64,000 nucleotides of DNA. Origin: Nitrososphaerales archaeon (GTDB taxonomy: Archaea > Thermoproteota > Nitrososphaeria > Nitrososphaerales > UBA213). This document shows positions 1-64,000 of this stretch, piece after piece. The DNA is taken from contig CBDAOC010000019.1 in the NCBI GenBank assembly GCA_965197925.1, positions 480,001 to 544,000 on the forward strand. The letters are read 5' to 3'. Each line of letters opens with the position of its first letter. Position 1 is the stretch's first letter. Position numbers and translations under genes: made by a program. The notes under the pieces are model-generated. The model did no database searches. It had not been told where the DNA came from and was given only the letters and a program-made list of their open reading frames with translations.

Positions 1-103
1 AACATGTTTTCTTCCGCTAACAAGTCTATTACCGACAAATTTTGATAAACCCTTCTCATCTCTTCAACTATCATCAATTATGCTTGATTCAGGCTTCATA
101 TCA

Positions 104-286
104 TCACCTTAACTGCCGTGTAACATTTAGTTTGCAATGATCCACATCTGAGACATCGATTATTTTACCAACACAATTTTCATCTTCAGCTTCAATAATC
201 TCAAACTTACCATTTCTCTTATACCTTATGCTGGCCTTAACCTGCTGTCCTCCGACCCTGACAACACACCATGATGATTCTTTCAT
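104..286 (-). CDS. small hypothetical protein (60 aa)
   Basis: Plausible beta-rich ORF with an AT-rich TATA-like tract upstream; family not recognised. Confidence 0.55.
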   Translation of the reverse strand: MKESSWCVVRVGGQQVKASIRYKRNGKFEIIEAEDENCVGKIIDVSDVDHCKLNVTRQLR

Positions 287-456
287 TGTATATTTTATAT
301 AATTACAGATTGAAGTACCTTGCCTTTGACCGTTCAGAAATTAATTGAACGCTTGTATGTATTTATTGGTTTCATAATCATGTTAATTTCTTTTCACATT
401 TATTACTAAAATTGCCCACTTGAGAAGTATAGTTGACATGAGAGAAACATCCTCTT

Positions 457-1302
457 CTAGTTATGTAGGGAATGAAAGTGGTTTTTCTCTGTTAAAGTTA
501 AATGTTTACTCGAACCAGGGTTATTAGTTGTAAAGCAAGATTGGAAAGAATCTAAGGTTGAATCTTGTTTCCTTGCTTCTTCTAGGACTTCCTTTTGTTT
601 GGCATCAGAAGGTGTAATGTGCTTTGAAACGTAGGTTCTGGCTTCTGGTCCTAGTTCCTTCAATGTCTCCAAAGCTTTCTGGCAGTCTGAACCTAGTTCC
701 GATTGAAACTCTCAACCTTTAGGTGTTACAATAAACTTTCCAGCACATACTTGTTTCTCTTAGTTTGCTGACTCATTAATCTCCACCATAGCTTTCATAA
801 CTGAGTATTCATCATTTAGTCTTTCGATAATATTCTTTAGTTCCTCTAATGGGTCATCAAATTCAGTTTCATATTCATAGCCTAGCTGTTCTTTAATAGA
901 TTGAATAGATTGTCTAACAGATTCAAGTAATTCTTCCTTGGACGCATTCTGTGCATCTAATTCTTCTTTTAGTTGATTAATGCTTTCAACCTTCTCTTCA
1001 ATGAGTGAAGATTAAGCTGCCATTTTCTTGGATTGGGAAGAATTTACACCTAAACACCTTTCAACTTCTAATTTACTCATTAGACTATTCTTGATTAAAA
1101 TAGATGCTAGCTGGAGAAGTCTTTTCTTGATTTCTTTAGTAGTATCAGATTGTAGAATACCATGCCTACCATTGGTTCTGAATCCTTTTACCCTTCCCAA
1201 ACCTATGACAACCTGTACATAGATATCAGGATCGAGTGAGCATGGATCGAACTTTCTACGACTGGCGTTTTTCCCGCAAATGGGGAATACAAGTAAGCTC
1301 AT
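457..1302 (-). pseudogene. fragmented ORFs, probably a decayed foreign/mobile segment
   Basis: Broken ORFs 457-672 and 1012-1302; the latter has PICGK..FDP.SLDPDIY..GLGR.KGF, resembling a degenerate zinc-ribbon protein; charged coiled-coil-like coding sequence lies between them. Confidence 0.35.
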
Positions 1303-1401
1303 ACCTAGTTTTCATATTCTTACTATTTGATCTTGTCGGTGAAAGTTTTATCACTTTAGTTAGTTAGTAACATATGTTCCTAAGGGTGAGTAACATTATA
1401 A

Positions 1402-1565
1402 GGTAAAGGTAAGGTATTACCTAGGTATGGTAAAGGTATAGTATAGGGTACCCTATACCCATGGTAAAGGTAAATAAGGTTTGTAAAAAGCCAGTTGCAT
1501 GGCGGGTTCAGATGTTTGTAACACCTATAATTATCATAATTATCCTAATACTATAATTATTATAG
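1402..1565. repeat. cluster of short direct repeats and palindromes followed by an AT-rich tract
   Basis: GGTAAAGGTA at 1402, 1429 and 1463; palindromes TACCTAGGTA (1418-1427) and GTATAGGGTACCCTATAC (1441-1458); TATAATTAT-rich tract at about 1525-1565. Confidence 0.7.
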
Positions 1566-1905
1566 TTGATATAAAAAAAGATATATTTATTTGGTTACTC
1601 GACTAACATTACTTGTGACCTTAGCTATCTAACCTAAAACTAAGAAAGAACAGATAGGGTCACTGCTTCATGAAGGTTAGTCAGCGCTGATGACGGTGTT
1701 GACGTAAGTGAAAGTAACGAAAACAATAATATCAAAGCAAAGAAGTACCAGTTTAAAGAAACAACAATCTTTCATTTTTATTTGATAATTGGTCTTCATA
1801 TCCTAAAGGAAATGACATTGTTACCGGAGATGTTTTCTAAATCCTTGACAATAAAGTGTTAATTAGTCAAAATTCCACAATCAAACTTTATCAATTGCTA
1901 CCATT

Positions 1906-2118
1906 TTACTCAAAAAACTCTATTGATGTCGGACTCGGCCTAACATACCTTTTATTCCTATCCAATTCAGCAAAACCAAATCTGACTAGAAAACTTATGT
2001 TCTTATCCGTTGTTTCTTTAGTTAAATCAAACCTACGTTGAATCTCGCTAATTTCAACCTCACCTTTATTTATTATAGACATCAATATTCCCTCTAGTAA
2101 ATCTATCAAGCCAGTCAC
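1906..2118 (-). CDS. small winged-helix DNA-binding protein
   Basis: 70 aa with pattern ISEIQRRFDL...ISFLVRFGFAE...YVRPS; GAGGGG SD-like motif upstream. Confidence 0.5.
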   Translation of the reverse strand: MTGLIDLLEGILMSIINKGEVEISEIQRRFDLTKETTDKNISFLVRFGFAELDRNKRYVRPSPTSIEFFE

Positions 2119-2385
2119 CCCTCAATCCCCTCATACGGTAGGTTTTTGTACTAAATAACCATGTGTGGATAAAATCCATTAATTTTCTATAACACAATCG
2201 TCATAAAATCATGGTAGCAACGTATGTTAGGTAACAAAAACCTAAAGCGGGAGGAATGTTAATGAACTGTTGGAAGGTATCTGAACTTCTATCATATGGT
2301 ATTCTTTCTCATCTCTGTCTTTTAATATAATTGGGATTCTCTCTTTCTGCTTTTGATACTTTGAGCGATGCATACTCTTATTCGT

Positions 2386-2624
2386 ATCAAGTATAATAGA
2401 TTCGATGTCATTCATGACAATAGTTTCTGGATTTCTTGGCCGGAGCACCTCTTGGAATGGAAGAAAAGTTAATACCAGACTCTTGTGCTTTTGTTTTATC
2501 AAAGATCAAGTATAATAGATTCGATGTCATTCATGACAATAGTTTCTGGATTTCTTGGCCGGAGCACCTCTTGGAATGGAAGAAAAGTTAATACCAGACT
2601 CTTGTGTTTGTTTTATCAAAGATC
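2386..2624. repeat. 119-bp tandem duplication
   Basis: ATCAAGTATAATAGATTCG...TTATCAAAG starts at 2386 and again at 2505, near-identical. Confidence 0.9.
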
Positions 2625-2682
2625 TCTTCATTTAGTTCATCATCTACAGAAATGAGAGTAGATAATTTTCTTGGTACTGATC

Positions 2683-3015
2683 TTAACCTTTTATTTCTTC
2701 TTCCAAAATATCCAATGACTTGAGAAATATCTCCTTACTCCTCTTCATTATCCAGTCAGGGAATTCATTTATTGTAAATACAAATTGTTGTTGAAAGCTT
2801 GGAGGTATGAACCCTCCATGGGTAATTACCTGCACTATGACATAGAAATGCGTAACTGTTGCAACTTCTTCTTCCATAGCATGTTCACTTTCTTCAATAG
2901 ATTGTCTATAAAGAATCAATGGTATACCTGTCTTAGCCGAAATAACACTAGCTTTATGCAACAGATCTTTGAATCTGGTTATGAGCCATTCATCTAAAGT
3001 TACTTGTTTCTTCAT
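2683..3015 (-). CDS. conserved hypothetical protein (thaumarchaeal type)
   Basis: Intact 110-aa ORF with ATG start and a TATA-like tract about 25 nt upstream. Confidence 0.7.
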   Translation of the reverse strand: MKKQVTLDEWLITRFKDLLHKASVISAKTGIPLILYRQSIEESEHAMEEEVATVTHFYVIVQVITHGGFIPPSFQQQFVFTINEFPDWIMKRSKEIFLKSLDILEEEIKG

Positions 3016-3134
3016 ACAACATCACTATACTATTAATTATATAATAGCAAGATGACAAATATTCTTTACCTTTTGTTATCCGCACTGAATAATCTTCCCA
3101 TGATCTCTGTAGGACTTTAGCATTTAGATATATT

Positions 3135-4010
3135 GAAGTCATCCCAATACTCTCCAATACATCATAATCGACGAAATGATAACAAATGCCAGATAGTTTT
3201 GTGCATTCTTCTCATATCTGATCCTGGTTCTGTGGAACCCATTCTTCAACCAGGCAAAGAATCTCTCCACAACATAGCGCGTCTTGCCGTATAGGTATTG
3301 TTCTGTATTATCATTTTGTTGTTGTGTCTTACTGTTTTTTCTGTAAGGTATGCAGTCAGAGATTTTTCTTTTGGTGAGGTATTTCCTGATGAATTCTGCA
3401 TCATAGCCCTTGTCTGCTTGGCACCGCGCAATTTTTCTGATAGATCTCTCATCCAGATATTGTGAGATGCCATCCATCACGTCTACAAATCTGGGAGTCA
3501 TGCTGATTTGCAGGACATTACTACTGAGACTGGCAGTCCGTTTTGTTCCACCGCAACGTGTATTTTTGTGCCTGAAATCCTGTTGAATCCGTTGTATCCT
3601 ATGACGCTTCCCCTTTTTTGGCCGGAATTGATGACGAATCGACCGTTTTTTGCAGCTGCATCTTGCCTGATCTGTGGGCTGATTTGACTGCAGCGGAGAG
3701 GATATTCTTCCATATTCCACGTCGCTGCCAGTTCTGCAGTCTGCGGTGCGCAGTTGATTTGGAGCCGTACCTTTGTGACATCCCAGTCCACCTGCATCCT
3801 GTTATCCCGACAAACAGGATTCCGTTGACTGTCTTTCTGTCGTCTGCCCTTGGCCTTCCGGTTCTGGCTGGCTTGGGGAGATGCGGTGATATCATCTTCC
3901 ATTGTTCACCTGTTATCTCCTGAAATTTCATGTTCTGCTACAGGCAGCATTGCAAATAGATCCAAATGATCGTCAATTATTCACTAAATGATCAGTTTTG
4001 GGATCAGTTG
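3135..4010 (-). mobile_element. IS5-family element with split transposase (ORF A 3599-3931, ORF B frameshifted)
   Basis: Motifs TGRPR..D.RK..NGI..V..TGC.W, VDSS, ADKGYD, RYVVERFFAWLK..RYEK; A6G4 slippery site; imperfect 16-bp TIRs; ATT 3-bp duplication at 3132-3134 and 4011-4013. Confidence 0.9.
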
Positions 4011-5290
4011 ATTAATTTCCTGCACTTCATACACCAAAGGAATGGGATCGTTAAGTTTTTCCCAAACAAATATTTGTATTTTGAATATCCCTTTTGTTTC
4101 AGGGATCCATGACTGTTGAACATCTGACGTCTCTTCAGCTGCCAGCCTTCCCATTACCCAGTTGAATGATTCCGTTATATCTGTTGAATTATTTATTAAA
4201 GTAATGTATACATATCGTTGTGGTAATTTTAGAACGCTTGTTAGTTTCGAATGAATGACAACTTCATCCCCCACGTTAATCTCTGGAACTTCAGACCCCT
4301 TGGAGTTAATTAAGCGTCTCCGAAATATGTAAAGATTCATCATAATTTGGTCTAACATTAATCGACATATGCTTTCTGCTATCTAAGATAGAAAATGTAA
4401 TATTATATGTTCCATATCGGATCAATTTGTCAAGCTTAAATTTATAACTAAATTGCCCAAATTGCTCTACCACAATATCATCAGTCAAGTAAGGTTGTTT
4501 ATTGGGACCGAAAACCACTATTGACAAAGGCTGCTGTAGAAAAACAGGTTTGATTGACCCTGTAATTCTAACTGTATCCCAGTGTCAAAATCGGTCAACT
4601 TTGTCAAAGCATTAATCGCAATTGAAGGATCTTCTGAAGGATCTCCCACAATTATTTTCCCTATCATCCATGGATGTATGGTGCAAAAATAGGGAAATAT
4701 ATCAGAAAAATCAAATTTATGCTCAAAAGTTCCCTTTGGACTTATAAAGGGAAATCCTGAATCAAATAGGACCCCATAATCAGCACGATCAGGAACACCG
4801 CTTGTTATACTGTGACTAATAATATCCTTGTTAGCCCATACAACTGTAGTTCCCCTTGTAACGGAAAGTACTTTAGGACCAAAAGATTTCTTTGAATTCT
4901 CTAGACCTGCGCCGTATTGAATTACCACATCAACTTGATTTAGTGTTCGTCCAAGTTGAAATGATGTTTGGGCAAACCCTCCGGCGTGCACAGCCTTGAC
5001 TGTATAAATACCAGTTACGGCTTTACTTTCTTCTATTATGAATTTATAAGAGTATTTTCCAAAAATGGTAGCTAAATCAATTATTTTATACAAATCGCCA
5101 TTAGGATCTATAACGGAGATTTTCACAGGAGAATCGTTAGTAAGGTTTGATGTACTTCCCTGTATAACTATCTCTTCTCCTTTCTCATACAACTCCTCTT
5201 CCACTAATATAGTCACAACTGTGCTACCAGAACTAAACTCTAATGGGAGAAGCAATGATAGAATGAGAATAGAGCTTAGTAATACAAATG
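4011..5290 (-). pseudogene. secreted cupredoxin (plastocyanin/azurin-like) multidomain protein, frameshifted and IS-truncated
   Basis: W.N.D...HSITSG and YFCTIHPWM.G type-1 copper motifs; signal-peptide-like N-terminus; split over three frames; the 3' end runs into the IS TIR. Confidence 0.8.
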
Positions 5291-5568
5291 AACTTTGAAT
5301 TAACTATCACCTCTTCGCCGTTGACCTTGTCCATAATTTAAATGAGTATTCTGGAAATAATTACAGCATTGTAAAAATAAGATATTTGTATAGCACAATA
5401 TAAGTATCAGACTCCTAATACAGTTGAATTATTGTACTTCATCGTAAAAGCATTGTGTAACTTATAAGCTATATAAGGTATCTTTTCAAGTAATGGTAAC
5501 AAGTCTGTATCTACCATTACATAACACAAAAATAAGAATCGGTAAGTTGTCTATGGTGATAGGGTTAA

Positions 5569-6360
5569 TTGATATCTCTCATTAAGCTCTTCTTGCGACT
5601 CGGCCGCATTTACACCCTCTATGAATGGTATCTAAAGAATCAATTCGATCAGGAAAGAATACCAAAGCACATTGGGTTTATAATCGATGGAAATAGACGG
5701 TGGGCCAGAACCAATATGCTAAGTAAATTGGATGCATATACTTTAGGAGCGAACAAATTGGAAGAAGTTCTTGACTGGTGCCTAGATATCAATGTTCAAT
5801 CAGTGACTGTGTACGTTCTTTCGACTGAGAACTTCACTAGAAAGACAGAGGATATCCAGGCTTTGTATAAGGTGTTGGAAGAGAGGTTGAAAAGATTATA
5901 TCATGACAAAAGGGTGTATGAGAAACAAATAAGAATAAAGGTTATTGGAAAGGTAGAACTGCTACCTGATAAAATTATCAAACATATCCGTGTCTTAGAA
6001 GATTTAACAAGGGATTATGATAGACATTACCTCAACATTGCTCTTGCATACGGGGGTAGAGCAGAAATCGTAGAGTCTGTGAAAACAATTGCAGGGCAGA
6101 TTGCCAAGGGTGAGATTGATGTTAATAAGATCACTGAACAGATTGTTGCGCAAAACCTTTACACCTACCACTTACCCAATCCAGATCCAGATTTGATAAT
6201 AAGAACTTCAGGAGAAGCAAGGCTAAGTGGTTTCCTCCTCTGGCAGTCTGCCTACAGTGAACTGGTATTTGTTGATACTTTCTGGCCCGAATTCAGAAAG
6301 ATAGATTTGATGAGAACAATAAGGACTTATCAAGCCAGACAGAGAAGGTATGGTAAATAG
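5569..6360 (+). CDS. uppS: cis-prenyltransferase (polyprenyl/undecaprenyl diphosphate synthase)
   Basis: PKHIGFIIDGNRRWA, STENF, YGGRAEI, PDLIIRTSGE.RLSGFLLWQSAYSEL. Confidence 0.96.
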   Translation: MISLIKLFLRLGRIYTLYEWYLKNQFDQERIPKHIGFIIDGNRRWARTNMLSKLDAYTLGANKLEEVLDWCLDINVQSVTVYVLSTENFTRKTEDIQALYKVLEERLKRLYHDKRVYEKQIRIKVIGKVELLPDKIIKHIRVLEDLTRDYDRHYLNIALAYGGRAEIVESVKTIAGQIAKGEIDVNKITEQIVAQNLYTYHLPNPDPDLIIRTSGEARLSGFLLWQSAYSELVFVDTFWPEFRKIDLMRTIRTYQARQRRYGK

Positions 6361-6435
6361 CTTTCATGATAGAACATTCATTTTAAAATAGCTAAACAAG
6401 AACATAGGTTATAATACCTCTTTCATACGAATGTG

Positions 6436-7227
6436 TCACTTTTCTAAAACTTTTATTACTTTCTCATATTCCTTGAGTGTATTGATGGGTATCCACTTGC
6501 TGCTTGCAATAAAGAAACCTGAAAGTTTGCGTTCATTAGCCAATATTGGAAGAACGCCGGACTCCAACTCTACTGCGTCAATATCTTCCAAGTCAATCGC
6601 ATATTCGATAATTTCGTAGACCGCGGGCTCAAAGATGTAGATACCAATTGATGTTGGTTTGTGTATGAGTGGTTTCTCTTTGAAACCTAGGATCAATCCA
6701 TTGGGATCTACGCTTGCTTCCCCATATGGATATTCTGTACCAGGAACTAATACTATTGAACCTATACAACTACGGTGTATTACCGAGTCAAGATGAGACT
6801 TCAAAAAACGAGAGAAAATGTCTTTTTCTAATACAACATCATCAGGAAATAATATTAAACTCCTCTTTGTTCTATCAAATTTGTGGCTTTTTAATGCTTG
6901 TTTTATTGCTTTTCCCTTGCCCCAGTCGACATTTCCAATAGGATCAATACTAAATTCCGCCTGAATACCGTATTTTGAACCGTCGCCAATATGTTCCATC
7001 ACTAACTCGTGCTTGTGACCAACGAGGAATACAAATTGCTTAAATCCTTCCTTCGTTAAAGACTCAATTGTTCTATCAATCAACTTTTTTCCAGAAATTT
7101 CAAGAAGACATTTTGGTATGTCTATTCCCATCCTCTTTGCTTTTCCACCTGCTACGACTATAACCTGAGTCTTGTCTATTTCGTACTGCAACTTGCTAAA
7201 TTCCAGAATTAACCTCCTCCTTGACAA
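6436..7227 (-). CDS. sugar-phosphate nucleotidyltransferase family protein
   Basis: AGGKAKRM..PKCL, PYG, FKEKP, GIYIF motifs. Confidence 0.88.
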   Translation of the reverse strand: MSRRRLILEFSKLQYEIDKTQVIVVAGGKAKRMGIDIPKCLLEISGKKLIDRTIESLTKEGFKQFVFLVGHKHELVMEHIGDGSKYGIQAEFSIDPIGNVDWGKGKAIKQALKSHKFDRTKRSLILFPDDVVLEKDIFSRFLKSHLDSVIHRSCIGSIVLVPGTEYPYGEASVDPNGLILGFKEKPLIHKPTSIGIYIFEPAVYEIIEYAIDLEDIDAVELESGVLPILANERKLSGFFIASSKWIPINTLKEYEKVIKVLEK

Positions 7228-8262
7228 ATCCGAACCTTTTCATGAATTCTATATTACTCACAGCAGAAGCGTCAATCTCTTTTGCCAATGCAAGATAAAC
7301 ACTAGTAAAGTCACCTAAATAGCTTAAGGAAAGAAGCCTAGAGAGTTCAGATCTTCCTTCCCTCCAATACTCGCAAATCTTTGCCCCTTTTTGCTGGATC
7401 ATATATTCTGCAAGCATTAATTTTTTCTTGAAGACCTACTTCGTGTTCATAAATTAAATCTCTAAGTAAAATAAGCGCATAGTTTCCGTGTACATTTCCG
7501 ACCGAATCCCACGCCTCTATTTCATTATGAAGGAGTTCAGGAAAGATATCGTAGTAGCAATGAACCTTCGAATTTTCATTAAACTGTTGTTTCCATCGAA
7601 TTGCGACGCTATCTGTAAAATTCTGTTCCCCATAAACAATTGGGAATCTTCCTAGAAGTTCAAACGCAAGCGAGCGTGCAACATTTTTCGCTACGGGAAT
7701 CTCAGGCCCGCATTTTTCTTTGATATTGTTCAACACTTCTACAGTCTCAACCACATCATTCTCCACCCCCTTTAGAATACCTATTTTTTCCAGCATAAGT
7801 AAAATTGGAATCAACATGTATCCAAGTGATGCTCTACTATGCCCATTCTGTGGAACAGTCAAACACGGTATATGTCCCTCATAACATGAAGTTTTAACGC
7901 CTCTCCACCTGTCACTACAATAGTCTTCGCTCCAGCATGCTTACAGGACCATAAAGTGTCTAATGTCTCACGAGTTTTACCTGAGTAGGTTGCACCAATG
8001 ACAAGGCTATTTTCGTCAATATAAGAGGTGGAAGAAGATGTTTGTTTACATAAAGAGGTATTCTTGAATTTCGTAACAATACACGCATAAAGTCACCTAC
8101 TATACCAGAACCTCCCATTTCGCGAACAACAAGATTAGAAATTTTATCATAATTGAAACAAAGATCTAGCTCTTTTTTCATCTTTAACACTTCTAAGACC
8201 TGCGTTGGGAAATTCAATACTCTATCTAACATATCAGATTTTTCGACTGAAGCTAGTGTCAT
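7196..8262 (-). pseudogene. bifunctional phosphoglucose/phosphomannose isomerase (SIS), frameshifted
   Basis: MGGSG, YSGKT.ET, RWKQQFNENSK, PELLHNEI motifs spread over several frames; three apparent indels. Confidence 0.88.
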
Positions 8263-9147
8263 TATATGGTATGCTAGTGTGATAAAGCAAATAAACATCT
8301 ATGGACAATCGGAACCAATTTTCCGTATTTTAGATTGAGTAACATTGATTACATATAAAATTATATTTTTTTCTAGATCAATATTGCTTATTATATAAGC
8401 CGTGGTTCAATAGAATAATTCACAGAGAAAAGGGCTAGATATTGTGTCCAGTGAAACAAATCCTAAATAAATTCATAGGGTAAAGTAGTTACTTGTGTTC
8501 TCACGTTATTAGAGCGAAATACCATCTTCAAAGCATACGAGGAGGTCTGATAATTTTTCTTCTGAAGAATTTGTAACTAACCTTCTCCTCCACCAACACT
8601 TACTAACCCTGATTTCTTCCACCTGGCTTTATTTCTAATAATCGATTTGTCTCTAAATAATATTAATTTCTTGCGTGTAAATAAGATATTATACCAAAAT
8701 GTTTCCATTCTTGGGTATAACCCTATCCTTCAATGATAACATCGCTCCTGTAAGAAGTTAAACCTCCGAATACTCTCAACTATGTGATTTTTCGGGTTGA
8801 TTTCTCAATCATGAAAGTTATCAATATATTCAGGGCCTTCCAAATGGTATTTCTCTATAGTATAAGAAAAAAAATACATAATCAATTACAACAATAGCAA
8901 GATCATTCTATTAATCTAAACAAATCAGAGATTATCACAAAACAAGAGGAAATTTTTGAATAAACTACATCCTTTACAACAATGAGATTTAATTTAATTT
9001 AATATAACACAAGTTACATGCTACAGATACGGGTTCTGTCGGGTTAACGGGTGCTGGGATTTCAGGCATTTGGAACCGGATATCTGTACCTTATAATACC
9101 TAAAGGTACAAAGGAGGATTTATAATCTCTGCAAACACGCATCAGAC

Positions 9148-9246
9148 ATGATCAAAACACCATCATGGACAGACGAAGAACTAAAGAAAGCTGCAGCAGT
9201 AATCAAGGATTTTAAAGCAGGAAAAGTCAAGGTTCTAACAGAATAA
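9148..9246 (+). CDS. tiny hypothetical protein (32 aa)
   Basis: MIKTPSWTDEELKKAAAVIKDFKAGKVKVLTE; TTTATA box about 28 nt upstream. Confidence 0.4.
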   Translation: MIKTPSWTDEELKKAAAVIKDFKAGKVKVLTE

Positions 9247-9256
9247 TTTCAAAGGT

Positions 9257-9427
9257 ATGGCTGACAATTACAGGATACCGGACAGTATCAACTATAACGG
9301 TTCCAAAGATTTCAAAGCAATCATTCACGAGTATGTGGAAAACAAAGAAAAATGTCCTGAACCCAACATTTGTAGGAACGATCATGAGATTGGGAAAGTT
9401 TACATCCCTCAAGAGGATGCTGTATGA
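9257..9427 (+). CDS. small hypothetical protein (56 aa)
   Basis: Hand-translated ORF MADNYRIPDS...QEDAV; stop overlaps the next start (ATGA). Confidence 0.45.
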   Translation: MADNYRIPDSINYNGSKDFKAIIHEYVENKEKCPEPNICRNDHEIGKVYIPQEDAV

Positions 9428-9567
9428 GCATGAAAGTTGAAGGTGCGTATTGGAAACATGAATGTAATCGATGCGGTGAGATTTGGTACAGCAGGAACGA
9501 ATCCCCAAAGAACTGCAACAACAAGAAATGTAACTCGCCATACTGGAACAAGAAACGTGTAAGGTGA
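9424..9567 (+). CDS. small zinc-ribbon protein (47 aa)
   Basis: CNRCGEIW...PKNCNNKKCNSPYWN four-Cys motif; translationally coupled to the upstream ORF. Confidence 0.7.
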   Translation: MSMKVEGAYWKHECNRCGEIWYSRNESPKNCNNKKCNSPYWNKKRVR

Positions 9568-9572
9568 TTTAT

Positions 9573-11264
9573 ATGACAAGGCACAGCAACAAGGCACAGC
9601 AACAAGGCACAGCAACAAGGCACAGCAACAAGGCACAGCAACAAGGCACAGCAACAACAAGGCACAGCAACAAGGCACAGCAACAAGGCACAGCAACAAG
9701 GCACAGCAACAAGGCACAGCAACAAGGCACAGCAACAAGGCACAGCAACAAGGCACAGCAACAAGGCACAGCAACAAGGCACAGCAACAAGGCACAGCAA
9801 CAAGGCACAGCAACAAGGCACAGCAACAAGGCACAGCAACAAGGCACAGCAACAAGGCACAGCAACAAGGCACAGCAACAAGGCACAGCAACAAGGCACA
9901 GCAACAAGGCACAGCAACAAGGCACAGCAACAAGGCACAGCAACAAGGCACAGCAACAAGGCACAGCAACACCTAACTGGGTCAACCGAACACTGTTTCA
10001 TGGGGACAATCTGAATTTTCTTCGTGCCATGAACTCCTGTACTGTAGACCTGATCGCAACCGATCCCCCGTTTAACAAGGGACGTGATTTTCACGCCACA
10101 CCTGACAGTCTTGTCAAAGGTGCGTCATTTCAGGACAGGTGGTCATGGGACAGGGATGTTCATCAGGAATGGGTAGATCAAATTACAGACGATCACCCAA
10201 ACGTCATAAATGTAATTCAGAGATCACGCTCAAGCTATGGCGATGACATGGGAGCGTTTCTATGTTTTATGGCAGTCAGACTGTTGGCCATGAGACGTAT
10301 CCTAAAGGATACAGGGTCGATATATCTGCACTGCGATCCTACAGCATCGCATTATCTGAAGGAACTGATGGATTCCATCTTTAACAGTAGGAACTTTCAA
10401 AATGAGATCATATGGCATTATTATAACATCGCAAACGTTGCCAGAAGACATTTTGGACGCAAGCATGATGTGATATTATTATATTCCAAAAACAAACACG
10501 TCTTTAACTGGGATGATATGCGTGAGCCATACGACAAAAACAGTAATTGGGTAAAACACTATGAATCATACGGGGATGACCGCTACAAACCTGACAAACG
10601 TGGCAAGCTGATGCATGATGTTTGGAGGATGCCTATCAATAACATGGCAAAGGAGCGTACAGGATACCCTACACAGAAACCACTGGCGTTATATGAAAGG
10701 ATGATAAAGGCATCAAGCAAAAAGGGTGATATTGTATTAGACCCATTTGCCGGGTGTGCCACAACCTGTGTAGCTGCAGAGAGACTTGGGAGGCAATGGG
10801 TTGGAATTGACATCTGGGACAAAGCACATGAGACAGTCATAGACAGACTGAAAAAGCAAAATCACCTAAGTATTGATGGTAATCGTAATGATATTCTGTT
10901 TAGCGAGGGTGTCATGACATATACCTCAGAATTGCCCAAAAGAACCGATGGCGGTGAAACTGCATCCCCACACCTAAAGACAAAACAAAATGTGTTGGAA
11001 CCACAGGATAAGAAGATGAGCAGGGCCGAAATGATGCAATACTTGTTAGAACAGCACGGCTACAAGTGTCAGAGATGTGATAGAATGTTTGACGATTCAA
11101 GATATTTGGAGCTTGATCACAACACTCCACGTGCTGACGGTGGAATCAACCACATCTCAAACAGGATATTGTTGTGCAGCCCATGTAACAAGCTAAAAAG
11201 ACACTACTATACGCTGTCAGGTCTGAGACGTGAGAATGTAAGGCATGAATATATGGCAAGATAA
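9573..11264 (+). CDS. beta-class N4/N6 DNA methyltransferase fused to a C-terminal HNH endonuclease, with repeat-encoded N-terminus
   Basis: GDNL, DLIATDPPFN (motif IV), YPTQKP, VLDPFAGCATT (motif I); CQRC..LELDHNTPRADGG.NH.SN...LCSPCN; GGTGA SD before ATG 9573. Confidence 0.9.
   Translation: MTRHSNKAQQQGTATRHSNKAQQQGTATTRHSNKAQQQGTATRHSNKAQQQGTATRHSNKAQQQGTATRHSNKAQQQGTATRHSNKAQQQGTATRHSNKAQQQGTATRHSNKAQQQGTATRHSNKAQQQGTATPNWVNRTLFHGDNLNFLRAMNSCTVDLIATDPPFNKGRDFHATPDSLVKGASFQDRWSWDRDVHQEWVDQITDDHPNVINVIQRSRSSYGDDMGAFLCFMAVRLLAMRRILKDTGSIYLHCDPTASHYLKELMDSIFNSRNFQNEIIWHYYNIANVARRHFGRKHDVILLYSKNKHVFNWDDMREPYDKNSNWVKHYESYGDDRYKPDKRGKLMHDVWRMPINNMAKERTGYPTQKPLALYERMIKASSKKGDIVLDPFAGCATTCVAAERLGRQWVGIDIWDKAHETVIDRLKKQNHLSIDGNRNDILFSEGVMTYTSELPKRTDGGETASPHLKTKQNVLEPQDKKMSRAEMMQYLLEQHGYKCQRCDRMFDDSRYLELDHNTPRADGGINHISNRILLCSPCNKLKRHYYTLSGLRRENVRHEYMAR
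9576..9968 (+). repeat. 13-bp tandem repeat (ACAAGGCACAGCA) x30 plus one extra ACA
   Basis: 393 bp directly after the MTase ATG. Confidence 0.95.
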
Positions 11265-11839
11265 TATATGCCAGCACCCGTTAACCCGACAGAACCATAA
11301 AAAGAAATATAATTATATAGGTAGGTCTCTTCAAAATATTATCACTTTTCTACAAAAAAATAAAGATGTTCGTACCGAGCACTATCACTAGAGAAAATCT
11401 GTCAGTCAGTTTCGTACCCCTTCTCAAATCTAGCATAGAAGGGAAGTAGTGCATTTTTACATCGAAGATAATGCGTATTTCCAGATGATTAATATTTGAG
11501 AAAACTCAAACAAAAGCGGAAAAACTTCTAAATTAAGAGTTGATCAACAATTTCACCTTATTGAATTGGTATTTATAAACACCTAGGGCCTGTCTCAATC
11601 AATTTATGAAGGAAAATCAGGTCCTTAAATAAGGAAAAAATTAACGAGTTCTAACCTTTTAGGCCTAGAGGAAATAAATTGAGCAAACTCTACTAGATTT
11701 ACACAAATATTCGTTTCATTTACCATTAAAGCAACACATTCTAGGTTTTATAAAGCCAAGCTTGTTAGTTTACCTTCATCCTAATGTGATACTTCTTGAC
11801 CAAATAATTTAATAGATCGAATACGACTTTATAAAATCG

Positions 11840-12259
11840 TTGACAATTGCGAAAAGTGCGATTTTATCAATCGCGTTAGTATTTGTATTGTTTCCATATA
11901 TGTTAGCTCAGGGAGAGTCTGATTATGGAATCGTGGAGGCAACTGGTTTAGTATTGTTTGAAGATTCTCCGAATTCTGGACTTTGGGCAGCTGAAGCAGA
12001 TTTTTATTCCCATCGGGGAGACGTTATAACAGTATATCAAAATGACGCAAGCGATATTTTTATAGTGACAATAAAAGGAGATGATATTGCATTTGAAGAA
12101 GATGAATTGATAATTTCCGGAATAGGTTTCATTACTAAAAATGGTGTCCTGCTTGAAGAGGGTGATGGCAATTCCACAATGAACAAAAACGGTATGGAGC
12201 TAAAGATCAATGGAAATATTGTTGTGACTGGACAGACAATTTCTTTTACAAAAAATTAA
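11840..12259 (+). CDS. hypothetical secreted protein
   Basis: Signal-peptide-like N-terminus, acidic beta-rich body. Confidence 0.6.
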   Translation: MTIAKSAILSIALVFVLFPYMLAQGESDYGIVEATGLVLFEDSPNSGLWAAEADFYSHRGDVITVYQNDASDIFIVTIKGDDIAFEEDELIISGIGFITKNGVLLEEGDGNSTMNKNGMELKINGNIVVTGQTISFTKN

Positions 12260-12719
12260 TTGGGATTCGTTGATAACTGATAGTTGCTCTCAGTACAGAT
12301 CATAAAACATAGTGGTAGATTAGAATAATAATTAGAGATATTATCAAAGTAACCATTACGAATTAACTCATTTATTATAGTACTTAATTTAGTCTTAATC
12401 GTAACGGTGTCGATAGTAGGCTTTCTTGTAAATCTTCAATACAACTGAAATGATTCTAGTATTTTATCGATAATAGATTTATTACTACAATATTCTGGAT
12501 TGGAACACCTAATATTCCCTTGAGGCAGGGTCAATAATTAATTGACAAAATTTTCAAACAATGGTCATAAAAATCAACATGTATTGAATTGAATTTCTAG
12601 AGCACATATTCAAATGTAATTTCCTATTTATCATATATGTTAATAATTTCTCGTGACAATAGTCGTGTCATGTTGCATCCAGATATTTGTGAGACCTTCT
12701 ACAAAATTAAAAATAATGT

Positions 12720-13590
12720 CAACTCATCTCAAAACTAACCATTTAGACAATTTTTAGCGACCATTTAGATCCATGAATAGCGACATCTAAAATTATTTTA
12801 TGAAATTCCAAGAATTATCAGACAAACAGTGGAGTATGATGGAATCACACATACCACCACATGCAAAAACTGGCAGGCCTAGGGATTATGATAGAAAAAT
12901 CATTAACGGAATAATCCATGTTCTAACTACTGGATGCCGATGGGACGATATGCCAAAAAGATATGGTGATGATTCTACTGCAAACAGAAGGTTAAACAAA
13001 TGGCAACAAAAAGGAATCTGGAAAAAGATTCTATCACGTACTATTCACTCAGCACATAAATCTGGCAAAATTAATCTACAAATATCAGTTGACTCTTCAT
13101 CCATTCCTGATAAAAAAGGGGCAATGTAACTGGATATAATGGATTCAAGAGAATAACAGGTACAAAAATACATGCCGCAGTAGAGAGTAACGGATTTCCA
13201 ATATCCATACTGTTGAGTCCAGCAAATGAACATGACAGTACAAAATGCATGGATGTTACAGGATCAATTTCAGACTATCTTGATGATGATTCAATACAAC
13301 AGATAGAACCAGTTTATGCAGACAAAATGATGCAAAATACATCAGAATGTATTTGTGGGATAGAAATATTGCATGTTGCATCCCATACAAAATAAATTCC
13401 AAGTTCATCTTGCAAAATAATGATTGCAAACATTACAGCAAGACAAGATTTGTAGTTGAGAGATTCCTTGCATGGCTCAAGAATGGATTTCACAGAACAA
13501 GAATCAGATATGAAAGAACGGCAGAAAACTACCTGGCATTTGTTAATCTTGCATCATTTTTGATGTATTGTAGGGTTTTGAGATGAGTTG
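12720..13590 (+). mobile_element. IS5-family element, copy 1 (defective transposase)
   Basis: 16-bp TIR CAACTCATCTCAAAAC; ORF A 12800-13129; A6G4 site; ORF B frameshifted at ADK[GY]D. Confidence 0.93.
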
Positions 13591-13923
13591 ATATTTTAGT
13601 AGAGGAAAAATATTTAGGTTTGGGGAAGGTTAAATTCATTTACATGGAGGCTGGAAAGATAATGTGCTCATGTTGGGATAAAACTTATCTAACAAAGGTC
13701 TAGGGTAGTAAATTTTTGATAATAAATCAGCCTCGCACAATGCGGAAAGTTCATACTTGAATCTCAAAATCTACCAAAATCATATACAATATTAAAGAGT
13801 GAAATCAATAGTTAATTCAGTTTTATTAAACTTCTAGGAGTTCAATTAAAATTTATTCACATGTGGGAAAAACAATAGATATGTTTAGAATGGAAATCAG
13901 AACAGCATTTTTCATAAAAATAA

Positions 13924-14643
13924 TTATTTCAAAGAACGAAGGTCTACAATACTTATAAAACCGTAGCCCTCCCTTGTTGTCCTATTTACATCAGAATTGT
14001 AATCAACTATTATCTTTGAGTAATGTTCTAAAACATCGGCCATCTCTTCCAATGATTTTGATAAATAAAATCCTGGACATCTACCATCAAACTGAAAAGT
14101 GGCATGCACTTGCGGTTTTCCATTTTTTAAAATAACCCAAGACATAAATGGATACATTTGGCAACACCCAGGTCTTTGTGGGTGCAGATTGCAAGAACCT
14201 GTGTTGTCCAAAAATCTACATGACAATGGTGTGCCATCTTGATCCTCTTTTTCCTCTTTCCTTCTTTTCAACGAGATCATTGAAAGTGATGTTATCACAC
14301 CCCCAAATGAATCACCTTCGGTCCAGCTTGAAACCCTCGTTTCAGTATCTATAAATTCTTTTTTTGTATAATGAAATTTGTAAGATAATGCTTCTATATC
14401 CTTAATCGTCAATGGTAATCTTCCCTGTTTTATACAACAGTTATGACATTTAGGCCATAAACAGTCCCATAAGATATAGGATTTATCATTTGTTATTGTA
14501 GGTATATGATAGATCACATCATTAATTTGAACTGCAGTATCCTCTACATCTAGTTTGCCCAAAGCAAGGTCCCGTATTCGCTGATCAATTTCCCACTCTT
14601 TTGATAGCTCATCGAAAGCAGATTTCAGGTGATTACCGTCCAT
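13924..14643 (-). CDS. YkgJ-family Zn/Fe cysteine-cluster protein
   Basis: C...C..CC, CRFLD...C..H..RP..C..YPF, CPG. Confidence 0.85.
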   Translation of the reverse strand: MDGNHLKSAFDELSKEWEIDQRIRDLALGKLDVEDTAVQINDVIYHIPTITNDKSYILWDCLWPKCHNCCIKQGRLPLTIKDIEALSYKFHYTKKEFIDTETRVSSWTEGDSFGGVITSLSMISLKRRKEEKEDQDGTPLSCRFLDNTGSCNLHPQRPGCCQMYPFMSWVILKNGKPQVHATFQFDGRCPGFYLSKSLEEMADVLEHYSKIIVDYNSDVNRTTREGYGFISIVDLRSLK

Positions 14644-14678
14644 AGTTTTATATTATAACACCCGGCTTAATCTTATTA

Positions 14679-15005
14679 ATGCTTCGAACGAAGGGGAAGT
14701 ACGCCTCCTCTACTGAAAACAGGAGGTTGGTATGGGAGAAAATTATCTGGCCCCTTGTGTTGGAAAAAGATAGATCCTATTTCTCTATCGAAGAATATCA
14801 TGAAGTTCGCAACAATTATTGCGAAGAAGAAGTGATTAATCAATCGAAAGTCGTTAGTGGATTTGTTTCCTTGATAGTGAGAGGTTTACTCGTCAAAGAC
14901 AGAGATAAGGAGATTTATTCAGTACATTATAAGGTCATCCCGTATATGAGAAAGAAGATAAGGTTGGACTATGGACAGGCGGTTAGAGAAGTAATTACCA
15001 AATAA
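14679..15005 (+). CDS. conserved hypothetical protein (winged-helix-like)
   Basis: Intact ORF; paralog at 46717-47079. Confidence 0.7.
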   Translation: MLRTKGKYASSTENRRLVWEKIIWPLVLEKDRSYFSIEEYHEVRNNYCEEEVINQSKVVSGFVSLIVRGLLVKDRDKEIYSVHYKVIPYMRKKIRLDYGQAVREVITK

Positions 15006-15227
15006 CCTTTCCCTAGGTAAAAGAACAAATACTAAGTAAATAGTCTCTTAATTAGCCCGGAAGCCCGGTCGAAACTATAAAAGTTGCCGAATCTAGTGGT
15101 CAAGGAAGGGCTAGAAACTCCTTGTGTACCAGGCTCTGGATCCGCTTTGAAAAGATACCTGGTGACAGCAGTTCGAATCTGCTCCGGGCTACCATTTATC
15201 TCTAAAAAACATACATTCTTGTCCAGT

Positions 15228-16841
15228 TCAGATGTGATGGATTCTTGGCCCGGCCTCTTTGATTTCAATTGGGATGTTTTTGAACTTGTTGAAGTTTTCC
15301 ACAAACAGTCTTGCAAGTCTTTTTGCTGCGATATCATATGCGTCCTTTTCTGGCCATGTATATCTAGGATCAAGTATCTCGCTCGGCACGCCGGGACAAG
15401 ATCTTGGAATATCAAGATTGAAAATATCAACATGGATGAACTCTGATTTTTCAATAGAACCATTTATAGCAGCCCTTACAATTGCTCTTGTATGATGGAG
15501 TTTTATTCTTTCACCAACACCATATGGTCCCCCTGACCATCCACTATTCACAAGGTACACCCGAGTTCCATATTTCTCTATTTTCTCACCAAGCATTTTT
15601 GCATAAACCGCAGCAGGACGAGGCATAAAAGGTGCACCAAAACATTTAGAGAATGTTTCTTTGGGTTTAGTTATGCCTCTTTCTGTACCAGCTAGCTTGC
15701 TAGTATATCCTGACATAAAGTGATACATTGCTGCTTCCTTTGTAAGCTTTGCAATAGGAGGCATAACACCGAATGCATCTGCCGTCAAAAATATGATTAA
15801 CTTAGGATGGGCACCAATGCTCGGTATTACTGCATTGCGTATATGATAAAGAGGATAAGCAACTCTGGTATTTTCTGTGATACTATCATCAGCAAAGTCG
15901 GGAGCTCTTGTTGTTTTATCTAGGACAACATTTTCCATTACTGCCCCAAACTTTATTGCATTCCAAATCTGGGGTTCATGTGTCTTATCCAGGTTGATGC
16001 ATTTAGCATAGCAACCTCCTTCGAAATTAAAAACTCCGTCTTCTGACCATCCATGCTCATCGTCACCAATTAGATTTCTCTCATAGTCAGCCGAAAGTGT
16101 GGTTTTTCCTGTCCCTGATAGCCCAAAGAACAAAGCTACATCACCTCCCTTTCCCATGTTGGCACCACAATGCATGGGAAATACACGTCGTTCAGGAAGA
16201 TAATAATTCATAGAAGAGAATACCGCTTTTTTTATTTCACCGGCATAGGAACATGCACTTGTAAGGACAATTTTCTGCTTAAGGTTTATTATGATGAACA
16301 TACCACTTCCAATACCATTCTTTTTTGGATTTATTAGGAAACCATTCATCGCTATTAACGTGAATTCTGGACTAAATGAGTCTAATTCAGAAGGTTTAGG
16401 TCTTATAAAGAGTTGACGCGCAAATAAATTTTGCCAAGCACGATCGTTGATTATACGTAAAGCCATACCATATTTAGGATCTGCTCCAACGAATCCATCA
16501 AAAATAAATATCTCCTTCCCTTGAATATGTTCCTTAATTTTCTGATATATTTTTTCAAAATTTTCTTCGGATAACGGCTGGTTAAACATACCCCAGTGAA
16601 CAGTATCATGTGTGATATCGTCATCTACAATATACCGATCATCAGGAGATCTACCAGTAACTTTACCAGTTACTATAGAAAGTGCTCCAGTAGAAGATAA
16701 GACACCTTCTTTTCTTTTACCTGCCAATTCAACTAACAACTCGACTGGAAGGTTTCTATGTACCTTATCAGTCTTGATACCAATGTTTTCCAGCTCATCC
16801 TTGAATTGGCTCCTCCCAGTAACTCTCCGCTTTTTGATCAT
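15228..16841 (-). CDS. pckA: phosphoenolpyruvate carboxykinase (ATP)
   Basis: TGRSP.DR, YAGEIKK, FFGLSGTGKTTLSAD, LIGDDEHGW, NFEGGCYAK, TENTR. Confidence 0.97.
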   Translation of the reverse strand: MIKKRRVTGRSQFKDELENIGIKTDKVHRNLPVELLVELAGKRKEGVLSSTGALSIVTGKVTGRSPDDRYIVDDDITHDTVHWGMFNQPLSEENFEKIYQKIKEHIQGKEIFIFDGFVGADPKYGMALRIINDRAWQNLFARQLFIRPKPSELDSFSPEFTLIAMNGFLINPKKNGIGSGMFIIINLKQKIVLTSACSYAGEIKKAVFSSMNYYLPERRVFPMHCGANMGKGGDVALFFGLSGTGKTTLSADYERNLIGDDEHGWSEDGVFNFEGGCYAKCINLDKTHEPQIWNAIKFGAVMENVVLDKTTRAPDFADDSITENTRVAYPLYHIRNAVIPSIGAHPKLIIFLTADAFGVMPPIAKLTKEAAMYHFMSGYTSKLAGTERGITKPKETFSKCFGAPFMPRPAAVYAKMLGEKIEKYGTRVYLVNSGWSGGPYGVGERIKLHHTRAIVRAAINGSIEKSEFIHVDIFNLDIPRSCPGVPSEILDPRYTWPEKDAYDIAAKRLARLFVENFNKFKNIPIEIKEAGPRIHHI

Positions 16842-17035
16842 GGATCCTATCGACCTCGCCCCATGTATTTAATTTATTACTTTCATAGTCATAAGCATGT
16901 GTTTCTTATTCTCATACAGGTTTTTCTAGAAATATGAGAGCGTGTAGAAGTCCTGAGTAAATTGCTGCACATATAGGGAATTAATTATTATTACATGTGA
17001 AAATAATTCTATTTATGTTTAAATAGATCATAATA

Positions 17036-18256
17036 TCATCTGATAGATCTAGTTTTCTTGCCCAATTCTGCGATTTTATCTTTTACATCCTTAATCCATA
17101 CATGAGGCACTCTGTACTCATCGTAAAAACTAACAATTTCTTGGTAGTATTTTAAGGCCGTAGCAAACTTTTTTTTGTTTTCTGCAATTTGTGCATCGTT
17201 AAGTAAGAGATAAAACTTTGCGAAATTTGGAGTCAAGAATCCAAGTATTATCTGTACTCCAAGCTTTAGATCTTTGTTTGACGGCTTGTTTTCCAACTTG
17301 GCAATTATATAATTGAACTGTTCTGCTTTACCATTATTATGGCTAACCAACATCTTCAATAAATTTATCAAGTATAGAATGTCTTCAACCATACTTTTAG
17401 GAGATATGGGATTCTTACAGAAATCCGGTTTTTCATTTGAATTGGAGATACCAGAAATTAATTCAATCATCAGTTCAGTATCTCTAGTTAACAAATCATA
17501 CTTCAGTTTGTCCTCTGTATCCTTTTTATTATGATAATCAAGATGAATTCCATTGCTTATGAATAAAGATGGTATTTGTTTTTTAATAAATGGTATGTAA
17601 TTTCCTTTTACTCCAGTAAGAATGTCAACGTCGAACATAATCTTGCGTATACCTGACGAGCATCTATAAATTACATCCTGAATGAACAACGAACGTTCAG
17701 AACCCAGGATGAATACCATATCATTTCCTAGATCGTTACGTCCAAGGGTATCGAGTGATAACATCGCAGCGGTCTTCTTGAGGTTAAATATCGGATTATC
17801 TACGTAGTGATGTGCTCCATACATTGTTTGCCTTTTACCGTCAATCGGTATTAGTTGTTCTTCTCCATCGAAACATGCAAAAAGCAAACTACGCCTATTA
17901 CTATCTTCGGCAAATATCCTTACAAGCTCCAACAAAACTCCTACACCTGCGGCATTATCACTAGCACCAACAAAACCATTACCTAGATGATCGTGATGCG
18001 CATCTATGATTACACACTCTTGTGATAATTCCTTATCATTCCCATATGAGATCCCCATCAAGTTTTGTCCTCCTCCTGGTAGGTTTTGAATATAATCGAG
18101 AAATTTCCCTGGAGTTTTCAATCCAAATTCTTTAAATTGTTCTTGAATATATTGCACTGCCATTCTATTCCCCTTACTACCAAACTCTCTACCTTGCAAC
18201 TCCGGAGAAGCTAAATATCTTACATGTTTCCTTAAATTATTTTCTGATATTTCCAT
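17036..18256 (-). CDS. M28-family metallopeptidase
   Basis: AHHDHLG, GASDNAAG, FDGEE, YH...DT. Confidence 0.88.
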   Translation of the reverse strand: MEISENNLRKHVRYLASPELQGREFGSKGNRMAVQYIQEQFKEFGLKTPGKFLDYIQNLPGGGQNLMGISYGNDKELSQECVIIDAHHDHLGNGFVGASDNAAGVGVLLELVRIFAEDSNRRSLLFACFDGEEQLIPIDGKRQTMYGAHHYVDNPIFNLKKTAAMLSLDTLGRNDLGNDMVFILGSERSLFIQDVIYRCSSGIRKIMFDVDILTGVKGNYIPFIKKQIPSLFISNGIHLDYHNKKDTEDKLKYDLLTRDTELMIELISGISNSNEKPDFCKNPISPKSMVEDILYLINLLKMLVSHNNGKAEQFNYIIAKLENKPSNKDLKLGVQIILGFLTPNFAKFYLLLNDAQIAENKKKFATALKYYQEIVSFYDEYRVPHVWIKDVKDKIAELGKKTRSIR

Positions 18257-18355
18257 ATTGTTTCATAGTACGGGTAAAGTATTAAAATACTAAAAATCTC
18301 CTTGAATCTAATGGTACTCGTTACAGTTCTGACTTGCAAAATGCTAAATTGGACT

Positions 18356-18964
18356 TTAACGTGACGACATAGCTATACGTTCTTGCTCATTTTTCTTTTT
18401 AATTGCAAAACTGTTCATATTGTTACCTGCTGCTAGAATTATTTCGTCAACAAGTGCCTCCTCAATTGACTTGGGATTTGAGAACGTTGATTCTTTTACA
18501 CCTTCTGTTAAGAATCTTAATGCTAAATCAATTCGTCTTAATGGAGAAACATCTACTGAAACATGATATACTACACCTCCATAAACTATTCTAGTTGTAT
18601 CTTCATTTGGTGAAGCGTTTTCTATTGCTCTTATTAATATGGACAGTGGGTTCTCACCCGTCTTGAGGTATATAATTTCAAAAGCTGTTTTCACGATGTT
18701 AATGACCTTCGCCTTTTTGCCTCCCATCCTCCCAGTATTCTTAGCATACTTTTTGCCAAAGTGCATCATCTTGTTTGCTAAGCGCTCGACAACATTCACA
18801 TCTGCCTTTCTGAATCTCTTATGCACATGTCTTCCAAAGGATGATGGAAATATACATGGTTTAAGAGAAAGTACCCTTTGTAGTCCAGGATCTATAACTG
18901 TTACTTGACTAAGGTCCCATTTCCTGAATAACAACTTATTAGATGCTGATTGGTTCAAATTCAT
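18356..18964 (-). CDS. rps7: 30S ribosomal protein S7 (uS7)
   Basis: [30 protein letters not shown]...ERIA.SSR. Confidence 0.97.
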
Positions 18965-19401
18965 CGCCTTGGTTTTTCTTTTCTACCCCTTACCAATTCA
19001 TTAAGTGAGACCCCATTCACCTTGAAAACCTGCCAACGAACCCCAGGTATATCACCCATAGCCCCACCCATAGATCCACCGATACCTTCTAGTACGACTT
19101 CATCATGCTCATCGATATAGTTCAACGCACCGTCCCTGGGAAGAAATGCTGTTATACTTTTACCATTTTTGATCAGCTGCACCCTAACACATTTCCTTAC
19201 CGCTGAATTGGGTTGTTTTGATTCAACCCCAACCTTCTCTAACACAATACCTCTAGCTTGAGGGGCGCCTTCTAATGGGTTGGTTTTTTTGTCCAGCAAA
19301 AACATTTTTCTATTATAATATTTGTCAGACCACCTAAATCTTCCCTTCTTCTGCTTAAGCACACGTCCTGCAAACAAACCTAGCGGAGATTTTCTTGCCA
19401 A
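18961..19401 (-). CDS. rps12: 30S ribosomal protein S12 (uS12)
   Basis: [27 protein letters not shown]. Confidence 0.98.
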
Positions 19402-19405
19402 TTTG

Positions 19406-19861
19406 TCACCTTGGAATCTGTTCCGGTGTAACTATTAATACATTCGAAATTTGAAAATACCGCTTCATCAAGAGTCTTGCCTTTTCAGCGTTTCTTCCCT
19501 CTCTGCCTACAACCACACCCTTCTTCTTTGGATCAACTACAGCAACAGCAACCTTGGTACCATTATCCTTTTCATTAATCTTAACATCTAAAATCAAGCT
19601 TGAACTTAACGTATTTCGTATAAATTCATTAACATCGTCAGAATATTCAACCAATTCGATCTTCTTCCCAACAATATCTTGCATTGTCTTAATGGTAGCC
19701 CCATTCTTGCCAATAGCCAGTCCCATAGAACCCTTGTTAACTATAAATATCACCCTATCAAGTTTTTCGTCAATAACACAATCCCTAGCTGTTGCACTAG
19801 TAATGCTCTGGAATAGTGACATCAATTGCAATTCATCTGTTGTTAATTTGATTTCAGTCAA
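19406..19861 (-). CDS. nusA: archaeal NusA (KH-domain) transcription factor
   Basis: [24 protein letters not shown]; upstream of S12. Confidence 0.95.
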
Positions 19862-19921
19862 TTCTTTTCTCCGCTATGAATACACACCCTTCTATAAAGC
19901 TTCATTTAAATCTTAATATTT

Positions 19922-19987
19922 TTTATACTAAGATCTGGCGATATTTCTAAATATTTATACTAAGATCTGGCGATATTTCTAAATATT
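19922..19987. repeat. 32-bp tandem duplication
   Basis: TTTATACTAAGATCTGGCGATATTTCTAAATA x2. Confidence 0.9.
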
Positions 19988-20594
19988 AATATCAATAATA
20001 CAATAGATAATCTCTTCACCAACAAGTTCAAAGTAATAAAAATCACAATATTTAGTGATTATTGTCCAACAAAGAAATGGAAATATCTAAATGAAACTAA
20101 TTGTGTGTTAATCTTTAATCATAGATGCCATATTCTCTACACTCAATGGTACACCACACTCTTTTTACCATATTTTATACTAGTAGCGTAAACTAGATAC
20201 ACAATTAAAGAATTATCCATTTTATCAAGGAAGAACTGCCATGTTCATACATGGTCCTATATGACCTTTACAACTATAATTTTGTATGCCAATGGTTACA
20301 TTCTACCAAATGAAAAACATTTATTCTCTAATCCAGAGCTTGAATGACCCTATATTCTCTCATCCTAAATATGGCAATTATTGTTCATATAAAGAACAAC
20401 GACAAAGGCAATTGTATGAAAAAATTAGTGAAACAAATAATTAAGATTTTTTCCACTACTAAATTATGAAAATCTATTCCAATAGAATTATTCACCTATT
20501 ATCTTTGATCCTCCGTTTAATTTAGCACAGCATTTTTTATCTACCATTATTATAATAAATCCAAGAAAAAATTAATCTATCCTCTTTACTGAAT

Positions 20595-20939
20595 TCAGTT
20601 ATTAATATTTTCTTCCTCGTTTATTTCTTCCAAGATCTCTGACATATCAAAGCCAATTGTATCGTCTATAGATATTACGGATATTCTAAATGGCTTGTTG
20701 CACAATTTACCAAGCTCCATTGACGTATGATTTAGATTATGTATTGGAATATTTCCAGCTTTCGCCAATTGTTCTATTTTGCTTTTCACTTCTACAGATA
20801 GTGATTTTGAACACACTATCAATTTTGAATTCTTGACCGAGCGTAAGACTGCCTTCCCTCCTATCTTGCATTTGTCGTTCGATAATGAATCCTTAATAAA
20901 TTTCGCAAGAGGTTTATTCATTTTAGTTAATCCACTCAT
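20595..20939 (-). CDS. rpl30e: 50S ribosomal protein L30e (L7Ae family)
   Basis: IGGK.V, SMELGKLCNKPFRISVI; gene order upstream of nusA. Confidence 0.88.
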   Translation of the reverse strand: MSGLTKMNKPLAKFIKDSLSNDKCKIGGKAVLRSVKNSKLIVCSKSLSVEVKSKIEQLAKAGNIPIHNLNHTSMELGKLCNKPFRISVISIDDTIGFDMSEILEEINEEENINN

Positions 20940-21014
20940 TTACTTTAATCAGAATCATCAAGTCCAATATGTAAAGTTCGTCTAGATACCCATCTATATA
21001 TGTTGATTTATTTA

Positions 21015-21260
21015 GGAGCCATCTTAAACCTCCTCATTGCCTTATGAACTCTTCTAGATGTTGAAATCCCACCAATACTTTTCTAATAATCTTTCATAAC
21101 GTAACGATAATTTCCTGAACCTTCCCTTCAGCCAAGGGAAGAACATTTCTATATATCATTTATTCCTTTTGAACTCATCATCATCCTACACAACCGGAAT
21201 CTTAGGATCCTTCCTCCTCTTATTTTACGGTCTAGCTATATTGTCTATACTAGCCTTTAT
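21015..21260 (-). mobile_element. IS5-family transposase 3' remnant
   Basis: Minus strand reads IEMFFPWLKGRFRKLSLRYER. Confidence 0.65.
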
Positions 21261-21268
21261 ATTTAGAT

Positions 21269-21890
21269 GAGCTTTGGGCGTAATTCTAATCCATTTTACC
21301 TTATTACAAAATCTAGTTTAGATTCAATGTTTAGGTTCTTCTGCAGGGAGATTCTCTGATATGAATCCCCATAGAGCATCTGTATCTATATCTGAACCTG
21401 ATACTTCATTCTTCTTCGTGTTTGATCTATGCCATACATGCCCTTTTGCTTTCATCAATGAACTGTCAACGGATATTATGGCTGGGTCTACCAACCCATC
21501 TTTTATGAAGAGCATACCCATAGAGCATCTATCCTTGATCTAATGTCAATTGATAATACCTTAAACCTTCTATCAAAAGTCATTCTATCTGGCAATCTAT
21601 CCAAACCACATACTTCCATCGCCTTCCTCTTGTATAGCATATCTATCAAAAAGTATTAATGAAAAGCATTGTTGCTTGTTATTACTAACCATTCTCTAAC
21701 GATAAACCATCTTTACATTACTGTTGGTGAATAGTAGAATGGTCTGTCCCTTTTCTTATTGGGTTTTAGCCAAGAATTCACATTGATTAAAGATAATATG
21801 CGAAGGAGTATGGGGTGTGTTCTAAACATATCAACGAAAAAAATGGAACCTGATCTTATCGTTTCGAGCTACTTAATTATGCCCAGCCTC
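21269..21890 (-). mobile_element. internally deleted relative of the 22868-23961 IS
   Basis: Ends GAGCTTTGGGCGTAATT and AATTATGCCCAGCCTC; peptide MGMLFIKDGLVDPAIISVDSS shared. Confidence 0.85.
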
Positions 21891-22190
21891 AACTAATTGG
21901 TACACCGATTGTTTTTCATATATGCTTGCAGTAACCCCCGATTCGAACAAATTAAACAGCTGCAAGCCTTTAGCAGTGATTTTGTAACCCTTAAAAGTTG
22001 ATTCTATCTCTTCAATCATACCAACTGTTGTGAGCCAATTAATATATCGGGTTAATTGGTAGAAATTTAATTTTGCTTTGTACATTATATGAGTTTTCCT
22101 CACAGGAGTTCTAGTGATATCTAGGATTGTCAACATTATGTTGAATTTATCCCGTTTGTTTGATTTTTGAGGTTGAATCATCAACCTCAT
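21873..22190 (-). CDS. winged-helix protein (DUF4364-like)
   Basis: KRDKF.I...IL....RKTHIMYKA.LN..QL..Y...L...G.I....Y.IT.KG; the stop lies in the IS end. Confidence 0.85.
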   Translation of the reverse strand: MRLMIQPQKSNKRDKFNIMLTILDITRTPVRKTHIMYKAKLNFYQLTRYINWLTTVGMIEEIESTFKGYKITAKGLQLFNLFESGVTASIYEKQSVYQLVEAGHN

Positions 22191-22617
22191 AAGTTGTGTC
22201 TAACATTGTTAAAATATTTGGTCTATAAGTTTCAGGTATAGGTAAATTTCAGGTATAGGTAAACAAATTTCCAGCGAAGTAGATTAATAAGTTCAAGTCT
22301 ATGCTTAACCCAATAAACCGTGGCGGTTATTCCATTGAGAAAATTGTAGAGAATATAAACAATAAGAATATACGATTAAGGGGAATCTTGAACCTAATTC
22401 AATACTTCTAAATAACGATGAATCCTAAACGATGAAGTACTAGAATTAAAGGTAAGAATGCAAGAGGTATTTCTCTTTTACTTCCTTAGACTATAACATT
22501 GTTCATTGATAAAGTGAAGATAGGTGATTTTATAATTAAAATTTAAAAAAATTATTCGCGGAAAAACTAAAGTTAAACCAAAGCTCTTATAACACTTCTC
22601 AAGAATAGATTTGTGAA

Positions 22618-24412
22618 ATGATAATCAAATTATTGATTCTTGCAATAATCATAATTCCATTGAGCCCAAGTCTTGTTCCAGTTTTTGCAAATCATATTGG
22701 TGGACATCCAAAGCTTGTTCCAACCAGTCTTGTATTAGATCAGCTTCCAGAATGTACGAATTCAGTTCAATGTAATGCAACATTATTAGTGGGTGATATT
22801 GTCACTTTTACTGGGACATTGACAGACAATCAAGGAGAATTTATTTCTGATGCACAAGTAAATATTTGAGGCTTGGGTATAATTTAGTTCGAAACGATAA
22901 GATCAGGTTCCAGTTTTTATTGTTAATGTGTTTAGCTTATACTCCATACTTCTTCGTATATTATTTTTGATTGACGTGATTCCTTGGACAAAACCTCTTA
23001 AGAAGAGAGGTAAACCCTACTACTATTCTCCTACAGTTATGGTGAGATGCTTCATCGTTAGAGTATGGGTAAGAATACCAAGCAACAATGCTTTGCATGA
23101 ATATTTTTCGATAGATATGCCATACAACAGGAAGGTAATGAAGGCATGTGGTCTTGATAGGTTGCCAGACAGAAGAACATTCGACAGAAGGTCAAGGCCG
23201 TATCAATTGACATAAGATCAAGGATAGGTGCTATGGGTATGCTCTTCATAAAAGATGGGTTGGTAGACCCAGCCATAATATCCGTTGACAGTTCATTGTT
23301 GAAAGCAAAGGGACATGTATGGCACAAATCTAGCATGAAGAAGAATGAAGTGCCACGCTCCGGTATAGATACAGATGCTCGATGGGGCTACAGCAGAACC
23401 AAGGGATGGGTATTCGGATACAAGATGCATCTAGCATGTAGCACAGGTTCGTTGATAGTTCCATTATCAGCTGATTTCACAACAGCTAACATTACTGATA
23501 ACAAGATGTATGAAAGCATAACATCTTCATTGCCTACAGGAATGGTAAGGTATGTTGTAGGAGATGAAGGATATGATGATCACAAGTTATGTGATTTCAG
23601 CAGGTATAGAGGGCATCTACTGGTATTCCCATTGGAAAGGTATAGGCATACTACAGATAATAATAGACTGGCATTGCTGCAGTTCTATAACTCTGAATTT
23701 GGACAGCATGTATATTCTCGGAGGAGCATAAGCGTTGAGCCATTGATAGAGCATATGAAGGATGTATTTACCATAGATCCATTGCCAGTTAGAGGATTTG
23801 ATAAGGTAAGGAGTATAGTATTGTTATCAGTATTGTTGTATCAGGTAATGGTTTACTACAACTACTTGACAGGAAGGCCTCTTAGGGCATTGAAGCACAT
23901 GTTGGGAAGCTAATAGTAATAATTTCAAAATAATATTATAATTGAATTATGCCCAAGTCTCAAATATTTACAGATTTACAGCCACATCTATGCAATTGCT
24001 AGCATCAACCATTACAGAACTCGATGGTACATTTAATACAACATGGACAACACAGTTTTTGGATAAGAACAGAGCAGGTGAAACCTTTGATCAACAGATC
24101 AGTGAGATTTTAATTTTATTTGCAAAGTTTGAAGGCGATAATAGATATGCAACTGCACAATCAGACAAGATGATGGTCACTATAAAAATAAAAGATATGA
24201 TCACAGTTGCTGCTACGGATAAGTTATTGTATCAAAGCGGAAACATTGCAATAATATTTGTCAATCTTATCGAGATGGATGATAGTAGTGAGAAAATACG
24301 ATATGGCAATTTTGTCGAGCCAGATAACATGAGAGTTACTTACGATAACGAAACGGTACACCTTTCAAAGAAGAAGCTAGGCTCATATATACCTTTATTA
24401 CTCCACCATTGA
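22618..24412 (+). pseudogene. secreted Ig-like protein interrupted by an IS
   Basis: Removing the IS and one TSD copy joins ...DAQVNI to YRFTAT... in frame; a further frameshift likely near 24390. Confidence 0.85.
22868..23961 (+). mobile_element. IS with DDE_Tnp_1-type transposase (frameshifted, 22928-23913)
   Basis: Imperfect 17-bp TIRs GAGGCTTGGGTATAATT; 8-bp TSD AAATATTT (22860-22867 and 23962-23969); motifs VDSS, D.DARWG, GYKMH, GDEGYD, R..VE. Confidence 0.92.
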
Positions 24413-25081
24413 CTGTAGGGCATCATCAATTAGTGATCAATCCTCTAAGGGAGGGCTATAACAGCAGCCTCGGATTTATTACTGTACAGGTATCTGGATT
24501 CTTTGGAAAATAACATTGATACAATCTTTACGACCATTAATTTATACCGAATTAAATAGTTAGCATAAAGGAAAAGGGGTATCAAGTTTATTCGAGCCCC
24601 AGAATTAAATTGATTGTCATAAATTGACCAAGATTCAAGCTGCTTCCTTTTTATCCTCAATAGGAAAGCTTGAAAAATGCTTCTTCAGTGCTATCTATGG
24701 CCTACACATCTGAATTATTCTAAGAACCCAATCTTCAGAAGCAATCTAACCTGTTATTTCTACAAACTCTCTTAAGCTTCGATATTGTATCCAAATCTTA
24801 TTAGGGAACTAAAAGATCCATGATCTGCATTTTAATTGAATTCATGATAAGGTAACTTTGATTCTTTTTTATTACAGATTCTACATTGATATAGTTACGG
24901 AACCAACAATTACAATATGACCATGCGCTCAACCTATACCTTGCCAACCTATTCTCTTCTGTAAGAATTCCTAGGAATTTTTTTCTGCCGACCATTCTAC
25001 AAAACTGACTTGTTCCTATTATCCCCTTCAGGCATAATTATTCATGTACAATTACTAGTCGATGAAATCTGTGGGATATAT

Positions 25082-26032
25082 TCATCGCTTATTCTCTTTT
25101 ATCAATTCTTTGATTGTACGCACTATGTTATCTGCCTTCAGACCATACTTGGACAACAGCTGATCATGCTCGCCTGATTCTCCAAATGTATCCCTGACCC
25201 CAATTCTCCTTATTGGTGTAGGCAAGCTCTCACCAAGAACTTCGGCTACCGCTGATCCTAACCCACCATAAATATTATGCTCCTCTGTAGTAACTATAAA
25301 ACCAGTATCCCTTGCCGCTTTCAATATGTAAGAATTTTCAACTGGTTTTATTGTAAACATGTCAATTACCCTACAAGAAATTCCATTTTCTTTTAATAAG
25401 TCTGATGCTTCCATCGCTTCAGCTACCATTAGTCCACATGCAATTACTGTTACATCGCTTCCATCTCTTAAAGTATTACTCTTTCCAAGTTTTAGATCTA
25501 TTTTTTCCTTTTCATAAATGAGAGGAGACTTGGGTCTTGCCAAGCGCATATACACTGGGCCGTTCATTTCTGCAATGAGATGAACTAATTCCCTAGTAGC
25601 TATCTCATCCGAAGGTACAATCACCCCCATATTTGGTATTGCTCTCATTATTGCAATGTCTTCTATCTGTTGATGTGACCCCCCATCTGGACCAACGCTC
25701 AGACCCGCATGGGATACAACAATTTTCACATTAATCTGCTCGTAGGCTACAGTGTTTCTTATCTGATCAACACACTTCCCTGGGATAAAAGCTGCATAAG
25801 TGCTTGCAAAAGGCACTTTCCCTGAAAGTGCTAATCCTGCAGCTACGGAGACAATATTTGATTCTGCTATACCCACATTGAAAAACCTCTCAGGATACTT
25901 ACTGCCAAACAAATCAGTCTTCACCGATTGAGTAGTATCACCTCCAACAACAACCACATTTCTTTTTGCCGCACCAATTTCTACAAGGGCTTCACTATAT
26001 CCAGTACGCATATCACCCATGGGTATTGCCAA
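25082..26032 (-). CDS. transketolase C-terminal subunit
   Basis: RFFNVGIAE, GPDGGSHQ.IED, GPVYMRL, EEH...GGLG. Confidence 0.95.
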   Translation of the reverse strand: MAIPMGDMRTGYSEALVEIGAAKRNVVVVGGDTTQSVKTDLFGSKYPERFFNVGIAESNIVSVAAGLALSGKVPFASTYAAFIPGKCVDQIRNTVAYEQINVKIVVSHAGLSVGPDGGSHQQIEDIAIMRAIPNMGVIVPSDEIATRELVHLIAEMNGPVYMRLARPKSPLIYEKEKIDLKLGKSNTLRDGSDVTVIACGLMVAEAMEASDLLKENGISCRVIDMFTIKPVENSYILKAARDTGFIVTTEEHNIYGGLGSAVAEVLGESLPTPIRRIGVRDTFGESGEHDQLLSKYGLKADNIVRTIKELIKENKR

Positions 26033-26038
26033 TTTTTG

Positions 26039-26722
26039 TCAGAACTCCTTGATTGCAGGAAATGCCTTTTCCTTTAATTCTTTAATTGCCATTTGTACAT
26101 CAGACTGACCACAAACTGCGTTACCAGCGACAAGTATTCTTGTGCCTGCCCGAACTAAATCATATACATTTGAGGTATCGACCCCGCCATCTGCTTCAAT
26201 TTCTGTAGAAGCATTACTCTCACGAATGATTTGATCTATCTTATTAATTTTGGGAAGAATTTCTGTCATAAATTTCTGACCAGAGAATCCTGGCTGTACA
26301 GACATCACATTGAGCAAAAAAAGAGAACCCAAATTGTTGACAACCCACTTTGGAATTTCAGTCTCAGGCTTAATTGCTATCCCAGTCTTTACTCCATTTT
26401 CATCCAACCTTTTTATAATCTTAGCAAAAGTTTGTTCTGTGCATACCTCTACATGTACCGAAATGATATCACAGCCAGCATCTATGAAACTATCAAGATA
26501 TCGCAAAGGATCAGATATCATCAGGTGTGCATCAAATGGTAATTTGCTATACTTACGCAGTGCCTTAATAGTTCCAGGACCGAAGGTGATGTTCGGCGCA
26601 AATTGTCCATCTATTACATCCAAATGTACAACATCTGCACCCCCAATTTCTACCCTTTCAACCTCCTTGCGAAGCTCACCAAGATCTCCTGCAAGAACAG
26701 AAGGTGCAATTTTTATTGTCAT
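26039..26722 (-). CDS. rpe: ribulose-phosphate 3-epimerase
   Basis: IAPSVL, HLDVIDG.F.PNITFG, DAHLM, MSV.PGFSGQ, EADGGV. Confidence 0.97.
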   Translation of the reverse strand: MTIKIAPSVLAGDLGELRKEVERVEIGGADVVHLDVIDGQFAPNITFGPGTIKALRKYSKLPFDAHLMISDPLRYLDSFIDAGCDIISVHVEVCTEQTFAKIIKRLDENGVKTGIAIKPETEIPKWVVNNLGSLFLLNVMSVQPGFSGQKFMTEILPKINKIDQIIRESNASTEIEADGGVDTSNVYDLVRAGTRILVAGNAVCGQSDVQMAIKELKEKAFPAIKEF

Positions 26723-27540
26723 AAACCCAATTCTTCCTTGAATATCTTATCCAATGATTCCTTCTTTGGGGCCTTTCCATGCCACTCCGGAGACCACTCC
26801 ATGAATGACACACCCTTACCCTTGGTTGTATGTGCAATGATCACCGTTGGTCTGTTGATAGTGTTCTCTGCTTTCTCAATTGCATTGATTATCTGCTCAA
26901 AGTTGTATCCATCGATCTGTAAAACATTCCAATTAAATGCCTTCCATTTCGCAGCCAGTGGTTCCAATGGCATTATCTGCTCTGTTAAACCATCTTGCTG
27001 TATACCGTTCCTATCTATAATTGCAGTAAGATTTTCTAGTCTATATTTTGCCGCAGTCAAAGCGGCCTCCCAAACCTGCCCTTCCTGTAATTCACCGTCA
27101 CCCATAAGCGTGTATATTCTATGACTCTTATTATCCAATCTTGCTGCAAGAGCCATTCCCACCGCAACAGACAACCCGATTCCCAAAGAGCCACCAGGGT
27201 ATTCTACCCCCGGTGTTTTAAAATCAGGATGTCCCTGTAACCTGCTATTGATTTTTCTGAACGTCTTAAGCTCTTCCAAGGGAAAATAACCGGCCTGTGC
27301 AAGTATTGAAAACAATAATGGAGATGCATGTCCTTTGGATAGTATAAATCTGTCCCTGTCATCCCAGAAAGGATTTTTAGGATCATGCTTCATTTTGTAA
27401 AAATAAAGTGAGACAAGTATTTCTACTGCAGACAAAGAACCGCCTGGATGACCCGAACCCGCTTCTGCAACAGTCTCCAAGATCAGTTTTCTTGTATTCT
27501 TTGATATTTCTCTCAATTTAATTATATCTTGGCTCTCCAT
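26719..27540 (-). CDS. transketolase N-terminal subunit
   Basis: SGHPGGSLS, RDRFILSKGH, LQGHP, GDGELQEG, HT.KGKG. Confidence 0.96.
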   Translation of the reverse strand: MESQDIIKLREISKNTRKLILETVAEAGSGHPGGSLSAVEILVSLYFYKMKHDPKNPFWDDRDRFILSKGHASPLLFSILAQAGYFPLEELKTFRKINSRLQGHPDFKTPGVEYPGGSLGIGLSVAVGMALAARLDNKSHRIYTLMGDGELQEGQVWEAALTAAKYRLENLTAIIDRNGIQQDGLTEQIMPLEPLAAKWKAFNWNVLQIDGYNFEQIINAIEKAENTINRPTVIIAHTTKGKGVSFMEWSPEWHGKAPKKESLDKIFKEELGL

Positions 27541-27545
27541 TGAAA

Positions 27546-28586
27546 TTACCTGTGCAATGGCACCTGCGTCACATTTTGTTCAAGAATTTTATCATCATAA
27601 AGATAATCATCAAAGAGTTTAGTTGAAAGAACAAGAGTTCTTGCCCCCGCATTACTTATCGCAGCAGCGATATTACTTAGGATAGATGCTTCAAGTACGT
27701 TGGCATCTTTGGTTATTGACAAAGTAAGTATAGCCATCATCCCATCCCTTATGCCTATAGCCCTTCTGAACTCCTTGGACGGTTTCAGCGAGAGTATCTG
27801 AATCATATTATTACCCTCAAATACGGTAATTCCTTTTGCTCCACTTGTTAAAATAAGCGATTTGCATTCGATCTTTGTCATTAGATTAATTCCGATGTTA
27901 TGTAGGCTTGATTCATTTAAAATCGATATACCAGTGGCCCTGCTAGCTTCCTTAATATTTGATTTTACACATGTAAAACCTATAAAGTCCATATAGTGCT
28001 TGACTTTTGGCTGTCCCACTATAGGAATGTTCTGTTCCTCTGTAAAATTTACACAATGATTTGTCAATCTTGGTGTTATTGTTCCCTTGTCATAATCGGA
28101 AATAGCCACACAGTCAACCTTACCAAGATTTGAGTTAACCGCATTGATTAGTTCACCTGTAATATTTTTATCCACATCCCCCCTGACCTCTCTGTCAATC
28201 CTAAAATGCTGCCTGTCGTCAAGGAAGTACCTCCTCTTGAGGGTGGTCGCTCTAGAAGTAGTAACTATACCACTGGTATCTATGTTTTGATTTTTCAACA
28301 TTTTTTTCAGCCTTTCACCCTCATAATCATCGCCCACTATGCCAACGACAGATACACGCCCTCCTAAGGATGCAATATTGGCAGCAAGATTTGCTCCTCC
28401 AGCGGGATAGGAATTCTCTGCAGTAACGTCACTAACAGGAATAGGAGCTTCCCTAGAAAGTTTCTTGGCAATAGTTTCCACATAGTGATCTACCATCAAA
28501 TCACCTACCACCATAACCCTAATGCCTGAAATTCCCTTTAGTATCTCCTTTAATCTATCCTTGGAATTAAAGGCCACCTTAATCAC
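27546..28586 (-). CDS. PfkB-family kinase, RfaE/HldE kinase-domain-like
   Basis: VVGDLMVD.Y, LSREAPIPV, GG.N.AAN..SLGG, SDYDKG; GAGD motif reads GIRD. Confidence 0.82.
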   Translation of the reverse strand: MIKVAFNSKDRLKEILKGISGIRVMVVGDLMVDHYVETIAKKLSREAPIPVSDVTAENSYPAGGANLAANIASLGGRVSVVGIVGDDYEGERLKKMLKNQNIDTSGIVTTSRATTLKRRYFLDDRQHFRIDREVRGDVDKNITGELINAVNSNLGKVDCVAISDYDKGTITPRLTNHCVNFTEEQNIPIVGQPKVKHYMDFIGFTCVKSNIKEASRATGISILNESSLHNIGINLMTKIECKSLILTSGAKGITVFEGNNMIQILSLKPSKEFRRAIGIRDGMMAILTLSITKDANVLEASILSNIAAAISNAGARTLVLSTKLFDDYLYDDKILEQNVTQVPLHR

Positions 28587-28708
28587 TTGTAAAATAATGT
28601 CTCTTTATGCAAAATAAAAAGGTATTGCCATATTCTGATACATTCAAGAAATAATGGTTTCAACCAAGGTTTAAATGTACAGACCTCGATTTCTATTATA
28701 GGTATAAA

Positions 28709-29107
28709 ATGGTACTTCTAATATACGATAATAAATGTTATTTATGTGGAAAGTTTGCACGGACTGCAAGAAGGTTATCAAGAGAAAGTGTGGATATAGT
28801 TGGACATTACGATGAGCTAGGTATTTCTACAAAGAATAAGATTTTTCCTGGGGGATTTGATCCAAACACGATGTTCTGGATTGTTAAAGATGATCAGGCA
28901 TTTGGTGGTAGAGCAGGATTAATCCCTCTAGTAATCGAAATTATTAAGGATATATTCAGACCCTCAAGGAAAAACAATACATACAGAATAGAGATGAAAT
29001 GTTCCAATAAAGAATTATCATGTAACAAACCCACGGAATTCATAAGAAGAATATTAGGCCTAATGAAGAACGGAAAGAAAATTGAGATAGGAAAATTAAA
29101 GAAATAA
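28709..29107 (+). CDS. DCC1/DUF393-like thiol-disulfide oxidoreductase
   Basis: N-terminal LIYDNKCYLC (D.CxxC) motif. Confidence 0.7.
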   Translation: MVLLIYDNKCYLCGKFARTARRLSRESVDIVGHYDELGISTKNKIFPGGFDPNTMFWIVKDDQAFGGRAGLIPLVIEIIKDIFRPSRKNNTYRIEMKCSNKELSCNKPTEFIRRILGLMKNGKKIEIGKLKK

Positions 29108-29119
29108 GTAACGTTTTGC

Positions 29120-29577
29120 TTTATCGAGATCTTTTCTACCTTTGCTTTAGTATTAGTATCTTCCCATGTATTTGATCCAATCCATTGGCACTCTGATAAG
29201 TCATATCTACAATGCCAACCTAGACAATATTGATATAATTAGTTTCGCCAGATGTAACTGGCCAGTAGATGCTCCTGTCTCTGTCACCATAATGTTATAC
29301 GTGTTTCTATCGTTGTTTGTTAATTCAAGCCTCAATATAGCGAATGGTCAAGATGTAAAATCAGGATTTGTCCTTTTTCCTGGATTAACCAACTTATCCC
29401 CCCCCATCTATCGTTTCTTTAGCCACACGAATTACTGATAGAGGGAGTGGTCTGGAGGTCATGCCTGCCCTCCGTAGAAAGTATTCCACCTGTAGTCGTA
29501 TATCAAGCTAGCATAGCTCCTATAGCGATTACCAGTGGTATTCCTGTCCCCATAATTCCCATACTAACTTTGTTCAT
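29120..29577 (-). pseudogene. degraded membrane-anchored/secreted protein
   Basis: MNKVSMGIMGTGIPLVIAIGAMLA followed by an in-frame stop and continuing coding-like sequence. Confidence 0.45.
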
Positions 29578-29685
29578 AAAAAAATTTTAATTAATCAGTA
29601 TATTTAGTTATCCGTCTGATGTAGAGGACAATTGCAAGATACTAAAAATTCCATAATAAAAATTCGTGCGTCGTTTCAAAATAGG

Positions 29686-29800
29686 CACCGGCACCATCGC
29701 TTCCCGACTGCTCACGCAAGTCAGTATCACGATAGCGACGGCAGGTTTGACTTCTGGGATCGGACGAGACCAGGTCGGACCCTGCCGCTATGGCCGGCTG
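29686..29800 (-). rRNA. rrf: 5S rRNA (stand-alone)
   Basis: Reverse complement CCGGCCATAGCGGCAGGG...CCGATCCCAGAAGTCAAACCTGCCG...GGGAAGCGATGGTGCCGG matches the 5S pattern; ends approximate. Confidence 0.92.
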
Positions 29801-30001
29801 AATCAATTTCAGCATAGGGCTAAATTAATCTTTGCTACACAAAATTTGAAGCAAAATTTAAAGAGATGATTTGCGTCGTCTATGAGCTCAAATGGTTATT
29901 GCTTTACTCCATTGGTTAAAGGTAATTTTACGTAAGAAAAGAAGCATAATATCCATTTTCTAGATAGAGATATATGATATCAGTGGTATTGTATAAATAT
30001 T

Positions 30002-31792
30002 ATGAGTCATAGGGTGGCGGTAATAGACGAAGATCTATGCAAACCAAAAAAATGTAATCTTGAATGCATAAACTTCTGCCCGATCAATAAATCTGGTGCT
30101 AAATGTATCTTTCTAGGAGATAATAGTAATAACCAGATTGCGGTAATAGATGAAGATCTATGTAATGGTTGTGGCATCTGTGTCAGAAAATGTCCCTATG
30201 ATGCTATAACGGTAGTTAATCTATCCCATGAAATGAGTGAGTTGAAGGTACACCAATATGGAATAAATTCATTTCGTCTATACAAATTACCTACCCCAAA
30301 GAACGAATCCGTGGTTGGTCTACTTGGTAGAAATGGGATGGGTAAAACGACTATAGTTAATATATTGTCAGGGGTGTTGAAGCCCAACTTGGGGTTAGTT
30401 GAACATGATGCTAATATGGAAGATGTGCTGAAATTCTTTCACGGTACAGAACTAAAATCACATTTCGAAAGGATTTCTAATAATGATATCAAGGCATCAA
30501 TAAAGCCGCAGAAGGTGTATTTGATACCTAAGGTATTCACAGGCACTGCAAAGGAACTTCTTGATAAGCATGATGAAAGAAATACTATTGATGAATTGAC
30601 GGAAGAGCTCGAACTGAAGGATTCTCTTGAGAAATATGTGGGGGAGTTGAGTGGTGGTGAGTTGCAACGGCTATCAGTCGCTATTGCTGCAAATAAAGAG
30701 GCTGATTTTTACTTCTTTGACGAACCCTCATCATACAACGATGTTTACCAACGCTTATCGGTAGCAAGAGTGATACACGCATTGGCAAAACAGGGTAAAA
30801 GTGTTATGGTAGTTGAACATGATATTGCCCTTCTTGATTACCTTAGCGACTACGTTTACGTCCTGCATGGAGAACCGGGTGTGTATGGTATTGTTTCGGG
30901 TATGTTAAGCACTAAAACTGGAATAAACGTATTCTTAGATGGTTATCTACCAAATGTGAATGTAAGGTTTAGAGACAAGGCATTTAGGTTTGAAACTACG
31001 GCTGGAACATTAGATTTTATCCAAAACGAGCTTTTTGCCAAATATTCTGAATTGGAAAAACATTATACGACCTTCAAACTCAGAGTTGCTGCTGGTAAAA
31101 TAAGGAAAGGGGAAGTGATAGGAGTGGTAGGTGCAAATGCTCTGGGCAAGACAACTATGATGAAGATGTTAGCAGGTGTTGAAAAGCCCGATGAGGGGAA
31201 GGTAGAGGTGACAGCTAAGATATCTTACAAACCACAATATCTGAGCCAAGAGTATGAAGGGAATGTTAGATCATTATTTCATACTACATATGGAAGACCG
31301 GTAGAAGGCACAAGTATCGAGGACCAAATACTCCGTCATATGGGAGTCAACAAGTTGTATGACAAGATGGTCATAAACCTAAGCGGTGGAGAGCTTCAGA
31401 AGGTCGCAGTGGTAGAATCCATACTTAGGGAAGCAGACATCTATGCATTTGATGAACCCTCTGCATTCCTTGATGTAGAAGATAGGATTGTACTTGCAAA
31501 GCTTTTACAACGGTTCGTCAGGGGGCAGGGTAAATCTGCAATAATAATAGACCATGATCTCCAATTAATTGACCTAGTATCTGATACTCTCATAGTATTC
31601 TCAGGCATTTCTAGTATTGAAGGCCATTCAACTGAAACAGTTCCTAAGGCGCAAGGAATGAATTTATTTCTGCAGGGACTAGGCTTAACTTATAGAAGAG
31701 ATCCTGATAATAACAGACCTAGGGTAAATAAGATTGACAGCAGACTAGACAAGATTCAAAAAGAATCTGTGAATTATTATTTAACAAAATAA
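30002..31792 (+). CDS. rli: ribosome recycling ATPase ABCE1/RLI
   Basis: Two Fe-S Cys clusters; two Walker A motifs (GRNGMGKT, GANALGKT); LSGGELQ x2; RPRVNK.DS. Confidence 0.97.
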   Translation: MSHRVAVIDEDLCKPKKCNLECINFCPINKSGAKCIFLGDNSNNQIAVIDEDLCNGCGICVRKCPYDAITVVNLSHEMSELKVHQYGINSFRLYKLPTPKNESVVGLLGRNGMGKTTIVNILSGVLKPNLGLVEHDANMEDVLKFFHGTELKSHFERISNNDIKASIKPQKVYLIPKVFTGTAKELLDKHDERNTIDELTEELELKDSLEKYVGELSGGELQRLSVAIAANKEADFYFFDEPSSYNDVYQRLSVARVIHALAKQGKSVMVVEHDIALLDYLSDYVYVLHGEPGVYGIVSGMLSTKTGINVFLDGYLPNVNVRFRDKAFRFETTAGTLDFIQNELFAKYSELEKHYTTFKLRVAAGKIRKGEVIGVVGANALGKTTMMKMLAGVEKPDEGKVEVTAKISYKPQYLSQEYEGNVRSLFHTTYGRPVEGTSIEDQILRHMGVNKLYDKMVINLSGGELQKVAVVESILREADIYAFDEPSAFLDVEDRIVLAKLLQRFVRGQGKSAIIIDHDLQLIDLVSDTLIVFSGISSIEGHSTETVPKAQGMNLFLQGLGLTYRRDPDNNRPRVNKIDSRLDKIQKESVNYYLTK

Positions 31793-31793
31793 A

Positions 31794-32639
31794 ATGACAA
31801 AGATGTTGAAAGAGGCATTGCGCGGACTGCTTTCGGAGCAGGAAATAAACGAAGTTTATTCTGCATTTGACATTATAGGTGATATTATTGTGATCAAAAT
31901 ACCCGAAAGCATTATTGATAAAAAACATCTAATTGGGGAGACATTAGTTGCAAAATTGAAACCCATTAAATCTGTTTTGATGCAATCATCACCAATACGT
32001 GGCGATTTTCGATTGAGAGAAGTTCAACACCTCGCTGGAGAAAATAGAACCACGACAGTCTATAAAGAGCATAATTGCAAATTTAAGGTTGATATCTCCA
32101 AAGTGTATTTTTCCCCCAGGCTATCCACGGAACGTGATAGGATTGCTAATCTTGTTAACGATGACGAAGTTATAATCAACATGTTTGCTGGCATAGGCAC
32201 ATTTTCCGTTGTAATAGCAAAGAAGCACAGGTGTAAGATATACAGCATCGATATCAACCCTGATGCATATGCTCTTTGTATTGAAAACATGCGTCTCAAT
32301 AGAGTTAATGATTATGTTGTCCCACTGCTTGGAGATACCAGAAAGATAATAGAGGAAGGTATGAGGGATAAGGCGGACAGGGTATTGATGCCATTGCCCG
32401 AACAGGCAAAAGATTTCCTCGACTATGCCATTATGGCTGTGAAGAATAAGGGGATAATACATTATTTTACACATTTACATGCTGATTCAAAAAAAGAAGC
32501 AATGCAATTTTGTGCGCACGAACTGGTAAAATGTATGAAGATAAAGTACGAATTGCTCACAAGCAGGGTTGTAAGGCAGGTAGGACCAAGATTTTATCAA
32601 GTGGTAGTGGATTTGCGAGTAATCAAAAATGGAAATTGA
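31794..32639 (+). CDS. Trm5/Tyw2 (Met-10+)-family tRNA-modifying SAM-dependent transferase
   Basis: FDIIGDI, VYFSPRLSTER, MFAGIG.F, DINP.A, DRVLMPLP. Confidence 0.9.
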   Translation: MTKMLKEALRGLLSEQEINEVYSAFDIIGDIIVIKIPESIIDKKHLIGETLVAKLKPIKSVLMQSSPIRGDFRLREVQHLAGENRTTTVYKEHNCKFKVDISKVYFSPRLSTERDRIANLVNDDEVIINMFAGIGTFSVVIAKKHRCKIYSIDINPDAYALCIENMRLNRVNDYVVPLLGDTRKIIEEGMRDKADRVLMPLPEQAKDFLDYAIMAVKNKGIIHYFTHLHADSKKEAMQFCAHELVKCMKIKYELLTSRVVRQVGPRFYQVVVDLRVIKNGN

Positions 32640-32658
32640 GATAAATACCTAGATTAAA

Positions 32659-33174
32659 TCATTTGCTTGTTAACTCCATTATTACCTTGATTTTGTCAGT
32701 TAGAATGAGGGTTCTTATGTCTTCTATTTCTTTAGCGGTGTCTTCTTTAGGGTTTTTCGCGAACACTTTCACATCATATAGACTCATGTCAAGTTCCCAT
32801 AAGGTGATGAAATCATCTAAAGTAAACCTGGTTGGTTTAACATATGCTGAATGAATTCTTGACCATTGTTTGCCCTCCTCTTCAATAATATCATTTTCAT
32901 GAGTATGTACTGGTTTTACACAATCTTCATTCCTGCCAACATCAGGTGGTATGGCAAAGGGTCTCCTATCAAGAGTAACATGAAGAAAGGCTTCTTGATT
33001 AAATGAAAGATTATCATCAGTTATGCATCTCGTAAGGGGAGGCGGACCAGAAAGAACCCAGTTAGCACCAAAAGCAACTCCCGTTCCTGCACCACCAAGA
33101 ATAAGTGGAATTAGGATATTCCATTTAGTAAGTTTTTTCTTAGTTTCCTTTTTTGTGGGTCTGTGCTTAACCAT
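32659..33174 (-). CDS. membrane-anchored hypothetical protein
   Basis: Basic N-terminus, one TM segment, IP..VG...C..PVHTH motif. Confidence 0.7.
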   Translation of the reverse strand: MVKHRPTKKETKKKLTKWNILIPLILGGAGTGVAFGANWVLSGPPPLTRCITDDNLSFNQEAFLHVTLDRRPFAIPPDVGRNEDCVKPVHTHENDIIEEEGKQWSRIHSAYVKPTRFTLDDFITLWELDMSLYDVKVFAKNPKEDTAKEIEDIRTLILTDKIKVIMELTSK

Positions 33175-33269
33175 GTATGGCTATAACCAGATCTATAGTT
33201 TTAAGCTTTTTTACACACTAATTTTTTATATATATGAATTTTATATATATGAATTATACAGCAAAACAT

Positions 33270-34016
33270 ATGATGCTCATTCAGATATCGGATATTCATG
33301 TTGGATCACAATTTAAAAAGCAATCTTTCGACAAGGCCGTAGAAGAAGTGAACAACTTGAATCCTGACGCAATTGTAATTACAGGTGATCTAACTGAAAA
33401 TGGAATGCTAAACGAATTTGAGATAGTTAAGGAACAGATCAGAAAAATTAACAACAAGAATATCATTATTCTTAGGGGAAATCATGACTATAGAAATACA
33501 GGGTATTTACTGTTCAAAAAATTCTTTCCATCAAAAACTATACATGAATTTGATGACGTCATGATCATAACACTTGGAACCGCCAGACCTGATAGGGATG
33601 AGGGTGAGCTAGGTTATAGGCAAAATTTATGGCTTTCACGTATACTATCTAAATATTCGGAAAAGACCAAAATTATCGCAATGCATCACCACCTAATCTC
33701 TGTACCCGATACAGGTAGTGATCGAATAATAGTTCTTGATGCAGGTGATGTGTTGCAGAGCGCACTTGCCGCCAAGGTTAACCTCGTGTTATGTGGTCAC
33801 AAGCACAGACCTTGGATGTGGAATCTTGGTCCCCTGAACATTGCATATGCTGGAACAACATCCTCAGAAAGAATGAGGGGGCTTTTTGAAAATACGTATA
33901 ACATAATAACCATTGATAATGGTAAAATCAATGTAGATCTTAAGGTTGTTAATGGAGAGAGGTTACCTCTATATGATTTGGTAAAGAAACATGAAATAAC
34001 GCAAGGTATCGAGTGA
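33270..34016 (+). CDS. metallophosphoesterase (Icc/CpdA-like)
   Basis: SDIH, TGDLT, GNHD, MHHH, GHKH; start chosen at MMLIQISD. Confidence 0.9.
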   Translation: MMLIQISDIHVGSQFKKQSFDKAVEEVNNLNPDAIVITGDLTENGMLNEFEIVKEQIRKINNKNIIILRGNHDYRNTGYLLFKKFFPSKTIHEFDDVMIITLGTARPDRDEGELGYRQNLWLSRILSKYSEKTKIIAMHHHLISVPDTGSDRIIVLDAGDVLQSALAAKVNLVLCGHKHRPWMWNLGPLNIAYAGTTSSERMRGLFENTYNIITIDNGKINVDLKVVNGERLPLYDLVKKHEITQGIE

Positions 34017-34038
34017 TTGTTGAACCTTGTTTGAGAGT

Positions 34039-34051
34039 GAAAGTTAAAATT
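34039..34051 (+). promoter_or_regulatory. BRE/TATA-like promoter for the tRNA
   Basis: GAAAGTTAAAAT upstream of the GC-rich tRNA precursor. Confidence 0.5.
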
Positions 34052-34096
34052 CTTGTTTCTTGTTGTTTATGATGCGCCGAGGTGCCCAGACATGGA

Positions 34097-34227
34097 GCCG
34101 GGGTTTTGGTATTAGAAGATATGCCAGAATGGAATCTCCTAGCATGGGAGGGAGCAGGCCTGCTAAATTTTGTGCAGAAAGTCTGTGGCCCGTATGGGCC
34201 TCGTGGGTTCGAATCCCACTCCCGGCG
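34097..34227 (+). tRNA. tRNA-Ser(GCT) with canonical 37/38 intron (34166-34179) and probable second intron (about 34104-34134)
   Basis: Acceptor GCCGGGG/TCCCGGC with G73; anticodon stem CAGGC/GTCTG; long variable arm GGCCC-GTAT-GGGCC; T arm GTGGG-TTCGAAT-CCCAC; BHB central helix CTGC/GCAG. Confidence 0.88.
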
Positions 34228-34456
34228 CCTATTATGATCGAGGTTGTCAATACTGTAGAACTAGTTAGTAAATCAAACTTATTAAAAAATTCACATGATT
34301 TTAAGGCATATCTTATAAGATCGAAGCTTAGATTATACTCTAATTTGTGAATTGTGTACCGCTAACAAGACAAACATTGTTAATGAGATCATCAGTTCCG
34401 TAGTTTCAAATAAAATATATTCTGAACTTATAATTTCTTACTATAAATTGTATTAT

Positions 34457-35333
34457 CAACTCATCTCAAAACCCTACAATACATCAAAAATGATGCAAGA
34501 TTAACAAATGCCAGGTAGTTTTCTGCCGTTCTTTCATACCTGATTCTTGTTCTGTGAAATCCATTCTTGAGCCATGCAAGGAATCTCTCAACTACAAATC
34601 TTGTCTTGTTGTAATGTTTGCAATCATTATTTTGCAAGATGAACTTGGAATTTATTTTGTATGGGATGCAACATGCAATATTTCTATTCCACAACCACAA
34701 ATACATTCTGATGTATTTTGCATCATTTTGTCTGCATAAACTGGTTCTATCTGTTGTATTGAATCATCATCAAGATAGTCTGAAATTGATCCTGTAACAT
34801 CCATGCATTTTGTACTGTCATGTTCATTTGCTGGACTCAACAGTATGGATATTGGAAATCCGTTACCCTCTACTGCGGCATGTATTTTTGTACCTGTTAT
34901 TCTCTTGAATCCATTATATCCAGTTACATTGCCCCTTTTTTATCAGGAATGGATGAAGAGTCAACTGATATTTGTAGATTAATTTTGCCAGATTTATGTG
35001 CTGAGTGAATAGTACGTGATAGAATCTTTTTCCAGATTCCTTTTTGTTGCCATTTGTTTAACCTTCTGTTTGCAGTAGAATCATCACCATATCTTTTTGG
35101 CATATCGTCCCATCGGCATCCAGTAGTTAGAACATGGATTATTCCGTTAATGATTTTTCTATCATAATCCCTAGGCCTGCCAGTTTTTGCATGTGGTGGT
35201 ATGTGTGATTCCATCATACTCCACTGTTTGTCTGATAATTCTTGGAATTTCATAAAATAATTTTAGATGTCGCTATTCATGGATCTAAATGGTCGCTAAA
35301 AATTGTCTAAATGGTTAGTTTTGAGATGAGTTG
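34457..35333 (-). mobile_element. IS5-family element, copy 2 (defective)
   Basis: Same TIRs and near-identical sequence to 12720-13590. Confidence 0.93.
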
Positions 35334-35723
35334 ATTACCTTGAATCTTCTGTCGAAAGTTGTTCTGTTTGACAATCTATCCAAACCATGTGATTTCATAA
35401 CTCTCCTGTTGTATTGCATGTCTATCGAAAAGTATTCATGTAAAGCATTATTGCTAGGTATTCTTTGCCATACTCTAACGATGAAGCATCTCGCCATTAC
35501 TGTAGAAGAATAGTAGGGATTACCTTTCTTCATAAGAGGTTTTGCCCAAGGAATCAATCCGATTAAACGTTATATGCCAGTCAGTATGAATTTAGATCTT
35601 AATCCTGCTAGAAATTCCTCTGGATATTCATATCAGAGAATCTCCGGGAGGGAGATCCTTAGCATAGTATCTCAACTAGATTTTGCAATGTGGTAAAATG
35701 GATTGGAATTATGCCCAAGGCTC
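35334..35723 (-). mobile_element. remnant of the 22868-type IS, abutting IS5 copy 2
   Basis: RCFIVRVW.RIPSNNALHEYF peptide; TIR AATTATGCCCAAGGCTC ending at 35723. Confidence 0.8.
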
Positions 35724-35860
35724 AAATAATTAGGTCGTAAATTTGGATCTCTTGATCAATCAAATTGGTAGTGCCTAAGATAGAATATTATAAGTTATGT
35801 AAGTAGAAATTAATTCAATCTCAATAATTATTTATCGTTCGGCATTGCAAGAGTGGTATA

Positions 35861-36322
35861 ATGAAATGGAGTCTAGATCAAGAGGAGTATTACTACAAGG
35901 TGTATGATGAGGAAAATCAACTCGCCGGCTTCTTTCAACCAGACTTTGGTGAGATTCGTCCTTCAGGGAAGGAGGAAGAAATCATACAACAGATGATCAA
36001 GGAACAAGTCCATGTTTATGGCGGAATGTTATATGTTCCTTTATTGAAATTGAATTTGCTTGCTGCAGATTATGATTATGATTTGGACCACGTGATTTCA
36101 AATCTAGACGCATCTATAGGAAGGACGGAAAAATGGAAAGAGTGTATAGCTAGAATTCCATCGATAGTGTTTGCTAGGGCAAGAAAATCCCATACCGATC
36201 ATGACATGTTGAGCGTTCTATTGGGAATAAAATTTGCAGGACCTGTTAAACTTAACAAAGGAGCCCTACTTGACGCAATAAAACTTATCTTGGATAAATT
36301 ACATCACGAGAAACTTCTTTAG
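35861..36322 (+). CDS. conserved hypothetical protein
   Basis: Intact 153-aa ORF with a TATA-like tract upstream. Confidence 0.7.
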   Translation: MKWSLDQEEYYYKVYDEENQLAGFFQPDFGEIRPSGKEEEIIQQMIKEQVHVYGGMLYVPLLKLNLLAADYDYDLDHVISNLDASIGRTEKWKECIARIPSIVFARARKSHTDHDMLSVLLGIKFAGPVKLNKGALLDAIKLILDKLHHEKLL

Positions 36323-36362
36323 AAATTTCATTTATCCTAGATTTATTAGAATAATAATGATA

Positions 36363-37363
36363 TGCTGTCTCAAATAATAAACCAGAAGTTCGTGAATATT
36401 TGATAGATTGAGATTTTGATCAATTATTATCATTAAGATACATGCCTGATAGTAACTGGAATGTGGTACAATGAAGCATAGGTTAGAAAGGGAGAGATAC
36501 TTCTTGATATGGATTTTATAGATTCATGGCCTGGCGAATTAGCAAGAATGAATGAAGGTAAGGCAGGTAAGTCATTTGTGTATCTAGAATCATTCCTAAT
36601 GATGTCTTTCTGTTGTGCACGCTTACCTGCTGCTATAAAACCATTAGAAGTATTCACAAGGATATTAATCAAACATGTTGACGGTTTGGATGCACCCTAC
36701 CATGCAAACATAGTATAGATGGTAGCGAAAATGGATGTTAAGATTGACACGCAGATCAAGAATGATGATGTTGTTATTGTAATAGCTGCAGATTCCTCTG
36801 GCATAAAGGTAGCAAACGGGGGAGAATGGATAAGGAAGAAGGGTATGTAAGGGGATTCATCAATATGCCTCTAGCTGTGGGTAAGGAAAGAAAAGAGATA
36901 GTTGCAACGGGGGTAACTAAGGAGCATGTACATGGCGGCAAGAAGATCATACCTATGATAAAAGGAGTGTTGGAGAAAGATAATGTGAACAAGGTGATAG
37001 CAGATGGACCTTATGATTCTAGAAGGAACTTCAGGTTTCTATCAAATAGCAACATTGAATCAGTGAAAGGTGAAAAAGAACACATGTATAAAAGCAAGGA
37101 GGTCTACACCAAGGAAGCTATCAGGAATAGACCAGAAGGAGGATCTTGATGCATGGAAGAAGAATCATGAATATGAACACAGAGGGGTTGCAGAATCTGT
37201 ATTCTCTGCATTCAAGCGTATCTTTCGGGAACATGCAAAGGCAGTCAAATGGAAAAATATGGTAAAGGAACTAATTCTAAAAGCATCCATATACAAGGTG
37301 TCCGGTGTAATGAATCCAAAAAGGTTTGGATAACTGCTATAATATAGTAATTTTGATACAGCA
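36363..37363 (+). mobile_element. degraded IS5-family element (IS903/ISH1-like)
   Basis: TIR TGCTGTCTCAAA / TTTGATACAGCA; 8-bp TSD TAATGATA; motifs YNEA*VRKGE, ADSSGIK, ADGPYD, AESVFSAFKR; many stops and frameshifts. Confidence 0.88.
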
Positions 37364-37425
37364 TAATGATACAAAAATTTATATCTAGATCATTTACTTA
37401 AGTGTCAGGGTAGAAAATTCCATTA

Positions 37426-38574
37426 ATGCGATCAAAGTACGATGGATATAAAGCGAAACTCGTACTTGAAGATGGAACAGTGTTCAAAGGAATAGGCTTT
37501 GGCTTTCCAAGCAAGATAGTAGGTGAGATTGTCTTCAATACCGGTATGGTAGGTTATACAGAAACTCTTACGGACCCCTCATATAGGGGTCAAACATTGT
37601 GCTTAACATATCCTTTAATTGGGAATTATGGGGTTCCTAGCTACAGTATAAAGGACGATCTAGGCATGCCGAAATACTTTGAGGCAGAACAAATACAACC
37701 GAAAGGACTTGTAATACATGAATTATCAGCCTTAGCTAGTCATTGGGCCTTAGAACGGACTTTGGATCAGTGGTTATATGACGAGAGGGTACCTGGTATA
37801 TATGGATTAGATACGAGGGAATTGACGAAACGGATCAGGGTAAAGGGGGTGATGATGAGTGCTATGGAGGTGTCCAGTAGTAATATTAGTGATGAATCGT
37901 TGCTCAACTCACTTAAAGAAAGTGAAAGATATGACGATATAAACTTCGTACAAGAAGTATCAACAAAATCTTCCCAAACTTATGGAGAAGGTGACCAATG
38001 TGTGGTGTTGATTGATAATGGAACGAAGTACAGTATAATTCGCCAATTACTTCGAATAGGATACAAAGTTGTCCGATTGCCCTATACAGCGAATATAGAA
38101 CAAGTACTGACATACAACCCTAAAGGACTAGTGTTAAGTAACGGCCCAGGAGACCCAAAATATTGCTATGAAACAATAAAACTTTCAAGGGATTTACTTA
38201 AGCGCGAAATTCCGACTCTTGGTATTTGCTTAGGGAATCAGATACTTGCGCTAGCATCAGGAGCAGATACCTACAAATTGAAATATGGACATCGTGGACA
38301 AAATAAACCCTGTGTAGATATGCGCAATGGAGGTTCATACGTAACAAGTCAGAATCACGGGTACTGTATAGATCCTGATACATTAAAAGGAACAGGGTTC
38401 GAGCTATGGTTCAAGAACGCTGATGATAATACCGTTGAAGGAATAATTCATCAAGAGAAAAGCTTCATTGCCGTTCAATTTCATCCTGAAGCTTCCCCAG
38501 GTCCCTATGATTGCATGTTCATCTTTAATATGTTAGATAAAATGATAAGAGGTGAGAAAATTGACAAAGCATGA
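37426..38574 (+). CDS. carA: carbamoyl-phosphate synthase small subunit
   Basis: FNTGMVGY.E.LTDPSY, SNGPGDP, GICLGNQ, SQNHGY, QFHPE. Confidence 0.97.
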   Translation: MRSKYDGYKAKLVLEDGTVFKGIGFGFPSKIVGEIVFNTGMVGYTETLTDPSYRGQTLCLTYPLIGNYGVPSYSIKDDLGMPKYFEAEQIQPKGLVIHELSALASHWALERTLDQWLYDERVPGIYGLDTRELTKRIRVKGVMMSAMEVSSSNISDESLLNSLKESERYDDINFVQEVSTKSSQTYGEGDQCVVLIDNGTKYSIIRQLLRIGYKVVRLPYTANIEQVLTYNPKGLVLSNGPGDPKYCYETIKLSRDLLKREIPTLGICLGNQILALASGADTYKLKYGHRGQNKPCVDMRNGGSYVTSQNHGYCIDPDTLKGTGFELWFKNADDNTVEGIIHQEKSFIAVQFHPEASPGPYDCMFIFNMLDKMIRGEKIDKA

Positions 38575-41500
38575 ATGGATAAAGAAAGTACTTGTTTTGG
38601 GTAGTGGCGCAATAAAGATCGGAGAGGCAGGCGAAAGTCTGTAATCAGACCGTCAATTCGACTACTCCGGTAGCCAATGCCTAAAGGCGCTTAAGGAAGA
38701 AGGTGTGGAGAGCATTCTGATCAATCCTAATATAGCCACTATACAGACTGATACAAGATTAGCCGACAAGGTTTACCTTCTTCCTATAAATCCCGTATTC
38801 GTTGAAAAGGTAATACAGCAAGAAAAACCAGATGCTATAATGCTAAGCTTTGGGGGGCAAACTGCACTTAACTGTGGGATTGAATTGACCAAAGAGGGAA
38901 TCCTTGAGAAGTATGATGTTAAGGTTTTGGGAACACCTATAGAAGGAATAGAACTTACAGAAAATAGAAAATTCTTCAAGGAAACTATGCTTAATAATGA
39001 TATTCCCGTTCTCCGTAGTGAAGCGGTCAACAGCATACAAGAAGCCATCAAGGTGGTAAATGGTCTAGGTTACCCTGTAATGATAAGAGTTGCATACACT
39101 CTAGGTGGAAAGGGGGGTGGTGTTGCCTATAACGAGTATGAACTTCATGAAATAGTTCAGCGAGGGTTGGCATCAAGTATTGTTCATCAAGTGTTGATAG
39201 AAGAATATGTCGGGGATTGGAAGCAGATAGAATATGAAGTGAAACGTGATCATCAGGGAAATAGCGTTATAGTCTGTAATATGGAAAACATACTATGTAT
39301 GAAGGTTCATACAGGAGATAATATTGTCGTAGCGCCTTCACAAACCTTGAACAATGATGAATACCATATCCTTAGATCTGCAGCACTTAGAGCAGCGAAG
39401 TCATGTAAGATAATTGGTGAATGCAATGTACAATTCGCATTATCACCAACTTCAGAGCAGTACTATGTAATAGAGATTAATGCTCGTCTGTCTAGATCAT
39501 CTGCTTTAGCGTCTAAAGCAACAGGATATCCACTTGCGTATATGTCGGCCAAGATACAACTTGGCTATACATTACCAGAACTGCTGAATCAGATCACGAA
39601 GGTCACTACCGCCTGCTTTGAACCCTCATTAGATTATTTGGTAGTAAAATTCCCGCGATGGGATTTTAAGAAGTTCGAGTTGGTTAATAAAAAAATCAAC
39701 ACACAAATGAAATCAGTAGGAGAGGTGATGGCGATCGGAAGAAGCTTTGAAGAGGCTATTCATAAGGCAGTTAGAATGTTAGATATAGGACATGATAGTT
39801 TATCGCTAAACAGCATTGCAGATTTGCAGGTCGAGGAACTTGAAGAGAAATTATTTAATCCAGACGATGAAATAATATTCACAGTAGTAGAAGCTTTAAG
39901 GAAGGGCCTTACGATAGAAAGGATAAGTAAAGTTTCGTCAATTGATCCTTGGTTTATTGCAAAACTTTCTAAAATAACAGAAATGGAAAAAAAGATGATT
40001 GAATCAGAAATTAACCCTGAACTGATCTATGAGGCTAAACGGTTGGGTTTTTCTGACAAGCGGATCGGAGAATGTATTGGCATGGATGAACCCAAAGTAA
40101 GGCAGTTTAGGAAAGAGGCTAACATTATACCCGTCGTGAAGCAGATCGATACATTGGCTGCAGAGTGGCCGGCAAAGACAAATTATCTATACCTAACTTA
40201 TGGCGGAGATACTGATGATCTTGTTCTAGAGAGAAATCACGATAGCAGAATGATCGTTCTTGGAGCTGGCCCTTATAGGATTGGTAGCAGTGTGGAGTTC
40301 GACTGGGGTACAGTTAACATGGTATGGGGTTTGAAGGACAATGGGGTGAATGAAGTATCTGTGATTAATTGCAACCCTGAAACTGTATCTACAGATTATG
40401 ATATATGTGACAGACTATACTTTGAGGAACTTACACTGGAACGTGTATTGGATATTTACGAAAAAGAAAAAGCTGATGGAGTAATCACATGTGTAGGAGG
40501 TCAGGCGGCTAACAATTTAATTCCAAAACTGGCCACCAATAAAGTAAAAATTATTGGTACTAGTAGTGAAGATGTAGATACGGCCGAAGATAGATCTAAA
40601 TTCAGTAAGTTACTTGATCAGTTGAATATCAACCAGCCATCTTGGCAAAAATTTGCAAACTTTGATGAAGCGAAGGAATTTGCGCAAGATGTTCAATATC
40701 CAATTTTAGTAAGACCATCTTATGTACTAAGTGGGGCAGCAATGAAGGTAGTATGGGATGAGAAGCAACTTAATCATTATCTTACTGAAGCATCTAATAT
40801 CAGTCCTGAATATCCTGTGGTAATAAGCAAGTTCATATCGGACGCTTTGGAAGTTGAAGTTGATGCTGTTTCAGATGGCAATCAAGTAGTAATTGGTTCA
40901 ATGATTGAACATATTGAACCCGCCGGTATTCATTCTGGCGACGCCATGATGGTTATTCCCCCTTGGCGTTTAACAAGGAAGATAATGGAAACAATATTAG
41001 ATTATTCAGAAAGAATAGCACAAGCATTAAAGATAAAAGGTCCTTTTAATTTACAATACTTAGTAAAAAATGATGAAGTATATGTTATTGAATGTAATGT
41101 TAGGGCATCTCGCTCAATGCCCTTTGTATCAAAGTTCGTAGGTTTGAACTTGATTTTGCTTTCAGCAAAGGTGATGGTTGGTAAAACTCTTCCCAAGGAA
41201 GCAGATTTGGCATGGTTGCATACTAAAGGGTTTGGGATCAAGGTTCCGCAATTCTCATTCATGCAGCTAGAAGGTGCCGACATCGTGCTCGGTGTAGAGA
41301 TGCAGTCTACCGGAGAGGTTGCATGTTTTGGCAACACTTTCTACGATGCACTTTCAAAAGCATTGATCGCATCTGGCTATTCTTTGCCAACAACAGGTGC
41401 GGCATTAATCACAGTTGGGGGCTCAGTAATGAAGGACAGGATACTCCCAATGGTTTCCATCCTTAAATCTATGGGATTCAACATATTTGCAACTGAACAC

Positions 41501-41827
41501 ACGGCCAAATTTCTAATAGAAAAGGGATTCAGAGACACAAAAATTGTATACAAGATCAGGGAACCAGATAGGAGCCCAAATATAGTTAAGCTACTTTACA
41601 ACAGAGAAATAGATTTCATAATAAACATCCCAAACACATCTACTGTTGAAAAATATGTAGGAATGATCTATGATGAATATCAAATAAGAAGAAAGGCTGT
41701 TGAGATGGGATTACCTGTTCTTACAACGTTCGAATCCGCAAATTCTTTTATAAAAACGCTTGAATGGCTTCGCAGCAACGAATCTAGTATAAACGTTCTG
41801 AAAAATTATATGCATTCTCAGACTTAG
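38561..41827 (+). CDS. carB: carbamoyl-phosphate synthase large subunit; join(38561..38635,38657..41827), 1081 aa after splicing
   Basis: TTG start after GAGGTGA SD; KKVLVLGSGAIKIGEAGE|FDYSGSQ; NPNIATIQTD, HTGD, EINARLSRSSALASKATGYP; second ATP-grasp and MGS domain intact. Confidence 0.95.
38636..38656 (+). other. putative bulge-helix-bulge mRNA intron in carB
   Basis: AGTCTGTAATCAGACCGTCAA, containing an in-frame TAA; GGCG/CGTC central helix, AAA and AAT bulges, GTCTG/CAGAC intron stem. Confidence 0.85.
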
Positions 41828-42586
41828 TTATATGACTTGTTCCAGCAAAGATTCGTTACCAACAATAGAACCATCAAGCATCATAACAATCGCGTTCTCG
41901 ACATTTTCTTTAATTTTCTTTATTATAGGGGATACTGATTTTTTATAGTGGGTTCCTTGCATAGAGGAAAAGAAATATTTGTTGAAGCTAGGCATAACTA
42001 CAATATCCATAATTCCTCTGGTATTGCTGAACAGAATTTGTCTATCTACTTTCATATATACCCATACCCTCTGTCCACTTACCGTGCTCCCATCCCTAAG
42101 AAATATGGGATGAACATGCCCCATGATAAGGTGATTTACGCTTGAAACTGTCCTACTTGGCATCGCATGCCCATGGACTAATACGGTGTCCTCTAACATC
42201 ATTCCCTTGCTACTCATCATTCTGATGTTAAATGGGGCAAGATGCCTAATATTACCATCATGGTTACCGGGCACGAGGAACACATTGGTTATCTTTGACA
42301 ATTGTTGCAAAAAATCAGGTATGTTTTTCCACTCCGATTTGGTTATCGTATGCACGCTGCTTTTGATATCTCCAAGCAGAATTATTACATCGGGTCCCTC
42401 TTTTTTTATTATGGAGAATAACTCATATATCATTTCTTCAACATACTCTCCAGAATTGATCTGGATACCTCGAGCATTTAACTTGCTTTCAAATCCTATA
42501 TGCAGATCAGATATAACCAAATATTTCTGGTCTGTCTCAATTAGGAGAGCAGGATGTGGGTGCATCATTTTGATTTTTGTCATCAA
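41828..42586 (-). CDS. calcineurin-like metallophosphoesterase
   Basis: SDLHIG, LGD.K, PGNHDG, HGH, GHVHP, MPSFN. Confidence 0.9.
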   Translation of the reverse strand: MMTKIKMMHPHPALLIETDQKYLVISDLHIGFESKLNARGIQINSGEYVEEMIYELFSIIKKEGPDVIILLGDIKSSVHTITKSEWKNIPDFLQQLSKITNVFLVPGNHDGNIRHLAPFNIRMMSSKGMMLEDTVLVHGHAMPSRTVSSVNHLIMGHVHPIFLRDGSTVSGQRVWVYMKVDRQILFSNTRGIMDIVVMPSFNKYFFSSMQGTHYKKSVSPIIKKIKENVENAIVMMLDGSIVGNESLLEQVI

Positions 42587-42972
42587 GGTAATTGGATAAC
42601 AGGGAGATAAAGCCGTTATGCAAGACAGAAAGTTGTAAAGAGCGAAACAAGGCCTCCATCGGAATGAGTCACATATTACACTTATTCACGCCCGGTGAGG
42701 AGATATGGCATTCTGTAGGGTGGGATGATGAATTTGGGATAGATCCTAAAGGTAATTCATTTATCTATTTTGAGAATAGTATTTTCACATTTCAAGAGCG
42801 AATCAGAGATCTTTTCATCCACGAATAATTCCATTGTAGTATAAAAGAAGTAAAAAGATTGAGAACATTTTACCCTTAATAATCTACTTTCCTTAGTGGA
42901 CTAATGAACTATATTTTCTTGCAAGCTACAACAGAAGTAATATTTTTATCTCCATCAAACTTTTCATTATTC

Positions 42973-43422
42973 ATGTCAGAATTAAGGGTGGGTGATAAAG
43001 CCCCAGAATTTATTGCCGGAACAAGTGGGGGAACAGTACATTTGAGGGATTATAATAATAAGAACTTGGTTGTTTATTTTTATGTTAAAGATCAAACACC
43101 AGGTTGTACAATGCAGTCCTGTAGTTTGCGTGATGGAATAAATAAGATAAAAGAGCAGAAAGCGGAAGTATTAGGAGTCAGTGTCGACGATCTAGAATCG
43201 CATAAACGGTTCATAGAAAAGGAAAATCTAACTTTTCCTCTAGTAGTTGATATAGATTTTAGCATAACCAAAGCATTTGGTGTATTTGATAAAGAAAGAC
43301 AGAGTTCAAGAAGGGTGACATTTATTATAGATAAGAATGGTATAATTGGGCACATATTTTCGAAAGTTGATGTAAGAGTTCATGCGGAAGAGGTTGTGTT
43401 AGCACTTAAAGCGATCAAGTGA
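42973..43422 (+). CDS. bcp: peroxiredoxin (BCP/PrxQ)
   Basis: VGDKAPEF, YFY.KD.TPGCT.Q.C, R.TFIID. Confidence 0.92.
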   Translation: MSELRVGDKAPEFIAGTSGGTVHLRDYNNKNLVVYFYVKDQTPGCTMQSCSLRDGINKIKEQKAEVLGVSVDDLESHKRFIEKENLTFPLVVDIDFSITKAFGVFDKERQSSRRVTFIIDKNGIIGHIFSKVDVRVHAEEVVLALKAIK

Positions 43423-43426
43423 TAAG

Positions 43427-44701
43427 ATGCCTAACGTCCTGATAATTGGAAGTGGTGGAAGGGAACATTGTCTGGGCTGGAAGTTAAACAAAAGTTCACT
43501 TGTGGAAAAAACGTTTTTTGCGTCAGGAAATGGTGGCACCTATGAGAACATATCCATTACACCAAATGAAATTGGTAAAATAGTAGAATTTGCTGGAAAA
43601 AATAAGTGTTTTACAGTAATAGGACCCGAGGAACCACTTTCTAGGAGTATTGTAAATGAGTTTGAAAGTAATGGCCTGACAATTTTTGGTCCTAGCAAGG
43701 AAGCAGCAGAACTGGAAACTAGTAAAGTTTGGTCCAAAAACTTCATGAAGAAATATGAGATAAGAACAGCAGGGTTTCATACATTTAACGATATTGAATC
43801 TGCCAAATACTATGTGCAAGAAAGTGATAAACAACTTGTAATAAAAGCCGATGGTTTAGCTGCTGGCAAAGCTGTGTTTGTATGCAATTCGAAACAAGAA
43901 GCATTTGCTGTTCTAGAAAGGATAATGGTCAGAAAAGAATTTGGAGATTCTGGTAATAATGTTATTATAGAGGAACGAATCGATGGCCAAGAAGCCTCCT
44001 TCATAGCGATGACAGATGGTAAAAGGATGATCTCCTTGGCTTCAAGTCAGGATCATAAGAGAATTTATGATGGTGACAAAGGACCCAATACCGGTGGAAT
44101 GGGTGCATGTTCTCCTACACCATTGATAGATCAAAAATTGCATGATAAGATTATGCGAAACGTTATACAGAAAGCTGTAGTGGGAATGAAAAATGAAAAC
44201 AGAAAGTTCAAAGGATTTATCTATGCAGGTCTGATGATTAAAAATGGTGAGCCATATGTTTTGGAGTTTAATGTTAGAATGGGAGATCCTGAATGTCAGC
44301 CTATTTTAGTGCGAATGGAATCTGATCTTTTCCAGTACATGGAATATTGTGTGAGAGAAAAACTAGATGAGTTAGAGGATATGAGATGGAGTAGACGATC
44401 AGCAGTTTGTGTTGTGATGGCATCGAAGGGATATCCAGGCCGTTATGAATGTGGGAAGGTAATAAGAGGTCTTGATAAAATAGTTACAAATACCGTTTCT
44501 GTATTTCACTCGGGAACTGCATGTAATAATGGAGATATAATTACTAATGGAGGACGTGTGCTCGGTGTGACAGCTATTGGAGATGGTATGGAAAATTCGA
44601 TTAAGAATGCATATAACGCGGTTAACAAGATAAACTGGGAAGGTGTATACTATAGAACAGATATAGGAAAGAAAGCTCTGCTTTCCTTGTCAAACAATTG
44701 A
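43427..44701 (+). CDS. purD: phosphoribosylamine-glycine ligase
   Basis: GSGGREH, KADGLAAGK, QDHKR..DGD.GPNTGGMG, EFNVR.GDPE, GGRVL, YRTDIG. Confidence 0.97.
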   Translation: MPNVLIIGSGGREHCLGWKLNKSSLVEKTFFASGNGGTYENISITPNEIGKIVEFAGKNKCFTVIGPEEPLSRSIVNEFESNGLTIFGPSKEAAELETSKVWSKNFMKKYEIRTAGFHTFNDIESAKYYVQESDKQLVIKADGLAAGKAVFVCNSKQEAFAVLERIMVRKEFGDSGNNVIIEERIDGQEASFIAMTDGKRMISLASSQDHKRIYDGDKGPNTGGMGACSPTPLIDQKLHDKIMRNVIQKAVVGMKNENRKFKGFIYAGLMIKNGEPYVLEFNVRMGDPECQPILVRMESDLFQYMEYCVREKLDELEDMRWSRRSAVCVVMASKGYPGRYECGKVIRGLDKIVTNTVSVFHSGTACNNGDIITNGGRVLGVTAIGDGMENSIKNAYNAVNKINWEGVYYRTDIGKKALLSLSNN

Positions 44702-44758
44702 TTAGATTTTGAACTTTAAGGGTTTTTGCTGTGCTACACAAATAAGGAAACAATTACG

Positions 44759-45252
44759 TTATTCAACATAATGATGATGAACTAATTGATCATAGAACCT
44801 CACCGACTTGATGTTAACAAACTCTAACATGCCATATCTCGAAAGCTCTCTACCAAAACCACTATTCTTAATACCGCCGAATGGAATCCTTGGATCTGAA
44901 ATCACCACGTTGTTAACACTTGGCCAGATTCTATCAACCTTGACAATTTTTCTGCCTTGTCAAGATCTTGCGTCCATATGCTTGCGCCAAGACCGAATTT
45001 AGAATTATTCGCTAATCTAATTACCTCCATTTCATCCTCGACAACAGTTATCGGTGAAACTGGACCAAAGGTTTCCTCAGACGCTATCCGCATCTTTGGA
45101 GACACCTTGTCTAGAACAGTTGGACTGTAAAAGTAACCTTTGCTCTCTGTCCGTTTGCCTCCTGTAAGAAGCTCTGTTGTTAGCTTACCTCTATCCACTA
45201 GATTTGTCCGTGCTTCCTCCCCTAACGATGCCTTGGCTGTAAGACTATCCAT
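44759..45252 (-). pseudogene. aldehyde dehydrogenase C-terminal fragment
   Basis: EETFGPV, FGLGASIWT, then in another frame PFGGIKNSGFGRE; 5' part replaced by an IS remnant. Confidence 0.85.
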
Positions 45253-45652
45253 GGACTGCCAATTCCATCCAAATCCCTTAGATTCATCATATTATCCAAG
45301 CAACTTCTTCTACAGGTTGTGGAAAACTCCTTTCTGAACCCAATCCTGAACCCTTTGACATGTAAAGCCTGGAGTGTATTCTTCTTGTGGTATTTTTGCC
45401 ACTGGCATCCAGTACTTAGGACGTATATTATGCTATCCAGTACCTTCCTACATGGTACAATAGGTCTTCCAACCGAATCTCCTGGATTCTCTGGCGGGAA
45501 TCTTTTTCATTTCATTCCATAAATAATCCGGTACATACCATACCGTTAGCATTCTTCTCTTATTTTTCTTCATAGAATGAGATCTGATGAGGTGATCTAG
45601 ATCTGTTTTGTTGGAAGAAATTGGGTCTAACGGTTAATTTTGGGAGAGGCTC
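45253..45652 (-). mobile_element. IS5-family 5' remnant
   Basis: Minus strand VPDYLWNE..GRP...RKVLDSIIYVLSTGCQW; TIR-like GAGCCTCTCCCAAAA. Confidence 0.7.
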
Positions 45653-45801
45653 TTAGTGCCATATCTCATTATTCAAAGTGTTTAGAAAACATGTAAGGGT
45701 GATATCGATGTATTTTATCGAAATTTTTATCCATATATTTAAGTCAAATAATCAATAACGTCCTTATAGCATCTAGTTTTATTGTTATATCAAGAAATTG
45801 G

Positions 45802-46473
45802 TTAGGAAATATTTCTCTTCCTAACTCGCTTAATATTGATTGAAACTAAATTCTTGCAAACACTATCTCCCCTTGCGATACAATCTCTCAATTCTACGTC
45901 TATTCCACCTAAGCAAATTTTTAAAAATTTCTTATCAAGTATTTCGCAAGTTAGATCCGCATACTTGCAGGCAACTTCATGCCATATGCAATTCTTTCTA
46001 GTTATTACAAAACTCCCTTTTTCTTGTTCAAAACTTGCTTCAAACCCAAGGTCGTTAAGAATCTTGACCAATGCACGAATACGTTCTTTGATGTCGCTTA
46101 TACCTGAAACACTAGGTATCTGCCTAGCGAGTTGATTTGCAACTAATGACAAAACTTTCTTTGTATTCTCTGGACCGTTTAATTTAATCAACTGATCAAG
46201 TATCGTACTCAGCATTGACACATATTTTCTTGGGAATGTCTCATATCCAACATCTGTTAATCGATAGAATTTCTTTGGTCTCCCGAGTCCGGCCTTCTCA
46301 AAATAATGATCGACAATTCCTTCTCTTTGAAGGGTGTCAAGATGACCCTCAACGGCCGTTCTGTTTATTTTCAGTTTATCCGCTAAATGTCCTAAAGTCC
46401 TTGGACCACCTCGGATATCTGAAAGAATTTTTTGCTTTGTCTCCCCGAGTAGATGGAGTAGGCCAGTTTGCAA
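45802..46473 (-). CDS. HTH transcriptional regulator, SufR/COG2345-like
   Basis: N-terminal wHTH with GRPKK.Y.LT..G...FP..Y; C-terminal NC, C, CIARGD..C. Confidence 0.85.
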   Translation of the reverse strand: MQTGLLHLLGETKQKILSDIRGGPRTLGHLADKLKINRTAVEGHLDTLQREGIVDHYFEKAGLGRPKKFYRLTDVGYETFPRKYVSMLSTILDQLIKLNGPENTKKVLSLVANQLARQIPSVSGISDIKERIRALVKILNDLGFEASFEQEKGSFVITRKNCIWHEVACKYADLTCEILDKKFLKICLGGIDVELRDCIARGDSVCKNLVSINIKRVRKRNIS

Positions 46474-46716
46474 TTAACTTAAAAGAACAATGCATATATA
46501 TATATATTTAAACAGTTTATCTACTTTAGACAGTAAGAAGTGTTTAAATAGGTTCCAAAGTTATGATGATTTATTTATGATGAAAAAACATCATGTAAGT
46601 ATATCACAAAATTATCGAAGGATAGGAGACTCTTTCAATTATACCCACAAAGAATTCCTCTTCGAGAAGCAGTGTGATGAAAAATGGGATGTTAACATTG
46701 AATGGGTGAGGTCTAT

Positions 46717-47079
46717 ATGGCTAGGCTAGACTTGCAGAACGAATCCACTAGTCGCAACTTACAAGGGCTTAATAAGACTTTACAGATAAAAACAAAGGTT
46801 GTATGGAAAGAAATAACCTGGCCTTTGTTTGTCTGGAAGAAGACGGGATGTTTTGCATTAGAAGACTACATACACAAATTCTTAGAAAGCGATGAGGAGG
46901 ATGAGTTTTGGATTAAACATTTTGAATTTTGTGGATACATATTTTCTTTGTTAGAAAATGGAATAACGAGGAAGAAAGAGTTAGATTACAAACAAAAATA
47001 TTATCTAGAATTGTATCCTAAAATTCGTAGCGAAACAAGGGTAGATCTAGGTAAGATTATTGGTAATGTGGAGGTATGA
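46717..47079 (+). CDS. hypothetical protein, paralog of 14679-15005
   Basis: VWKEITWPL..F..E.Y...SL...G...R.D.G shared pattern; GAGGT SD. Confidence 0.7.
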   Translation: MARLDLQNESTSRNLQGLNKTLQIKTKVVWKEITWPLFVWKKTGCFALEDYIHKFLESDEEDEFWIKHFEFCGYIFSLLENGITRKKELDYKQKYYLELYPKIRSETRVDLGKIIGNVEV

Positions 47080-47614
47080 ATATTTGTCATCTCCAAGTCA
47101 AGTTATCGTATTGATGATTAGAGAAGCTGGAATCACTAATATCGATATGCTTTCTTCAGAAACATATAAGCTCAAAGAAATAGCAAATAACTATTATCTT
47201 GATATATCAGGTAAGGTGAAGGAAACAGGAATAAGTAGAGAAATTCTTGGTTCTGTTGCATCCTTGATCTGCTTTCCGAGTAGGGGACAGAAGAAGGTAT
47301 TAGAGTTTCTAATACAATCAGGAGAAGTTACAAAGGATTTCTTGGTAAAGAATTTTGGTCATCCCGCTTACAGTGTAACAGTGCTCACATTGGATGCACT
47401 TGATATGGTCAGCATCGAGTACAGGATTAAGCGCAGAAAATACTCCTCAGGATATAATAGTACAAGAATCGCAGTCGTAATACCCAACCCACAGAAAATC
47501 AAGAATTTCTGGTGTGATCTCTTTCCCGAAGGTTATGAACACAAGAATGATGATACTGTTCAAAATGTTGAGCAGAGGATTCACTCTAGAAGATTATCTA
47601 AACTATTGGGCTGA
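47060..47614 (+). CDS. hypothetical protein (possible winged helix); start uncertain, possibly TTG 47084
   Basis: Intact ORF packed between its neighbours; GGAGG SD at about 47070. Confidence 0.6.
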   Translation: MVMWRYEYLSSPSQVIVLMIREAGITNIDMLSSETYKLKEIANNYYLDISGKVKETGISREILGSVASLICFPSRGQKKVLEFLIQSGEVTKDFLVKNFGHPAYSVTVLTLDALDMVSIEYRIKRRKYSSGYNSTRIAVVIPNPQKIKNFWCDLFPEGYEHKNDDTVQNVEQRIHSRRLSKLLG

Positions 47615-47625
47615 GTTTAGAGGTG

Positions 47626-48525
47626 ATGGAAGTATTTTCCGGTCATGAATGCTCTGATAACAAGAGCGTTCTGGTGATGGATAAAGAAACTGGGGAACTC
47701 CTTTGTAGTAAATGCGGTATTGTTGTAAGAGAAAGAACTGAAGCATTTGATTCAGAACGGTCAAATTTTTCAAGTATGTATAAAGATGGAAATAGAACCG
47801 GTATGCCTGCATCGCTTGCGGTACACGATATGAATTTGACTACATTCATCAGCCGAGCGGGTAAAGACGCATCCGGAAATCTACTTCAGTCATCGATGGA
47901 CACCACATTTAAGCGGTTACGAACTTGGGATTTGAGAATTCAGATTAAAAAACCTGGAGAAAGAAATCTATGGCAGGCATTCATGGTATTGGATAGGTTA
48001 AGGGCGAAGTTAGGATTAGGTGACGATGTAGTTGAAAAGGCTGCATACATTTACAGAAAGGGTATGCGTTTGGCCCGAGGAAGATCCATAATAGAGCTAG
48101 TCGCTGCATCTCTTTATTTTGCCTGTAAGGATAGCGGAGCAACTAGAACATTAAAGAACATTGCAGATGCAAGCCAAGTAAGGAAGAAGAGGGTAGCAAG
48201 ATGCTATATGGTTTTGGTAAGAGACTTGGATTTGAGGATACCTCTTATCGATCCAATAAAATATGCGGGAAGAATAGCAGATAAAGCCCATCTCAGCGAG
48301 AGAACAAGGAGGAAGGCGATTGATATTCTTAAGCAATCCGAAGTTGTGAAGATATTTTCAGGCAGTCACCCCATGGCTATAGCTGCCGCAGCGTTATATT
48401 ACTCATGCATACTTATGCAAGAGAATAGGACTCAAGAGGAAATGGCTGATGCTGCAGAGATCACTGGGGTTACGCTAAGAAAATTATATAGGAAGCTAGA
48501 AGCTGTTCTTAAGATTAAAACCTAA
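47626..48525 (+). CDS. tfb: transcription initiation factor IIB paralog
   Basis: D.ETGE..C..CG.V zinc ribbon, RTG.P, HDM.L.T.I, RLR.WD, ERNL, RGRSI, two cyclin repeats. Confidence 0.93.
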   Translation: MEVFSGHECSDNKSVLVMDKETGELLCSKCGIVVRERTEAFDSERSNFSSMYKDGNRTGMPASLAVHDMNLTTFISRAGKDASGNLLQSSMDTTFKRLRTWDLRIQIKKPGERNLWQAFMVLDRLRAKLGLGDDVVEKAAYIYRKGMRLARGRSIIELVAASLYFACKDSGATRTLKNIADASQVRKKRVARCYMVLVRDLDLRIPLIDPIKYAGRIADKAHLSERTRRKAIDILKQSEVVKIFSGSHPMAIAAAALYYSCILMQENRTQEEMADAAEITGVTLRKLYRKLEAVLKIKT

Positions 48526-49543
48526 TACTTCATCTACCCACGGATTGATTTGCAAAGCGGGAAACCGTCTCAACATTAACATTTTTGACAAAGACCTAGA
48601 ATTAGAGAATTAGAAGAGACAAAAGGAAGATTTCTCATTTAGTCCTACGGTAAAATTTTGGTGATTGCTAGAAAAATTTGGATTGTTGTTGACTTACAAT
48701 CTTTGATTATTATGCTCTAGTTGCTTATCATACTTCATGATAAAAGATAGAAGGTACGATTTGTTCGCTATCTTTGATGAAGATTTCGAAACTATGCTTA
48801 CATAATAATGATATACCAAATAAGAGGTTGTAAGAATGGTTAATTAAAATAATGGAAAACATTGGTAATGGGAGGCCAAATACACTTTAATGAAATTATT
48901 TGCTCAATTGAAGATGCAGTAACCAAAATATTATCATAAGACTCAAAGGGATGCACTAGTAATTCAATTACAATCAAATATTCAAACCCACATTATTATT
49001 TCGAGTTAGATATGATTAAAACAAAATCCAACAATGAACCTAAAAACAAAGATGATGGTTATTGGATACAATTTGCTAGGTATCATCCCGTAGTATAAAG
49101 AAAACACTTTTTGATATTTGGATACGACAACTTGCCCTTAGTTCACAATTTTTAAAAGAATGCAAAAACAATGAAAAAATCTGGGAAGAATTAATAATTT
49201 CATTTAAATCTCAATTATAAAATAGTATGGAAGGCATTCAAGCCATTAAAAATGTAAAAACCAAAAGTCAACAAACAGTACCCTATTGTGCTACGAAAAT
49301 GATGGAACCCCATACCATAGACATCTATTAAGAGAAATTATTCTAGAGCCTAGTCTATTATGGTCTGATTTTATCTCTCAATACACTGACAATCAATAGC
49401 TAATGTTAAGAATTGCCAGTGCTAATAAAGAACGGCATGACATAGCAACTAAAGCCAGAGCCACCATTGGACTCGCTTTATACTTATTTTTAAAATACCC
49501 GTCTAAAAAGTTGTCCTCAAACTAAACATGAGAATAACTTCTC

Positions 49544-50428
49544 TTACTCTATTGCCTTTTTTAGCCAATCCATTATAACGCAAGAAAGCTTTTGTTCTTT
49601 ATTTGTAAAACCATGATCAGCATTTTTTATGATTTCCCAATTGAATATTTTGGAATCACTTTTCTCTTCAAGAATTTTCAAGCATTCTTGTACAGGCTTA
49701 ACTACGTTTACGTCGCTATCTCCAAAAACTGCGAGAATAGGACATCTAATGCTACTAAACTCCTTCAACTTGGAGTCATAGTTGAATAGCCTAGCCTCCA
49801 CATTACGCAAATCAGCATAGCTCAAGAACCTTTTTGCAGTATAATGGGAGATCCATTTGGGCGTAAGTTCGCTACCATATTGCTTCTTCACCATATTTTT
49901 GCATATCGCAACTGCCTTTGTGAAGTTTGTTCCTAATTGTTTTCTTGATAAGTTATAGTCATCACAAGGAGCAAGTAGGACTATTCCTTTGACAATTTTA
50001 TCTCCAATCTTGTACTGATAATAGCATACTTTTTGACATCCCGTGCTATGCCCCAGAAGAATAACTTTCCTGTATCCTAGACTTTTTAAAAAACCTACAG
50101 CCCCATCTATGTCATATACACATGCTTCGAATTTTTCCCTTGCAGTTCCGATTAGCGCTCTTCTTCTGTTTTTCTTTCTGAATGAAAACACCGAACCCAT
50201 CCCCCTATTGGCCGCAAGAAATATGTCAAATTCTGACCCTGTTGCTTGTTGGTGTAGTTTCCAGTAGCGGACAGAAGAAAAAAAATTACCGGTCATCCCA
50301 AATACATTCAAAATGATTTTTTTATTTTTTGGTTTTGAGTGAATAAGGAAACCATTCAGCTCTAGTTTATCCTTTGTATAAAATGTGACAAGCGTTCCTC
50401 TTATTTTCCTAAACCTATTCTCCATCAT
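49544..50428 (-). CDS. alpha/beta hydrolase (DUF1749-like)
   Basis: GHSTGCQ nucleophile elbow, G.SD, ADHGF. Confidence 0.85.
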   Translation of the reverse strand: MMENRFRKIRGTLVTFYTKDKLELNGFLIHSKPKNKKIILNVFGMTGNFFSSVRYWKLHQQATGSEFDIFLAANRGMGSVFSFRKKNRRRALIGTAREKFEACVYDIDGAVGFLKSLGYRKVILLGHSTGCQKVCYYQYKIGDKIVKGIVLLAPCDDYNLSRKQLGTNFTKAVAICKNMVKKQYGSELTPKWISHYTAKRFLSYADLRNVEARLFNYDSKLKEFSSIRCPILAVFGDSDVNVVKPVQECLKILEEKSDSKIFNWEIIKNADHGFTNKEQKLSCVIMDWLKKAIE

Positions 50429-50731
50429 ATAGCATCTACTCCATCACAATTCATCTTTACTTGTTGTTTAAACCCTTTGCTCTTTAAAGGTATAAACGCC
50501 TCATTCTTGAATTAATCCAACTATACAAGTTATTGATAACTTTGCTAATATTTATGGGGGAGCCATTCATATTTTCTTCAACATATTTTTCATTTGTTGC
50601 TTTGTCCTTTTCCCTAATGGTCTCTTATTGGTCTTGGTTATTGTTCCAGTTTGACAAGTCGCAATGACGGAAAATATTTTGATTTTTGGATTCACAAATG
50701 CTTAAATTAGTTCAGGACCGCTTGTAAGCAG

Positions 50732-50880
50732 ATGGGCTACATTTTAGCTAAGTTTTACTTGAAATATCCTAAACTAATTCCTATCCTCTTATTATTACCC
50801 TTTTTCATTGTTCTAATTTTATCCGCACAAGCTAGTCCGGACATTTCTGTGATTTGTAACCCACAAGAAGAATGTATAGT
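50732..50880 (+). pseudogene. 5' fragment of a secreted-protein gene truncated by IS5 copy 3
   Basis: Signal-peptide-like ORF running into the TIR; no continuation beyond the IS. Confidence 0.55.
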
Positions 50881-51732
50881 CAACTCATCTCAAAACCCTA
50901 CAATACATCAAAAATGATGCAAGATTAACAAATGCCAGATAGTTTTCTGCCGTTCTTTCATACCTGGTTCTTGTTCTGTGAAATCCATTCTTGAGCCATG
51001 CAAGGAATCTCTCAACTACAAATCTTGTCTTGCTGTAATGTTTGCAATCATTATTTTGCAAGATGAACTTGGGATTTATTTTGTATGGGATGCAACATGC
51101 AATATTTCTATCCCACAAATACATTCTGATGTATTTTGCATCATTTTGTCTGCATAAACTGATTCTATCTGTTGTATTGAATCATCATCAAGATAGTCTG
51201 AAATTGATCCTGTAACATCCATGCATTTTGTACTGTCATGTTCATTTGCTGGACTCAACAGTATGGATATTGGAAATCCGTTACTCTCTACTGCGGCATG
51301 TATTTTTGTACCTGTTATTCTCTTGAATCCATTATATCCAGTTACATTGCCCCTTTTTTATCAGGAATGGATGAAGAGTCAACTGATATTTTTTGCAGAT
51401 TAATTTTGCCAGATTTATGTGCTGAGTGAATAGTACGTGATAGAATCTTTTTCCAGATTCCTTTTTGTTGCCATTTGTTTAACCTTCTGTTTGCAGTAGA
51501 ATCATCACCATATCTTTTTGGCATATCGTCCCATCGGCATCCAGTAGTTAGAACATGGATTATTCCGTTAATGATTTTTCTATCATAATCCCTAGGCCTG
51601 CCAGTTTTTGCATGTGGTGGTATGTGTGATTCCATCATACTCCACTGTTTGTCTGATAATTCTTGGAATTTCATAAAATAATTTTAGATGTCGCTATTCA
51701 TGGATCTAAATGGTTAGTTTTGAGATGAGTTG
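50881..51732 (-). mobile_element. IS5-family element, copy 3 (defective)
   Basis: Same TIRs and sequence; 22-bp subterminal deletion. Confidence 0.93.
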
Positions 51733-51820
51733 GAAGAAGTATGGAGTCTGAGCTAAACATATCAACAATAAAAACTAGAACCTGAACTTATCGTTTCGAA
51801 CTAAATTACGCCCAAGCCTC
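51733..51820 (-). mobile_element. isolated left end (88 bp) of the 22868-type IS
   Basis: Reverse complement closely matches 22868-22955. Confidence 0.85.
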
Positions 51821-51947
51821 ATATAATTGTTAAAGTAATTACGATAAGTTTTGAAATTCTTTTTGAAGAATGATCAAAGTTAAATGCATTATTAACGCTA
51901 AAGTTTTGTTGGTACAAAAATGGGCATTAATACTAACATCACTGATT

Positions 51948-53425
51948 ATGGATAGCATTTCTAACAAGAAAAAACTGATAGCGCTACTGATAGCAGTTGT
52001 GCTGTTAGAAGCAACGACTAATGTTGATGTGCTTGACGCACAGTCAGACGATAGCTCCTTTCTTGTACGGACATTGGAGGGTCATACCAGTTTGGTCGAT
52101 GCAGTAGCAGTAACACCAGATGGCAAAGCCATCTCTGCTTCTGCTGACAATACGCCCAAGGTGTGGGATATAGAGTGGTGAAGAGCTGAGGACACTGGTG
52201 GGTCATATGGAATTGGTCTTTGAAGTTGCAGTAACACCAGATGGTAGCAAAGCCATCTCTGCTTCTGCTGACAATACACTCAAGGTGTGGGATATAGAGT
52301 GGGAGGAGCTGAGGACGTTGGAGGGTCATACCGATGCGGTCTTTGAAGTTGCAGTAACACCAGATGGTAGCAAAGCCATCTCTGCTTCTGCTGACAATAC
52401 ACTCAAGGTGTGGGATATAGAGTGGGAGGAGCTGAGGACGTTGGAGGGTCATACCGATGCGGTCTTTGAAGTTGCAGTAACACCAGATGGTAGCAAAGCC
52501 ATCTCTGCTTCTGCTGACAATACACTCAAGGTGTGGGATATAGAGTGGGAGGAGCTGAGGACGTTGGAGGGTCATACCGATGCGGTCTTTGAAGTCACCA
52601 GATGGTAGCAAAGCCATCTCTGCTTCTGCTGACAATACACTCAAGGTGTGGGATATAGAGTGGGAGGAGCTGAGGACGTTGGAGGGTCATACCGATGCGG
52701 TCTTTGAAGTTGCAGTAACACCAGATGGTAGCAAAGCCATCTCTGCTTCTGCTGACAATACACTCAAGGTGTGGGATATAACGAGTATTAAAACCAGTGA
52801 AGAGAGTGGTAAAACCAGTGGATGTCTTATTACCACAGCAGCTTTTGGTTCGGAATTGTCACCGCAGGTGCAGTTCCTGCGTGATTTCAGGGATCAAAAA
52901 ATTATGAACACTTTAGCTGGCAGTAATTTCATGCAAGTATTCAACGCTTGGTACTACTCATTCAGTCCATATGTTGCCGATTATGAAAGGGCACAGCCAT
53001 GGTTGCAGCAAACAGTCAAAACATCCATCTATCCATTAATAGGGATTTTGCAGACATCCGAAAAGGCGAATTCTTCAATAGATGGTGAGTATGGGGCAGT
53101 AGTTGCTGGGCTTATTGCTAGTTCCATGATTGGTGCATTATACTTCTGGCCATTTGCAATCTCTGTAAGACGAGTTCGTATTAATCAATTCAATTACAAG
53201 CTTGCTCTCTCTATGATCGCAGTTGTATCTATTAGTATAATCGCTTCATTAGCAGCAGGCAATGAATATGCTTTGATGGCAAGCACGTCATTGTTTGTAT
53301 TGACTTTAGTTTCAGTTTCAGCAGTGCTATCTGCGAAACTAATCGTAACAGTATTTCATACTGCTGGTAATATGATGGCAAAGAGACTTGGCCCCGAAAT
53401 AATAAAAAAATCCAAACATATCTAG
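51948..53425 (+). pseudogene. secreted WD40-repeat protein with CFI-box-CTERM domain, frameshifted
   Basis: Signal peptide; six GH...WD repeats; GCLITTAAFGSELSPQVQFLRDFRD domain followed by TM helices; breaks near 52178 and 52595. Confidence 0.88.
52068..52780 (+). repeat. six ~123-bp near-identical WD40-coding repeats
   Basis: Units start at about 52068, 52188, 52311, 52434, 52557 and 52672. Confidence 0.92.
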
Positions 53426-53522
53426 CTACGTTCATCACTTATTCAGCTATTAGCGTTAGTCCGTACATTCGTATTGATAGTAGTATTGGCGATAGTATGG
53501 GCGATTTTGAAGTTGTCCATAC

Positions 53523-53768
53523 CACCCCTTCGATCGCGAGGGGTGTACGATCTACCCACATGTGTCCCTAGATGCTTGAGTGATAGAATAAGAATAGATT
53601 CTAACAAATACAGTTCAGTCGTTCGTTGTAATCTTAACAATCCAAGAACAATTTAAGAGACGCAAACCGTCCTCCGCTCTTCACTATATGACCCAGTCAC
53701 TGTCTATACACAATTCATGCTAGGGACATATGTTGGTAGATAGAACACTTCGATCGCGAGGGGGGAGA
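53523..53768. repeat. non-coding element with long imperfect inverted arms and twin terminal hairpins
   Basis: CTTCGATCGCGAGGGG at 53528 and 53748; GTGTACGATCTACCCACATGTGTCCCTAG is complementary to CTAGGGACATATGTTGGTAGATAGAACAC. Confidence 0.7.
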
Positions 53769-54201
53769 CCCTATTTAAAGTGGCTAGATAAAAATCCATT
53801 GAGCACCGCTAATATCCCTAATACCTCCCGGCCCGCTTCCACAGGTGAGATAAATCGCTTTTGAAAAGAAATCATATATCAGTAAAAAGCCATCAGGGTT
53901 GAGTCCCTACCACATGTTTATTTCTGTTGTATATGTAGTAAGGCATTCTGGCCTTCAAAAACACAATCAACATAGTTTTGGCAAGTTTGGCGTATCTAGA
54001 CTCTTTCATACATAGACATGAAAGGTATCTAACCGTAACCGAATGATTTCACTACAATTCTACACAATGGGCTAAAATCTATGGTTTCCACAGAGCCTTT
54101 CCAGCATAAGATATTAATATTAAAACAGGGTAAGATTTGTATGGTGTACAAAGTTACACTGTGCAACACAGTAACCTCTACACTTAAGGAGGCGTTGTAA
54201 A

Positions 54202-54801
54202 TTGCAAATGAATTGGGCCTGCGAGATCTGTGGAAGGGTTTTTGGTAGAGGGTTTAGTGCTCAGCGTCATGTAAGGTTAAAACACAATCTTTACGGAAGA
54301 GTTATTGATTATCCTTCTTATCTATATAAGGTGAATACAGGACGCCTTCCCCCGCCTCAGTTGAAGACTGGGCAAAGTCGGAGATCCGTTTTTGCTAGTG
54401 AAAAAATAATGGATAAGATAAATGACGAATTGTACAAGAAAATTGACGAATTTCAAAATAGATTTGTTAAGGATTTAGTAGACAATATTAATTCACATGG
54501 AAACAATGATAGTTCTAATCCTATGGAGATTATAGCAAAATTTGAGCGATTGAACGCCATTATGGACGCATTTGCTAAGAAAAGAGAGAAATCGAGGAGT
54601 GAAGAAGAAAAAGTAAATGATAAAGAAGAAAAAATTATTCTTCCGGATATTGAAGCAGAAGTTGAGCGGTATTACGCCATTCTGGATGCATTTGATAAGA
54701 AAAGAGAGAAATCAAGAAATAAAGAAGAAAAGATAAGGAATAAAGAAGAAAAAAGAGCGAGTAAGGAAGAAAAAATTACTTCCCGAATAATGAAGCAGTG
54801 A
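54202..54801 (+). CDS. C2H2 zinc-finger protein with charged, internally duplicated C-terminus
   Basis: CEICGR.F.R...A.RH...KH; AI.DAF.KKREKSR..EEK x2. Confidence 0.7.
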   Translation: MQMNWACEICGRVFGRGFSAQRHVRLKHNLYGRVIDYPSYLYKVNTGRLPPPQLKTGQSRRSVFASEKIMDKINDELYKKIDEFQNRFVKDLVDNINSHGNNDSSNPMEIIAKFERLNAIMDAFAKKREKSRSEEEKVNDKEEKIILPDIEAEVERYYAILDAFDKKREKSRNKEEKIRNKEEKRASKEEKITSRIMKQ

Positions 54802-55095
54802 AGGAGCAAGTAAAGACCATGATAGAAGCAATTAAAAAGAAAAAAGAAATCAAGGAACAAAGAAGAAAAAATTTAGACAATAATTAGAGACGTAATAAAA
54901 CAGGACGATTGAGTGCTCTTGTTTGATAAATTCATACTGTGTCTTATAATCACCAAATTATTGTTATCCAAAACTCCTTTAGATTCATAGTAATGAGTAT
55001 GTTGTATATGGAAGATGTCTACAATTCTTTTACTATATTCTCCTATGTTATTATCTTCATATTCACCGACGAAGAGTTTGATTGGAGTTCTTATG

Positions 55096-55181
55096 ATAGG
55101 CTTGACCATATAAGTGATGAAACAAGAATATTTTCTTGATGTGCATATAGGCTTGACCATATAAGTGATGAAACAAGAATA
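55096..55181. repeat. 35-bp direct repeat x2 with 16-bp spacer
   Basis: ATAGGCTTGACCATATAAGTGATGAAACAAGAATA at 55096 and 55147. Confidence 0.9.
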
Positions 55182-55689
55182 ACAACATCATTCTGGATTG
55201 ATTCTAGCAAAATAGCACTTCTTATGATAACCTGATTAAGCGGTTGACTTTAGTTTGGACAAGCTGAAAGCAAGTGAAACTGATCTTTCCGTTTCTCTCA
55301 AACCGTTAAAGATCCTATACAATTATTCTACAGATATCTTAAGAGATATGATGAAGAAATAAGACCGTGTAACAAAAAAATAAAGACAAAAAGAATTGTC
55401 ATATTCGCATTGTTCATGCTGGGTGTCTTTGTCGTTGCATTTGATGGTGTTATGATCAATGCATATGCAAATCGTTTGATAATTATTTTGAGGGCGGTGA
55501 AGTATTATACGAGGAACGTAATAGTTTGACCGATGGGGAAGACTTGGACTCGCTAGTAGAAGAATTGCGGGGTATGAAGGGATAAGTCCAGCTGCTCCTG
55601 CAGCAAATCCTATAAAATAGCTTCTCTAAGAAAGTCTATCAAATTTATTGATCATGTCTGTGAACAGTTGTATCACCCAATGAATTGAA

Positions 55690-56727
55690 TCATTCCCACA
55701 CATCAACACCTTTGAGGAAACGTATTGCGTCGATTAGACCCTCAGCATACCCAATGCTTAAAACTGCAAGTTCAGGCTTACCTTGCTCTAAAAACCTCTC
55801 AGCATCCAATATATAATATTTAGCATTCTCAAATATGTTACTGAAACGTGAATCAACATCAACTAATTTCTTTGCACGTTCAAGCGCTCTTCGTGCTTTG
55901 GGCACATATTTCGTGATCATTTGTTCCGCAATTTTGGTTATATTTTTTGAATTGTCCACTGGTTCATCAAGCAGTCTTGTGAATACAGCCAAAGCATCAG
56001 TTTCTGTAAAGTGTAGTGTGGCAGTTATCACAATTGAATGGGGGGGTTCCCCAAAGTCTGTTCCTAGTAAGGATTTGAACTTACCCGATACTATACCTTG
56101 ATCCTCACTACCTATTCTTGAAGCTACAATTGCGAAGGTATCATCAGAAAAAACCCCATGCTTTTGATCTGCCTCTGCTTCCAATAACATTTTAAGAGCA
56201 TCATTTGGTTTAAGGAATAGATTTTTCTCCTGGTTGAATTCCATCAGGAGGAGTGTATGACTTCTCGACAAAAGATTGCTATAAACAGTATAGTAAATAT
56301 TAGAAATTGACTGTATCTCTGATGTCAATGTAATAATCCTTCCAATTTTGTAAATATGTAATCCACATTCACCCATGACTGAGGTTATAGATGAGGATGA
56401 ATGCAGTACGCTGGTCTTTATACCACTTTTCTCAGCTCTTAATCTCAAGTCCATATGTGTTGTTGCCATTAATGGATCTCCATACACTATAAGAGCAACG
56501 TCACTGCTCCTCGATTGTTCTAGAATCTCTCTACCATCCTCAATGAACCATCTGGGTACTACCTTCACATCTTTGTTTAATATTCTCTTTAGACCTACTA
56601 TCTCTGATTCTGGTACAGGACTTGTATATTTTTCAAAATAGATATTCTCAAAGCTTAGTAGGGAGTGCAGGGTCTTGGTACTAAGCCCCGAATATCCATG
56701 AATTCCTAATCCCACCAAAAGAAGCAT
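55690..56727 (-). CDS. dph5: diphthine synthase fused to a DUF357-like domain
   Basis: VGLG, E.YTS, GDPLMATTH, GLH.YK.G, HTLLL, DFGEPPHS; C-terminal Y..DA..F......A..SIGYAEGL.DA. Confidence 0.95.
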   Translation of the reverse strand: MLLLVGLGIHGYSGLSTKTLHSLLSFENIYFEKYTSPVPESEIVGLKRILNKDVKVVPRWFIEDGREILEQSRSSDVALIVYGDPLMATTHMDLRLRAEKSGIKTSVLHSSSSITSVMGECGLHIYKIGRIITLTSEIQSISNIYYTVYSNLLSRSHTLLLMEFNQEKNLFLKPNDALKMLLEAEADQKHGVFSDDTFAIVASRIGSEDQGIVSGKFKSLLGTDFGEPPHSIVITATLHFTETDALAVFTRLLDEPVDNSKNITKIAEQMITKYVPKARRALERAKKLVDVDSRFSNIFENAKYYILDAERFLEQGKPELAVLSIGYAEGLIDAIRFLKGVDVWE

Positions 56728-57017
56728 AAGGATAGAAGAAGGGTGTGTGATAACAAGTTGATATATCTTATCTTTATGTGGAACTCAATTTAAGATCTCA
56801 GAAATTTTGAATTTATCATTGAATTCTAATTGGATTGTAAACAGGATTAGAATCATCATTTGATTAATTCAAAAAATTGCGGTTGATCATTCCCTTACAT
56901 TAATTATTCTACAGGGCAAAATCTAACAACTAGCAAAATCCAAAATATACCAGTATTAAAAAAGGGGTATACTCAGCCGTATTGCTTTAAACAGAAAAAT
57001 AAAATAAATTCTAATCT

Positions 57018-57362
57018 TTAATCAGTGTTGAATGAACTTCCGCAAGCACAGCTCTTGGTTACATTCGGGTTATTTATTTTGAAACCTGTTCCGTTTAAAC
57101 TCTCTATATAATCAATCTCCGTTCCCTTTAGATGACTTACACTGTAATTATCTACCAATATCCTTACACCATTCTCCTCTAGAACCATATCATCCTCATC
57201 CGACTTGTCCTCAAACCCCATTCCATAGGATAATCCCGAACATCCTCCTCCAGATACATAAACTCGCAGGAACAGACCATCTTTACCCTCCTGTTTCATG
57301 AACTCCTTTACCTTCTCTGCTGCCTTTGTAGTTAGTGTTATCCTCTTTTGTACGGTTTCCAT
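57018..57362 (-). CDS. erpA: A-type Fe-S cluster carrier (ErpA/IscA/HesB)
   Basis: GGGCSGLSY, IDY, NPN...SCACGSSF. Confidence 0.93.
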   Translation of the reverse strand: METVQKRITLTTKAAEKVKEFMKQEGKDGLFLRVYVSGGGCSGLSYGMGFEDKSDEDDMVLEENGVRILVDNYSVSHLKGTEIDYIESLNGTGFKINNPNVTKSCACGSSFNTD

Positions 57363-57845
57363 ACTTACATTATTTCACTTATATGGTATAAGAAGGTTTT
57401 GTCGGAAAGAATGGGGCTTTAAGTAACCCCCAGAGGAACCAAAAGGCAATCTAGGCCGACTCGCTGCTACATGAGGTGGAATGTTATCAGTACAGATATT
57501 GATGGGAGTGGTATTGAATTCGCTGTATTATTTTATCAATTAATTCATCAATTATTTCACAGTTTGCCTGTCCTCATCAATCTCCAATACCAGATACCAT
57601 GTTTTCAACTTTCCCTCACATAAAGCAGCCAACGAGAAAAAGAGCATCCGTTGAAGATTATCAGTTGGAGCGTTTCAGTTACATGATCCTTAAGTTACAT
57701 GATCCCCTACAGATCAAGGTACTCTTGAATGGAATCAAGATTCTAAAGAACCCCAGTTAACAAACAACTAATCATGCCCAATGGTTAAGCATTGTTGCCA
57801 GTCCAAGTTAGAAGACTGGTATGCATTAAATAAAAAGTAAGAGGA

Positions 57846-58610
57846 TCACTTTTTCTGCACGAATGCTTTCATTCTTTCTTCTCTATCCTTATGTGTGAAG
57901 CACAAAGACCACCCAAATATCTCTAGCTTGAGTCCAGTGTTTATGTCAGAGTCTATCCCTTTATTCAGAAGCGTTTTTGATACCCTAACTGCAATGGAAC
58001 TATTCTTCGCTATCTGCTTTGCAATGCTGGTGCATTCATCCATAAGCTCTGCCAATTCAGTCACCTTGTTCACCAAGCCCATCTGTAAGGCTTCGTCAGC
58101 TCTTATTTTCTTGCCAGTGAAGATCAGTTCCTTTGCCCTAGCTGGACCTATGATTCTCATCAATCGCTGAGTACCTCCCCATCCAGGACATATTCCTATA
58201 GTAACTTCTGGCTGGCCCATAGCTGCGTTCTTTGATGCTATTCTTATATCACAGGAAAGAGCAAGTTCGCATCCCCCACCCAAGGCATATCCATTAACGG
58301 CTGCTATGACTGGCTTCTTCAAATTCTCAATCTTGTTCAATGTAGCATGACCTGTGAGCGCATATTCTTCAGCTTCTAAAGGAGATATCTTGCTCATGTA
58401 TTCAATATCCGCACCAGCTGAAAATGCCTTTTCACCAGCTCCAGTTATGACCACAGCCTTTACGGCATCATCCTTATCCAGCTCGTCTATTACAATTCCC
58501 ATCTCCTTTATTACCTCGATATTCATAGCGTTAAGCTTCTCTGGTCTGTTTATCCTCACTATTGCGATGTCTTCTTTCTTCTCTACCTGAATGTATTGTT
58601 GTGAACCCAT
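57846..58610 (-). CDS. enoyl-CoA hydratase/crotonase (candidate 3HP/4HB-cycle dehydratase)
   Basis: [45 protein letters not shown]; pathway role is inferred. Confidence 0.92.
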
Positions 58611-58860
58611 GTAACCCTTTCAGATCTGGACCAACTTAAATCTATTGTACAAGGAGTGAAAAGAAAGAATGATTTCCAATTTATTTGGCTATATGAGATC
58701 TTGGTTATTTCCAACCATTAATATTTATGGGCTAACCCACTTCAACAGGACTCGTTCCTAACAGTAATTTTAGGTTTTAAATTTCATATGAAGAAAAAAC
58801 AATTTCGCCACTAAAATCGGTTATAATTGAATGTCGTATAATAATAGATAAATTAACTAT

Positions 58861-59736
58861 CAACTCATCTCAAAACCCTACAATACATCAAAAATGATGC
58901 AGGATTAACAAATGCCAGGTAGTTTTCTGCCGTTCTTTCATACCTGATTCTTGTTCTGTGAAATCCATTCTTGAGCCATGCAAGGAATCTCTCAACTACA
59001 AATCTTGTCTTGCTGTAATGTTTGCAATCATTATTTTGCAAGATGAACTTGGAATTTATTTTGTATGGGATGCAACATGCAATATTTCTATCCCACAACC
59101 ACAAATACATTCTGATGTATTTTGCATCATTTTGTCTGCATAAACTGGTTCTATCTGTTGTATTGAATCATCATCAAGATAGTCTGAAATTGATCCTGTA
59201 ACATCCATGCATTTTGTACTGTCATGTTCATTTGCTGGACTCAACAGTATGGATATTGGAAATCCGTTACCCTCTACTGCGGCATGTATTTTTGTACCTG
59301 TTATTCTCTTGAATCCATTATATCCAGTTACATTGCCCCTTTTTTATCAGGAATGGATGGAGTCAGCTGATTTTTTGTAGATTAATTTTGCCAGATTTAT
59401 GTGCTGAGTGAATAGTACGTGATAGAATCTTTTTCCAGACTCCTTTTTGTTGCCATTTGTTTAACCTTCTGTTTGCAGTAGAATCATCACCATATCTTTT
59501 TGGCATATCGTCCCATCGGCATCTAGTAGTTAGAACATGGATTATTCCGTTAATGATTTTTCTATCATCATCTCTAGGCCTGCCAGTTTTTGCATGTGGT
59601 GGTATGTGTGATTCCATCATACTCCACTGTTTGTCTGATAATTCTTGGAATTTCATAAAATAATTTTAGATGTAGCTATTCATGGATCTAAATGGTCGCT
59701 AAAAATTGTCTAAATGGTTAGTTTTGAGATGAGTTG
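58861..59736 (-). mobile_element. IS5-family element, copy 4 (defective)
   Basis: Same TIRs; flanked by TAT on both sides; extra frameshift in ORF A. Confidence 0.93.
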
Positions 59737-60033
59737 TATAACCAGTTTTTAGATGCTCGAAATCCAGTTTTTCTCTGATGGGGTCTTCATTCTTCTCATC
59801 TGCCCTATACTTGTTAGCAGCAATGCTTAACAGAAAATGCTTAACAGAAAATAACTGCCAAAATCAACCGACCAGTGGGGTTCAGCAGCTAAGGTTTTGT
59901 AAACAAGGCGGTTGAGAGAGGTCGTAAGTAATGGTATACTAGAAAATAAGTTCATACCAAAGGTGAAAATCAAACTCCTAATGAAAACCTAAGAATAGTG
60001 CAGATTAAATATAGGCCATTCAAATTTTTCCAC

Positions 60034-61437
60034 ATGGAAGTTTCTAAAGAGGCACTGATAAAGTTAATGGGAAAAACCAATCAGGCTTCGTACGTTGAAC
60101 TACGTTACCATTCAAGAATACTAAATGAAGTCAAAGTCACTAATGGAGTGCTTGATAGAATCCGTTCTGTCCTAAATGATGGTGTAGGAATACGCGTGTT
60201 GGTTAGTGGTTGTTGGGGTTTCAGCAGCACCAGCGAGATATCAGATGACTCAGTTCTAGGTGCTGCAAAAGACGCTGTGTCAAGTGCAGCTTTGCTTTCA
60301 GACGGCAAGAAACGAAGAGTCGAGAAACTGGCTGATGCCGATCTCGCAACAGGAACATTCAAACTCCCAGTAAATGGCAATCTAGCAGATCACGGCATTG
60401 AAGAAAAGGTCAAGTTGGTAATAGATTCTGAAGCCTTAACTAGAAAGTGTTCCATCAAGATTAAAGCCGCCTCTTGCATTTATAGGGAAACCTTGGATCA
60501 CAAGATAATAGTGAATACAGATGGTGCATCTGTGGAATTGTTCGATTCCAAACCAGAATTTTCAATAACCGCCGTTGCGAAGGAATCTGGAAATACTGCA
60601 ACCACATCTGACGGTGTTGGTATAAGTGGTGGCTGGAAAGATCTCTTCGAAAAAAGAGGTGCTGATGAGATCGCAAAGAAAACCGCGAAGAAGGCCCTAA
60701 AGTTGTTGAAGGCTAAACGACCAAAAGGAGAGCGGACAAAAATAATACTTGATCCTGGAATGGTAGGACTGATTTCTCATGAAGCAATAGGACATACTGC
60801 AGAAGCTGATTTTGTTTTATCAGGTTCTATCGTGAAGGATAAGATAGATAAGCAAATTGCGAGTGAATTGGTTACGCTGGTCGACAGTGGTCCATCACAG
60901 TTCAAGAATGGAGCAGCAGGAACTATATTAGTTGATGATGAAGGTGTAACCGCAGGACGTACAGTAATCATTGAAAATGGGTTTTTGAAATCCTACTTGC
61001 ACAACAGGGAAACCGCTGCGTTATTATCCGCAGAACCAACTGGAAATGCTAGGGCATATGAATATGATAATGAGCCGCTAATAAGAATGCGTAACACCTT
61101 CATAGAGCCGGGATCGTATTCCTACGACGAAATAATCAAGGAAACAAAACATGGGTATCTCCTTAAGGGGGCTAGAAATGGGCAGGCAGATGCCAATGGA
61201 GAGTTCATGTTCGGATCACAAGAAGCGTATCTAATTGAAAGGGGGGAAATCAAGAAGCTTCTACGCGGAGCCAGTATATCGGGACGTGCCCTTGAGGTGC
61301 TAATATCTGTGGATGCCGTTGGTGAGGACTTTGAATATGATATTGGAACTGGCTATTGCGGGAAATACCAACCAATGAAGGTTGATGGCGGCGGTCCTCA
61401 TATTCGATGCGAGGCCATAGTTGGGGGCTTGCAATGA
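60034..61437 (+). CDS. tldD: TldD metalloprotease subunit
   Basis: GIRVL..G.WGF, HEAIGH..EAD, DDEG, RMRNT, C-terminal CGK.Q. Confidence 0.93.
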   Translation: MEVSKEALIKLMGKTNQASYVELRYHSRILNEVKVTNGVLDRIRSVLNDGVGIRVLVSGCWGFSSTSEISDDSVLGAAKDAVSSAALLSDGKKRRVEKLADADLATGTFKLPVNGNLADHGIEEKVKLVIDSEALTRKCSIKIKAASCIYRETLDHKIIVNTDGASVELFDSKPEFSITAVAKESGNTATTSDGVGISGGWKDLFEKRGADEIAKKTAKKALKLLKAKRPKGERTKIILDPGMVGLISHEAIGHTAEADFVLSGSIVKDKIDKQIASELVTLVDSGPSQFKNGAAGTILVDDEGVTAGRTVIIENGFLKSYLHNRETAALLSAEPTGNARAYEYDNEPLIRMRNTFIEPGSYSYDEIIKETKHGYLLKGARNGQADANGEFMFGSQEAYLIERGEIKKLLRGASISGRALEVLISVDAVGEDFEYDIGTGYCGKYQPMKVDGGGPHIRCEAIVGGLQ

Positions 61438-62768
61438 CATTAATTGACATTTGCTCATATGCGGTGAAGGAAGCCTTGAAGCAGAATGCAATTGAGGCTG
61501 AAGCTTTTGCTGCATTTGATAAAGAGGTTGAAGTATTTCTTGAGAATAGCGATCTTAAACAGGTTAAATCCCATAACAAGGGGAGTATAGGAGTAAGGGT
61601 ATTCGTTAACAAATCATTGGGTTTTGCTTCCGTCAATAGCCTGGACAAAAAGAGAGTTCTTGATGCTGTGAGTAGAGCAATAAAGATTGCGAGGGTAAGT
61701 CCCAGGGACAAATACAATGAGTTACCTAAAGTGCGTAAGATCAATCTGTTAAGGGGGATTTATGATTCAAACGCAGAACAGTTCCATCCACTAGATGCCA
61801 CAAAGCACGCAGTAGAAATGCTAAAAACAACTTCTTCTTACGATCCAAGAATAAGTGTTGACAGCGGAAATTTCAATTCATCCCTTATGACACATGCACT
61901 ATGTAATTCAAACGATGCCGAACTTGAAGAGAAGATCAGTGTCTTCTCCTGGAGCATCATGGGTATGGCAATAGATGGAGAGGATGTGTCAAACTTTGAT
62001 TTTCAATTTGATGGTACGCATTCGGTAAAAAAGATTGATGTTACCACTACTTCTAAAGAATTTGCAAAGTCAGTTGTAAGTTCTCTTAATGCAAAGAAAA
62101 TTGATAATTTAAAGGGTACAATGTTGTTGAGCCCAAATGCCGTTTACGAGCTTATGGTTGATTTAATAACCTTTGCAGCCAACTCGCACAACGTTCAGAA
62201 AGGAATTAGTAAATTTGCTAGGAAGTTATGGAAGAAGGTAGTATCTAGCAAGTTGACGGTTGTGGATGATGCTACACTTGTAGAAGGACTTGGTGCAGAG
62301 AGTTTCGATCGAGAGGGAGTCACTCACAACAAGAATGTGTTAATCAAGAAAGGGGAACTGAAAAAATACATGTACAACACCTACACTGCAAAGAAGGACA
62401 AAACCAAGAGTACCGGTAATGCCTCTGGCAGTACTAATTCTCCTCCCTCAGTTGGAAGCACGAACATAATCTTCGAAAGAGGCAATTGTGAGTTAAACTC
62501 AATTATAAATGATATAAGAAAAGGAGTGATTGTGAACAGGTTTTCAGGAAACATCAATCCAGTTAATGGTGATTTCTCAGGTGTAGTTAAGGGGGGACAT
62601 TTGATTGAAAATGGTAGTATAAAAGCTCCTGTTAGAGAGGTAATGGTAGCTGGCAATGTATTTGACGCGTTGAACAACGTTTCGGCAATATCACGCGAAC
62701 AATCTAAGATTTTTGATTCCTTCCTGCCTTACGTAGGTGTAGAGGGAATTTCATTCACGGGCGGATGA
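61434..62768 (+). CDS. pmbA: PmbA/TldE subunit
   Basis: FDREG, STGNA, N.VNGDFS; lacks HExxH; coupled to tldD by ATGA overlap. Confidence 0.92.
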   Translation: MTLIDICSYAVKEALKQNAIEAEAFAAFDKEVEVFLENSDLKQVKSHNKGSIGVRVFVNKSLGFASVNSLDKKRVLDAVSRAIKIARVSPRDKYNELPKVRKINLLRGIYDSNAEQFHPLDATKHAVEMLKTTSSYDPRISVDSGNFNSSLMTHALCNSNDAELEEKISVFSWSIMGMAIDGEDVSNFDFQFDGTHSVKKIDVTTTSKEFAKSVVSSLNAKKIDNLKGTMLLSPNAVYELMVDLITFAANSHNVQKGISKFARKLWKKVVSSKLTVVDDATLVEGLGAESFDREGVTHNKNVLIKKGELKKYMYNTYTAKKDKTKSTGNASGSTNSPPSVGSTNIIFERGNCELNSIINDIRKGVIVNRFSGNINPVNGDFSGVVKGGHLIENGSIKAPVREVMVAGNVFDALNNVSAISREQSKIFDSFLPYVGVEGISFTGG

Positions 62769-63973
62769 CATTGAGAAACAATTACGACATTGTAGTTGTT
62801 GGAGGAGGGCCTGCTGGGCTCTCGGCAGCATATTCCGCAGCTAAAAATGGAGCAAGTGTAATTGTTTTGGAAAGGGATGATGGTATAGCACATAATATAA
62901 GAACAAGCGGTGTTAGCTGGATAGAGGAAATAAAGAGGTTCGGAATAACGGAAGAACATTACAATCCCATACGAAATTACTTGTTCTTCTCCCCACAAAA
63001 CGAGGTTAAGATAGAAGGTGGGAAGCCAAAATGTTGTGTGCTGAATGTGAGGACTACATATCAGCACCTTGCTGTACAAGCCGCAGGTAAAGGTGCTAAT
63101 ATAATGATAAGGGCAAATGTGGTAAAACCCCTGATTGTCAATAACAGAATATCCGGCGTGAAAGTGAATACTCCGAGGGGAGAACTAAACATAACTGCAG
63201 ATCTGGTGATCGATGCTAGTGGATTTAGTTCAGCTGTTGGAAGAAGAATGGGTATAGTTCCTGAATGGAAGAGGTACGGTGTTGGTGCCGAATATGAATG
63301 CTATGTGGATGAATTTGATGACGATACATGGGTACTGATGGTGGGTAGCAATTATTCGCCTGCGGGTTATGCATGGTTATTTCCGGTTGGCAAAAACAGG
63401 GTAAGGATTGGGTTAGGAGTAGGAAGACCAGAATCAAGGGAGGACCCCCTGGAGCTGCTTGATTCAATGCTGGAAAGGAGGCCAAAACCCTTAGACGGGT
63501 TGGGCAAAATAGCACCTCTTGAACTGCACTATGGCTTCATTCCCAACGAAGGATTAAGGACGCATGCGGTTGATGACGGTTTGTTACTTGTAGGTGACTC
63601 TGCAGGGCAGTCAAACCCTCTTGTTCTGGAGGGAATAAGATATGCAATTGAGTTTGGACGTCTTGCTGGAGAAGTCGGTTATAATGCATTGCAAAATAAA
63701 GCCACGAAAGATTCGCTCCAGGAATACGATAAGATCTTGCGAGAGAAGTTACAGAATAAGATTTCAGCCGCATTACGGGTTCAATCACGTTGGTTGAAAC
63801 TTACGGACGATGAATGGGATAAGGAGATAGAAATATTGGGGGATATGAGCATTGATGAGTTCATTGATTTTATCCGTGCAGATTTCAGCATGTCCAAGAT
63901 GTTAAAATTGGCGATGCGTCATCCACAGGTTGCAGCAAGACAGCTCTTCAACATGGTAGCAAAAACAGGGTGA
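62765..63973 (+). CDS. geranylgeranyl-reductase-family FAD oxidoreductase
   Basis: YDIVVVGGGPAG, IDASG, GYAWLFP, VGDSAG..NP...EGI..A. Confidence 0.88.
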   Translation: MTLRNNYDIVVVGGGPAGLSAAYSAAKNGASVIVLERDDGIAHNIRTSGVSWIEEIKRFGITEEHYNPIRNYLFFSPQNEVKIEGGKPKCCVLNVRTTYQHLAVQAAGKGANIMIRANVVKPLIVNNRISGVKVNTPRGELNITADLVIDASGFSSAVGRRMGIVPEWKRYGVGAEYECYVDEFDDDTWVLMVGSNYSPAGYAWLFPVGKNRVRIGLGVGRPESREDPLELLDSMLERRPKPLDGLGKIAPLELHYGFIPNEGLRTHAVDDGLLLVGDSAGQSNPLVLEGIRYAIEFGRLAGEVGYNALQNKATKDSLQEYDKILREKLQNKISAALRVQSRWLKLTDDEWDKEIEILGDMSIDEFIDFIRADFSMSKMLKLAMRHPQVAARQLFNMVAKTG

Positions 63974-64000
63974 ACGAAATTGAAATTCATTCTTACACTC

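Follow-up and report, generated by a model that had tools for sequence, protein, structure and literature searches.

A short bulge-helix-bulge intron in carB of Nitrososphaerales, very probably removed by tRNA-splicing enzymes

Archaeal tRNA introns are cut after the second base of the bulge. Non-spliceosomal splicing of mRNA is known from HAC1/XBP1, in which the endonuclease Ire1 acts together with a tRNA ligase and the reaction is regulated. As described in passages of PMC2724299, archaeal tRNA introns form bulge-helix-bulge (BHB) or bulge-helix-loop motifs with a 4-bp helix and 3-nt bulges, and heteromeric endonucleases can cleave relaxed motifs even when no tRNA body is present. The literature that we searched yielded only two archaeal mRNA substrates, cbf5 and HVO_1309. 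Passages of PMC7714728 present cbf5 as the single case that preceded HVO_1309, those of PMC10485636 speak of at least two genes and probably more, and the relevant part of PMC12397907 cites cbf5 papers only; further genes with predicted introns are noted in PMC2738675, with reference to a paper on a rudivirus and a book chapter on Sulfolobus. Intron function is called unknown in one review, and more cases probably remain according to another (passages of PMC7714728 and PMC10485636). The cbf5 intron of Sulfolobales and Desulfurococcales, as portrayed in parts of PMC2738675, is short, lies in coding sequence, forms a relaxed BHB at its junctions, splits the codon of a catalytic Asp, and occurs in hosts with a two-subunit EndA, among which it was repeatedly lost. 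HVO_1309 of Haloferax volcanii, according to passages of PMC7714728 and PMC10485636, is an mRNA substrate of the tRNA splicing endonuclease, there a homodimeric enzyme, and carries its BHB in the 5' UTR.

The carB insert described here resembles each of these systems in part. With the cbf5 intron it shares the short length, the location in coding sequence, the relaxed BHB at the junctions, the invariant catalytic-site codon, the host with a two-subunit EndA, and repeated loss; it differs in belonging to a metabolic rather than an RNA-modifying enzyme and to mesophilic ammonia oxidizers plus two other lineages, and its cbf5-like splicing is proposed from sequence data. The carB intron would work like the cbf5 intron and would be far more widespread; the cbf5 gene of the genome studied here is itself an open frame. 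Like HVO_1309, carB mRNA would be a substrate of the tRNA splicing endonuclease, whereas the carB intron interrupts the frame, which would make splicing obligatory. The 4-bp helix and 3-nt bulges are those of archaeal tRNA introns, but they lie in an mRNA, where splicing would compete with ribosomes. Frame-restoring removal by an endonuclease and a ligase also parallels HAC1/XBP1, although no Ire1-type sensor was identified for carB. An earlier note on this DNA knew of no description of a carB intron; a full-text literature search, with most subscription journals and supplements outside it, likewise returned none for carB or aIF5A.

The carAB locus and its insert

The window, that is, the whole 64,000-nt stretch of a Nitrososphaerales genome analyzed here, encodes carA and carB on the plus strand. 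carA, the gene for the CPS small subunit, occupies 37426..38574 (TIGR01368, E 2e-128), and its stop overlaps carB exon 1 (38561..38635), which begins with a TTG behind a Shine-Dalgarno-like GAGGTGA (38549..38555, recognized by sequence only). From TTG 38561, the carB frame reads GEAGE-SL*SDRQ-FDYSG: the 25 codons of exon 1 are followed by a 21-nt insert (38636..38656) with an in-frame TAA at 38642-44 and then by exon 2 (38657..41827; 1056 codons and the stop), giving a spliced product of 1081 aa. In a profile search, exon 1 matched positions 2-24 and exon 2 positions 25-1051 of TIGR01369 with zero gap or overlap. The insert thus splits carB between profile positions 24 and 25, which abut after its removal, and exact removal restores the conserved reading frame, as in cbf5-type BHB mRNA introns. 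The earlier note had reported this 21-nt insert with an in-frame stop in a conserved CarB motif, and we confirmed on the sequence all of its coordinates, from the Shine-Dalgarno element and TTG 38561 to the helices, bulges, stem, TAA and outer arms.

In the BHB fold, the central helix pairs GGCG (38630..38633; sequence and comparative evidence) with CGTC inside the intron (38651..38654) and stands between the 5' bulge AAA (38634..38636) and the 3' bulge AAT (38655..38657), the latter opening into an internal loop as in a relaxed BHB. The predicted cuts fall between 38635 and 38636 and between 38656 and 38657. A 5-bp stem (38637-41/38646-50) with the TAA in its loop closes the intron, and the arms of an outer exon-exon helix lie at 38618..38624 and 38665..38671 (fold and comparative evidence). 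The 71-nt fold has an energy of −18.9 kcal/mol (z −2.42; 4 of 200 shuffles reach that energy) and the 111-nt fold a z of only −1.56; in the unconstrained minimum-energy fold just two central pairs out of four are formed, and the full BHB lies 0.4 kcal higher. The single-sequence fold is modest, and the strong evidence for the BHB is comparative. A longer outer helix in the 111-nt fold was absent from the consensus of 135 sequences and was rejected.

The stretch with the insert was identical, with 0 differences, in contigs of all four runs (3 studies; one possibly the source), so the insert is not an assembly error. With the insert also present in 224 genomes, an assembly or sequencing artefact is practically out of the question. 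No second intact carB accompanies it: the genome has a single copy.

Annotation has largely passed over the insert, as the earlier note had anticipated from the ORF track, which places the carB start at 38705. Among the 120 nearest database CarB proteins, 74 have a wrong-frame N-terminus, 6 are truncated and 40 are full length; for 80 of the 120 top matches, the gene-caller products are 1037-1043 aa or have wrong N-termini. Such proteins are what would be expected if carB were a pseudogene or if a truncated CarB were made from an internal start. We consider this extremely unlikely: this carB is the only one in the genome, and protein-level conservation extends over both exons in every locus read. 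Translation from 38705 would, moreover, leave out the tunnel loop. The Glu before the intron, the last codon of exon 1, aligns (via an intronless relative) to human CPS1 Glu440, within the loop 430-443 that shapes the carbamate tunnel of CPS1 (a passage of PMC4655335). CarB of the type found in this genome scored 1096 bits against human CPS1 and 881 bits against 1073-aa bacterial chains.

Several broken transposase-like ORFs (judged by eye) lie just 5' of carA, at window 34461-35557 and 36826-37333. Farther upstream are a 5S rRNA gene (29683-29801, minus strand) and a tRNA-like gene (about 34075-34230, plus strand). The tRNA-like gene, whose introns appear to be long or multiple, was seen by eye only and escaped both ARAGORN and Rfam.

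Conservation and distribution of the insert

Among 130 distinct insert-plus-flank sequences (one window duplicate and one short-flank locus were left out), insert lengths ranged from 17 to 38 nt and fell into all three frame classes (63/37/30), with 48 of the 130 measuring 21 nt. The frame is shifted by 67 of the 130 inserts, and each of the 63 in-frame inserts contains a stop. Counted over 99 distinct introns, an in-frame stop was found in 44/44 in-frame and 42/55 out-of-frame introns; three 21-nt introns without a stop in the loop have one at the last codon. Translational recoding, whether the ribosome reads through the stop, shifts frame or bypasses the hairpin, fits poorly with lengths of 17-38 nt spread over all frames, even though 21 nt is a frequent length and a stop within a hairpin resembles the bypassing in T4 gene 60. 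In a bypass element the take-off and landing codons match, but here the last intron codon does not match the Glu codon. Furthermore, an inserted peptide occurred in 0 of the 120 nearest database CarB proteins, and intronless copies of the gene exist. On these grounds we regard recoding as very unlikely. A group I or II self-splicing intron was also rejected, as its catalytic core takes some hundred bases, against inserts of 17-38 nt without an Rfam match at the intron. A sigma-70 and terminator scan, with models unsuited to archaea, stayed at chance level.

The pairing of the proposed BHB is conserved. All 130 sequences form the three central pairs on the side of the 5' bulge as well as the first three pairs of the intron stem, with T-A/C-G swaps. 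All four central pairs were formed in 114, the first central pair being G-A in the other 16. The earlier note had described the outer helix as imperfect next to the 3' bulge, and the pair adjoining that bulge was indeed formed in only 93 of 130. Given these two features, the carB element is a relaxed BHB, relaxed on its 3' side. The 5' bulge reads AAA or AGA and the 3' bulge AAT, AGT or ATT; where it is ATT (16 of 130), only the canonical cut keeps the Glu, by our own reasoning. In an alignment of 27 sequences, 93% of cells were paired, compared with 20-50% in slid controls, and 30 double-sided changes were counted, compared with 7.1 in shuffles, a number that 0 of 500 shuffles reached; these sequences are related, not independent, so the figures express support rather than probability. 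At synonymous exon positions, the outer helix was kept in 129 of 130 intron-bearing genes, as opposed to 10 of 23 and 14 of 23 intronless genes (a third synonymous position was discounted because the search pattern fixes it). Exon-duplex energy relative to synonymous shuffles differed weakly (mean z −1.29 vs −0.49).

With a flanking-codon pattern allowing a gap of 8-38 nt, 224 of 401 Nitrososphaerales genomes proved to have an insert at this position; same-position inserts with compensatory changes were what the earlier note had proposed to look for. The insert was found in 8/8 genomes of group f1, 71/112 of f12, 98/112 of f15, 40/97 of f9 and 2/4 of f13, and in the same 401-genome scan the pattern had no match in f6, f8, f11, f14, f18 or f19. 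With a gap of 0-30 nt, the flanking motif was recovered in 311 of the 401 genomes. Intronless genomes are present in f15 and f12. A scan of named genomes gave at least 115 matching loci, 113 of them carB and two chance matches (L096, L146). Names among the matches listed were Nitrosopumilus, Nitrosarchaeum, Nitrosotenuis, Nitrosotalea, Nitrosopelagicus, Cenarchaeum, Nitrososphaera, Nitrosocosmicus and Nitrosomirales, and cultured carriers include Nitrosotenuis chungbukensis MY2, Nitrosopumilus salarius BD31 and Nitrosopumilus sp. b1. Two single loci stand apart: L095, titled Heimdallarchaeota, is a 2.5-kb contig with a Nitrosopumilus-like carB and intron and is likely a binning error, and L181 (G404) has an in-frame TAG 32 codons past the carB intron, which may be an error, a pseudogene or recoding.

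Outside the order, four mostly Woesearchaeota-type records carry an insert of 17-18 nt at the same site; two of them belong to one GTDB order, though titled Woesearchaeota and Methanosarcinales. In the Woesearchaeota-type order, the insert was found in the centre genomes only, among 20/121 and 26/151 genomes with the motif (the second tally including G542). Among 256 Thermoproteota genomes outside Nitrososphaerales there were two true carB inserts; a third match (L302) was dropped as a chance pattern match. In the order of these two, three genomes with the insert were found among the 15 of 26 having the motif; in all three the protein reads IGQAAE and then FDYSG, and the central helix is compensated, GCGG/CCGC. 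Viral contigs gave 0 matches to the carB intron pattern, and no look-alike of the intron was found elsewhere in the studied genome when up to 7 of 28 nt were allowed to mismatch. A second BHB-like insert, 29-31 nt long, precedes the carB intron by about 20 nt in three of the four Woesearchaeota-type genes (L115, L144, L159; also L179, L180, L182). Its removal by the same rule gives G-A-L-K-I, and 3 of 4 central pairs are formed (read by eye); these three carB genes are candidates for a two-intron archaeal mRNA.

The earlier note had also suggested a genome-wide search for BHB motifs at broken frames. Our scan for frame-mending BHB motifs (introns of 16-45 nt, at least 60 codons downstream) reduced 1738 filtered candidates to 11 near-optimal folds, with carB ranked first and aIF5A second; no other site combined a full central helix with an energy at most 0.5 kcal above the minimum. 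The aIF5A insert (22 nt, G000:C18:283523-283544, minus strand; L242) splits the Lys codon of the GKHG motif, the hypusine site. It was present in 9/9 f1 and four f8 genomes (including L278 and L339-L349) with lengths of 17-32 nt; all 4 central pairs were formed in 13/13, and every unspliced frame stops within 14 codons. The aIF5A pattern matched 94 of 151 genomes, 82 of them without the insert. Judged by these features, the aIF5A insert is a putative BHB intron, the second of this genome. Separately, a BHB-like hairpin lies just before a guaB-like start (by eye) at G000:C19:302923-302955, minus strand (L243), probably in a 5' leader, like HVO_1309.

Intronless contigs and the splicing machinery

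A junction pattern run over a metagenome collection matched 16 contigs: three with a near relative, nine distant intronless CarB types at 65-72%, and four that were unassignable (L184, L187, L188, L194). The first three have intron-bearing Nitrosocosmicus genomes as references. L191 matches G406 at 99.36% over 2032 nt, with the 32-nt intron as the sole gap; L195 matches G407 at 98.4% over 1203 nt, with a sole gap of 25 nt; and L198 matches G408/G410 at 91% over 2032 nt, with a sole gap of 26 nt. Gap placement allows a 2-nt left shift in L191 and L195 and is unambiguous in L198 against its two nearest genomes. In L198 the joint follows the second nucleotide of either bulge, which is also where the inserts with an ATT bulge place it. 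In the CarB tree, each of the three is sister to a different intron-bearing genome. By projection from lengths and positions, L191 begins where the three-gene operon starts and ends 95 nt downstream of the carB stop; L188, which matches its best reference at 75%, covers roughly carA to carB, and L198 continues through the convergent gene. Among runs recorded as RNA, none contained the locus studied here, and the DNA contigs of the four runs contained no splice joint there.

L191, L195 and L198 are probably spliced transcripts; we infer their RNA origin, which the records do not state. With the record type unstated, they might instead be DNA of strains that had lost the intron, in which case they would give no direct sign of splicing and the intron reading could still hold. 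Exact genomic loss does occur, as the intronless genomes of f15 and f12 attest. However, three separate and very recent losses would be needed in a clade where genus g23, which lies inside it, keeps the intron in 23/23 genomes. The three contigs also retain the outer helix, which truly intronless genomes have lost, and the ends of L191 match those of the operon. Loss at the DNA level is therefore an unlikely account of them.

Profile searches found two EndA subunits and RtcB in the genome, consistent with the machinery that the earlier note had named; the catalytic and the structural EndA subunit were assigned by eye from characteristic motifs, in this genome only. Several of its tRNAs have introns. 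A separate cluster of 28 intronless CCA-ending tRNA genes at G000:C16:24379-97254 is unlike the host tRNAs and possibly represents a virus or another element in the bin.

Based on the conservation, the covariation, the frame-breaking lengths, the near-identical intronless contigs and the presence of both enzymes, the carB intron is very probably spliced by EndA and RtcB, at the cut sites that the earlier note had predicted for a BHB intron. The insert would accordingly be a BHB intron in carAB mRNA. In the folded transcript, two bulges would flank the 4-bp central helix, with the intron hairpin closing one end and the exon-exon helix the other. The heteromeric tRNA splicing endonuclease would cut both bulges past their second base, and ligation of the exons by RtcB would give back the Gly-Glu-Phe-Asp of the carbamate-tunnel loop. 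Unspliced carB mRNA would yield a short peptide only. As the genome has a single carB, CPS expression would depend on splicing.

Intron loss, start codons and a possible regulatory role

The carB intron is often lost. The CarB tree shows 17 intron label changes, at least 12 of them forced and three from the transcript-like contigs; the tree comes from a quick search with SH-aLRT support only and omits four loci with a short exon 2 (L046, L181, L186, L188), and, being unrooted, it fits one ancient origin or repeated gain alike. Start codons also vary with the intron. In a tally of 191 loci at a fixed homologous position, which is approximate, ATG occupied the carB start in 28 of 153 intron-bearing and 16 of 38 intronless loci. 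Many of the carB genes have CTG, TTG, TTT, TCG or ATT behind a strong Shine-Dalgarno sequence, and some (in f9) have no recognizable start. Five sampled sister comparisons set ATG, GTG or TTG on the intronless side against CTG, TCG or ATA on the intron side; exceptions with both intron and ATG are Nitrosocosmicus and one g64 genome.

In a kinetic model, a weak start codon would delay the loading of ribosomes, and such slow initiation may give EndA time to act before they unwind the hairpin, either as an accommodation to the intron or as a control point. A regulatory role of the intron in CPS expression is possible, although we hold it with some doubt. We lean slightly toward the view that the intron is spliced but neutral, a reading that competes with regulation and not with splicing: it would have been inserted into a pre-existing exon hairpin and kept since only exact deletion is viable. 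The forced label changes (at least 12) and the low occupancy of some groups (only 11/46 genomes of genus g30 and 0/11 of f8) agree with neutrality, and so does the location of the cbf5, carB and aIF5A introns, all within invariant codons, the pattern to be expected if introns become trapped nowhere else. Against neutrality stand the retention of the intron over most of a large order, the use of the same site in three distant lineages, and the five sister comparisons with the stronger start codon on the intronless side. The earlier note's proposal thus divides: the dependence of CPS expression on splicing is upheld by the single carB, whereas regulation by this route is less probable, the intron having been lost many times, though the losses in the sampled sister groups pair with a stronger start.

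A broader reading, which we offer tentatively, is that tRNA-type splicing may be a translational gate on essential archaeal genes. The carB intron and its near-cognate start would then form one module tying carbamoyl-phosphate synthesis to EndA/RtcB activity, and short BHB introns that interrupt invariant codons, as in cbf5, aIF5A and carB (there once or twice), would make up an overlooked and recurring class, with repeated origins at identical sites in different archaeal phyla.

The carB intron, in over half of the sampled Nitrososphaerales, and the putative aIF5A intron enlarge a very small class of archaeal mRNA introns, and they correct the annotation of the 80 of 120 nearest CarB proteins whose N-terminus is wrong or missing. 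The function of archaeal mRNA introns becomes directly testable where near relatives differ in having the intron. The hosts are environmentally important ammonia-oxidizing archaea, and CPS is a core metabolic enzyme; if the gate reading is true, the step by which ammonia oxidizers bring ammonia into arginine and pyrimidine synthesis would be linked to EndA/RtcB.
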